Part shown: one piece after another, positions 1 to 64,000 of the stretch
Layout of the letters: each line of letters opens with the position of its first letter
Position numbering within the stretch: position 1 is the stretch's first letter
NCBI GenBank assembly: GCA_010405405.1
Contig: MU004236.1
Span: 1,494,070-1,558,069, forward strand
Reading direction: 5' to 3'
DNA from: Microthyrium microscopicum
Lineage: Eukaryota
Length of the DNA: 64,000 nucleotides
Translations under genes and position numbers: made by a program
The notes under the pieces: generated by a model
The model's input: the letters and a program-made list of their open reading frames with translations, nothing else
Database searches by the model: none
Told to the model about the DNA's origin: nothing

Positions 1-703
1 CACAAGACGATCAGTTTAGATATGTCAAATCTAAGTACATATCTTTTAAATATTCCATTCAATGTTGTACATGTAAAAATAGTGAAAGGGAAGGAACGAC
101 AGGACTGGTTTCCAGTGTCAAGTGGAAGAGCGGTCGTGCTTGCCTTGCTTGCCCAGCCAACCACACGCTCCTTCCCACGAGACCTTCACCAGTTCCAGTG
201 CAGCACAGCACGGTTCCTGACTCTCAGACCTCCCAGTCTTCCCCCTAAACACCAAAACTCCAACAACTTGCTTTCTCCCTTAGCCAGCATTACCACCACA
301 AACTCTACTCTGTTTCCATACTTTTTTCTTCTGTATACCCTATCCTACTTCCTTTCTCCATTCGGGCCTTCTTATGCCTCTTCTCCATACTTGCCCGACT
401 TCCAGTCCTTGCTCCTATCCCGCTCCAGCGCCTTTGTTTCGCCAACCTCTTCAACCCGTGGCACGTCTCGCGATTGCGCTGGCAATGCGTTGACAATCCT
501 TCTTCCCCCCCTCCAATTGCTTTTGTCTTCTATCGGATGAAGGCTTGGTTTACTCTGCCCTCGTAGGATATCCCTTGTCGTCATCCGCGAGTGGTAGCAC
601 AACCCCTCAGACTTGTCCCTTTCAAATCTTCAGTCTCCGGCATCCTACCTCCTCTCAATTCGCCATACTTTCTACCCCACAGCCATAATTGAGCGCAAGT
701 CAT

Positions 704-2463
704 ATGGCGACCCTGACGCCCACTCAAGCAATCAGTACCATCACTCCCCCTAGCAGCTCCCACGGAGAAAGAGGAATGTGGGAATACGCTGTTCCGATCG
801 ATCATGACGAGGTATGCCAAATCTTTTCCAGAATCTAACAATCTCCCACATTGCCGATTTACACAACCATTTCGAAGGATCATGAACCCTTGCCATCCCA
901 AGATTTGCTAATAGCTACTAGAATGCCATCAGGAACCGTGCCAAACAATCCTCCTTCAATGACCTCTCTAATACTGCACCGGCTCGACAGCCATTCACAT
1001 CGCAACCTAATGGCTCTTCTAATCAATTGCGATCGGTAGAAAACGATCATCTCGCGCCTGCTACGATTAATAATCTACGCTCGAAAAACAGCGATATCAG
1101 CAACACGAGCGAGCCTGACAGTCTATTAGATTTATACAAGTCTTCGTCAAATAACGCAACTCGAGCCAGCTCTTACAGTTCCGCGCCAAAACCTCGTAGG
1201 AAAGCATCTGCAACAAAACTTCGAGTTGGTACTGGTCCTGGTGGAAAAGTTACAGCGGCAGACGAGTCCAAGTGGATACATCGCGACAAGCTGGCGCAAA
1301 TAGAAAGCAAAGAACTTGAGGAGGCGGGATTCCGAGTTGGACGCCGGACTTCTGAACGTCAAGATAGGGATAGCAGTATTCGTGAGAAACGCCAACGATT
1401 AGCTTCTCCGGCCCCGATAGAAGGAGAAGTGGAAGAGCCCGCATTGTTTGAAGAAGAGGCTGGTCAATATGGAAAATCATTCATCCCAAAACCAAATACA
1501 CAGCGAGGGGTCAACTCGCGCATACCGGTTCCAAGAAGCGTATCCGGTTCCATGAGTCAAAGCGAACAAGATTCTACTGCTCCTGGAACTCGTAGTAGAA
1601 ATGGTAGCAATGGATGGACAGGGGATCAGAGCCCAAAGAGCTCACAAGGTTCAGCAAATGATAATCATGCTCCGAGCTCACCACCATCAGACTCGCCACT
1701 CCGTAACGGGTCTACTACTGCTGGAGCAACCTCGGAAAAATCCTCTCCCACTAAAAAGGCACGAAATCCGACGAAAAGTACCCCAGCTGGTCGCAAAACC
1801 ACAACAGCTACGCGACAGGTCTCGGCCGCGAAGTCGCGAAATGCAACTCCAACAACCAAAGTCACCCCCGAACCAAAGCGACCTGGAACCTCTAGCGGAC
1901 TTAATGGCCGACCAAGCACTTCGCATCGCCCTGAAGGTGATCCTCCTTGGATTGCGAGTATGTATAAACCAGATCCTCGGCTTCCACCTGACCAGCAGAT
2001 GCTTCCCACTCACGCGAAAAAACTTGCTCAGGAACAATGGGAGAAAGAGGGCAAAACCGGAACCGTCTATGATCGAGATTTCAAGTTATTGAATGACGAA
2101 ACTTTCCCAGACAGGCCTCCTAGTGGCGTTGGACAAGATCAAGTGAAGAACGATACTCGAGAATCGACAGAGAGCGACAAGCTCAAGACCACAATATTAA
2201 ACTCCAAGTGGACCCTAGGTATATCACCGCCTTTGGGAAGTCCACGAAGCATAACATCAATCGCTCGACCTGGAACAAGCGGCACAGATCGAGTGCATGG
2301 TGGATATAAGACTACGCCCACAATATCCGTACCACAAACGCCTGTCCAGAGCCCAGCTGTTCCAGTACCATCGACCACAGTTCGTATACCTGAACCGATG
2401 GAAGAGGAGTTTCCTAAGAGAAAAAAGGAAGGCGGGTGCTGTGCTGCATGTGTGGTGATGTAG
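704..2463 (+). CDS. teaR: TeaR/Mod5-like prenylated cell-end marker receptor, 2 exons (704-811, 922-2463)
   Basis: Exon 1 MATLTPTQ...TPPSSSHG..WEYAVP, then a GTATGC...GCTAAT..TAG intron joining the 1027 ORF in frame. Motifs DESKWIHRDKLAQIES and HRPEGDPPWIASMYKPDPRLPPDQQMLPTHAK; C-terminal CAAX box (CVVM). Confidence 0.85.
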
Positions 2464-3590
2464 GCTGCACACCAAGTTCTCTAGGCCATTGATCAGGATA
2501 CATTATTTTTTATGGATCACGGGGCCTTTATACATACTATCGACAGCGTTTACATTCAGAAAGGAGTTGGGCGCATCTACAGGACAGCTTTCATGTCTCT
2601 GAAATCATGGGAGGCAGGCATGTTTTCACTCCAAGTATGGATCCCCATAGGTTTTTACGGGAGAAGAATATCTTTTGTCCACTCGAGTGGCATATTCCTG
2701 AGTCTTGTTGAACATCGGTTGATAGTATGTATTGATGGCAGCGCTGGCTTTAGCGTTTCTATTCTATCAGGCTTCGGAATTTATTTTCCAGTCCACTCGT
2801 ATGTATCGCCTTCCACGGTTTATCGTTCCTTTGTTTTTGCTACTATTCTCTTGTTACTTGTATTCTGCTTTTTTCTTGCAATGTTGTTATCCAGCGATTC
2901 CCCCCAAATGTTCGTGTACTTTTGATAAGTTGTCAGTGTGCTCAGGTGAAGCAGCCCATTTTGTCTATTATTTTGTTATTTTGTATCTTGATCTGTGGTC
3001 TTGTGGTCACGATATGGTGTATGGAGGCTGGAATGTGAGTTGCGAAAATATGAGCAGCGCGATCAGTATAGATTCTCTGGCCTTGACGAGGCTGTTGTTT
3101 GATTGCAGATATTGGGTACCCGTAAAGGGACCTTTGGCCGATCATGGTCTAAATTCAAGTACATATTTGATACAATTGGCATATTTCGTCAGGAATAGAT
3201 ATCGATTGTTATTGTGTCGGCCCGTAAATGCGGAAACTCACGATTGATACTTGGTTCACTAGAGGGTACGTGAGTGTGTGAGGCTCAACTTTTCAAGTAC
3301 CAGGAGGCATTAGAAGGTCCTAGAAGTTTAGAGAACCTTCTTGTGAACTATGACTGGTATGGTACGTACTTAGTTAGTTGGGCTCATTGAAAACCATAAC
3401 TTTTTTCTTTATGTTGTACATTGCATGTACAGAAGAATCGCTTCTGAAATATTCCAACTGCGATTTCTAGCAGATACCGAGTAGGTGGGATGCACCGCCA
3501 CCTCACGAGGCATATCCGTCCGCGTTCCCAGGAAACTTGTGGCCCCAGATCGGAACGTCATTTACCAATCCACCTGATAACTTTCTGTTC

Positions 3591-3789
3591 TACCTCTGGT
3601 GCGCGTTCTGTGGTTATCACCCTAAAAATTGCTGGTTTTCTAGACAGAAACTACAGGTCGTTTATTATTGGCTGCTTCAAAGTCTTGGCGGAGAACATCA
3701 AAGTATTGGCCAATTAGCTTAATTACATGGGCCCTATTTTATGAGTGTATTTTTCTAGGGTGATAACCACAGAACGCGCACCAGAGGTA
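3591..3789. mobile_element. MITE (Tc1/mariner-like), 195 bp, TA target duplication
   Basis: Perfect 32-bp terminal inverted repeat CCTCTGGTGCGCGTTCTGTGGTTATCACCCTA at 3593 and ending at 3787, with TA on both flanks and no coding capacity. Confidence 0.85.
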
Positions 3790-4600
3790 CATCTTTCCTC
3801 TACTCCTCTACAACTGTCTTGCGCTTTGATACATGAACCATATTTCTGAGACAGTTGCATCCTGGGTCTTTCCCGGCCTTCTTCATGTTGATAGTCCTTG
3901 CCTGTTGAGGCAGAGCCGTTTCCTGTTCAATCGCAGTTGCCACCAACGCAATCGTTCCTTCCTTCCTTAACCCGTTGGCTAACGCAGCTTGGACCTCTTC
4001 AGCCTTACTTCCTTCCTTCTATACCCACGCTATCCATCTTACACTATTTTATTTCCACTCTCATAACACTCTACCCTCCCTACGTTGACCTCCTCTACAA
4101 TTCACCTTTTCTCCCTAACCTTTGCCGCTACCATCTATCCATTGCCTCAGTTTGTTCACACAAACTATTCCACAAACGCAGCGTCAGAATCACTCGTGCT
4201 GCTTCCAGAAACCGGCCAAATACCAAATCTTCGTCACCAACGTTGCTGAATCGTCCGGCGCTCCGGAACGAATATAATATTCAGACGTCGATATTGCTAT
4301 CAAGCTCGCTCCCTCCTACCTCTGAGCTATCTGCTTCCACCATTCCACTCGACAAGCTATCCATAGCCCTACTACCACAAAGCGTGCCATCGTCATCCAC
4401 ACGCTCTAGTCGATCTCCAGAATCAGCACTGGCCGTTCCTTTCTTCATATACAAGGGGAACTACGTTGGGTTTGCCTGCGCCAAATCCATGTCAGCCTAG
4501 CTACTGGGTTGTACGCTTCTTTGGCTTCTCAACATCCCAACGCTAGCGACGCAGCTAGTTACGCCACCCATTTACAAAACACCATACTACTTAAGCAATC

Positions 4601-6387
4601 ATGTCTTCACAGCAAACCACGACTGCTCGGCCACAGGTATACTGCTTTGGATGCCAACATGTATGGTATCAAGACGAACATGGCATTCGATGCCCAGCAT
4701 GCGAGTCGGACTTTGTCCAGATTGTAAGTCGCCTCATACTTTCCTTCAGACATTAAACCAGTGTCTCTGTTTGTTCCACTCATCCTGTTCATCATATTGA
4801 TTCTATCAGATTGAAACTGGAAATGATCCGCGAGAGGACCCTCCAATTATAGATGATGATATGGATTTTGAAACATGGCAGAATCAAATGCATGATGACC
4901 ACACTCATGAACCGCCATCGGATGCTGGGCATGGTCTCCATTTTGCTCCACTCGGTTCCAATCCCCTCGCAGCTCGCGGCCCTGGACAACCCGACCAAGC
5001 GGCTACGTTAGGCTCGTTGTTCGGATTGTTACAATCCTTCCAGTCGTTAACAGCCCCTGCTGCCAGCACTACAAGAAGTTACGACTTCAATTTGGGTACT
5101 AGTGGTCGCTTATCCTTCCGAACAACGACCAGTTACCGTGATGGTAGCGCAAATGACCCTCAGTCGCCAGACTTACCCGTTCAGGATATTAATAGGTATG
5201 TCTTCAAGACTTTATCTCCTCAATTCGAGGATGCTGACGAAGACAGTAGCTTTCTCCACGACATGTTTGCGCCAGGTGGTCCAGGCATTCCACCTCAATT
5301 TGCACAGGCAAACGGTCAACGAGCTGGAACAACCCGAAATGCTCAAATGGCTTTTATGGACGCATTACTTCACGGACCTCTTGGTCTTCATAGAGCTGGA
5401 TACGCCACAAGTAATGAAGATTTGGAGCGCATTGTTGCCGAACTTTTCGAACAGCAAGCTGGTCAAAGCGGAGCACCAGCCGCCTCTGAAGATGCGATTG
5501 CATCACTTCCAACAAAACCGGTCGACCAAAATATGCTGGGTGACAGTGAAAAGGCAGAGTGTACAATCTGCATGGGTGAAGTGGCACTAGGCGAAGTTGT
5601 CACAGAGTTGTACTGTCACCATTGGTTTCATACTGATTGCATCAAACCATGGCTTGAACAGCACAATACGTGCCCACATTGTCGAATGAGTATTGAGGAC
5701 TCGAAAGCTGCATTTGACAAAAAGAACGCAAACACTGGCCAGAACAACAGCTCTACTAACGCTGCGTCGGGTAGCGGGACAAATGCACCATCATCTCAAG
5801 CTTCCAGTATGCCGCGTCCACCTGGCGCATGGCCTACCATGTTCCATTCGCAACAACCATCAGGAACGGCAACAACTCGTCCTCAGCAGCCATTGCTAAA
5901 CAGTCCTTTGCATCAGGCTCTTCGAGACAATCGCTCACAATCGAATACGCCGAATGATAGAGGCCAGCGTCGAGTCGGAGGACAACGTCGAGACAGTTCC
6001 TCGCCGCTTGATGGACCACGTTCTACTCGCTGGTCGCAATCATACGACGAGATTTCTAGCTCGGATAGTCGCTCACGTCGGCGTAGCACTCGGGACTTGC
6101 AAAGGAGTGCAAATCAAGAGGGTCAGAACCCACCGATTCATAACCTACAAGATCGCCTAGAGCAGATTCGGCGTGCTGGAGGCCGAGAAGCTGACACACA
6201 AGACAATGTGAACCGTCGAACTCGCGATCAATCTTATAGCACACGAGATTACGAACGTCGGAGGAGTGCAAGTGAACTTAATGAACCCCATAATGATGGA
6301 GAGCAAGAAAATCCCGGCCTGCTGCAAAGAGCGCGAGATTGGTTCTCTGGACACGGTCAAGGACAAGGTCATGGCCATGGACATTAA
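4601..6387 (+). CDS. RNF126/RNF115-like E3 ubiquitin ligase (N-terminal zinc ribbon plus RING-H2)
   Basis: Exon 1 (4601-4723) encodes YCFGC...RCPACESDFVQI; intron 4724-4809. RING-H2 CTICM...LYCHHWFHTDCIKPWLEQHNTCPHCR is preceded by the PAASEDAIASLP motif. Probable in-frame intron at 5196-5246/5249. Confidence 0.88.
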
Positions 6388-6704
6388 GATTTTGATGATA
6401 TCCTCTTTAATTATTCGTACACTTCAAAATACATTCGGTCGGGACTAGTATGATGCTAAGCGTGGCGTTGCGGCTCTGTATTTGAAGATAGGACGCAGAT
6501 TGCCATGGATATATTAGTAGAGGTATCACACACAATCGTGTCAATAAAAACTCAATTCTTTACACTTCCTATAAGAAAAAAATCAATCTCAGGTGTTTAC
6601 TTAATATTACTAAATAAAAGCCCCTTTTAAAGTTTAGCCCCTGAGTCGGCGATTCTTCGGCATCGTCAGATCGCGACGCGACTTCATCTCGAATGTCATC
6701 CAAC

Positions 6705-6778
6705 GTTGATGATTTCTCAATCCACATAGAACCCACGACGAGTTGATGATTTCTCAATCCACACAGAACCCACGACGA
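6705..6778. repeat. Tandem duplication, 2 x 37 bp
   Basis: GTTGATGATTTCTCAATCCACA(T/C)AGAACCCACGACGA repeated with one mismatch, just upstream of the RRG7 start. Confidence 0.9.
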
Positions 6779-6813
6779 GAAATGCTGTGTGATTGAAACA
6801 ACAACAATCGTCC

Positions 6814-7971
6814 ATGAGACATCGCCATGGCCTCGCATCGGCCGTTTCGCGCGCCCTCGCACACCCCACAACCTCTAAACCATTCGTAGTCATTCGTTCA
6901 TACCGCACCAAAACCACCAAACCACCATCACGTCCACCTGGCAAATCACTCACCACCCTCTCCACAACCTCGTCGCCAGTGCTTCCACCATCTCTCCTTC
7001 TCCCCTCAACATCGGCGCCCACGTCTATACCCACATCAGCATCTACAGCCACATCAACCACGCCCATAATACTCCCCGGCTCCACCAACCATTCCTGTCT
7101 CCCCTCCTTCCTAACCCACGCTGCCAGCACGTCCCTCTCCCCCTCATCGCCCGTTTACAAGGGCACACTCTACGAGTATCTCGTCGCCCGCGCTCTCCTG
7201 CCCTACGGCTTCACGCTAACGCGCGTCGGCCGCACATCCGATGCTGGCATCGATTTGCTAGGCGAATGGAATCTTCCCGTCCTTCCTATACCATTACGCG
7301 TGATCCTGCAATGTAAGGCTCATGCGCGGCCGCTGGCGCCTACGTATGTGCGTGAACTTGAGGGCGCTGTTGGCTCTGCGCCGGCGGGCTGGCGAAATGG
7401 TATGGGGTTGTTGGCGGGGATGGGGAGAGCGAGCAGGGGTGTTAGGGAGGCGGTTGGACGGGCGCCGGGTGCGTGTGGGTATATTTGTGTTGATGGGAGG
7501 GGCGTTGTTAGGCAGGTGGTGTGGAATTGGCGGGCGGAGGAGATGGGGTTGTGTGGGGTTGGTGTTACGTTGAGATATGAAGAGGGGGAAGAGGGTGTGG
7601 TAGCGTTGACGTGGAAGGGGGTGGAGATTGAGGGAGTTGGAGTCTCTGGGCAAGAGGCTTTGGAGATGCCGGTGGTGGATATTGGGGATTTGGATCTGGG
7701 AAGAAGAGAGCGGTCGAATAAGAAGGTGGTGGAGATGGAGGTTGGAGTTATTGGAAGAAAGAGAGGACGGCCGAGAAAAGTCGTTGTCGCGGACTTTGAA
7801 AAGGCTATTAAGAAGAGGGGGCGACCGAAGAAGGTTGTGGAAGTTGAAGTTGCTGTCAGGACACGAGGCAGGCCACGAAAGGATAAAGTCAACGCGAAGA
7901 ACGATGTCCAAGTCGAGACGATGATGCCAATACCGAAACGGAAACCAGGCCGTCCCAAGAAGATGCCTTGA
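6814..7971 (+). CDS. RRG7: RRG7-like (DUF2034, restriction-endonuclease-like fold) mitochondrial protein with C-terminal AT-hooks
   Basis: YKGTLYEY...LTRVGRTSDAGIDLLGEW...VILQCKA...VRELEG, a PD-(D/E)xK-like signature. Arg/Ser-rich N-terminus; four GRP(R/K)K AT-hook motifs. Confidence 0.8.
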   Translation: MRHRHGLASAVSRALAHPTTSKPFVVIRSYRTKTTKPPSRPPGKSLTTLSTTSSPVLPPSLLLPSTSAPTSIPTSASTATSTTPIILPGSTNHSCLPSFLTHAASTSLSPSSPVYKGTLYEYLVARALLPYGFTLTRVGRTSDAGIDLLGEWNLPVLPIPLRVILQCKAHARPLAPTYVRELEGAVGSAPAGWRNGMGLLAGMGRASRGVREAVGRAPGACGYICVDGRGVVRQVVWNWRAEEMGLCGVGVTLRYEEGEEGVVALTWKGVEIEGVGVSGQEALEMPVVDIGDLDLGRRERSNKKVVEMEVGVIGRKRGRPRKVVVADFEKAIKKRGRPKKVVEVEVAVRTRGRPRKDKVNAKNDVQVETMMPIPKRKPGRPKKMP

Positions 7972-8064
7972 ATACACTTCCTGAAGCTACTCGACCTGCC
8001 CAGCACATTACAATCCGCTCGATATTGTATTCGATTGGGAATATCACTTTCGGTGAGCAATTTT

Positions 8065-8178
8065 GATGGCCAAAATCGCATCCAACGGTCAATAACGCAT
8101 CCATTGGTCAATATCGCATTCGATGGCCAACGTCGCACTCGATGGTCAATATCGCAATTGATGGCCAATACCGCATTC
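8065..8178. repeat. 19-bp minisatellite, 6 degenerate copies
   Basis: Consensus about GATGG(C/T)CAATATCGCATTC, tandem with no spacers, between two convergent genes. Confidence 0.85.
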
Positions 8179-8293
8179 AATGGGAGACACAATCTAAAGG
8201 AGATATACACATCTTATTGGCAGTATCAAAGCTTTTGATAGATTACAGCAGAAGGCATCGCAGCAGGGTATCGAGCGGATCAACCAAATAATA

Positions 8294-10980
8294 CTATCTC
8301 CTCCCAAACCCAAGTCTTCTCAACGTCCCCTGTCGATCAACTTGTCTTTCCACCAAGGGCCTATTATCTCCCTCCATCTCCAGTCTTCTCTCTACGGCTG
8401 GCAGCTCACTCGGCGCAAAAGTAAAATCCGGCGCCTCGACTACACCCTCGCGCGGATTAGGAACCCCTGGATCTCGTAGATCATCCTGCCACACCGTCCG
8501 AAATACTTCGATGAACCGAGTTGACTCTTGTGGCAACTTGATCCGCTCGCCACTCGACATGCGCGAGCTGGCTGATGGGCGTCGGCCACGGAATGCGCTG
8601 GTGCTTGGCTGTGGAGAAGGACGAGGCGCAAATTGCACGTAGAGCGTACGAACGCCTTCGAGTATACCATCTGGATCTGTAGAGCCGAGGGATGTCAGCG
8701 TAGGCAGTGGGAGTGTGCTGTGGTCCTTGCTGGCGCTGGACCGCCGACGGAGTGCGTTCTTGAAGCGCGAGGAGGATGCTTCCAGGGGGCTGGATGCGAA
8801 GGTCTCGCGTGAGCCAAGGTCGATGGAAAGGTGGTGGTGCTTGTCTTCATGCGGAAGCTCGCGAATGTCACGGAGCGCAATTTCAATGTGATGTTCAGCA
8901 TGGAAGAAGGAGATGGTGTGCCGGTATGGGTAGGCACTGTCGACCCAGATGTTGAGGCGCTCGCTTTGGGTTAGGCCTGTAGGCATGCCGTAGTTGGATT
9001 CTCGGGGGTGAACGTCAGTCCATACTGTGATATATTAGCTGTTGATAGTGCAAGAATAGGCGATTGGCATACAAAGATCGAAGCCGAATGAGTCTATCAG
9101 TCGTTTGCCTCGTATGGCTTCTTGGAAGTTGTCGCGTGTGGCAATTTCGCCGAAGGTGTAGCGGACTGAGATTTCTTGTTGAAAGTTGTAATCTGGCTCC
9201 ATATACTCAATCATGTGGCGTTGATAGAAGCGCACGGTGAGGCTGTTGCTCATGGAGTCTGGTGGGACGTGTGGAACGACGTATCCTCTAGCTGGTACTA
9301 TCCCTATGTTAGAAAGCAGTATGACCCAGGGCGGTAAACGAACAGTAATGCCTCAACTTTTCGTTTGAGTGGGCGACTTCCCATACTACGCATCTCAATG
9401 AATTGTTGATATGCTCAATGGAGAATTTGACTAGTCGTAATGGTTGGAGACGAGAGGTCAATGTACTAAAGCCTGTCAGTCGAAAAGAAAGTTGTGATTG
9501 TAGAAGGTTTCTTACATAGTTGCGATGGAATAGTCGCTAGCACCTAAGGATATTGACCCCGGGTGAGAAGTCGCTTGTAAACCAGCTGGGTAGGGAGATG
9601 TATATGGGGTCGAGTGAAAGCTTCCTGTGCGATCACGACTGTCAAATGGGCTTGGAGCATTGAAATGTGGTATAGGAGATTGATAACTGGAGGGTCTAGA
9701 CCATTGACTGCTTGGGCGATTGTGGAGATCTGGTGTTGGCGGACCATGTCGACTGTACAGGTCTTGAGCTGGCATAGTGGGCTCAGGCCATCGTAACTCA
9801 TCGTGGCTGGGTGATGAAGATGTATGGTGTAGCGGGCGCGGCGAAGAAAACTCGTCGTCGTCTGCAGCAGAAGTCGCATATTGTGACGATGAAAGCCATG
9901 GCATAGTCGTGACAGGGGGAAGATCTGGCAACGGGGCTTCGATATGTTCCTGAACATACGCTGGTGGTCGGAATGTCCAGTGGATTGAGTGATGTGAGAT
10001 TGAAACCGTCATTTCGCTGAGGTTTCTTTCTGGGAAGTTCAGGAGGTCGACTGAGTCCCTCGGAAGAGGGGGTACTGGGCCATCGATTTGAGCTATACCC
10101 GCTCTTATACACAGAACCTGCCATAACTTAAGTAGCTTATGCTCTAGCGACGAGAAGTTGTAAGGTACACGGCCAGGTCGCAAAGTGTTGATATTCGTCT
10201 CTCTCTTATACATGTATCGAATGGACGCCAGCTCATTGTACAACTCATCAAAACTCCTGTCTAGAGGGGGTATCTCGTCAACAGGGTCTTCTAGAACGGT
10301 GCCAGGCATATTAAGATGCCATGTTGCCATCCTATGATGAATGGGAGTCGGGTCATATCCTGTTGAGGCAAGTCGGAGCTCTGTGCTACTGCTTTCTGGA
10401 TCCTTTCGTGATCTATGGATTGAGGTTAGAACATGCTTTTTGTACTCTGTTCACTCTCAGGAGTACCTACAATGCTCCGAGAAGAAGATAAATATTGAAT
10501 TTACGTATCTCAACTCTGAGCTTGTTCACAAGATCCGAGCAATCGCGGCCGTATATGGACCTGCATTGCATCAGTATATATCATCCGTGTTCATCATAGA
10601 CGCACTTACCAGTGTCCCTGCCATGCTGACCTAAGTAGCGGACCAGAACTCGAAGTTTCAAGGTCTATGCTAGGCAAAAAGCTTGTGTTCTTGAGGTTCC
10701 AGTAAAAGCTGAAGAGCTTCTCACAGTCATTTATAGTTCCAGAGAAGTCATTTGGCTGGGGATAGACGTCAACAAATCGAGTGACTATAGAGTTGAAATC
10801 TGTAAGTACGCGAATAAAGCAGAAGCATGTATCCAGCAGCTCTTGTATTTGTCGTGGAGCATTCTCGTATTCTGAAGGTACCTGGCTGTCATATGGGGTC
10901 GTGAATTTTTGATATTGCTCCTCTGCTTTTTGCACAGCTTGCAATATGTCGTTCTGGATCCATCCAGGCATTGGAGACAA
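8294..10980 (-). CDS. Multi-exon hypothetical protein (about 6 exons; helical N-terminus, Pro/Ser-rich linker, folded C-terminal domain)
   Basis: ORFs 10606-10980, 9512-10330, 9035-9253 and 8294-8986 can be joined through short GT..AG introns with CTRAC-like branch sites (e.g. ...QGHW/SIYGRDCSDLVNKLR.../SRKDPESS...). Confidence 0.6.
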
Positions 10981-12393
10981 GTCCCTTGAGATTCTACTTG
11001 GGACACGATCTGAGACACCAAGCTATCAAGTTAGCTGAGGCTGTCCATTCATGCCAACACTTTTCACCGATAATTTGAAGCTGAGGGGTCACGGTCGCGT
11101 GATGAAGTCGTTCAAGCCAAGAGAGGAAACAGATGGTTCATTGATGGGTGTGGGGGATAAAAACAGGCGCCGAGATCTGTTATGCATGGGAGGCGTAGGA
11201 TGCTTGCCAGCCAGGCCACAGCCTACTCCGTACTTTTACTGCTACCAGGAGTTAGGTAGCTTTAAGCTATCCAGGACATTAAAAAACCATGTGTGATTTT
11301 ACACACTTCTGTTGTAGGATTGCTTGCGGCGTGCTATGATGTTTAGTGCAGGGCCAAAAGCTTACTCCCAATTACCGGTAGGTAGTTGGTTTTGATATCA
11401 CTTCATGCTACAAAGTTGCGACTTTCTTACGGACTGATATGGATGTTGATGTCCATATGTATAATTCGTCATGCTGGGAAAGTCAAATACACAGCTTCGT
11501 AGGATACAATAGAAGTTGTGCGAAAACAATTCATAGGAGGAAAAGACACTCATACTGTGTCTTCGTTTATGGTGGTCACTTTAAAGAGCTGGGAGTAAAG
11601 CATTACAAATTTACAATGCTGTTCATCGTTTCGACAGATCCTTATTTTCGTACAATTTGCTAACCTGGGAGCCTTACAGTGTTAACTACTGGTATCGAAG
11701 CAGTAAATGCAGCCAGCCTTACCAGCGTCCTTGATGGGACGTTGAAATGGTCCATTCGTTGATAGACCGCCAGCATTCCTCGTGTATTAGAGATTATATT
11801 GACATTGTTCGCATTATTTGACAAGTATTCATGGTTCTACTCTAACAACATCGAAATACGATTTATCTGTATCTTTTACGACTGATCAAATGGTTCCCTT
11901 TGAGCCAATCATTTGACCACGTTTCTTCCCTGTCAGGGGTGTGGAAGTCTTCAATTTAAATGTCTAGATGGCTGATCCTTCTGAGGCGAAGCACTCGCCA
12001 TACTAAGTACTTGGGCAGGCAGCCAGATGTTGCTCAACAGCGTCAACCTCTACAGTGTGACACCAGAAAGCGTCGAAAAAGCACACAGCCTTGCGAATGG
12101 GTCTCTTTACGTGTTACACTGAGGCATTTGACACCACAAATCAGGTACACGCTCGGTGTGGCTCGCATATACGCCTCCTTAGAATCCCATTCATCTGCTA
12201 GAACTCGCTAGAGAAGTGCTGCGCCCCTGCCCACCAAGTCTTGGTTTGCATACATTCGTGTTTGTCGCGTCAAACCTGGCTTCTCGGTGAGCTTCATAGG
12301 CTCAAGCCGCACTGCAAGATTTGATACTTGAAGGCGTTAATGGACGTCTAACCTCCTAACTTCCATGTATCACTCCTCGACACGCTGTACAGC

Positions 12394-14532
12394 ATGGCTG
12401 TAAACGGCCAGAAACACATGGAAGATGAAAAGAATCGCGGATTTCTTGGTGATGGTTCATCGCTGACCCAGAACGAGTGGGAGGTTAGAATATGCTCACC
12501 ACTTGCTGTTCAGGCTAACCGCATCTAGACCAGAGAACGATTACGCCACATGATTGACATGAGAAGAAGCTTCAATTATAGAGTTTGGGCAGTTGCTGCA
12601 AGTGGTTTCTTTACGGACAGCTATAATCTGTTCGCAACAAACACGACGTTGCCTTCGATTGCCTATGTCTTTTGGCCAAATGAGCTCAAAACCGGACGCG
12701 ACACCCTCATCAATGCCATGACCATTCTTGGATCAATCCTAGGCCAGATTGCTTTTGGATATTTCGCGGACAAGTATGGTCGAACTCGTCTATATGGACT
12801 CGAGCTCATCATAGTTGTATTTTCCACAATTGGTGTGGCATCGTGTTCAACTGGATACAGCGACATGAGTGTTTTAGGATGGCTCTGTGTATGGAGATTT
12901 GTTATGGGTATAGGTATGTCCTAAGAGCAACAACATTGACTCTTTTCATTCCTATCATCGCAAGATCATGGCTCTACGTTCTGAAACAATGTTTTTGATC
13001 CAATAGTTCCGAGATATTGTATCATGTGTTGTTGCAAAGCCAGGCTTCGAGTTGTACCTAGTCTGGATGAATACTTAGAGCTTACACTAACATCTTGCTA
13101 GGAATTGGCGCAGAATATCCACTGTCGGCAGTAATAACGAGCGAGTAAGTAACGATGGGTTATGTTACTTGACAATCTACTGATACTAATGTTTTTAAGA
13201 TGGTCAGCAACCCAACAACGCGGCAGAATGTTGGCGTCAGTGTTTCTGATGCAACCAATTGGTCAAATAGTCTCTCAGATAGTTGGGCTCGGAGTCCTAT
13301 ATGGTTGGCATGCTTCAAACGACTTGAGAACTCTTTGTCCAACCGCCGCTGCCACGCAGGCCAGTAACTTCAATGCAACAGCACCAAATGTTATTGAGTG
13401 CACAAAATCGATTGACTCAACCTGGAGGATTGTAACGGGAGTCGGAGCAGCGCCAGCTGTCATTGCTATAGCTTTTCGTTTCCTCATTTGGGACTCTGGA
13501 CTCTACGACCTTGAGGTAAAAAGACATGGTCCTCGAGCCCTCGCCAACACAGCCAGAATATACCCAGAAGATCCCGATACTCAACAAGAGTTCGAGATAC
13601 ACAACGGTGTATATGCAAACAACGAGGCTATCCAGTATACACAGTTCAGTAGAGCTGATTTATATCGCTTCTTCATAGAGGAAGAGAACTACAAGTACCT
13701 CGTAGGCACGTCAGCCTGCTGGTTTCTGCTGGATTTTGCCTTTTTTGGTCTTGGAATGGGTGGGTCTCTCGCTTTGGACGACTGTGTTCATTCACTGACT
13801 GTGTTAGGGAACCCAAGAACTCTGGCTAAGCTCTTTGCCAACAAGCCGGTACCTGAAAGCTACAAACAAAACCCCAGCTGGAACGTTGATGCTTGGCATC
13901 CTGAAAATACCATATTTGATGTCCTGAGCAAGACTGCGTTTCAAAGTTTATACGTTGTTTCCATTTCATCTCTAGCCGGGAGCATATTCTTCATCTTCTT
14001 CGTCAATCGATTTTCGAGGCGCAAGTGGCTCATATGGTCGTTCGGCATTCTCAGCATCTTGTTTATCGTAGCTGGAGCCACTTGGAAGCCTCTTTTTGAA
14101 AAGAAAGGTCGCTTCTTTTCGATTGTGCTCATTGCACTATGCCATTTTGCTTTCAACGCAGGAGCCAACACTCTCACCTTCATGATCCCAAGCGAGATAT
14201 TTCCTACTACGTACCGCTCCTTCTGCCATGGCATCTCTGCAGCGGCAGGTAAATTGGGGAGTGTTATTGTTTTGGCAATCTTGAACAATATCGACGCGGC
14301 CAACCCGGCGACGTTCAAGCAAACTGCAATATTCGTGTCATTTGGAGGTGTCATGGCACTAGGAGCTCTGTTCGCATGGTTATATATACCCAATGTCCAG
14401 GAGATAGTGCGAGAAGAGGGAGGGATCCGTCGGATGGAGAATATGACACTGGAAAACCTTGGACAAGGCAAGATAATGGCACCGCGAGACGACTTACCGA
14501 TTGGATTGAGGGAACGGGTGCGGCGAAGGTAA
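12394..14532 (+). CDS. PHO84: MFS inorganic phosphate:H+ symporter (PHO84 family), about 5 exons
   Basis: ASGFFTDSYNLF, GQIAFGYFADKYGR, micro-exon GIGAEYPLSAVITSE (13102-13144), RGRMLASVFLMQPIGQ, WFLLDFAFFG, GANTLTFMIPSEIFPT, HGISAAAGKLG. Confidence 0.9.
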
Positions 14533-16418
14533 TGGCTGTGCATTTATGCTTAATGTACTTTGATTATAGACTTCTATATCGAGTGACTTCTAATGTAAGA
14601 TACCCTGGTGTCGTATTGTCGTTCAGTCCGTGGTATCACGTAGCTCACGATTGCGGCTGAGATGAGCATGCAATACTATCTACAAGGCTGTTGCAGGGAA
14701 CGAGATGTCGATAGGCCAAAGCTTGATTTACATAGCATGGGTCACGATATGCTTCAGTATATATGGTCTTATGATTTGCGTTTAAATAGTTCGCCGGGAT
14801 GATCTACGCAGATGTGACCTATGCTAGGCAATATAATCATTAATACTTAATACTCACTGAGCATATAATATGATGACAAATTCAAGATTTCGAACGTTCT
14901 AAGATGTTTCTCGAAGAAAGCCCTGTTCTCACGATGAGTTCGGCATCTATTTGCATCTAAGCGCTCTATAGAGACCCGAGCTTGGAATTCGAGTATATTA
15001 AATAGAATACTTAAATTCTAAGAATACTTATGATTAAACTACTTGACTGCAGCAAGTTGATGAAAGTAAGTTATTGGTCTAAGAATAGGACGGAGCACTC
15101 TTTACACCACTACATGTCTCTATTCTACCGCTGAGTCTGTCTTTTTGTTGATTATTGTTTACCCACCGCCATGGTATACGCTGGAACTAGACAAGCAGAC
15201 CCTCACAGTGTTCTTTAGCGCTCCCAGCCCACGTTGCGCCTACATAAGTACGCAGGTTGACCGTTCATGGCGGTCAGTGGACTGTGGTCTTCCGATATTA
15301 AGCGAGCGCCATGACAATCGCAGAAAGCAAACCCATTGCAAACTTGAATTACATTCTGGAGATAAGTGTGCTTAGACTTATTCAGATGAAGAGGAAGGTG
15401 AACAACCGGTCCACGTCATCAATGCACTGAACTTGCTTGGTGTGTAAGATGTCCTTAGGTTTGTACGAGGGCGTAGAGACGTAAGATGATGATGCAGGAA
15501 ACTGCTTGACTCTACATGAGGAAAGTGGAAGATCACATTCAAGCCACTAGGGGTGTCATGAATGTTGTGGGGTGACCTGTCATACACATGGATGAACCCT
15601 TGCTTGTATGTCTCAGTTCCTTACTCAACGAACTGAGGAAAAGCTTCAGCGCCTACGTAGAGATGATGATCGGAGCGAAGCACTCCCTGGAGTACCAACC
15701 TTGATGATATGAGATCTCACACACGTGCAGCAGCAGCAGCACCATGGACTCTGAGAATGCGATGGCAAACACAGTCAAAGAAGAGCGATGCGCGAGTCGC
15801 GCATATCATACATCATCATACAAGAAGCCGAAATGCTTCAATCACTTTTATAGGGCATAGGATCAAAGATTCACAAGGCGTACGGAGAATGACCCGATGC
15901 AAGTCAAGCGTAGTGCAGCCATAATCTTAGTGCGTCGGAACTTGCCAGATCCTCGGTGCAGGGACCGTTGCCGACTTGGAAAAGCTTGTTTTGCCTTCAT
16001 CGGCAAGATAGACATGGATATCGAGTTGAAAGGTTGGAGGAGATTTAAGGAATAGCCATAGTAGTGAGGCCAATTGGCAATAATGTAACAAGAAGCCCGT
16101 TTCAAAGCAAAGAACGTCTTGTTCCTAACGAATTACCAGCTATCGTTCTACCCTTCTATGTCGCTTTCAAGCAGCCAGTGCTCATATTATTACTTGAACA
16201 ATGATTGAAGATACAGACACATCCTAGACTCGGTAGACGACTCGTGCGAGAAACGTGTTCGCTTACTCCAGGAAAATTGTCTGTGCTGCAACGGCTTCTC
16301 AAGACTCAACCACCAACCATGTGCGGCTCTACAATCAATCCACCACCCACGCATCTGCATCTGCAGATATATCGCAGCGTGATCGGAAGTGAGTTTAGGC
16401 TCCGTCTCTCTGATGCGG

Positions 16419-19400
16419 GAGGAGAAGTTTTCACACCCCCTACTCAGCGGCACCCCAAGATTCTACACACCCTCCAGGGGTGGCCCAGACCCTGTCACTA
16501 AATTTGGTATGGACGCCACCAAATCTAATAACAGGGAAGGGACCTAAGCGAAATATATATAGATCTATAAGCGGATTAGCGGGATTACGAGATTTTAGGT
16601 AAGTATATTTTTAGGTACTATTAAAGCAAAATTTTAGTATTAGTAGTAAATCGTATATATTAAGACGTAGAATAAGCTAAAGAATAGGAAATTAACCCTA
16701 AATTACGCAATTCTCTCTAATCTCTAGTATTTTAGCCTAAGAACCTAGCTACTATATAACTACGTATTGTATCTTATCTTCTTATATTATAAATACACCT
16801 ATTAAACTACTAAAAGAGGTTAAATTAACTATCTTAGCTATCATCGCTTCTTCTATAATAGCCTCTACATCTTTATTATTATTAGTAGAAGAAGAGAATT
16901 ATTAGACGATATCTTAAGATTAATTAAACTAATAAGCTTTATATAGAAGTTAGTTATCTTAGTATACTCGTCGTTATTATCGTTAATAATATTAAGATAG
17001 GCCTTTTAGAAAGACTTAATTAACTAAATATAATATATAAAATCTATTAAATTCCTTTTAATAGCGATAATAGCTTTAAATACGTATAAGCAAAGAAATT
17101 ACTTATTCTACTATCTATAGTAATTATAGGTCCTAGATTTAATATCTATAGCGTATTCTTTAGAATAGGGAGAGTATTTAATTATAGCAATAAGGATAGC
17201 AGCGTTAGAGGAATTAAGGGCGACGATAACACATCTTTTAGCGTAATATTTAGTAGTATTATAGAATTATCAACTATAATGAGTAAGATCTATAGGCATT
17301 AGATATTAGCATAGGTTTAAGTACGTATAGATTTAATTATCTACTCCTTAACGTTCAATACGCTATTTAATAATATAATTCTAGATACCATTTAAAAGAA
17401 GAATAGGATACTTATAATAATATCTATTAAGAGCTAAATTAGCAATCTTAGAAGCATTAGATATTAACCAACTATATTATAGAGCAGGGAAGTATTCTTA
17501 TACCTACTTCTCTTTAGGTAGCTTCTTAATATAAAATTTAAAGTCTATAGAATATATAGCAACATCCTATAGTATTAGATAGTTCTATTAGTAAGTTAAG
17601 ATAGAATTAGTATATTTAGCAACCTATTACGATACCTATATACTAAAATAGGACTAAACATTCTATTTAAAGTAAAAGGTATACCAACTAAAGGCACTCT
17701 TCTTAAAATTTAAGTTTAGTGTATTTAAAAGGCCTTAGTTTTAATTAGTAATTATAGTAGAGCGAAATTCTAGAAGAGATATAGTTAGTTAAAGTTAGGA
17801 ATCTTAAAGATATAATTAAGAAAGAGGAAGAGAAAGGGCTAGAAGAATAGATAATCTAGCTAGAATAATAATAAATCTAAAGACTAGCGCCAAGATTTAT
17901 AAAGATTACCAATCTCAATACTAAGTATTGCGCGTCCTAGATATATATATATTTAATTCTATAACTTATTATTCTCTCCTTTAAAGATACTAAACACGTA
18001 AATTATTATATTACCTTCGCTATTAAATTTAGTAATAATAATTATTTTAGTATCGTATCCTATTTTATAATAAGTAGCATTTAAACTAATAATTTTAGGC
18101 GACTAGGTAAAAGTAGCTTAACTTATAAATAGGTACATAAATACGTATTAAATCCACCTTATAGAAGCCTTCTCAACTTTAATATACACCTAAGGATTAG
18201 CTTCCTTTAGCGCTTTAATCTAGAAGGGCAACATATAATAACTATTTAGGAATCTATCTTCCTCGTATCTAAATATCTTACGCTTTAGCTAAGACGCCTA
18301 TTAAAGAGAAACCTATTAGCCTATATATTTATAGATTATATTAATAATATCCTAGTTAGGAATATTCTTATTAAGGGCAGCGTACATCTCAACAATCTAT
18401 TTTATTATAGATAACTTTAAGCAATATAACTATTATAGAGTTGATTTAATAGAACAAGTATATTCTTCTAACGCGTTAATCCACATTAGTACCTACTTCC
18501 TTATAGTTATATTAACGCATCTAGGAATTATTAAAAACGCGCACGCCCCCTAAGGACAAGAATCAAACCAGCACTTCTAAAGCTATCAATCCTCTCTAAA
18601 GCCTCTCTTCTTACGTACTTTAAATCCTATCTTCACCACTATAAGACGAAGAATAGTATCTAAATCCTAGTAAGCATCCTATACTAAACTAAGGGTTAGT
18701 TTCTGCTATAATCTAGCCTTATCGCTTATTAAGCTAGCGGATAACGTAGGATTAATTAGATTAGGCTCTAGTAAAGAATTAAGAGCTTTATATATCTTAC
18801 GTACGTTAATATTATTTAAAAAGGTGCCTAGCTCCAATTCTTCTTCATTAAGGGTAAGGTTAATATATTTAATAAACGGTACTAGATTCTTAATAATTAC
18901 AGCCTTAAAGTTAAGAGCTTCCTTAATAGAAATAAATCTAAAGGACATTAGTATATTATATTTAAAAGATAAAGACGCCATAATAATTTATAAGTAAGTA
19001 GGTAGAAACGAGATAAAGATATAATATCTTTTAGATAAGATATAATATAAAACGTTAATATTCTAATATAGGCAGTTCTAAGCTTCTAAAAACACGCCTA
19101 AAGCCTACCCTTTATCTCCTTTATTTCTTAATATCTCTACAACTAATTCTATAATATAAATTACTACTAAAAAGTAATATATTTAATCTCCTCGCTTAAT
19201 TCTTTATATACTATATATTTTTACAATTTTTAATAATTTTGGCTAATTTTAGCGTACTACAACATTAAAATATTACTTTTATACCTAAAGCTAGATCTAT
19301 AGCTATTCTTAAAATCTTAACATTTTAATATTTAACTCTATAGTAGAAATCTCTACTAAAAAGCGGTATATTCTATTCTATCTATTCTTAGTCTACTATA

Positions 19401-19859
19401 TGCTAAATTTTCACTATTTTACACTATTTTAGATAATATAGTATTAAAATACTACTTCTATATAGAGCTACTATAAAAACTAGATCTATAGCTTTTAGCG
19501 CTTACTTATTTAATATCTATATCTTAATATCTAATTCGATAGTATAAATCTCTACTAAAAAGCGGTATATAAAATCCTTCTATTAAATTTTATTAATTTT
19601 ATTCTTTTTGCAAAATTCTTATCTTAGTAAAGGACCCTACCGTCGCTATAGATGCAGATCTAGCTTTAGTAAGCAAAATCTATCTTTAGTAGTAGTAGGG
19701 TCTTCCACTATAGATCTATACATATTCCGCTTAGGTCTTTTTCCTATTATTAGATTTAGTAGCGTCCACACCAAATTTAGTAATAGGGTCTGGGCCACCC
19801 CTAGAGGGTGTGTAGAATCTTGGGGTGCCGCGACGTAGGGTATGTGGAAACTTGTCCTC
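16419..19859 (-). mobile_element. Mutator-like (MULE) DNA transposon, full length, inactivated by RIP
   Basis: About 150-bp TIRs beginning GAGGA and ending TCCTC; 9-bp TSD CTGATGCGG at 16410-16418 and 19860-19868. Interior is extremely AT/TpA-rich. Minus-strand remnant IISLNATYYKIGYDTKIIIITKFNSEGNIIIYVFSIFKGENNKL*N* (17950-18095) resembles the MULE transposase core. Confidence 0.9.
16700..18981 (-). pseudogene. RIP-degraded MULE transposase
   Basis: Starts at the 18981 ORF. MuDR-type C..C...W.I...(H>Y)TC segment near 18450-18640 and first catalytic motif (LD>LN)AT(H>Y) near 18080; many TAA/TAG stops. The 3' end is approximate. Confidence 0.7.
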
Positions 19860-20440
19860 CTGATGCGGGGAATGTCGACTGTGGCTTGCTGCGTGGATCA
19901 CTGCGCATTGGGCACCACAGACTCAGGGTCCCCAAGATGGTAGTTCTAGGAGGGACGAGCATTATTATTACTTGGAGACAACGGGCTACTTTCAATTCTC
20001 GCTTCAGCATTTGTGTCAGATAGGCATTCATGTCCGCGAAATAGGCAAGGTAGGCTTGACACAGTTGAGATATTCAGTGCGATCACAACTACGAAGCCGC
20101 TGCTGTTACTGGGCAGCACGCCCATTATTGAGCGTAAGAGCAATAATCGCAGCACTGAGCAGACATCGCCTCCACCGCAAAGTGCTAAAAGGTAGTAGGC
20201 TGTAGCAGTAAATGTAGCTAGCTGGCTGGCGGCGCAAAGGAGCTGGTTGCTGGCATCCTGCAGAGTATTTAACCCCCAACCGTCCCAGCTTATTCCCGGA
20301 GCGTCCCCTTTCTTCTGTCCGCCTACAACGCTGCTCCAGCATTCTAGTCCCGAGCCCTAATTGGTAGCCTTCAGGCTTCTGCTATTGTGGTTTTCGAACC
20401 GTTATGCCAAGTCATTGATGCCAAGATAAGGCTGACCAGA

Positions 20441-23273
20441 ATGGCCTCCAACAGTGAGGCCTCCGAGATTGATGCCAAGATATCGCGTGCCAGCACCAGC
20501 ACCAGCACTCATGGCACTCCTGCCAGTAACTCTCCTGATACCGCTGGCGAACAGACAGCCACACCGTCCAAGAGGAGGCAGAAACGCAACAAGCCCACTC
20601 TCAGCTGCTCCGAGTGTGTGGAACGCAAAACAAAGGTGCGTTTGCAAATTCACTATTCGCTGCCCAACATCGATAGCTCCGTCGCGACATTGCCTGCTTC
20701 CATCACCGCCAGTATCACTGGCTTTGCGCTTCGAGAATCTCATTGTCGAAACTCCTTTATCTACTTCGAGAAGAAGCGGGCAGTTTGATACGGGCAACTT
20801 ATTGTCAGGACTGACGGATATCTGAGAATACTCAGAACTGACAAATACACTTTCTTGATTTATGGATTGATCACTTTGAAGAAGCCTGTTCCAGTCTTTC
20901 ACTATTTAGCTAACATCTGAAACGTTCACAGTGCGATAGATTGCGACCAGCTTGCGTAGCATGCGTCAAGAGACAAAGCGTATGCAGATATTCAGACATC
21001 GCGAATCTAATTGCAGCAAAGTAAGTGACACTCCACGCAGCCTTATGATGACGAGAGACGCAGAGAGATGATTTTATCTTTCGAAGTTGCACAGCCTCGC
21101 TCAGGGCGACTTCATTGGGCAAGCAAGCCAGAGGAAGCGAGAGCATTTCTCTCTTTTTCTTACAAGTGCTTATCCATAAGTCCCGGAATAAGATAGTATA
21201 CCTTCATCTCTCTTGACCGTGGTGAGCAACAAGCACATTTACGTCTCACAAGGCTATTCAATGTATCCAATTCGTGCCACCACGGACCCTCACTCAACCT
21301 GATCGTCATTGGAAGACCGAGCTGATTGCGTACTCCTAGTGGTAATGGACGTGCGGGGATCAAATCAAAGAAACATGCGGCTAAGTCGGCAGCAGATGCT
21401 GTGAATAATTCGCCAGGGGTAAGTCACAGTTTCCATGATCTTGCATTTCTACTTCATATATTTACTTATTTTGTTTCCCACCCATTGTGGTATTCTTGTT
21501 TGAACTTCATCATGTCGAAGCCATGGATAATAAGTCGTTATTGTTCACCGACTACTCGGTATGATAGCCAATTTCTTTCATTTCCTTCATGATCAATATG
21601 TCTTCGCGGTTAGTCTTGGGAGAACAGAATCTAACTTCCCCAGTTACCTACCCCTAATTCCTTTGGACGAAGTACTTCTATATCCTCTCAGTCTTCACCT
21701 TTTCTACTTTCAAATGTTCCTCACACATCACAGCCACCTTATCATGTATTCGGAACCGGATCTCAACACCCTTTCGCCAACTACTGGACGACACAGGGTG
21801 GAATTCCAGAAGTCGTCGGTGTATTGCCGACTAAAGAGCAAGCAGATACCTTGATTGCAAAGTACTTTGAAGCAGTAGATCCAGTCTACCCCCTATTACA
21901 TAAGGAGTCCACTTATGCGGAATACGATCAGTTCTGGGCACTACCACAAGAACAGAAATGTTTTGCAGACGCATCTTTACTGGCATTACATTTTGCCATG
22001 TATGCAATGGGAGCGCAATTCCTCCAGATGGAATCAGATCAAGCAAGGCAACAGATTTCAGAGTTCTATGTATCGGCTGCACACCAATCTCTCCGACTAT
22101 ATCCCTTTCTTAGCCGAACATCACTGCATTCTATTCAAGCTATGATACTGATGGCGTATTTCCTAATGAACGACAACAAGGCCACTGATGCCTGGGCATT
22201 CACTGGGATTCTCGTCAAACAGGCATATGCTATGGGCCTGCACCGCGATCCAGATATCATTGCCCCTAAAGCAACCGAAATGGAAAAGAACCAGCGCCGA
22301 AAAGTGTGGTACTCCACGTTTCATCAGGATGTATTCTTGAGTAAATTATCCCTGACATCGTCCTAATGCCATGCTAACATCTGCCCAGCTGTATTGGTCA
22401 AGTTGCCACCAACAACTACATTTTCAGATGTTTCCATTGACAGCCTAACAGAAGATGGAATCGAACCTGAAAAAGAAGCCTCCATTATCACAAACCCAAT
22501 GAGCATAAGTGCTATAGCACCCCGTCAAATGACGCCACCTATTCCGCCTCCACCACATACTTCTGTCACTGCGAAATCGGACGTTGCCTTCATTCGCTCA
22601 ATGTGGCGTCTCGCCGAGCTGGTTCAGCGCACTATCTGCCAACCGCGCGCGCTGTCGCAGCCGTTGACAACATCCACACGCCAGAAAACCCAGCTACTTT
22701 CTAACTTTCATTCACTTTATTCGTCATTTCCTTCGCCGCTGAGTGATTCTAGATCACAGTTTTTTGCCAACCTCGTGGCAACGAACCCAAGAATTGCACG
22801 ACAGAGCATATTCCTGCGGAGCAATTACTGGCACTGCATCATGATTATCCAAGCAGATGCCAACGAGGCAGCAGGAGTCAAGTGTGATGTCCGGGGTGCG
22901 ATTGAAGCTGCTCGTCTAGCTATCCGGGCATACTTTGACTTTTGGGATGGGCTACGACCTGATGCAGGAGTATGGTTTGTTTCGAGTCACCGCTGCTTTG
23001 AGGAAGCTGTAAGTTTCCTCACTCATAGTGTAAGAGAATCACTTTGCTAATATGTTGCAGCTGACCATATCTAACCTGCTCGCGGCCCTTCACCCCAGCC
23101 ATTCGATAGCAGCGGTGAATTCATCTGCGCTGGTTGACCCATTCTTCATTGAAGCGCGGGATGACGTTAGACGGGTCCTCGAGATTCTGGAGCAAGTCGG
23201 CACGGGTGCACCTGAGATGCAGAAAACACGGACTGAGGTGCTACGCGCCGCCTATGAAGCTATAGCCTGGTAA
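20441..23273 (+). CDS. Zn(II)2Cys6 transcription factor with fungal-specific TF domain (multi-exon)
   Basis: RNKPTLSCSECVERKTK | CDRLRPACVACVKRQSVC split by intron 20636-20931; YFEAVDPVYPLLH; AYAMGLHRDP...RRKVW. Confidence 0.9.
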
Positions 23274-23558
23274 CAGTTGATATTTCTACGATGATATGGT
23301 TTATGATGATGTAACTCTCTGTGCATGGAATTGGAGAAACATGACATATTAGCGGTGCAACGATAGCTATCACTCGCTTGGGTCATGTGGGAAAAGGTAT
23401 ATAGACAGTATGGTTATTTTACATCGATTCTATCACAATTCTCTATCTTGCCATCCAATGCGAAGACCGAACTAATCAGTCGTATTGTTCATGCCCAAAC
23501 GCCATGCAATGCAAAGGTCCGTAAGTCAAACACACTTTCAGCCGTCGTCGTCTAGGTG

Positions 23559-24820
23559 TTACGACGGTTCTCTTTCGGAAGTGATAGGATGTTGCTCAAA
23601 ATACTTGAGGAATTGCTGATACAGCACCAGCATGGTACCGGACTGGACTGCCGTCCACACAGCGCGTGGTCCAACTCCACGAAAGAGTCCAGCAAATCCT
23701 TCTGTGCGGTACATCAGCTTCAAGCCAGTGAGGATGGACGAAGTGTCCAACATTGCTGCCTGGGGCGGTTTTATTGTCGTTGAAGGGGATGACGTAGAGA
23801 TGTGACGAGTAATGTTATGAGTTGCTTTTTTCGATGCGTTGGAAGATGAATGCTTTTGTATCCCCGAGCTCATCTGTGCAGGTGAGACCGACGGTGGCTC
23901 TATCGGGATGATTTGCGTTTGAATGCGCGTTTTGACCACGTCTAGTGGGCATGTTATGACACCTGCCATACACCCTGCCGATGCTCCAGTAAAAATTTCC
24001 AAAGGAAGGCCAATGTCTCTGTTACCGACCATGGATCTTGCGATCTTTTGTTCTTGCTCGTAAAAGGCGAATTGGAGGGCCGAAAATGGTACATCTCGAT
24101 ATAAGGTTGCCTTGTAGCCGTAGAACAAAGCTCCGAGCCCTTCATACCGTACGATGCTAGTTAAAGCATGTAATGTAGATCGGTAATTGTAACCACTCTG
24201 AAAGAAAGGATTGTTATGTCGTCCTTGTAGCTGTAGTCTGGTCTTCAGCACCTCCGAGGGTACGTACAAAGGCGAGGCGATGACATCGGCAATGACACCA
24301 GCATTAAAGTATGCCAGCCATGGAGTCACCCCCAAATCAATCATGGTTCTCTTGGTGTACTCATAAGAGCCGAAAAATAATACAGTGCCGGTGAAGGATC
24401 CGAGAAAAGCGGGAAGCACACCTCCGTATAGTCCTTTCCGAATACCTTCTTGCCTCAAGATCTTCCAATAACTCGATCCTAACGTAGTGTATTTGGGGGG
24501 AATATGGGGATCGCCTTGTTGCCGCGTTTTGACAGTGTCTATCGAGTGCATTAACATGTCGCCAGTGGTTCCGCCGAAGCCGCCTGCCAGCATGGCCTAG
24601 AAAAAGTTAGGAGACGAGCTCGATTGTTGGCTTGGGAGCTCCGTACATGAATATAGGGCGGCCTTAAGGCCTCCTCATCGATATAAGCGCCCATTGTTTC
24701 CTCCGATCGTGGTGCTGAATTGTGTTGGATATCCGATAGTGTTCCATCGCTCAATGACGAGACAGGTATATCTGCGCTTCCGCTGGGCAGTAGGGAGCGT
24801 ACAGCTTCGCCCAGGGGCAT
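23559..24820 (-). CDS. MME1: Mitochondrial carrier, MME1/YMR166C-like (intron 24597-24646)
   Basis: Three carrier repeats (HSIDTVKTRQQG, PSEVLKTRLQ, PLDVVKTRIQ). MHSxDTVKTRQQG is characteristic of the YMR166C subfamily. Confidence 0.8.
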
Positions 24821-25126
24821 TAAGTCAGGGAATGCGGATCGCGAAAGGTGAGCGCTATGCAGAACGAAATAACGGATAGAAAGGACCGTGGTGGTGCTGA
24901 ATTGATTGAGGTTGAGTATGTGGAAGTTTTTGGAGATGGTTTGGAGTTGAACTTTTTTGGCCAACAAAAAGTCGACATGCATGCAATTGGTGGGCGCGAC
25001 CCATCTCCATCGCGAAGCCTCCACTTCCTCCAGTTTTGCTCAAGATCTTGCTTGCGACCACTACACCTTCATTTATGATACGGTTGATTGCGCAGATGTA
25101 AACATCACTTGCATTTTGCTAAATTC

Positions 25127-27146
25127 ATGTTCTTAGCCTCCAGCGGCATACGGCGACTGGCGTTTCTGTTTTCATGGTCCCTCAAAACTCGCCGGCATTC
25201 ATCTGGCCTGGTACCAGTCCGTTTACGTGACTACCAAGAAGAATGCATTCAGTCTGTCCTATCTTATCTCAAGAATGGGCATAAACGGTTAGGTATATCT
25301 CTCGCAACTGGGAGTGGAAAGACGGTACGCATCTTAATCGTCAATGCGACTCGGTACTGACAATACGCCTAGGTCGTGTTTACTCAACTGATCGACCGCA
25401 TCAAACCTCCCCAAAAGCATGCTACCCAAACCTTAATCCTTGCTCATAGGCGTGAGCTTGTTGAGCAAGCCGCCCGTCATTGCACCAATGCATATCCGAA
25501 TAAGAGTGTAGACATCGAGCTGGGGAAAAGCCAGGCTTCAGGAGCTGCGGACATTACGGTTGCTTCTATTCAGAGCATCATGTCCAAGGAACGACTTGAG
25601 AAATACGATCCAAAGAACTTCAAGCTTGTTCTAGTGGACGAGGCCCATCATATCGTTGCTCCGCAATACCTTGATGTACTGGGGCATTTCGGACTTCGTC
25701 CTCTCCAGGAGGATGCGCCTGCCTTGGTTGGCGTTTCTGCTACCTTTTCAAGATTCGATGGAATAAAGCTTGGAACAGCTATTGACCACATCGTCTTTCA
25801 TAAGTAAGGTGACCGCTATTGTGTTGCTGGGCCAGACTAACTCTCACAGGGATTATGTGGATATGATTGGCGACGGCTGGCTATCTGATGTATTATTCAC
25901 AACCGTAAAGCTAGAAAACGCGGATCTAAGCAAAGTCAAAACTGGAGCCAACGGCGATTTCTCGACGGGCTCTTTGGGCAGAGCAATAAACAACGAGGAG
26001 AACCGAGAAGCAACAGTCAAATCATGGCTGCTTCGATGCTCAAAGCGCAAATCCACAATCGTGTTTTGCGTTGACGTACAGCATGTGGTGGATCTAGCCG
26101 CCCAGTTTGGTCGGTACAACATTGAAGCCCGCTACGTTACTGGCACTACATCCGGAAAACGTCGGTCAGAAACAATTGATGCTTTCAGAAATGGAGAATT
26201 TCCAGTTCTTCTCAATTGCGGCGTCTTCACGGAAGGCACCGACATCCCCAACATTGACTGCGTCCTCCTCGCTCGGCCAACACAATCACGTAACCTTCTA
26301 ATCCAGATGATCGGTCGTGGCATGCGCCTCAGTCCTGGCAAAGAAAACTGCCACATCATCGACATGGTCTCTTCTTTGGCGACCGGCATCGTCACCACCC
26401 CAACTCTCTACGGCCTCGACCCCGATGAGATTGTCAACGAAGCCAAAGTCGAAGACCTTGAAAAGTTGCGCGAGCGCCAAGAGCGTGAAAATCTCGCTCG
26501 CGAATCCCGATCCTCACGCGCTGCAACCGAGCCAGCCCGCGACCCATCTGCACCGCCCCTGCGCGTCAAGTTTACAGACTACGACACCATCACCGACCTG
26601 CTGCAAGACACATCAGCCGATAGACACATCCGCGCACTCAGCCGCTATGCCTGGGTACAAGTCTATGAAGACAACTACATACTGAACAATCAAGCCGGTG
26701 GGTATCTGCGACTAATACGAGAAGATGGCGTCTTTCGTGTGAAGCATGTAGCCAAATTGCCGCCATATGCCCCAGCGCCGTACGCGAAGCCGCGTACTAT
26801 AGTAGACAATGTAGAGTCGTTTGCGCATGCAGTGAATGCGGCAGACGCGGTGGCGGAGAAGATGTTTGCGTTTGTGTTTATTGACAAGAATCAGGGATGG
26901 CGACGGGGACCCGCGACGGAAGCGCAGGTCAAGTTTCTGAACAGATTTCGCGCTGAGGACGAGCAGTTGGTACCGGAGAAGGTCAGTAAGGGAAGAGCCA
27001 TGGATATGATTACCAAGATGAAGTTTGGCGCGAAAGGAAGATTTCAAAAGCTTAGGAAAAAGAGCGAGAAGAAGGTGGCAGAGACTAAGAAAATCGAGGA
27101 TATGAGACTACGAGAACAGGTTTCAGTTGGTCCAACTATGAGATAA
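25127..27146 (+). CDS. IRC3: Mitochondrial SF2 DExH helicase IRC3, 3 exons
   Basis: [56 protein letters not shown]. Confidence 0.9.
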
Positions 27147-27825
27147 ATATAATACATGACTGCATGATGCAAAAGTCAGCCGCCCAGCCTTACAGCACTC
27201 TAGAGTAATGATTTATATATCATGGCCATTATGCACAAATGACATTACGATAATTGCTCAATGAGGCACGGTGAGTTATGTACATCATGCAATACTAATA
27301 ACGACACGAGGAAGACAAATTCAAAGATCATAGTGCCATTGACTACAGAATTGAATCAATGTACAGTCCACCCGGAAGCTTCCACTGGGCAGCCAACTAA
27401 CCATGGAGCCACAGTTCCCTGAGATCAACCAAGCAATCTGCACATTACCAAGCCGAACTCAAGAAAGACCATAGCAGGACCACAATGCAGCCGGCCAATC
27501 CTCAAAATACAATGCATGAATAAAATAGTGGAAGCACAACCTTGGCAAAGCAAAACCCATGCTGTTTGCTCCCTAATACATGACTGAATACATACAAAGT
27601 TGCCCAATTCTAAGCCTGTGCATGCTGATAGATAATCGATGGGGAAGGATAATAACGGGATTTGTGTGAGTGATGATAGTTGTACAGTTTTCGGGAACGC
27701 GTGTCCAGTTTGGTGACGACTGTCACGATAGACGGATTTTCTTTCTTCTGATAAGCCCAACCATGATAGGCATACTCTCTTCCCCAGTTTTCAATTTTTG
27801 ACCTTGTGGTCTTTGGCCTTCTTTT

Positions 27826-30800
27826 TCAAGCAAAGCCAAACTCGCCGCTGCCATCGGTGATAGCAAGCAACATCATATCTCGGAGCTTCTCATAACTGTC
27901 ATACTCTGGGAGATCGAGCTGGTTGAAGCATGTGTGAGCGCTTGGTAGACGTTCGCTGCCGTAGTCACGATGAATCGAGAAGCGACTGAAGCCATTCATA
28001 CCCTCCAGTTCCTTGAAGCCGTTGAGAGGAACCTTGCTGGTACCAGTGACGAATTGTAGTAGTTTGGCTCGCTGTTCCTTGTCAAATGAGCGAACCATGC
28101 GCCAGAACCAGACAATTGGAGGTGATGATGGGGTATATCCCTGGTATTCAGTGTTGTTTTTCCAGTCGTCGACATCAATTTCAGGCAGACCGGAGATGAG
28201 AAGCTCCAGTTCTTGCTCTGTGAAGATGGATACTAGATCTGCTGGAATAATATCATAAAAGCCTACAAAAATAGTTAGTGATTGGCAAAATGACATATGT
28301 GATGTTAGATTGCTTACCTTTTAAGAAATGATCCAGTTGATCCTTGATGGAAGTGACCAGTTTGTGCTCAACAATAAGTCGAACGTAGTCGCGCTTGTTT
28401 TCATCCGTGACAAGAACGTTGCGACCGTTCTCAATGAGGTCCACAATCTTCATCTCACCAAATGCTTCGGTTTCAGTAGAAAAAGTGAAATCGCCAAGCA
28501 TGTCGTCTGCAAGCTTGGTCTCGAGGATGAACTTCAGCGAGCCGTAGTAGTTGGGATCATGAGCCTCCATGTCTTTGACACTGACGTGCATACCCAACAT
28601 ACGTTTGTAAACCGCACGACTGAAATGACAATCAAGCGGACGACCTTCATAGAGTGCTTTGCCAATAACCCGACCGACAAATTGGAAGTAGTTGAGATGT
28701 TCTTCGTTGACAGAGCTCAAAGGATTGGGGTGATAGGTCAGACGATCAGATGCCATTGGGTTGAACAAGGCATAGTTGGGATTGAAAATTTGCTGGACTA
28801 GCACTTGGAACCACTCGCGCGTGAGGCCACCAGCATCAACGCCCTCCTCTCCCTGGAAACGGACATTCAGCTTGCCGAATTTGAATTCGTCCGGCTTCTT
28901 GAAGGAGAGAGCTCGGAAGGAATCCAAGAAGGTGGTATCGCGTCGGACGTTAACCTGAAGGGTAGGATAGGATTGGCGCTGATAAGCATCGTTGTTATTT
29001 CGCGCATGGAGTTTACGTGAAAAGTAGTTTCGCTTATTATCAAATTCTAGAACCTTGGAATTCTCCACCAGGATCTGGAACGAGCCACTCATGAGTTTTG
29101 GACTGGCCCGAACAAGCTCATTGATGACTTTACGGTGCTCATCGGTAAACTTGAAGAGCAGGCCTTCCATGCTGTTTGGTGACTCCGGTGGTGGACTAGA
29201 GAGGACGATATCCTTGGGAATGGCACCAGTTTGTGCTTCTCGAGGAGATGCTGGAGTTTTGCAGACAATCATGAGAACTTCCACAAGAGGCAGAAGAATA
29301 GTGGAAACACTCGTCATGTCGCCACGCTCTCGAATTGATGTGAGACATTTGCTCAGGATTTCCCATAGTGGACCGAATGTCTCGTTTTCGTACAAGCTCA
29401 AGAGAGTCAGTCGATCATTTTCAGCCACTTCTTCATCGGAATCGGTCGAAGTCACAGAGAAGAACTCTCTACGCTTAGCATCAAAAATGTAATCCAATGC
29501 TGAGATCACTCGTAATAACTTTGCCTGATCCGAGCTAGCTGGCGAGAATCGCGACAAGGCCATACCTTGAACATCGTGGCCGGTTTGCGCATTTTCGATC
29601 TGAGAAGACAGATCTTTTAAATCAAGTAGGACTTTCTTGCCGAAACCATCAGCCTGTCGAATGAGTTCTTGACCAAAGATTGCCTTGACCTTCGGAACCA
29701 TACAAAGGTGAGTTACCAAAGCCAAGGTATTTTTAAAAGTTTTACTGCCGCACTCGCGTGCCGCCACAATGTTGACAATTAAGCGTAGATTGTGGTCGGT
29801 AATCTCTGGGGGACTTGTGATTCCACGCGGTTTCTTGGGTGTCTCTGGCTCTTTAGCGGTTTCCAATTTGAGATCAGTGGTACTTTGAGCGGTATCGTTG
29901 TTATCCTCTCCGGCTGGACCTGTAGAGGTCGATGTCCCGGCAGTTTGAGCCTGACTGGAATCGTTTGCAGCTTCAGCTTGTTCAGCAACTCCGGTACGTG
30001 GGGCTTGTTCAATACCAGTGGCATTTGTGACAGCTTCAGGTTCCGTAGCCTTCTTTTTGATTTCTTTCTTCTCCTCTGCTTTTTTCTTGGCTAGAGTAAA
30101 CAAAGGACCAGTAATGACCTGCAAGAGACCTGCTAAGCTTTCCATTATAGGTGAGCTCTCGATGATAAGCTTTCGATCGAGGAGGCTCAACAAAGCGTTG
30201 ATTGGAAAGCGGCTAGCCTTAGTATCCTTGGACTTGCCTTTGTGAGATGACTTTGGTTTGTATGCTGTGCTGGTCTCATGCTCTGTTAGGAAGAAGTCCG
30301 TGACCTTGCTCTGATACTGCGTCAAGAAAGTGAGAGTGCTTAAGCATTGAGACACGACCATGATGGGTGACATCTCTCCAGAGGGGGTGTTGGACTCGTT
30401 GCCGCCCTTGGGCTGTGGAGTCTTTTGGGTGCTTGTTTGCTTGGCACGTTGAGTGAGATGAGCAAAACTTCGCTCAACAGATCCGCTATCGCTGCTTCCA
30501 TCTTGTAGAATAGATAGGAGGATGCTTACAACTTCCGCACGATTTTGTTTGTTGTGGCATACGCAACGAAGGATCTCGTTCAGGCTTTGCTTGGCGCTGC
30601 CTTGTTGCGGGATGAACATTAGTCGAAGAAGAGTGGCAACCCCAGCCTTGTCCAGAATCTGGACATATTGATGAGGTCGGCTTCGGCGTGGTGGAACTTC
30701 TCCGCGTGCATTGCCATTTCGCAATAACACTTCGCCAGGAGCATTCATAAAGCCATGCTCGCGTCCTCCTGCACGGACGTATTGAGCGAAATTACTACGA

Positions 30801-33800
30801 GGATTACCTGCACCAAGGGCGCGAGCTTCAGCAAGCACGTCCGGTGGGAGTCGGCTAAGAAGATCTTCATCAGCCTCTGCGAGCATCTGGGTTCGAAGTC
30901 CACGATCCTGAAGTGATGCTAATAGTGTTTCAACATCAGGTATCTCGTCAACCTCAGTTTGGACATTGGCCTGTTGTCTTAGCTGCTCGCGTTGTAGACG
31001 GCGTTGAACCGCGGCAGCTTCTTGTAGAACTTCTTGCCGCATATCTTCCGGTAACGCATCCAGGAACTCTTGAGGAATTTCAGAAGACACTGGCTGGTCC
31101 GAAGACGATGGTGCTTGCGTTGATTCCGCCTGAGCCTGTATCAAAACTTCGCGCTGCAGTTCCGGGGGCAGGGCATCGTAGAATCCTATATCAATTCCAA
31201 GAGCCACGATGTCAACCATTCTATCTCCGACGCGTCGCATAGCCGGCTCTTGAGCACTCGACGCCTCGGGCGCTTCTCCGGAATCTTGGGCCTCCTCGGT
31301 CTGCGTAGTTTCGACACCAGACATTTGATCTTCGTCAACGGCTGTCTCAGTAGCGGTCTGTGCTTCTTCAGCTTGACGAGCTGCGACCGCCTCAGCTTCC
31401 AGTCGCTCTTTCTCTTCCTTTTCTTCCTGCTCTTTCTTTTCTCGTTCTTCCTTCTCTTTCTTCTCTTGAGCTATACGAGCTTGCTCCTCTGCTGCGCGCT
31501 TTTTCTCTTTTTCTTCATGTTCCTTCTTCTGGCGAGCCATATCTTCTTTAAGCGCTTGACGAGCTGCAGGAACGAGCAGACGGTTGATTGCGGAGATGAC
31601 TATGCCAGCCTTCTCGTAAGAGCTGTTAGCGAAGAGAATTCTTGCTTCCTGGCTTCGGTCAGTATAAAAGTTTAGAGCGCGCAGACTATTTCATCTTGTC
31701 GGAATGAAACCATAAACCACGTTGTGGCAGCCATCGCATCTGATGGAAACCATAGCATTCGATTGGAAACGTATACTATGGGAGCCATCGGACGTGCTGG
31801 CAGCCACCGCATTTTTGGAATAGTTCAAATGTTATCAAGAAATGTGAATCAAGTCGGAAAAATCTTACCTCTTGCCATCGAGTTGTTGTCGGGAGAATGT
31901 CGAAGCTTGTTGTGGAGATCGGGTCGTCTTGTGGAATGCGTGTAGGCTCTCCCATTCGTCCGAAAATGCCTCCTCGTGCTTGACGAGCCCATGACGGTGG
32001 AACTGCACCAAAGGCATGATCGAGCTCTGCCGGCATGATTCCCATGGCAGGTGGTGCGCCCTGGAATAGCTGAATGATAGAATTGAACACGGTGCCAGGT
32101 CCTCCTGGTGGCATAGTCGCCAATAGTCTCAAAGTATCTGGAGAGCTTTCGGCACCGAAGGGCAGGTGTGGATAATTTCCTGCTTCTGGAGGTGGTATGG
32201 CATGTGAACGACCGGGGCGAAGAAGAAGGGGATTAACGCCATCATCTGCTTGACGTGGTCGAGGGCCAGTATTATGCATGCGATGGTGGTGGTGACCTCG
32301 GCCATGACCATGACGAACGTACTCAATGAGGCCAGACATTGTTGCCATGTGTCGCTCTGGGGTATGAATACCAAAGTACCGATTGTGGGCATCCTCTGCC
32401 AAATCCATATCGTCTTCTAGGAGTAATTAGTATTGGTTACCGAAAGCAATCAAAAGGTTCACATACCATCGTCCATTCCGGGCTCATACGCTATTTCTTC
32501 GTCCCCATCGTATTCGAGATACTCGTCGTCTTCTCCATCCATGTCGGCAGCGTCGCCCACTACGACTTGTGATCGAATTGATTGAACTGTATCAAGTCGA
32601 TTAGCAATATGGTTCATGCGCTGATGCAAGCCCTCGATTTCATTAACCAGGCGACTGGCATCATCGAAGCTAAGGGAAACTGGATTGGGGTCGTCACCGT
32701 CAATCTCTTCATCTTCCTCGTTAGACTCCGTAGCCCAGTCGTCATCGGGAGCAAGATGTGTACTCAGGATGCCACCTGGGTGACCAATATGCAGAACACC
32801 ATCAGCCGGAATCAACAGGCCGTCTTCTGCAATCTCGATGTCCTCGCCAGAGCCTTCGTCATCGTCGTCGGAATCGGGGTCGGAAACGTCATCGTCTTCG
32901 TCGTCCTCTTCGTCGTCTTCACCGACGTCGTCTCCGTCCTCATCATCTTCGGACATGGAGCTTTCCCCATGTTCTAAGGGAACCATGTTGTCATCCTCAG
33001 CAGAACCGATTCCACCCATTTCTTCATCCTCATCGCTTATGATCTCTTCGGGATCATTCGGTTCCATCTCATCCTCGTCATAGTCCATGCCGTCATCGTA
33101 GACGTCGTCCTCTTCCATGTAGTCGTCGTACATCTCCTCATCTTCAACTTCTTCATCATCAGATTCAGACTCGCCACCACCAGCGAGTATTCCCAGTGAA
33201 GAATTGCGGAATAGGTCAGGAGTCTCTTCTCGAGCGTCTTCTAAGTCTGAATCGAGCGAGTCAGAAACAAACTCCTCGTCGTCAACAATCTCAGATGGCC
33301 CGGGGATTCCAGAGCTAAGGCTAAGATCATTGGCGGCTTCGGTGAGAGTTCTGAGAGGTCGGAGAATGTACTTGATCACACGCTTTGATCCAGAGTACGT
33401 GAGATCAATCTCGGCCATAGATGAGGTCAGTGCTGCGATAAAGTTCTTCTCGTACATGATTTTCGCCAGCATTTTCTGTGACAAAGTGAGGGGGTCGGGA
33501 TTATGGGTACTAGTACCCGGTGACTTCTGGAGTAAGATTCGATAGAAAAGATCGGCGAGTTTGAGGACTCTCGAATATCGCTGCTCTATCGGTTCCACGA
33601 TTGCTAACGCCTCTTTGAAAGATTTTAGAGATTGCTCAAGAACGTATTTGCGGACGTAGAGCAGTTCGGGCTCCTCCTCGTAACTGTTCAGATCGGGAAA
33701 CGGTGACGTATCACTGTCTCGCTTGATGTAAGGTCGCTCGAAAGTCTTTGAACAAAGTGAATTAACAACCGACATAGCCCAGCTCGAGGTCTGTTCTCGT

Positions 33801-36800
33801 TTTTTTGATGACACGTCATCGGCGTGCGAGACTGAACCCACAGGTATGAGAGTGTTGAGGAGATAGGAGAGGACCAATGAGCGAGGTTTAGAGGGAGTAG
33901 TGCCAGCAGGGTCCATTCGGCGGCGAAAGTTGATGAAGTCGATCTTTGCCTTGGTGTATGAGGAGAAAAGCTCCGTCAAGCACTGCAATAAGAAGCAGCG
34001 ATAGATATAGATACGATTTTGTTCGGGAATAAACTTTCGTCGAGTTTGAGAGGATTGTGCGGAATTCCCGTTCAATAGTGATACATCACTACTGGAGGCT
34101 TCTGGAATTTCGGCCGCAGTCATGTCAATGTCCTCATCAACATCGCCATTTGAATGCCCAGGTGCTTTTGTAGAGAGGTCCACATCTTCAACATCTTTGT
34201 AGTTGAGCAATTCGGAGAGAATAAAGTGGACCAGACCATCAGAATTCTCGTTCACGGGCATCTTGAGATCCGGCACTCTAGAGCGTTCAGTGTCAGTTCG
34301 TTCCAGTTTTTCTGTTGATGTTTCGGTCTCTGGATTCTCCTCGCTAGCCACTTCCGGCGCGGCTTTGTCTTTGGCATCATCTTCAGGTCTAGTCTCGATT
34401 GTTTCAGGCTTCCCTTTCTTGCTGGATTTAAGAGCCAATATCGGAGAGCCTGGGTGGCGAGGATCCCATTTTGCAATCATGACCAGCTCTTCAGTGACCT
34501 CAACGAAGATCCGAGGAGACCGAATGATGGACTGATAGAGATTCCGCGTATAGGTCGAAAGTTCATACGAGCTTTGCGACCGAACATCAAAGATACCACG
34601 AATGTCACTTCGCATTATTTGACGCAATGTTTCATCATCCTCAACAATGTGACGAAGAATGAGGATGAGGGCACTCTGAAGACCAGGGTCAGAAGGGCCG
34701 GACATTTGTCGAACCATAGCAAAGAGGCTGGGAAGATTTGGCTTATTGCTCATCTTAGCGGCAATTTCTCGATCCCGTGTCAGTATGACCAAAACTCTCG
34801 CAATTGAAAGAGCAAGTTTAGAATTGTCTCCAACATGACGTAAAACCTTCATAGAAGCGAGGAAAATGGATTCCTTTGCTTCCAATGAGAGAACGGGCTC
34901 TACCACTTCCAGTGGTTTCGGTGGCTCTATTGGATCGCCTTCGCTTGGTGATTGCCAGGGAACTCGAACTGGTTCAGCGTCGCTCTGCAAAAGCATCTCG
35001 ACTACGAGCATAATGTGAGACACAGCCTTAGCATAGTCATCATTATCTACACCTTGGTTGTGCTTGACTAGCTCAAGAAGAATTGGTAATTGTTCAATCA
35101 CTTCTTCCTTAGTAGATTCAAAGAACTCCTTCGTTTGCAAAATAAGCGCGAGGAAGAGGGAATATGCACCAACTTGCTGGATGTGTCGCTTCGCAGTATC
35201 CTCGTCCATATCACCGCTTGGCTGCAAAGATATCAAGGATAACAGCACCGTACTACCGATATCCTTTTGTGCAGCAAATGATTTGGACTTACAAGCAGCC
35301 GTGATGAGATCTCGCAATTCGAAAGAAAGATCATCAAAAGCGTTGAGCAAGTCCAGACATCGATCAATCAGGGACTCGCGTATTTCATTACGTTCATCTT
35401 CAAGCTCATCAACGGTAGGTGGACGGATAGGCTGGGAGATGTTTTCTGTTGTAGGCTGATCTTCTCGACGGGAACTTTGTCGCACCGGTTCTTCACTAGA
35501 GTCCGACGATGACGAACTAGTCTCCATCGACTCTTCATCTTCTGGCTCCCGGGTCTCACGCTCCTCGGAAGATGCAATTGGAGGGGCGGAGCTTGAATTT
35601 GATGTGTCGGGGGCAGCTTCACTTCGCAGCTTGGATGGCATTTGCAGCTCGCTTGGAGGGACAGGATTTCGCTTATAGCCTAGACTTTCGTCCTTGAGCG
35701 CGATGCAGTAATCACGAGCATGGGCGTGATTTTCATAGCATCGAAATAAGGCTTCTCGAGCAAGATCCTCTCCAAAGGTGTCGGCAAGGGCTTTCAACTG
35801 ATCCGGTTGGCGTGGTATCCATTTCTTATGTATGGGCTTTGTCCGAATCAGAATATTATTTTCGCGAGTGAAAGCACCGGTTTCGCTGTCCCCTTCTAGA
35901 ACTGGCCGTAGGACATCGATGACATCGCGGATCAGATTCTTATTGTCGCCGCGTCCAGAATCCCAGAGCTTCTTGATCGGGTGTATAGCAAGTAATCGTA
36001 GCTCTACCAAGAACTGGCCTGGTGTGAAATAGTCTGGCCGTTCTCGTTCCACAGCGGCCCGGGTAGTCAAAGCCTGAGATTGATGTGCGTCCGTGACGTG
36101 TCTGGGATCAACTACAAACCCGTACAGCTGGAGGATGCTCTTGACGCATCCGAGCTTGTACTTGGAGATCACCTGAGCGTTGTAGTCAGAGTCAGTACCG
36201 TAGGCAGCTTCTCCGTCCGTGAGTTCATCAAGCATGCTTTGCACAACTTTAAAGCCATCGTGATTCTTGAATGACAAGAGGAACAGAGTCAGTACGGTGG
36301 GCGAGGGGCGTTCATCAATAAAGAGATGATACAAGTACGATAGCATTGATAACCAGTATGCATATTTGTGTTCCTTGCGTTCACACTCCCTCGCAGGAGC
36401 AAATTGAAGCTGCTGTATTGTCGATGCCGCGATCTGGTCTGCAACTTTGAATGCATTCTGTTTCAAGTAGTGATCATTGGAACGTCGGTTTAGTAGAATG
36501 CGACCCAGCGAGAAGAATAATTGACCCACAGAGAGTGGTATATCTCGGAATAGCTGACTGAGGGTATTTCGATTCTCAATTTTAGCGGAATGAACTTCAT
36601 CCTTCTTGCTATTGTTCACGCTTGCCATCAAAGTAGACCAGCTGCCTAAGCGTGCGCCACCAGGCGCAAATGGCCAGTTATTGCCTGGAGTCATTGCATC
36701 AACCGGAGCCGATACGTCGCGTTCTTCGCCGTGTGGCGATTGGTGATTTGAAGTTGTAGAGGGATTTTCGGTATCTGGAATTGGCTCAGGGCGAGCGGGT

Positions 36801-39800
36801 ACGTCAATGTTGAGGCTCGCAAGCACATCTTCAGCGAATAGACCGGAATGGTTGGATAGGCCTCTCAGGCCGTGGAACACTTCGTGGGATGGCGATGCCT
36901 TGGAGACCATCGATAGGTGTATATCTTCCCACACGCAAGATTGATGGAGCTTGGCAAGGCGCTCTGCTACTTCGACATATATGTCTGCCAGGTTGACAGT
37001 GGCGAATAAATTTGTCGAGCTTGAGCGATGGTTGTATGTCTGGTACTGGAAGGTCGAGGAGAGGCTATCAGCAAGAATTTTGACAGCCAGTAAAGCTTTG
37101 ACATAATCGGTGCCTTTATCAAGAGCCGATACAGTCGCATTGCTTTTGCCGTTTTCTTCCAGGCTCTGTTCATCTGGATTGGTAAAGGGAGAAAAGAATG
37201 CCTGTTGTGAGCTGCTCTCAATGAGTGGCTCCAAAACACGTAGAGCATCCAACAATCGGTGTAGAATCGCCGGGATGACCAAATATGGCCGCTCATCAAT
37301 CAAGACACCGACCAGTTTGTCCATAGCTCTACTTGGTAGCGACGGATGATGCCACGTTGAAGTCATGGACAAGACCGGAGAAGTAATCAAATCAAGGACG
37401 ATTTCAACTCCACCTCGATCAATCAATGATTTCCGACTTACTGTATTGGAGCAAAATCCAGAAAGAAATTTGACTACCTGACCGATCATTTTGGCACCTA
37501 TTGGGGAAGCACTGTTGGCTACCATATCTTCAACCGTGAGATACAGCTCGTTGTCATGGTCACCAACCTCTTGAGCATCCGACATGGCGATATCGCCGTT
37601 GGATTCAGAAGCTGGGTTTCTCGAATCTCCGTTTACGAGTGGAGACGGGTCGATACCGGTGCTAATGCGACCTTTCAGTGCATGTCTTCCGCCAGAAATA
37701 GAAAACGTAGGCTTGTCAGACTTCTCTGGATCTTGAATAAACAGGGCGACACCAGTGCCATAGGAGACAGCTTCATTTTTGCATCGATCAACCACTCGCT
37801 TGACCATTTGGACAATAGCACGGGTAATTGGGCCCTTGAGACCGGATTGACCAGGATGATGCCTAACGAGCTCGTCGAAAGCGCTTCCAAGCCCAGTGGC
37901 AATTTCGGATTGGGAATGTGGCTCATAGGTTTCCATTGCTTGAAGATGTGCTGGGCTTTCGAACACAGTCAAAAAGTTTTGAAAAGGCTCCTCATTTTGA
38001 AAGTATTTGAGACCAGCTTCATTTAAACAGAGCGCGCTAATTGCAGCAGGAATTGCTTGCATAGCTTCTGACGCTGGTAAAATCTTGTTCTGGCGCTTCT
38101 TCAGCCATTCATCCACGTTCTGATGGCCCTTAGTGTAGACAGGAAGTTCAATGGGATCATCCAAGAGCTCACAAAACGTGGAATTCAACTTGGATTCTGA
38201 GACGACGGAATAGCTTGTTGGTTCGTTGTTGAGAAAGTTGCTCATAAAATTGATTGCGCCACTCCAGACAGCAGATCCGAAGCATGCGGGAAGCGATAGA
38301 ATCCGGTTCAAGGCGTCCACGAACGGCTTGGAATCGAATAAGACTCGAATGTGTCTGCTGAAAGGGCCATTGGCGTGTCCTGTTATTCTATTCAAGAATT
38401 TCAGACCGAGCTTGAGGGTGGATTGCTGATAGAATGGGATCTGATATTCAGCGATACGGCTCTTATACTGCTCTGGAATTCCTTGTCCTCGGTCAAGCTT
38501 GTCAAGTGCCTCTTGTGCAGTGAATGCTACCAGTTCAGCAATAACTTCTAAGCCATTGGAAGATACATAGGCGCCGAATGCAGCGTTGACAGACTGAAGA
38601 AAGCTATCCAGGAATTGAATAATCTTGCTGTGTGTTCGGAATGCTTTTGTGGTACGAAGGCGAAGTACGTCGTTCAAGATTTCAAGAATTCCAGCGGCGT
38701 GTAGGTTCTCAGCGGCTCGAGATGCAGCGCTAGGAATTGTTTTGAGGACATCGAATAGTACGTTTCGCCATTCTTCCTCAACAAAATCAATCTCTGGATT
38801 TCCGTCTTCATTGAGTTCCTCCGAGGTCTTCAGCTGAGATATCGCTTTCCGCACGACGAAAAAGAGGATGCCGTGGTTGACGTTGGCACTCAAGGCAGAG
38901 TAAACCTCGCTGTTTATGTGTTTTTGACAACAAAGAGCTTCAATAGCCATCAAGGCAAAAGTTTGAACCTCCATCGGAACTTGGAGTCCACTTGACTCCG
39001 GAGGTTGAAGCAATTCAGACAATTGCTGCGGCAATTGAAACTGACGAGGCTCTTCTGACATCGGCAGCGCAACCTTCTGCTGGAAAGTACTATCACTTTG
39101 AACAAATGCTAGATTGGCGATAGCAAGGAAGCGTATGCCAACCAAAGCTGCGCGCGAGTCTGCAATTTTCATAGCTTTTGCTATCCGTAAACGATGCAGG
39201 AAATCGAATAGCGAGTCCTTGGGAATATCATCTGTATAACGTGCCAAAATGTCTTCCAAAGGGCTCTCCAATTCAGATGAGGAAACGTGGATATCTTTAG
39301 AACTGTTGGAAGAATCAGATGTCTCGGAGTCCTTTGAGGCAGGTCCATTAGACCGACCAGTGGATGGACTACTAGTCAACACTGGAGAGGCTGGGGCTGT
39401 GGCGTGTTGGTCTTGTTGGCCTTCAGTAGGTACTTTGGGGCACGTGTAGACCACCGAAACCCAATGCTGACTTATTGAGTTGTCATCGTCACGACATTGG
39501 AGAAACGACACGATGTCTGAAGGGTGAATTGAGGTATTCGTGGCGGTTTCCAAGCCAGTGTCCTTTTCTTTGTTTTTTCCATTGCTGTCGGTAAGTGCAC
39601 GAGATGGTGATGGCTTAGGGAAAGGAAGAGCGAGCTTCAAAAGATTGTCCAGGTTCAGATCATATTGCTCCTTATGCATCGAGGGAAGAGCCCCACTACC
39701 TGCCATCTTAACTCGAGTGCTGTGAAATCTTTTAGCGACCCGAAAGCATAGTTTGAGTGTTATTTCAAGGAGTGATAGAGAGGTAGTGCTGAGGAAAGCG

Positions 39801-40294
39801 TTCAGCCGATCGGTGCTGCGATATAGACTACGATTTGAGCAGTTCTCGAGAAGGAGCATTGTGAATTGCATGATAGACTCGATGAATTGGCGATCGCCGT
39901 CATCTTGGAATCCGAGTTTATCAAGCGCTGCTTCGCGTTCCTCTATGGACTCGATGTCTTTGCTGTGGTCAAGGAGGATAGCACGATCGAAAGGAGTTGA
40001 CTGTACCCCACTTTGAAGTCCATAATGTTGAATACAATGATCCAAAATCTCATCAAAGTAGTTGAGAAGCTTAACAAAGCTCCAGATATCACCGCGCGGG
40101 AATGGCCATTCTCGAGGGAAGGATTTGAGATGCTGCGGAAGCTGTCGCCATGGCAAGACTTTTGCCTTTTCTATGAAATCATTTTGGTAAGGAGACTATT
40201 GACAACATTAGTTTACCACATGCCATAAGAATACGAAAAATTGGATGACACATACCGGATCTAGACGTGAAGCCGTCCGCGAAATCTTCCCCAT
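27826..40294 (-). CDS. TOM1: HECT E3 ubiquitin ligase TOM1/HUWE1 (about 4000 aa, 5 exons)
   Basis: Exon 1 [13 protein letters not shown], long armadillo-type region, acidic tract, [18 protein letters not shown] UBM repeats, HECT domain ([16 protein letters not shown] ... [14 protein letters not shown] ... GEFGFA). Confidence 0.95.
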
Positions 40295-41887
40295 TGCGGC
40301 ACGTCCCTCAGGGAAGGACAGCCCTCCCCAGGCTCTTGAATGAGGCTACGAATTATAGAAGTTCAACTCGAGCTATCGGTAGCGTTCCTCGGCTAGTGAT
40401 GAGAAATTATTGCAGAGTAGCAAGTCCAGGCCCCAAGGCTGAGATGCGCGGGCTGCTGTATGTCGAGCTTGTGCGATGGTGAAAGTTTGCGGAGTGGAGC
40501 GGTCGAGCAGAACAGCGCAACGACAGCGTCCGTTTGGAAGTTGAAGGAGAAGCTGATGGTACAGACTCTACAGAGAGGAAATTGAATATTGGTTCAAGTG
40601 TGGTAAAAGCTTCGCGTGCAGACGGAGCTCTGATGCCAGAAACTTGAAGCAACGGGTGGACCAGGGTGTAAAAGCTTGGGTGACGATGGTGGGCGGTTGG
40701 TAGTACGAATCAACGTAGATGGAGATGCGGGGAGGAAAAGGGTACGGCGAGAGGATTATTGGGGATGGTGATGGTGTGAGAAAGAGAAGTTTGGGATTGG
40801 TGACGGAGGATTAGCTTAGTAGCGGTTCAGTAGCAATAGGTAGCGGCCATCGTCAGTCTGTGAACAAGTGGAAGGCGTTAAGCGCTTATGCCATCGATGC
40901 CAAAGGCAATTGCGTTGGGTGACTTGCTTTTTCGCGTTTGTTGACCAATCACATATCACTGGCGGCTAATCGATCACGTGCAGATTCACAAGGCTGAAGA
41001 TCTTGAAGAAACACTTCCAAAACTTTTGCTCTTCTCCGACTCCAAGCATCTGCGGAGTACACGCCGCAAACAGCCCAGCACAATCAAGCGTCATTTGATG
41101 TGTAGTCAGAGAGAGCAAGTGAACATCCATCTAGTCTAATACTTGCTGTTTGACTGCGAGCTCCTGCCAAACTTCGAATATCAAACTAGCAAGCGCTTTC
41201 CCAGACTTGTCACCACCGCTTTTCTCACAGTTGACGCCTTGATGACTGAAGCACATTGAGAGCGTTAACATGTTATGTCAGGCCGATCCAGGAGTGCGTC
41301 CGTCTAATTGGCAAGTTTACCACGTCAGCCTCATAATACGCATGTCAGGTTGTAAGGCATTTCTGCAGGTGTAGTATATGTATCGTGACATTGGACGGTA
41401 ATGTTCGGTCACAGAGAGTTGAGCCTATTCTCAACGTGAAAAGGGTATCAAGGAATATCTGACTGGTCTCCTTCCCCGTCCATGGCTTGTACCATATCGT
41501 TGTCCAAAGCCCAAGACTTCCGTTTCCCGAAGGAGATTGAAGTTTATGAAATATAATTAGATAAATATACATGACCAACATCAATCTGCATATGAGGTTG
41601 ACTTTAGTAATGTAGCAAGATAACAAGAAGCAGTTTGCCGATTGACGGTGAGTTTCTTCGCCTCTCGCGCACCTTACCGTAACGTCTTGTACTCGTGTCA
41701 TTATGACAGTTATGTTGAAGGCAAAGACTAGAGCCCACGAAAGTCGACGTTATCACGACTCGAATCTCCACCTTTTCTAGCCGGACGTTGAAATACTTAA
41801 ATGATCCACAGTGCTAGCATTTCAAAGTTTAAGATAATATAAATACTTTTTGCAATTTCATCTTTGATTTGTCCAATATTTCCAAGG

Positions 41888-42116
41888 TACACCCGGATTC
41901 GAAAAGTGATGGTCGCCCAGACACACCCCTCCCTTATTGTTTTTCAGGAAGTCTATCAAATTCAACCAATTACAGCTTGGTCATCCACAAAAAGTTAGTA
42001 TCTGGAACGCTAAATCAGCTGAAATGTAGGCGATTTTAGCCATGATTGGTCAATCTGTATAAAGATTAGGATACATGGGGCGGGTCAGCGACCATCACTT
42101 TTCGAATCAGGGTGTA
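41888..42116. mobile_element. MITE (Tc1/mariner-like), 225 bp, TA target duplication
   Basis: 27-bp TIR CACCC(G/T)GATTCGAAAAGTGATGGTCGC at 41890 and ending at 42114 (1 mismatch), flanked by TA. Confidence 0.8.
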
Positions 42117-42128
42117 CCACCACGGTAG

Positions 42129-42357
42129 TCGACCTCTCGAGGGACAATAAGTGAGCCGTTTCGACGACCACTCCCATCGATTGCGATCTTAAATAGCGAT
42201 TACTTGAATTCCCATCAGCGTCGTAAAATTTATATCGAATTATCCAAGACCAAGGTAATCAAAGCAATCACTCTTTAAAAAGTGTTATGGCAAGCCATCG
42301 CAATCGATGGGCGTAGTTGTTGAAACGGCTCACTTATTTTGTCCACGCAGAGTTCGA
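42129..42357. repeat. Foldback/MITE-like inverted repeat
   Basis: 42-bp arms at 42146-42187 and 42297-42338 (AATAAGTGAGCCGTTTC...CCCATCGATTGCGAT, 4 mismatches), with weaker extension outward. Confidence 0.75.
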
Positions 42358-43692
42358 GGTGGGACCTTTATTACCGCCTACTACGGTATTAAAAACTTTC
42401 CTGACCCACCCAACCAAAATGAACCCACTTCTCCGCAATCAACCTTCAATGCTTCATGCACAAAATTGCTCCTAGCATGGCCTATGAGATAACGCGGGAA
42501 ATGTCAGCGACCTAGCCATTGAGACCAATTTCTCCAGCCTTGATAAGAATTCGTGCCAAGTTCCATAAGCCACATACCTCCTTGTCTTTGCACCAGCTCT
42601 ATTCCACGGGCAGTTGAGACTGGGAATTGGTGATCCAGGGCGCAAAAGTGCGAGGTTGGTGGAACTTTTGAAATCTGAACAACCTGTAAGTACTTGTATC
42701 CACGGCTTTTTGAGGTACTGTCAAGCGACCGAAACACTGGTGTTGTATGCACTCCCTACTAGCCTAAAGTAAGGCGGCCACTTCCCCGGACTCAGGAACC
42801 GACAACGCTTTTACTGTTGAAATATGCATCAACCGGCCAACCAGTACTAACTACCTACTGTACACTAACCCCTACTATCCCTAATTTCCAGCAAGTTTTG
42901 GAAACTTCAGGCCAGGACTTGATTACACTTTCGTGGATGCCGTAGAGTGCGTTTCTTTAGAAAGGTGAGTGGTAGCTGATCGTATTACAACCTGACATTC
43001 TGAAAGATAGACTGACAGACCATCAGGTAGACTAACGAGAGTCGCTACCGTTGTTTTTCTAATCTTGTACTTATTTGTAAGCGTACCTGGCAAGGTCTCC
43101 AGCCTTGGCCCACAGGGGAAGACAAACTTGTTCTAGAGACGACTTAAACCTCAACCCAACAGTCCCAACTGTACAATGAGCGTTCTAGAAAGGTTGCTTT
43201 ACCCTGGCCTTGGGAGGCCGCTAATGCACGTGGAGGCTTTAGAAACCGCTCAGCGAGCTGTGCGGCCATGACTCTTACTACATAGTAGAACTTGACAGGT
43301 TTGGCAGGTTTTACGATGGATAGGATAGCATGTCTAGGTAGAGCACAAGAATGCGCCCATCATCGTCGCATTAGAGTTGATCAGCGTTGATTCAAACGCC
43401 TCCGATAAGGCTGTTCTTTAGCAAGCGGCTCAGCGACATTGCTTCGGAAAGAGCTGGATGATAACCGCGAGCAACCATAAGTCTGAGTTGCGTGACGCCA
43501 GCGAGTCAGGACGACTCCAAGCTTTACCGACTAAGACTTTGTGGCGTTTCTCCGCAGTCAAATGCACCCTTCTTAATCATGCGAATTTCTTCGCTTTTCT
43601 TCTGCTTGTTACCTGGCTACTAAACTGTCAAACTGTCTACACAACTTCAACACGTCTGTTGACAGGCATGCTCGCCGGTTCCAGTCTCAGTC

Positions 43693-45490
43693 ATGGTTTT
43701 TACTCTGCCGCTCAATGTCATCGCCAACTGGCCAAAACCCAACTATGACAATCCTGTCACTAGAAGTCATTTCGAGCTATGGTTCTTGCCTGGCATCTTT
43801 CTCTTTGCGGCAACCACATGTGTATTCGCTAGGCTCTGGGTCAGAGTATACGTGCGGCGATGGTTTGGTGTTGATGATTTGTGTATTCTCATTGCATTTG
43901 TAAGTCCAATTGAAAAGGACTGTCAACGTCTCTAACCATGCGAAGCTTTGCACAGTGGGCGTTTCTGCACTGGTTGGCATTGGAAATAGTCGAGAGGGAT
44001 GGGATAGGCATATATGGGATGTAAAGTTCACCCTTTTTTCGCGTAAGTTCCAGATCACAGCACGTTCAACCTTACCTTCGATGATCTAATGCTCTCTCAG
44101 CCTCTTTAAGAATTCTTTATTGGACTCGGATTTTTTGGGGACAGGCAGCTTCATTCACTCGGTTCTCGGTCATTTGCCTCTATTATCGACTCATCAAGGC
44201 GTGCGAGGCCCCACGCCATTTTTTCTGGATAATGCATGTAGCAACCTTTTTGAACGTTGCCATATGGCTTAATTTCCTTTTCACTGGAATCTTTCCTTGC
44301 TAGTAAGTATTTCTAAACTCGCCAACTGCCCTTGCGCTAATCATTCAAAGCCCAATCAATGCGTACTGGACATGGCCCGCAAACACAAAAGCATACTGTA
44401 TCAACGACGGCACTTCCATGCAAGCTGCTGGTGTGCTCAATACTTTTGCCGAGTTTATCCTAGCAATATTGCCCGTTTTTGCAGTTTTCCGATTAAGGGT
44501 CCAGAAAAAGCAACGTTGGGCCATCATTGCTCTTCTCTCCATGGGCTATATAGTTGTTATTGCGGGATGCTGCCGGACATATTTCATATGGAGAGTACTC
44601 GAAAGCAACGATCTGACTTGGTACTCAGGGCCGCAGTGGATTTGCTCTGAGATTGAAAACGACTTGGCTCTAGTCGGTTCTTCCCCCTGTCATTTCAATT
44701 GATTGAAACTAACCAACTGCACTAGATCGTTGCCTGTGCAGTGCCTTTAAAGCCCGCCTTCGGTCGCACGCTTCGACACTTCAACATAACTAAAGTTGTT
44801 GATATCGAGAGCAAGGAAAGCGGAAGCGACACGTTAACCTCATACACCAATCACAAGGCAGACGCCCGAGAAATACTCGACTGGGAAGCCTCGATGAGGA
44901 TTGTTGATCTGGAAGGCATCGCCGACGATGGCCTGGGCTATACAGTTACCATCACTGGCCCACTAACACCACGACCCGGCGAAAAACCTCTGAGCTGGTT
45001 TCAACGCTCATTACTGAGCAAAGCATTCTCCCGAAGAGAAAGTACTCAAAGTGCTACATCATCAGAACCTACGCCAGTGATATCCATTCCACAGAAAACC
45101 GAGTTAGCTATTCGCGAGAGCTGGCGCGGGTCGCATGACCGGACAGACCGCTGGGGATCCATAACCAGCAATACAAGTGGGAGCATTATGGATCTGAATA
45201 CCTCATTAGACCAATTCCAGTTCTCCTCGGAACGTCCAGAGAGCAAGGCTACTGTGCCAGCGGACACTGTTGGATTTAACGGTACATTACACAACGAAGA
45301 TTTAAAGGGACCAGCTCTCGCCCTAAGCCGCTCCAGTCACAGTTCTGTTCCAGAGAAAGCCACTGAAATCCTAGGCATGAATTCGATACCAGAAGACCAA
45401 CCAACCGAAGATGTATACGAAATGTCTCCAGTTCCTTCCAGAGCACGATTCACCCTCGTGAACAAGTTATTAGGAAGAAGCTCACAATAG
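43693..45490 (+). CDS. PTH11-like (fungal rhodopsin domain) integral membrane protein, about 5 exons
   Basis: NWPKPNYDNPVTR, ARLWVRVYVRRWFGVDD, GWDRHIWD, later TM segments, EIENDLAL/IVAC, long Ser-rich tail. Confidence 0.8.
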
Positions 45491-45917
45491 CTCTGTATTT
45501 TACGGCCTTATGAATATTGATACCCATTGAGAGTCTACCAAGATCCTTGATAATGTCGAATAAACGATCAGTTTCCATCTTTGTCAATTCTGATTCAGTG
45601 CAGGTTGCTATTGCCGCTTTGCATTTGAACAGATCAAATAATGCAGCTACTCAGAACAGCATCCGTAAAGACAGGTGCATACACCCGTAGTGATATGACG
45701 TTATTCATCATTTTATTAGTCGTCCCATCATAAAGCTGGCTGCCTAGATGCCCCAGAAAAGCGTCTATCGTCTGCAGTACAGGTGCAGCTGCATCTGCTC
45801 TCCACGCGTGCAGAGCTTAAAACACCCACATGGTGAATGAAACGCGGCCAACTCACGTCCCATTTGCCCGTTCAAAGGGACTCCCAGAAGTTTTCATAAA
45901 TTGCCAGTCGCGTCTCC

Positions 45918-46472
45918 TCACTCAGGCCTCGCATTGTTGCCCACTCCCTGAACAGGTGCATTCGTCCCACTGGCTAGCCCTTCATCAGGCGACCCATCCA
46001 CTAACCGCATCGTCTCCTCCAACACCAACAGATCTCGTTCCAATACCTCGGCCCAATTCTGCACATCTCCGAGCTCCTTGAGCTTCTTGACAGACGAATC
46101 CATCTCCTTCTGCCAGCGACCGCTCTGCTTGGCCAGCGCGGCCGTTTGCGCGCGCAGTGTCTTCTCTTGCTCCGCTAAAGCTCCTGCATTGCTGTGGATG
46201 TCACTAGCGCGTGCTTGTAAGTCGCTGTCGATATGGGCACCGACGGATGCAAGAGTCGCGGTGACGGCGGCACGGGCTTCGGTGAGTGATTGCTCGTTAG
46301 TTTGGACGCTGGTCGGCGGAGAGGAGCTGGATGGGTTTGGCGAAGTGGACGTTAGCTGGGAGGGTGTGGTGGAGGATGAAGAGGGCGCCGGCGGTGCTGC
46401 GGTGAGCTGGGTGCTTTGGCTTGACTCTCCAGAAGAAGCATTTAACTGCTCGGGTACTGATGCTTGTGTCAT
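45918..46472 (-). CDS. BLOC-1 subunit 1 (BLOS1/GCN5L1-like)
   Basis: LKELGDVQNWAEVLERDLLVLEETMRL signature after a coiled coil. The start is taken at the MTQAS ATG. Confidence 0.85.
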   Translation of the reverse strand: MTQASVPEQLNASSGESSQSTQLTAAPPAPSSSSTTPSQLTSTSPNPSSSSPPTSVQTNEQSLTEARAAVTATLASVGAHIDSDLQARASDIHSNAGALAEQEKTLRAQTAALAKQSGRWQKEMDSSVKKLKELGDVQNWAEVLERDLLVLEETMRLVDGSPDEGLASGTNAPVQGVGNNARPE

Positions 46473-47288
46473 TCTGGCTAGTGATCGAGAGGCTCTGATC
46501 AAGTCTAGTGAAGTGGTTAGAGCAGTTGAAAGCGGACGGAGCTTCGATGTTAGAGCTACTCCACTACTCCGCGAGCAGAGTAGTTTATTACCAGGATTGT
46601 GCATAGTTGCAGTTTAGTCCAATAAGAACTCGCAAGGCTGAAGACTTCTACAAGGCTGAGGACTACTTCCTATCCGTTAGCCTTGATGCAATCTAGTGAC
46701 CTCAACGAGTATTGACCTACATTATCATTCTCAGAAAGAGGGCGGCGCAGTAAGATATATGTACTAGCGTTGATAATAGCAATAAACAATGTTTCGAAAC
46801 AGCGCCAGGTTATGGCCCTGTACTCGTGGTTCGCCCTGGCTCGGACGACAAGTTGTTGATTAAGCTTTCTCATTTACGTTGATTAAATTATCCCACGAAA
46901 GTCAAATATGGCTTGTCTATGTAAGTGGCTTTGATTGTTGAGACCACTTTTACGACTTCTTTTTAGGTGCTTTCTTGTGCCACTACTATATTCTCCAATT
47001 GGCTTCGTGCAATAGAGCCGTTCGTCTCGATTTAGACCAACGTATCGTTACACCAAAGCGGCGCATTCAGGAAGGTGTTCCTCTAGGAGCTTCAGAACCA
47101 TGGAAGCCGAGTGAGCATGTGCAGGTCATTCTGGGGTACCTTACAAGCCTAGCACTCCAAAGATCCGTTATCAGACCCCAGGGTCCGGAGGAAAATAACT
47201 ACACCACTGAATTTGCTCGATACCAAAACTTTCCAGATCACAGCAACCTCACCATATTGGGAGAGAGGTGATCTGGATAGAAGCAGCC

Positions 47289-48138
47289 ATGCACCAAACC
47301 AAATGGCAATTCTGTACGTAGTCTGGATGTGTCGTATTTGAGGTCTTCTAATAGATTCACTAGTTCGCGTGTCCGTAATCCTACTTCTTTACGCCGCCGT
47401 ATGCTTTTTCAGTGTTGTCTTGCTCAGCAATGCTGTCAATCTAGGCGATTTCAATAAGAGCTTTCATAAAAGCATCACTTCTCCCGAAGTTCTTAAGCTT
47501 ATGGAAGACATCACAATTCAGATGGATCCTATCCATCTGGGGCTGGCAACTTCGATAGTTGGAATGGCTGTCGCAGCAATTGGCATGATAGATACATTCT
47601 GGAGCTTCAAGGCTGTCTCTGGGGTACGAATTATGTTCATATGTCGACTTCAATCCACTGACTTATGAGACTAGCCAACCCGCATCACATGGGTTCTGAT
47701 ACGTACGGTCGTTCTACTCTCATTTTCGGGCATATCAGTCGCATTGGCCGTATGGACTGCTCTTCTTCACTACAACAGCCACTTGACCACAGGTAGGCAA
47801 ACAGTCGCTGCTAGGAAATCAGTCATAACTTTTTGCCTAACTGTTATGCAGAAGACATTCTAAAGCGACCGTCCAATCCAATCGATATGGAGAACGTAGT
47901 GTGTCTGCTCAAGAACGTAGATCCTACGTTCTCCGATCCTGCAACCACAAAGTCCTTGGAAAAGCATTGCGAATATGCAACGGCAATGCGATGGTGCTCA
48001 ATACCATTGGGAGGAATGTCTCTGCTTCTTCTGATCTTGGGCTTCCAGATGCAGAAATTGTCGCAGCCTGCACCAGCTGACAACTCCCACGAATTAACCA
48101 ACTGGAAGAGACTCTCTTCTCGGGTTTCCCGACGATGA
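47289..48138 (+). CDS. Small multi-pass (about 4 TM) membrane protein, about 4 exons
   Basis: MHQTKWQF spliced to FRVSVILLLYAAVCFF...; hydrophobic segments in ORFs 47369 and 47833 linked by GT..AG introns. Confidence 0.55.
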
Positions 48139-48582
48139 TCATGATCATATTCGACTGTACGGAGTTTTGAAGGATACCGAATCGTGTTTACTGATATACA
48201 AACCTTATTTATACCCTTCCAGAAAGCAAAAGCCTATTCAAATATGATGACTCGGTAGATATTTCTATGTCGTCCGACAAAAATCACAATACTTAGCATA
48301 TTGCTGCGGGTTTTGAACATCTGGCACCATTGTGAGTTTCCAGAAAGACGGGTTATGGTAAAATTGTGGATTAATCACGTTGAACAGCAACATGGCATAC
48401 ATGAGGAGGGATATTGTTATGAACAGGAACGGCATTCTATCTCATCGACTGCTTTTGTCCCGCTACTTGCTGTAGACGTTGTGGTTGGCGCCCAACAAGT
48501 GCCCACAAACCGGACAACTCAGGTTTTCATCACCAGCATTCCCTTAAAATGACCGCATAACTCATGCGGACAGAATCGCGAA

Positions 48583-49490
48583 TCAGTGAATGATGATCCG
48601 ATCATCTTCAGCGACAGCGGGATCGATTTTGCCTTGGTTGCTGCTTGTGGACAGAGTAGAAGCAGTCAGATCCGCTTCAGTGACTTCCCAATGTGCTCCC
48701 ATGTTGGTGTCAGCGCCCTCCTTCTTGATGGACAAAGTCGCGTCGGCATCTGAGTACACTTCGTTAGCAGCAACACCAGCAATATACAGACGAACTTACC
48801 AGCGACTTCCTTCTTAATCAGTGAATTGGGGGCTGGGGTTTCAGCATGAGCATCAACCTCCATTTTGACTCCAACATCGATACCACCAGAGTTAGTTAGA
48901 TTTTCAACCTGTAAAACAGCTTCTTCCTTCAGGGCCGGAAGGGTGTACAAGCAGAGCCGTTTAACTTGACGGCGAACAGCCCACTCCTCCGTTGCCCGGA
49001 TAGCATCCAACGGATCCTCGCTTTCATCCCCTGACTCCTCATCGTCTTCTTCGTCCTTTACTAGCTTATCTTTTTGCTTGCTCTTTTCCTTGGCTAGAGT
49101 AGGATAGAAAACATCATCCTCCTCATCACTTTCGAACTGCCCTGCTTTCTTGCCGCTCTTGCCTGCCGCGCTTTCCTTATACGGACCGCAGGAGGCAGCT
49201 TTCGCCTCCTCTGCCTCCTCTGCCTCCTTCTCCGCCTCCGCCTCCGCCTTTTCAATCTTCTTCTGGATGTCGCTTAATCTAACCCAACGCATCCGCGCCG
49301 CGTGGTCATTGAGGTCTTCGATGGAACGTTCGGCGTATCCGATGCGTTCGGCGCGTTCGCTTTCGGCGCGTTTGGCGCGTTTGGTCATATAGACACCCAT
49401 GTCTTCCCAATCAATATGTCTAGTATCGAGTCGACAGATGATCCTGCTAAGGAAGACGATCTTTTCTTTGTCGGTAAAGTTAGGGAACAT
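48583..49490 (-). CDS. Myb-like DNA-binding domain protein, paralogue A (intron about 48750-48799)
   Basis: TDKEKIVFL...IDW...NDHAARMRWVRL, acidic FESDEEDDVFYP; ends DDRIIIH*. Confidence 0.7.
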
Positions 49491-50077
49491 ATCTGAGGAC
49501 GGCAGGTACTTTGTTCAATAAAGCTGTGCGCAGGCTGAATGCACTTAGTTACTACAAGATTTGTATGTGAGAGTTTTAGGAGACTTCCTCCAGGAGAAGG
49601 AGACCAGTCTACCTTATGGCATATGGAGAGTATATTCTATGGTGTTTCGGTGTTGATCATGTCACTGAGTTGATGTCTGTATCTGATAGTAGCAAGCATT
49701 GTATGATAAAATGATGTTAACACTGATCTATGGAGTTATGCTTCTGCACATATCAAGCTTCTTTCAAAAATTTATCTCAACAACATTCGAAAGATGTCGC
49801 TCGAGGTGAATCATAGCAGATATTATTGTCAATGGTGAAATGGTGGAATCAGAAGACCAGTGACTATGATAAAAACTAACTTATCGAGTATAATATTATG
49901 AGGTAGACTTGCTGAGGATAAATTTATGATCATTGAACCTGTTTAATCTAATCAAAAGCTAGGTAATGCTCAACGTCTGACACGATATCTGTATATTCCG
50001 CCGAGCAAATGGTGGTGATCTGCAGTGATAGCTCAATAGCATCGTAAAGCATCCTCTTATCCAGACAGAATAGCAAC

Positions 50078-50940
50078 TCAGAGAATGATGATGGGCTCAT
50101 TTTGGGCGAGCTCGACGACAGGAGGCTCAGATTCGGATTGTAAGATGCTTTGGGGGCTGCTTTCAAGAGCAGTTGGAGCGTCTGTCATGATCGACTCTGT
50201 AACTTCCTCAACTTCAGCAAATTGTGCTCCCATTTTGGTATCAGCATTATCCTCCTCCTTGATGAGCAAATTTGAGCTCGCATCTACGTTATATTGTCAG
50301 CACAAGAACCAAATACAAATCAAACACGCTTACCAGCATCTACAAGCTCACCCAGGCCTTCGTTTGAAGCAGCCGGCTCAGCATCTGTGAGCGGGACTTC
50401 TTCAACAGGGGCATCAATCTCCATCTTCACGCCAACACCAGGACCACCAAACTCCGTCAATGATTCCATCTTGACATCCGCCTCTCCAGCTACCTCTGCA
50501 GATGCCTCAGCCTTGACCACCGGATCGCACTTGATTATCAGATCGCTCTTGACCACCGGATCATTCTTGACCACCGCATTACCCATCGCAGCTAGCCGCT
50601 TTGCTTTCCGATGAGCATCCAACTCATCCTCACTCTCATCCTCCACCTTCTTGCATTGTTTTTTGCGCTTCAACGACGGATAAAACACATCATCCTCCTC
50701 GTCCTCAAACTGCGCCATCTTCTTGCCGCCTTTGCCCGCCGCTGGACCATCCTTCCGTGGACCACGCTTGCCAGGAGTCAGATTATCAGCTTTCTGGCGC
50801 AAACGATGGAAGCGCATGCGCGCTGCGTGGTCGTTGTTGATGTTACATTGGGCGGCGACGAGTCGCCAGTTGACATGCTTGGTCTCGAGTTGGCGGACGA
50901 TTGCGTAGAGAAAGGAGACGTTTTCTTTGTCTGTTGGCAT
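50078..50940 (-). CDS. Myb-like DNA-binding domain protein, paralogue B (intron about 50284-50333)
   Basis: MPTDKENVSFLYAIVRQ...VNWRLVA...NDHAARMRFHRLRQK, acidic FEDEEDDVFYP; ends EPIIIL*. Confidence 0.75.
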
Positions 50941-51857
50941 GGTTTGAAATGGTAGAAAAAATTGGTTTTATGAAGGTTGGGATGGGAGCAGGCTTGGATG
51001 GATACGAATTCTGCTGAATTCGTATGTGAGAAGTTATGGAGAGATTTTGAGAGATCAGATCCTTTCAGTCTGTTTTAAAGCATTCAAAGATGTTCTTATC
51101 GCAAGAATAATCATGTTTGCTTACCGAGTGTCTGCATTTGAAAAGTAGCAAGCATTGTATGACTGAGGAATGCATTTCTAATAGTTGTTCTTTGTCTGTG
51201 ACCAAATCATCTGAGCGGAATATTGGAGAACAAAGACAAACAGAAATACTTACTACGAATACTACAAACATGATTTGGATTTCGACTGGAGCTCTGAACT
51301 CAACAAACAAGAAGAATCACGATGATGAGCAGAACAGGACTTCGTTATGCGATATCAATTCCGTAACTGCTTAGAGATTATGTTTTTAAATTCTACAGAT
51401 GAAACCTGGCCTTGATCAAAGATTTGGAGGTAGATTCTCAATATTAGACCTGTAAAGCTATCGTTGTTTCTTGTCAGGTCCTTAGACATTCAGAGACATG
51501 GCAAAGTGAATGGCCTAGTTCTATCAACGTCAATGAATTCCGCCAACTTTTTTACCAAGATCTGCTATATTTGCTATGGCACTCGATACAATATCGGAGC
51601 TCGAACGCCCTTGATAAAAAATTTGAAGCACTCAATAACAGAGCTTGATAGATAGTAGATGTCGTAGTAAATGGGAGCACGCCATGTTACACTTGCCGTG
51701 TTGTTGATCACCTTTCCAACCAATATGAAAAACGAAAAGAATCACAACCACTCAGTCTTTGTAGCCGTCGTACAGCATTCAGTAGCTGATGGAGCACCCT
51801 GGTTTCCAGTGGCAGTGTGTGAGGAAATTTTATATCAGGTACTTTGCGCTTTGTTGC

Positions 51858-52655
51858 CTAGATGCTTCTAAGACATTTCCGATGTAGCGAAGATTTCGCA
51901 ATATCGCATGCCATAAGGCTCCAATGGACCTGATAAACGGAAGCCAAAGCTTTCGAAGATGATGACCATAACCGGGGACCCGTGCGACTACAGTCTTTAC
52001 AAATCACCCATTCGAAAACTTTGAAAGCAATTTGTACGTCCTGAAGCTCTTTCAAAGGATCGAATAGATGATGCATCTTTTCCTCCAAAAATAAACCCCC
52101 CAGGTAAGTCGTGTAAGAGGATTCATCGTTTTCTGCCATGAAAGTGCCGACTCGAATATGAATATCTAGCTCTCTCAAATTGGAGGGAGAAGAGGTGAGG
52201 AATTGGACCAGGCTTTTTAGTTTGCTGCTCCCCTTGAAAACTTCTTGGTCAAGCTTGATGTGTAAGCGGAGTGATTGGACATTGCGAAGGATTGCTGGAA
52301 GAGAGAATGGCTGATGAGTCTTTCCCAAGAATAGAAATCCTTCTTTCTTGTAGTCCATAGAATATGGTATGCCGCAAGACCACATACTGCCGATTTCCTC
52401 GGTTATCGCAGGGCTTATCTGGAGAATAGCTCTACAGGGTATTGAGTGTTCGAACTGTTCAGACCACTGGAAACGTTTTCGGCCAATATTATCCCCTTCG
52501 GCGTACTTTCGACCCGATCGTAGGTAATATTTGTATATCATGGTCCGAATTTCCAGCGGTAAATCCATAAGGCGGAATGACCCTTTTGACGAGAGTTCGT
52601 CGGTTCTGAGGTCTGCGATCGCCGGGTCAATGGCCTTATTCAAAAGTGTGCTCAT
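51858..52655 (-). CDS. F-box-like domain hypothetical protein
   Basis: 265-aa ATG ORF with FRLMDLPLEIRTMIYKYYL near the N-terminus and LRELDIHI-type repeats. Confidence 0.65.
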   Translation of the reverse strand: MSTLLNKAIDPAIADLRTDELSSKGSFRLMDLPLEIRTMIYKYYLRSGRKYAEGDNIGRKRFQWSEQFEHSIPCRAILQISPAITEEIGSMWSCGIPYSMDYKKEGFLFLGKTHQPFSLPAILRNVQSLRLHIKLDQEVFKGSSKLKSLVQFLTSSPSNLRELDIHIRVGTFMAENDESSYTTYLGGLFLEEKMHHLFDPLKELQDVQIAFKVFEWVICKDCSRTGPRLWSSSSKALASVYQVHWSLMACDIAKSSLHRKCLRSI

Positions 52656-52839
52656 CTTCCAGTCGCGGTCTATAATGTACCAGATTTTATGGTACGAGGT
52701 AGTGTTTGTATCTTTTGATTCGAATCTGCGGAGGTAGCTGAGGGTTCCAAAGTTGAGAATGGAAGTTTAGGGAAAGAAAGCTTTGGACATTTAGAGAAGT
52801 GGACGGGTTTTGTATAGGTAGGCATAGAAGCGCGACAGG

Positions 52840-53172
52840 TTCAATATGCAGTCTGTACCATGGTTGAAAATGAAGCTAACTAAACTGGTATACCAAAGCA
52901 GATTAACATTGTAAAGTCTTACATAAAACGAAAGTTGAACTGCTGCTGAGTAGGATTCAATTTGAAGTCTGCACTATGGTTGAAAAGCAGCTAACTGAGA
53001 TGGCATACCAAAGCAAGATCGATATCGTAGAGCCTTACATAAACGTATATTGAAGTTCGGCTGATTACGATTCAATTTGAAGCCTGTATCATGTTTGAAA
53101 ATGAAGCCAACCAGGCTGGCTTACCAATACAATATCGATATCGCAAATCTCACCCAGAAACATATCAATGTT
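52840..53172. repeat. Degenerate tandem repeat, about 3 x 115 bp
   Basis: Units begin TTCAAT(A/T)TG(C/A)AG at 52840, 52956 and 53071 and share ATG(G/T)TTGAAAA..GC(T/C)AAC...TACCAA. Confidence 0.85.
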
Positions 53173-54613
53173 CCGCACAGTGGCTTTCTACCTCGCAGCC
53201 TGATTTGACGCCATAGTACTGTCCAAGTCGACCCGAGAACTCGGGTGTCCCCCAAGTTACCAACAGCTACCTACCTGGGGTGAAAGTCTTGGCCATGTAT
53301 GAAATACATATGGTTAGATTAGTACCTGCAGCAGGCTCCACGAACTATCTGAACGTTGATCCTCTGCACAGGGGTTACAGTAATTTGATGGCGGTCAAGG
53401 TATGGGTCCGTCAATATTGAGTGGCTGTATTTTACAAGCCTGGGTGATTTGAAATGGTGATATCAAAGTTACTCTTCAAAAGATTACAAAATATGTTATG
53501 GGCATATCGGGTAACCTATCAAGAACGTTGTTATGGAATATGATATATCGCGCGAATTGTCTATCAACAACGGTGGCAGGATAGCTGGTCGCCAACGTGG
53601 GAGAACCATGCGACCTTCATCAGCGGTACATTGCAAGATCTTTTTAGCATTGGTCTTCTGATGTATTTTGGGCGCACGAAACATGAATAGCCAATATGCG
53701 ACCACAGCGATCACGTCGAAGAATAGACAAAATTAGCTACTGAGATCTATTTCTTGTCTGATAGGATTTGCTTCGAAACATAAAATCGCGCCCCCTGCTT
53801 CGAAACGAGCACATTGACTTTGACTTGCATATGTTTGACAGCCTTGTAAACTACCTACTGAAGTTGAAATGTTTATATTTATTATTGGCTTGAAACAACC
53901 GATCCGAACTTGTAGATATCATAACGTAGCCTTGACACTGGACATTTGCAGAGCATTTGAGCAACTTGGTGTTTGAGCGCGTCGGCTCCTCTCCGCCATA
54001 TAGTAGATAGCTTGCCGAGAAAAGAACGTATTGTTCGAATGATAGCTGTAGCGATGCGCTAAGTCGAGGGTTGTGGTCAGAATTATGTGGGGAAGAAGGA
54101 CAGAAGTTGCATTTTGATGTGGCCGTGGTGGCGTATTAATGCTCTCACCTGCATAATGCTTTTGTTTGTGATTGGCCAGGTGTTTACCCTGGCGTGCCTG
54201 GCGCTGTTCACCATGATCCTTGCACATGCCGCTTCCTGTTTAGGAAGTCATCTTTTTCCAGCCTTTTGTGTGCTTCCCCTCGCTGCAACTTGCTCATCAC
54301 GTCAAAGACCCGACACGGCGAGCTCCCATGACTTTGGCGGCATCGGTTGGCCTTGCATTCACCGTGGACTTGTCTAGTTTCCCGTTTAGACATCATTTTC
54401 ATTGTGCCGGGTCGTCGGGTCCTTGTAATAATGTGGAGCTCCTCCCCCACTGGTAACTGCCTTGACTGCCTACTGGTAGAGCTTGATGCGTGACCATTGA
54501 CCTGTGAATAAATAAATACCGCCTGCCGGGTCAACACGGTTTTGTCATTTGTTTCTTTCAAAACATCTTCAACCTTCTCACCAACTAAACACAGCCCTTT
54601 CAGAATAATCACC

Positions 54614-55412
54614 ATGGCACCAGTATCACGACTTGCTGCTAGCCTAGCTTTGGCCGCTCTCTTTGTAGCTCAGAGCTCTGCTCATTTCATTCTCAACTAT
54701 CCTCCCAAGTTCGTGCTCGTAGCCTCAATTGCGCTGCCTTTCAACTAACATATCAATTTAGTGTTGGATTTGACGAGGACAAGGAACCCACTGGCCCATG
54801 TGGTGGCTTCACCGCGGACTTCTCCAACACCACTGATTTCCATGTCGGCGGTAGCTCCATCCTTCTAACCAGCGCCCATCCCACCATCACCTTCCTATAT
54901 CGCGCTACCACAGACCAGACAGCAATGGGAAGCTGGCAAAACCTCCTGAACCCCGTGCAAGTCAACGGCCTAGGCTTCAATTGCAATCCCCTCGTCCCAG
55001 CTCCAGCCAACTTCTCTGGCAAAACCGGATTGATCCAGGTCATTGCTGACTCTCCCGATGGTATCTTGTACCAGGTATGAAAAGTCACGAACTATGCTGC
55101 GAACCACGACTAACTTCTTCACAGTGCGCCGCTGTCAAGTTCGTTGACGGAGCAGGCCCAACTGGTGGATCAAATGGTTGCACTAACGCTACTGGTGTCA
55201 CCATGTCATATGTTACCGACAGCAAACTCAACGTTGGAAGCAATAGCTCTTCTGTATCAGGCTCAGCGAGCTCCACCACCCCTTCTGCGGCCGCTTCTTC
55301 CACCAAGAGCTCAGCAGGCACAACAGTGGTGCCAATGACATACGGAGCAGTTGGTACAGTTGCATGGATCATGGCCATTGCTGTTGGAACTGGTGCTATG
55401 CGATTGTTGTAA
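54614..55412 (+). CDS. GPI-anchored copper-binding protein, BIM1/X325 (LPMO-like) family, 3 exons
   Basis: Signal peptide ending SSA followed by His1 (HFILNYPP), GFDED...PCGG, SAHP, DSPDGILYQCA, Ser/Thr-rich linker and hydrophobic GPI tail. Introns 54709-54761 and 55075-55123. Confidence 0.85.
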
Positions 55413-56409
55413 GATACGTCATGCTGAGGAATGCAAGCTAGTGTCAAAATGTAAATAGTACCGCCCGACATGTTTGTTAGGTGCTCAATGAGATTGAATC
55501 AAGGATGTATCTCAAATCGAGACTTTCTTAACAAATCCAAACATTATTTTTGGAAGTTTCCAAGGACTGGATGGGGCTAGAGCAGTAAGGATTGCGTGTG
55601 ATCTTGCCAGGGAGTATGTATGATCTCCTGTATCAGCGCTTGGTGTTGAATGCTACTCCCAGCAAGGAAGTGCTAAAGCCTGCTTCTCCAGGTTCATTGA
55701 AGAACGGTTTGCTTTTGGTACTGAATTGTATGAGATGCTTCGTTCTACAAGCTCAAGATATTCCTAATCACTAATAATGAGTGGTATTTTCCAACCCAAA
55801 CCGTGCATTTTCTTTATTGTCCGTCGATATCAATACCAAGCTAAGGTATTTCCATCACCAACGACTGGACAAAGAACGACTCTTTTCATGCAGCCTGACG
55901 CGGCATCCGAATAGCCGGAACAACCAAAGACTCGCGTTTCCCCAACCTGCCTTGCCTGCATGCACCGTCCGACAGAGCTTGGAGAAGGTGGCAAGCAAGG
56001 TGAAAAAATCCATGGTTTTGAAGGTCGTCACGGTCGTCAAAAAAGAGGTTCAAAAAGACCCTTGCTACGGGCGGATTGTTTAATTGGAAGAAACGTGCTC
56101 ATTTTTATGCCGCTAAGGTACCGCGTGCATGGACTGCCGTCGTCCAAAGCCTGGCTGCCTGGGGGTGCGCGACGCCACAAAGCTCACTGTTGGTTTCAAC
56201 GCTTCTGCGGCCTTTCGCTCTTTTACCCACCTTCCATTCGATCCCAAGGACTTGTCTGGCGGGGCCTGGCCTAAATTTGTCAGTGGGCATGAGTTGGTTT
56301 TGCTGGTTTGAGATGGGCAGGTCGACGAGTGGAATGCAAAGGATGGAGGTGTGTGTGGTGTCGCGGATCTTCCCACTTCCCACGCCGCTTCCGATGTAAC
56401 GAAGAATAA

Positions 56410-56417
56410 TGTGCTCA
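56410..56417 (+). promoter_or_regulatory. Candidate Mac1 copper-response element TGTGCTCA
   Basis: Exact TGTGCTCA about 240 bp upstream of the reductase ATG; variant CGTGCTCA at 56094-56101. Confidence 0.45.
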
Positions 56418-56651
56418 ACATCCTCACGTTACCGCTTACCGGCCTGAATATCCACTTCACAATTGATTTGAGTTGTGCTTTCTTAATTCTCACTACTATC
56501 TTTCGGGTTTAATCTTGTTGGTTATGTCACCTGCCTTGCAACTGTCATCTTACAACCTCCTTCAGTGACTGCCCACTTCAAATCCTACTGCCCTTGCTAC
56601 ACGTCCCAGCGTCCGACTACTAGGCAAACGATATCACACAATTACTTCAAG

Positions 56652-58857
56652 ATGGATATGAGCGGACTGATGGCGGGTGGCATGGACATGACGGTATGAG
56701 AACTTATTGCTATCGAACTATCAAATGACTAAGACTTTCAGGGCGCGTCCATGTTCCAACCGCAAAATATATTCATATCGCATCTATTCTGGTATCTGAT
56801 AACGGCGGTCGTCACCGTCGGACTAATAGCAAACATATGGCAAAGGGTAGACTCAAGGCTAAGGTTAGTTCTTGTTACAAATTTCGCCTATGTTGTCTCT
56901 CATGCGAAATAGGAAGCGCGCCGCCATAGCTGGGACTTCAATGAGGCATCCATCTGTGCCGACTAACGCAGTAACACAAGCTTATGCTACCGTGAGAACA
57001 ATTTTCAGAGAACTCTCATATCCCCAAGGTCTCTACATCACTCGACCTGGATTTCAATGGCTCAGTCCACCAACAGTTGGACAAGGTCTTACCATTTTGG
57101 CTTACTGGATCACCATTACTGTAATGCTCACTACGAATTCCATTAGTCCCAAGTCCGATCCATATTACTTTGAGCGCATTGGATTTCGAGCAGCCTGGGT
57201 ATCAGTCATGCAAATCCCTTTGATTGTTCTTATCGGTGGAAAGGTCAACATCGTTGGCATTCTTATCGGATCATCATACGAACGACTAAACTGGCTTCAT
57301 CGATGGATCTCGCGGACTATCATCGTTACAATCGCATGTCATGCCGGTTTCTTCCTTCGTGAATGGATTCGCGCAGACTTCTTGGCCACCGAGCTTGCAA
57401 TGATGCCCATGGTAAAGTATGGCATGGCCTGCGGTGGTCTCATTCTCTGGATGAATATCAGTGGCTTGGCACCCATTCGACGCCGATTTTACGAATTCTT
57501 CGTCCTACAGCATCTAGCATCGATTGGCGCTCTGCTATATTGCCTTCACACTCATGTCCCGTCCTATGCCATGTTTTACATTTGGATGGCTATTGGCTTC
57601 ATTGCCTTTGACAGAGGCGTTAGAAGCATCTGGGTGGTTTATCGTAACATCAGAATACGGTCAAAGACAAGCCTTGCCCTGGCAGACCGCATTGGCTACA
57701 GAACTGAGATCCACGCTCTACCCGGCGAGACAACCAATGTCGTTATTAAGAACGTCCCTTTCACCTGGTCACCAGGTCAGCACGTCTACATCTGGATCCC
57801 ATCTATGGGCTTCATTGAAACTCATCCGTTCACGATATCCAATATCGCCACTGAGAACTCAGATGGTCTTACACAGAGCGCCGGATACCAGTCGTCAAAT
57901 GGTGAACATCATGCTAACCTTCAGATTCGAGCACATGGCGGTTTCTCTCGACGTCTCCACAACCTCGCGAAACGACATGCAACGGATTCTAAACCATATG
58001 AAGTCCGTTCGTTCATCCAAGGCCCCTTCGGCACCCATCCTACATGGAACACATTTGAGACTCTAGTCCTCATCTCTGCCTCAACTGGCGGCTCGTTCAC
58101 CCTCCCTATCATGGAATCCATCCTCGCCGACCCCTGTTGCGTACGGAAGTGTCATTTCGTACTACTAGTCCGCGAATCGCCACAATGCTCCTGCTATCTC
58201 CACCGCCTCCGTGCCATCGCCCGCGCATCCAAGCACCCTAACCTTACCGTCTCAGTCCACGTTGCTGTCACAGGCGAGAACAACGAGGGTGAAGCATTCG
58301 AAGGCGATTTGGCTGGCCGTTGCTGCTGTGGAAACGACGTAACCGGATCTGGCTGTGTCTGTGGCTCAGATAAGACTGCTAAGCGCATTAGTATCGCCAG
58401 CAGTTCAGATGAAGACAGCACCGCGGAACAAATCGGTCCCGTAGCGAGCTGTTGTGCTCCAGTAGTTGAGGAAGAGCAGACAGAAAGCTGCTGTGCTCCA
58501 GCCAAAGAAACTGCTACCACAACGGTGGTCAATGAGAAGACTGGCCTAGAGCCAACGATTACAGCAACGTCGAAACCTCTCTCAATGTCTTCAACAGACA
58601 CAAAAATGCCCACGATATCACTATACGGCACGGCCACTCGCGATGTCAACTTTGTGGCCAGACGACCCCTCCTTTCGCACACCATCCGCGAAGCTGTAGA
58701 AGCAGCTAGTGGTGAGACATGTGTGGTAGTATGTGGCGGCAAAGAACTCTCCGGCGATGTAAGGAACGAAGTCGTCAAGCTCTCAGACGAAAGAGCAGTA
58801 CATAAGGGCACAGGCGCACAAGGCATTGCACTTTGGGTCGAAGAGTTTGGTTTCTAA
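56652..58857 (+). CDS. Ferric/cupric reductase (FRE family), 3 exons
   Basis: Exon 1 MDMSGLMAGGMDMT; heme histidines LHRW...H and FFVLQH...LHTH; FAD motif HPFTI; QGPFG; ISASTGGSF; CGG; C-terminal EEFGF. Confidence 0.92.
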
Positions 58858-59046
58858 AGTTTGATATATCCCACATTTTACTCATTCACGAATGTAATAT
58901 GATTCCTTACTCTCTCTTCCCAAAAACACACCTCCCCCATCACAATAACACATGAACACGGACAGCTCCACCAGCAACGAAATCTGGCCATCCTTTCTCT
59001 GCACCTCAACCACAACTAGCATCCAAAAAAACATGGAAACCACAAA

Positions 59047-59310
59047 CAAAAATTAACGCACCTCCAGCTTGCGCTGGAAGTGCGTTTGTAAAAAGCCTAT
59101 TACGGCTTTTTTAGTCCCCATCTATTATGACTCGCGGGGGGTTCGAACATGAGGTCTCGAGGGGGGCGGAGGATCGGGACCAGCAGCTCCTCCCACGGGT
59201 CCCTCCTAGAGGGAGGGAGGAAAGACTGGCCAAGACGGGTTAACTATGGGTTAGTCAGCTTGGGGGAGCCAGGCAGATACCGCTGTGCCAACAACTCCCC
59301 CAACTGTTGA
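59047..59310 (-). ncRNA. Candidate structured non-coding RNA of unknown class
   Basis: GC-rich intergenic island with four hairpins whose mismatches are G-U pairs on the minus strand, a GCAA tetraloop, and AAUUUUUG directly after the last hairpin. Confidence 0.5.
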
Positions 59311-59657
59311 AGAGGAATTGCGCTGAAATAAAATATATACTGCTTGGGCGCTGCTTTCGGGACAGTCATACATCTTCACTAGATACTGTACCCAACTGTT
59401 TTGGAGGGTTTATATCGAATGCAGGGAATGGAATTATAATGGGATTTAATTATTGGATAAGGCTGAAATTCAGCCTGATGGTTGGAATTATGAGATGGTG
59501 GTCTGAGAGAAGTAATTTGCGGGCTTCGGTTACCATACGCGAACAAAATAAACATTAACATAAAGCAAAACCAATCCCTTCTATCTAATCCAATGCGATG
59601 TCTAACCTCTATGTACTCAAATCCTGGTCATATCAAACGACTGTACCCACTATGGAC

Positions 59658-61534
59658 TCAAGTCCCCTTTTGCTCGTTTCCAGCACCAATGTATTTGTTG
59701 ACTATCGTGGCAGTAGGTGGCCCTGGGACAATCTTCTGGGTAAAAGAGGCTATTTTGAAGCCGCCAGGTTGAAATCGCTGGAAGATACCATTGGGATCGT
59801 ACTTCAAGCTGACACCGACCATACGTTCGTTGCTCTCTGTACCGTATGCTCTGATGGGGTTCTGGAACTTTGCTGCATAGTTGAGATAAATGAAGCGTGA
59901 AAAGACGCCAGCATCATTGGCTTTCCTTTGCGCCTCCTCAAACAAGTCGCGCGCAGCTTTCTCTACGACATTGTCATGACTGGCTGAATTGTAGGCCACT
60001 GTCAGCAGTGCTAGAGTGGTGTCTGGCGCATTTTCGAGGCCAAGAGAGTTCCCACCCTCTGATTTTGCCTTGGCTAGTGTGCCCTTCGATAAATGTTGGA
60101 ACGATAAGGACCACTGGAGTCCAGATGTGACGGCATAGGCAATGTCAAACTGCTGCTTGGATATTTGGTATACTGTCTCCATGAAGGATGCTGAGTTTTT
60201 GAAAGTGAATGACATGAATAGTTGACGTCTACCTTCTCCGCTTAGTACTTTGAGTTCTTGGGAAAAGCTGGTAGTATTTGATATACGTCCAGTGTTGTAT
60301 ATGGCGGTTTGAAGCATAGGTTGGAGTATGGCGGGCTTGGCCTCGTTCTTCGTGTACTGGAAGTTTGCTGTTCCAATTGTCATTGGAGTTCCTAGGATTC
60401 CCATTGAGTTGAAAGTCAAGATAACATGCGCATACGGATCACCAGTCCTGATAAGTCCTTCGTACCAAGACATCATTTTCGGTCGGTCCGAGTCGACAAA
60501 GGTAGTGTTCAGAATAGCAAGTCCACCGTAGTATGGGCCTTGTTCGAATGTCTTCAAGTCAAATCGGGTTACGATACCAAAGTTTCCAGATCCTCCTTTC
60601 AATGCCCGAAAGAGGTCCGAATTTGCGAGACTGTTGGCGTTTACAATTTCGCCTGAGGCGAGCACAACCTATTGCAATCGTCAGATGAAGCTTATGACCT
60701 GCTGCCCAGACCTACCTGAAAGTTGACAACATTATCGCACACAAATCCATATCTCGGCGTAAAGAATGATATTCCGCCGCCAGTCAACAAACCGCCTACG
60801 CCAACGTTGGCAACTCTGCCCGCTACAACCCCCAAGTTTTTAAGATCTAGCTTGGCGAAAATATCTCCCCATCTGTTTCCTGGGCCCACTCTGACTACAG
60901 ACTCGTCCGACCATAAGTTGATTTGATTTAAGCCAGAGAGATCAATGGTCACGCCATCAGCGATATTATTCGCCGTAGGTATCGGAGAATGGCCTCCACT
61001 TCGAATAGCAAATGGGCACTTCCCAGTTCCAATATTCGCGGCGGATATTGTTTTCATTATTGTCGAGACATCTTGAGTCGAGTTTGGCTGAACGAAACAC
61101 GATGGTTGTATATCGCGATTCTGCAAGGCCCAGAAGAAGGACAGTTGACGATTGAATGCCTGAGAGTTGTAGATGGTTCCTTGGGTGAGGACTTTGCCAG
61201 GTAAAGCAGTAGATAAGGAGTTGCACTGCAAGGATTAAGATTTAGCAAACGATGGTCTCGACAATGCTGGTGAACTTACACATGCTATCAATGCTGTACC
61301 TGCTGCTTCCCCAGTCGTTGATCTGTTAGCTCCAACATTTTCATGACTCAACTCGCTAGTTGTGGATTCAGTTTGACTGAAACCACCGGATTGAAGCTGT
61401 GACAAGAGAAACAATGGGTCATGAATTCTCTCTTCTCTTTGGGAAGCTGTTGTTGAGCTTGAGGTTTCTGTATCACACTGAACTGCTGTCAGTCGTAGCA
61501 GCGCATACAGCGCATAAAATACTTTCGAGCGCAT
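59658..61534 (-). CDS. Secreted FAD-linked oxidoreductase (VAO/BBE family), 3 exons
   Basis: Signal peptide, FAIRSGGH flavinylation motif, VGVGGLLTGGG, DLFRALKGGSGNFGIVTRFD, YLNYA, KYDPNGIFQ. Confidence 0.92.
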
Positions 61535-63075
61535 ATTCGAAAACTAGAACAGCTTGGAGCAGAGCATAGCGAACCCGTAATGACTGTGTATGGCGCGATA
61601 AGCCGTGTTAAAAGGGCAGTACTTTCTACGAGTTATGCCGTATCTGAATGTCCAAAAATTTATGCTAGGATAGTACGATCTCGTCTACAAATTTATTATG
61701 CAGCCGCATAATAGATTACCGAAGCAATAAGAATCTGTGAGCCTCTAATAAATGTTCAAGATTTTGCAATAATAGATCTGACTTTTATAGTTCACACGTC
61801 TCCTGGTTACGCGTGGTGGTAACTTATTTTGCTGTCAAATGGTAGCGTGTCCGAAATGAGATCTCCATTGAGCGAATCGGGAACAATTGCGGACACGTTT
61901 GATTGCTTCATTTAGTAGACGCCGGCCCGTTTTGGCTGGAGCAGGTATGTAGGGTGGCTCTTGCTCGGCACGGTCGCGGATATGCCCTCGTTATTCTGGT
62001 ATAAAAGAAGTAAGTACCGTACTTCTAAATGGTATCTTGCGAGAAAACGAGAAAACGAGGAACCAAAATGAGCGGATATCGCAATAGTGGGATAATTTTG
62101 CTGGCCAAACTGGCGAGGTTCGACACAGTTTCTTGGGCGAAATCCATTAACTTCTGTCAGTGTTGAGGCCAACAACTTTGATGGACGCGGCTTCATGGTG
62201 TGCTTGACGCTTTGCAACAATATAAGGCAGCTCTGGAATCGCAGTCTACTGGTGCAGCTATTTGAGCCCGAAACCTTGTTCAAACTGCTCTCTGCCGGCA
62301 TGTCGCTCCCGTCTATCTGTCAAAATAGCGACGGGACACCGAAAGAATAGAACTCTTGAACCTAGAATCTATGGAAGTACGTAGGACATAGTATGATCGA
62401 AGCCTAGACGACTGGTCGGCCAATAGGTCTCCTGTGTATCAGAGACTTGGCCAGCACATCCTAGTCCTACAAGGCTGAGACCTGAGAGTAGCGGAATAAA
62501 GGGAGGATATCCGTCCACAGATGATCGGGAAGGTTTATCAGCCAGGTTCTTTGATTAGCAGTCGGACTTTCGCTCTCCTCCAACAAACTTGGTCTATTGT
62601 GCAATAACCGAACATATTTGGTAAGTCGAAGGACTCCGAATGATCTCGGAAAAAACCTTGTTATAGGATTCAGGTACAAATGAAGATATTTCAGATGTCC
62701 ATGCCTCCGGGGCTGAGTTATATTGAGAAATTCTCGGGCCGCGATAGCGTCCAAGTTTCACAAAGAGCTATTCCAGGAGGGTAGCCATGGCTCTGGATTT
62801 TCCTTTGGTCACCACTAGCTTAGATATTGCCTGTATATATTATCTTGGAAGCTCAACAGGGTAGCTCGTTGCTTGAGAAGAAGCAACTTGTAGTTCATTG
62901 ATGTCACAGCAGGACCCCAGTGCATTCAAAGGTTTAGTACTTCCCGCCTCGACATTGTGATGCACAATGATAGCATATCATCGCTCGACTCGCGCCTTAC
63001 CAGTGTCAAGAAGGACATATGTAGTTGCGGGCGGCAACCCTTTTGCTCTTTTCACTCAAGAGGACTGCGTACATT

Positions 63076-64000
63076 ATGAGCAGTCCGGAAATTCCTTTAC
63101 CAGCTAAGATATCGAAGGTTAGCCTGTACGTGACGACATGGACACTCTTTGCAGCTGCTACGGCGTTTTTCGTCTCCAGGCTGGCTATTAGGATCAAATT
63201 TACTGGAAGTCTATGGGTTGATGACCTCTTGGCTGGATTTGCTCTGGTTCTGCTGCTGGTCAACGCGCTTCTAATCACAGTCATGGCGGACGATATGTAT
63301 GCTACGCTGGCTCTCTCAAATCTTGTCGGGTTAGGTGCTCTCAACAAGCAGAAAGACTTCTATGATACGGTTTCAACCTACATGAAACTGCAATTCACAG
63401 AGATGGTGGTTTTCTGGACGTGTTTGTGGTAAGATTAACTCCTGGATGCCATGCTATTCTTGACCCCAGACTACCTTCAGTTTCTGATGATTACATACTG
63501 ATCAAGCTCAGGATGGTCAAAGCTAGTTTCTTGTCTTTCTTTATACGGCTCACAACTGGACTGCCATTGTACCGAAGGATATGGTATGCAACAGTGGTTC
63601 TTACTTCTGCTGGCTATATCGCGGCAATGATCACATATCCGCTCTCATGCTCCTCATTCGTACCAAGTGAGTTCCCGATTGGAGAGCAACCACGTTCGAG
63701 CCAATTCCAGGGACTAACGTGAATAGTGGAATGCGAAAATGATAGAAGCGTAAGGCTGTCATTACTATCACTGCGGGTTAGTACCGCCCTAGATATCGCC
63801 TCAGACCTGGCCATAATATGTCTCCCGATGTCTCTCGCATTCAAAGGTATATTCCATATCACCACTGGAAGAACCATAGTAACTGTCGTACAGTGCGTCT
63901 ACCCCTTCGTTCAAAATTCGCCCTCGCTGGAATATTCTCCATCGGCTTTCTCATCGTCGCCATGGCCATGGTCCGCATCATAATAACGAACAACGACATC
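63076..64000 (+). CDS. PTH11-like (fungal rhodopsin domain) membrane protein, 3' end outside the window
   Basis: SRLAIRIKFTGSLWVDD, FWTCLW/MVKASFLSFFIRL, LDIASDLA; GT..AG introns. Confidence 0.75.

Follow-up and report, generated by a model that had tools for sequence, protein, structure and literature searches.

On contig MU004236.1 of Microthyrium microscopicum (GCA_010405405.1), an intergenic element of 264 nt (positions 59047–59310 of the 64-kb stretch analysed here, hereafter the window) is a strongly structured, single-copy island that lies in transcribed DNA and bears a minus-strand signature. The explanation that we tentatively place first, while holding it to be rather less than probable, is that the island is a small minus-strand gene for a structured non-coding RNA of the Pol III type. 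An earlier note on this DNA had offered two other identities, i.e., a compact telomerase RNA or a new Sm-class RNA. The practical outcome is negative: the telomerase reading falls, and the locus stays a candidate structured RNA. If real, this RNA would be an addition to the few known Pol III or small non-coding RNAs of filamentous fungi, and it would be a structured small RNA outside all 4227 Rfam families, located where it could act on an iron-uptake mRNA.

The island and its hairpins

The island has a G+C content of 59% (59100–59299) vs. 38–45% in the adjoining DNA and sits between two convergent genes, as the earlier note had described. Every feature listed in that note was found in the sequence where it had been placed. 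The features to which the text refers are as follows.

56249–59543, strand not shown: RNA contig of run X1, 3198 nt, spliced at 56693–56740 and 56862–56910
End at 58857, plus strand: ferric reductase ORF (Pfam Ferric_reduct, FAD_binding_8, NAD_binding_6)
End at 59658, minus strand: FAD_binding_4/BBE-type oxidoreductase ORF, convergent with the ferric reductase gene
59334–59339, minus strand: TATATA box in the sequence, lying ~30 nt ahead of hairpin 1; a pyrimidine-rich stretch comes next
59254–59306, minus strand: hairpin 1, a UUGGGGGAG/CUCCCCCAA stem with an internal loop, topped by an apical stem of 4 bp
59280–59290, minus strand: A-box-like TGGCACAGCGG at the apex of hairpin 1, with one mismatch to TRGCNNAGTGG, at about +19 from a putative start near 59308
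59237–59254, minus strand: linker CUAACCCAUAGUUAACCC, the 'template' of the earlier note, also readable as a branch point plus an AUAG 3′ splice signal
59178–59231, minus strand: hairpin 2, a nested pyrimidine/purine hairpin of 21 bp
59131–59171, minus strand: hairpin 3, weak, containing the B-box-like TGTTCGAACCC (fold and motif match)
59139–59149, minus strand: B-box-like TGTTCGAACCC, with one mismatch to GGTTCGANNCC, at +160, beginning 141 nt past the A box
59090–59111, minus strand: hairpin 4, AAAAAGCC-GUAAUA-GGCUUUUU (fold and inverted-repeat arms)
59055–59086, minus strand: hairpin 5, a 14-bp stem with a GCAA (GNRA) tetraloop
59046–59054, minus strand: AAUUUUUGU, a motif match either to an Sm site (one mismatch) or to a second T5 stop of Pol III

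The arms of hairpin 1 (59260–59268 and 59295–59303) are 9 nt long and 100% complementary, those of hairpin 4 (AAAAAGCC/GGCTTTTT) occupy 59090–59097 and 59104–59111, and those of hairpin 5 (59055–59068 and 59073–59086) measure 14 nt each. Read on the plus strand, the linker is GGGTTAACTATGGGTTAG at 59237–59254, with GGGTTA at 59237 and again at 59248. In the minimum-energy fold, a 7-bp closing helix joins 59233–59239 with 59117–59123 and thereby pairs the CCC at the 3′ end of the linker. The letters directly after hairpin 5, at 59054–59046 on the minus strand, are AATTTTTGT.

It is unlikely that the element codes for protein, as no coding frame stands out; four of the six frames are open for 42–59 aa from stop to stop, as expected for GC-rich DNA. 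A second copy was not found in the 64-kb window, and two of the sequencing runs (X2 and X5) each yielded one contig across the 6-kb stretch 56000–62000, with no contig matching it in part. Thus, the element is not a young dispersed repeat. A search for flanking direct repeats as insertion marks found none beside the island.

Fold statistics, strand and transcription

The minus strand of 59040–59320 (281 nt) folds at −115.4 kcal/mol, compared with −87.4 ± 4.9 kcal/mol for shuffled sequences (z = −5.68), and none of 200 shuffles folded as well. The plus strand over the same 281 nt reaches −114.1 kcal/mol (z = −3.47), and again no shuffle out of 200 matched it. In a G+C-corrected scan of 200-nt windows (n = 1277), 59051–59250 ranks second on the minus strand and fifth on the plus strand, and the windows more extreme than it are plain long inverted repeats, which are different in kind. 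The energy of the whole element carries no strand information (−113.8 vs. −113.0 kcal/mol).

Two other structured stretches were seen in the window. The most structured of all, 42135–42365 on the minus strand, is a long imperfect hairpin of ~230 nt (−123 kcal/mol, z = −9.8) that is overlapped by no ORF of at least 80 aa. At 3591–3790, perfect arms of ~34 bp surround a 130-nt middle (z = −6.2), an arrangement that resembles a small inverted-repeat (MITE-like) element.

Strand information comes instead from the discrete hairpins. All four are more stable on the minus strand than on the plus strand: −27.1 vs. −24.9 kcal/mol for hairpin 1, −32.7 vs. −29.2 kcal/mol for hairpin 2, −26.4 vs. −21.1 kcal/mol for hairpin 5, and −9.1 vs. 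−8.0 kcal/mol for the remaining one. Their stems contain seven G–U wobble pairs on the minus strand vs. none on the plus strand (sign test, p ~0.016), three of the seven being in hairpin 1 and three in hairpin 2, which bears out the earlier observation that stem mismatches are G–U on the minus strand and C–A on the plus strand. In addition, the loop of hairpin 5 is GCAA, i.e., a GNRA tetraloop, on the minus strand only, and reads UUGC on the plus strand. This 7:0 asymmetry, together with the GNRA loop, favours a minus-strand RNA in the modelled folds. The earlier claim of a structured RNA on the minus strand is thus backed by the fold z-score of −5.68, the rank of 2 among 1277 windows, the 7:0 G–U count and the GNRA loop.

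The stretch is covered by five sequencing runs, whose contigs were aligned to 56000–62000. The contig of run X1 skips two GT..AG introns that the DNA runs retain, showing that X1 is RNA, and this contig spans the element, so the locus lies in transcribed DNA. From 56911 to its end at 59543 the contig is colinear with the window and free of differences, taking in the stop codon at 58857 and all of the element; cover is absent over 59618–62000. Neither its strand nor the ends of any transcript are visible in it, and the ferric reductase mRNA alone could explain the cover.

That last point is the core of an explanation in which the island is not an RNA gene in its own right: the plus-strand ferric reductase mRNA would have a long (~690 nt) 3′ UTR, or read-through, that includes it, and the hairpins would be either incidental (e.g., the GC-rich remnant of an old insertion) or active in the mRNA. 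The colinearity of the contig from the spliced ferric reductase exons through 58857 and the element to 59543 is what this explanation predicts, and it also agrees with the better-than-shuffled fold of the plus strand (z = −3.47), the similar whole-element energy of both strands and the failure of a metagenome scan to find relatives. However, a plus-strand origin does not account for the 7:0 G–U bias, for four of four hairpins being more stable on the minus strand, or for a loop that is GCAA there vs. UUGC on the plus strand. The insertion-marking direct repeats are absent from the flanks, and the A-rich sequence at 59025–59052, just before the island, resembles the usual fungal poly(A) region. 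We regard this explanation as plausible, though on balance doubtful.

The minus-strand pair bias would also suit a Pol II transcript of ~500 nt that starts at 59543 or beyond and runs antisense over the 3′ end of the ferric reductase gene, with the hairpins as its structured 3′ domain. Such a transcript would take in 59311–59543, the part of the RNA contig that lies upstream of hairpin 1. It has a precedent in the fungal ies6 and SART-1 antisense motifs, whose strand was assigned from GNRA or UNCG loops and G–U pairs in the account excerpted from Li and Breaker (2017, PMC5640933). The same argument applies here, with loop and G–U pairs on one strand and A–C on the other, and again the element lies opposite the transcript of a protein gene; the excerpted account, however, lists 12–34 examples with covariation, whereas here there is a single locus, for which the metagenome scan found no relative, and no Rfam family. 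Against the long antisense transcript, the contig has neither strand nor start, 59311–59543 is AT-rich and outside the structured windows, and the layout of TATA, A box and B box described below would then be a coincidence. We consider this transcript unlikely, though its probability is not negligible.

At the 5′ splice sites of the short introns of this genome (48–49 nt; 56693–56740, 56862–56910 and the 60666–60691 region) the letters are GUAUGA, GUUAGU and GUAGGU, and at the 3′ ends CAG or AUAG. The RNA contig confirms splicing of the first two introns. At the second ferric reductase intron (56818–56912), run X4 is split into several contigs of ~60 nt with 2–3 differences and lower depth, a pattern suggestive of a polymorphism or of a second allele.

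The linker also admits a splicing interpretation: in a minus-strand transcript, hairpin 1 together with CUGACUAAC...AUAG would be an introner-like intron that folds into a hairpin, or the relic of one. Here CUGAC is followed by six bases and AUAG, compared with CUGAC, seven bases and AUAG in the intron of the neighbouring oxidoreductase gene; a GUUGGG at 59304 has G at +5, and hairpin 1 would bring both intron ends close together. However, the RNA contig is unspliced here even though both ferric reductase introns were removed from it, GUUGGG differs from all of GUAUGA, GUUAGU and GUAGGU, and the window holds no look-alike elsewhere. An intron would also leave hairpins 2–5 unexplained, and we judge it improbable.

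Telomerase, Sm-class and other known RNA classes

The telomerase proposal of the earlier note was that a compact telomerase RNA templates the repeat (GGGTTAACTAT)n; a second, telomerase-like RNA was considered here as well. The note pointed to a boundary helix directly 5′ of the template, and this observation stands: hairpin 1 ends at 59254–59256 and the motif begins at 59254, such that a stable helix ends 1–2 nt 5′ of CUAACCCAUAGUUAACCC, resembling a yeast-type template boundary. In Aspergillus, the boundary helix lies ~2 nt from the template in the excerpted account of Kuprys et al. (2013, PMC3603654), and the spacing found here agrees with that distance of ~2 nt. The 1.5-copy 'template' fared less well. 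UAACCC does occur twice at an 11-nt period, but the pair is weak as a signal: of 5000 dinucleotide shuffles of the element, 2% contain two telomere-type hexamers within 6–15 nt (P = 0.02), and four other pairs of such hexamers were counted elsewhere in the window. Moreover, the CCC of the 3′ 'alignment' copy is paired in the closing helix. The 11-mer, in six of its permutations, was not a telomere repeat in any of the literature matches listed, where it occurred in primers or constructs.

Other telomerase hallmarks were lacking or not seen. Rfam includes telomerase models, and none of them matched. A pseudoknot next to the template was not seen by eye in the sequence or in the predicted folds. 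In the excerpted text of Qi et al. (2012, PMC3592445), the Neurospora crassa telomerase RNA is 2049 nt long with a template–pseudoknot core of at least 295 nt; also required is a P6/P6.1 junction whose stem has 4 bp and whose loop reads NUNGN. The three-way junction is absent here; the sole P6.1-type pattern, CCCU-CUAGG-AGGG at 59213, caps an uninterrupted helix of 14 bp and occurs with P = 0.28 in shuffles. The earlier note had itself found no convincing pseudoknot or CR4/5 and had remarked that described Pezizomycotina telomerase RNAs are about 2 kb long. The 264 nt of the element compare with 2049 nt in N. crassa and fall short even of the minimal Neurospora core of 295 + 39 nt.

The 3′ end differs too. 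In Aspergillus telomerase RNAs, a U-rich site marks the 3′ end and precedes AUAAGU and a branch point, as excerpted from PMC3603654, whereas the U-run here has neither a 5′ splice site nor a branch point after it, and no AUAAGU or GUAAGU lies within 130 nt past 59046 on the minus strand. As far as the excerpted papers describe them, the Pezizomycotina telomerase RNAs share with the element a helix near the 5′ side of a single-stranded UAACCC and, close to the 3′ end, a U-rich site, but are much longer and possess a pseudoknot core, P6/P6.1, and AUAAGU with a branch point. A tiny telomerase RNA has been reported in moths (PMC11892584, excerpted text), which lends the small size some precedent. 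With no Rfam match, no three-way junction, no splice signal and a length below the minimal core, the element is not a telomerase RNA, and that a telomerase-like RNA would nevertheless template this repeat is extremely improbable.

When metagenomes were scanned for the 'template' 18-mer, eight loci were returned, all of them chance matches alike over only 18–21 nt. Two unrelated metagenome contigs that turned up by chance (L008:1393–1430 and L001:1690–1740) contain 3–4 internal tandem copies of an 11-mer similar to TAACCCATAGN.

The alternative offered by the earlier note was a new Sm-class RNA, i.e., a Pol II transcript of ~260 nt with a TATA promoter and an Sm ring on AAUUUUUG at its 3′ end. 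An Sm-like motif, AAUUUUUGU, lies directly after hairpin 5, and a TATA box with a pyrimidine tract upstream and the minus-strand bias of the pairs would be in keeping with such a gene. However, the site has one mismatch, lacking the final purine of RAU(4–6)GR, and matches of this quality are not enriched, given 65 one-mismatch RAU5GR matches in the window vs. 78 expected. No hairpin comes after the site, the models of U1, U2, U4, U5 and the minor snRNAs did not match, and the same letters form a T5 stop that can equally be read as a Pol III terminator. A new Sm-class RNA, resting as it does on one imperfect motif, is possible but quite unlikely.

The earlier note had called for an Infernal search against Rfam (telomerase, snRNA, SRP, MRP/P), and this search matched no family. 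At gathering scores, Rfam gave no match across the 64 kb, the ribozyme families included, and at E ≤ 10 over 1.5 kb and over 331 nt it gave only three sub-threshold matches: BjrC68 (22.3 bits, gathering score 39), SNORD98 (19.7 bits, gathering score 50) and whalefall-1 (12.1 bits, gathering score 37). All three reflect a likeness to terminators or simple hairpins. BjrC68 (RF02353), a bacterial sRNA, shares with the element two hairpins followed by a U-run, and the apex CCAGCGCAAGCUGG is identical; however, the family is bacterial, its 22.3 bits fall below 39, and any terminator hairpin with a GNRA loop would look as similar.

Several other classes were considered and rejected. ARAGORN found 0 tRNA genes in the window, and attempts to assemble an acceptor stem or a T stem manually were unsuccessful, also when mRNA-type introns were allowed to split the tRNA. 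For a tRNA-derived SINE, no other copy was present in the window or in the aligned DNA contigs. A loose descriptor of an HDV-like ribozyme matched hairpin 1 only (P1 and P3), with a non-unique partner for P2, and with P1.1 and P4 missing. Box C/D and H/ACA snoRNAs, U1, U2, U4 and U5, SRP RNA and RNase P/MRP RNA were recognised neither by eye nor by Rfam.

A Pol III-like motif layout on the minus strand

The order of motifs on the minus strand is suggestive of a Pol III gene, as read from the sequence. The general A-box consensus is TRGCNNAGTGG. A TATA box at about −30, an internal A box at +19 and a B box at +160 would recruit Pol III, and transcription would begin near 59308. Across the 214 nt of 59308–59095 the longest T run is 3, although the absence of T4 is expected in an estimated ~70% of such sequences. 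T5 stops follow at 59094–59090 (the U5 of hairpin 4), which is the first T run of at least 4 after the putative start and lies 196 nt past the A box, and at 59052–59048. Termination would thus take place either at the U5 of hairpin 4, leaving an RNA of ~219 nt, or at the U5 past hairpin 5, leaving one of ~261 nt. On the Pol III reading, the 'Sm site' of the earlier note is the terminator. The product would carry five hairpins, as folded, and a 3′ oligo-U end, and it would be antisense to DNA that is co-transcribed with the ferric reductase mRNA, on which it could conceivably act. In this scheme we infer the polymerase, the RNA ends and any function.

The single motifs are no more frequent than chance, with 26 A-box-like sites in the window vs. 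21 expected and 12 B-box-like sites vs. 10 expected. Their combination is rarer: a TATAWA lies 30–70 nt upstream of one of the 26 A-box-like sites, namely that of the present element, and a B-box-like site lies 25–300 nt downstream of two of the 26. All three signals, i.e., TATAWA, a B-box-like site and a downstream T5, come together at one of the 26 sites, here only, in a layout that was spotted post hoc after many motifs had been tried. The A-box-like TGGCATAGT sites at 9770, 9899, 14134 and 32109 in the window do not form a repeat family.

Known Pol III genes offer comparisons. The SNR6 promoter of yeast has TATA at −30, an A box at ~+20 and a distant B box beyond the terminator. The island shares with it TATA, A box, B box and T run in like order and at like distances; in SNR6, however, the B box lies beyond the terminator, and the RNA here is not U6 (no Rfam match). 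In tRNA genes, the spacing between A and B boxes is shorter than the 141 nt found here. In the excerpted text of Yang et al. (2013, PMC3547838), Pol III makes the pri-milRNAs of Neurospora crassa, of ~170 nt, from intergenic loci that have TATA-like elements and, downstream, a T cluster. Like the island, these genes are intergenic and give a short hairpin transcript, with TATA-like elements, putative A and B boxes at some loci, and a T cluster after the hairpin; unlike it, as far as the excerpted text goes, they form one Dicer-type hairpin rather than five GC-rich ones (one of them with a GNRA loop), and no sequence similarity to them is shown.

Several points weigh against the Pol III reading. 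The A and B boxes carry one mismatch each and the counts of single motifs are those of chance; the 141-nt spacing is long; a stop at the first U5 would exclude hairpin 5, the best hairpin; the unstranded X1 contig, which is continuous with the ferric reductase mRNA, also covers the 233 nt that precede the proposed start and needs no minus-strand RNA; the metagenome scan found no relative; and the two strands have the same whole-element energy. A bolder extension would make the island the first member of a new family of Pol III-made, structured RNAs of ~220–260 nt in filamentous ascomycetes, encoded opposite the ferric reductase mRNA tail as an antisense RNA that controls this mRNA or iron uptake, which we consider a long shot.

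A 17-nt direct repeat (82% alike) was also noticed close to the putative start, at 59299–59315 and 59391–59407. In both copies, spaced 92 nt apart, the minus-strand letters are AACAGUUGGG, and one copy lies at the foot of hairpin 1.
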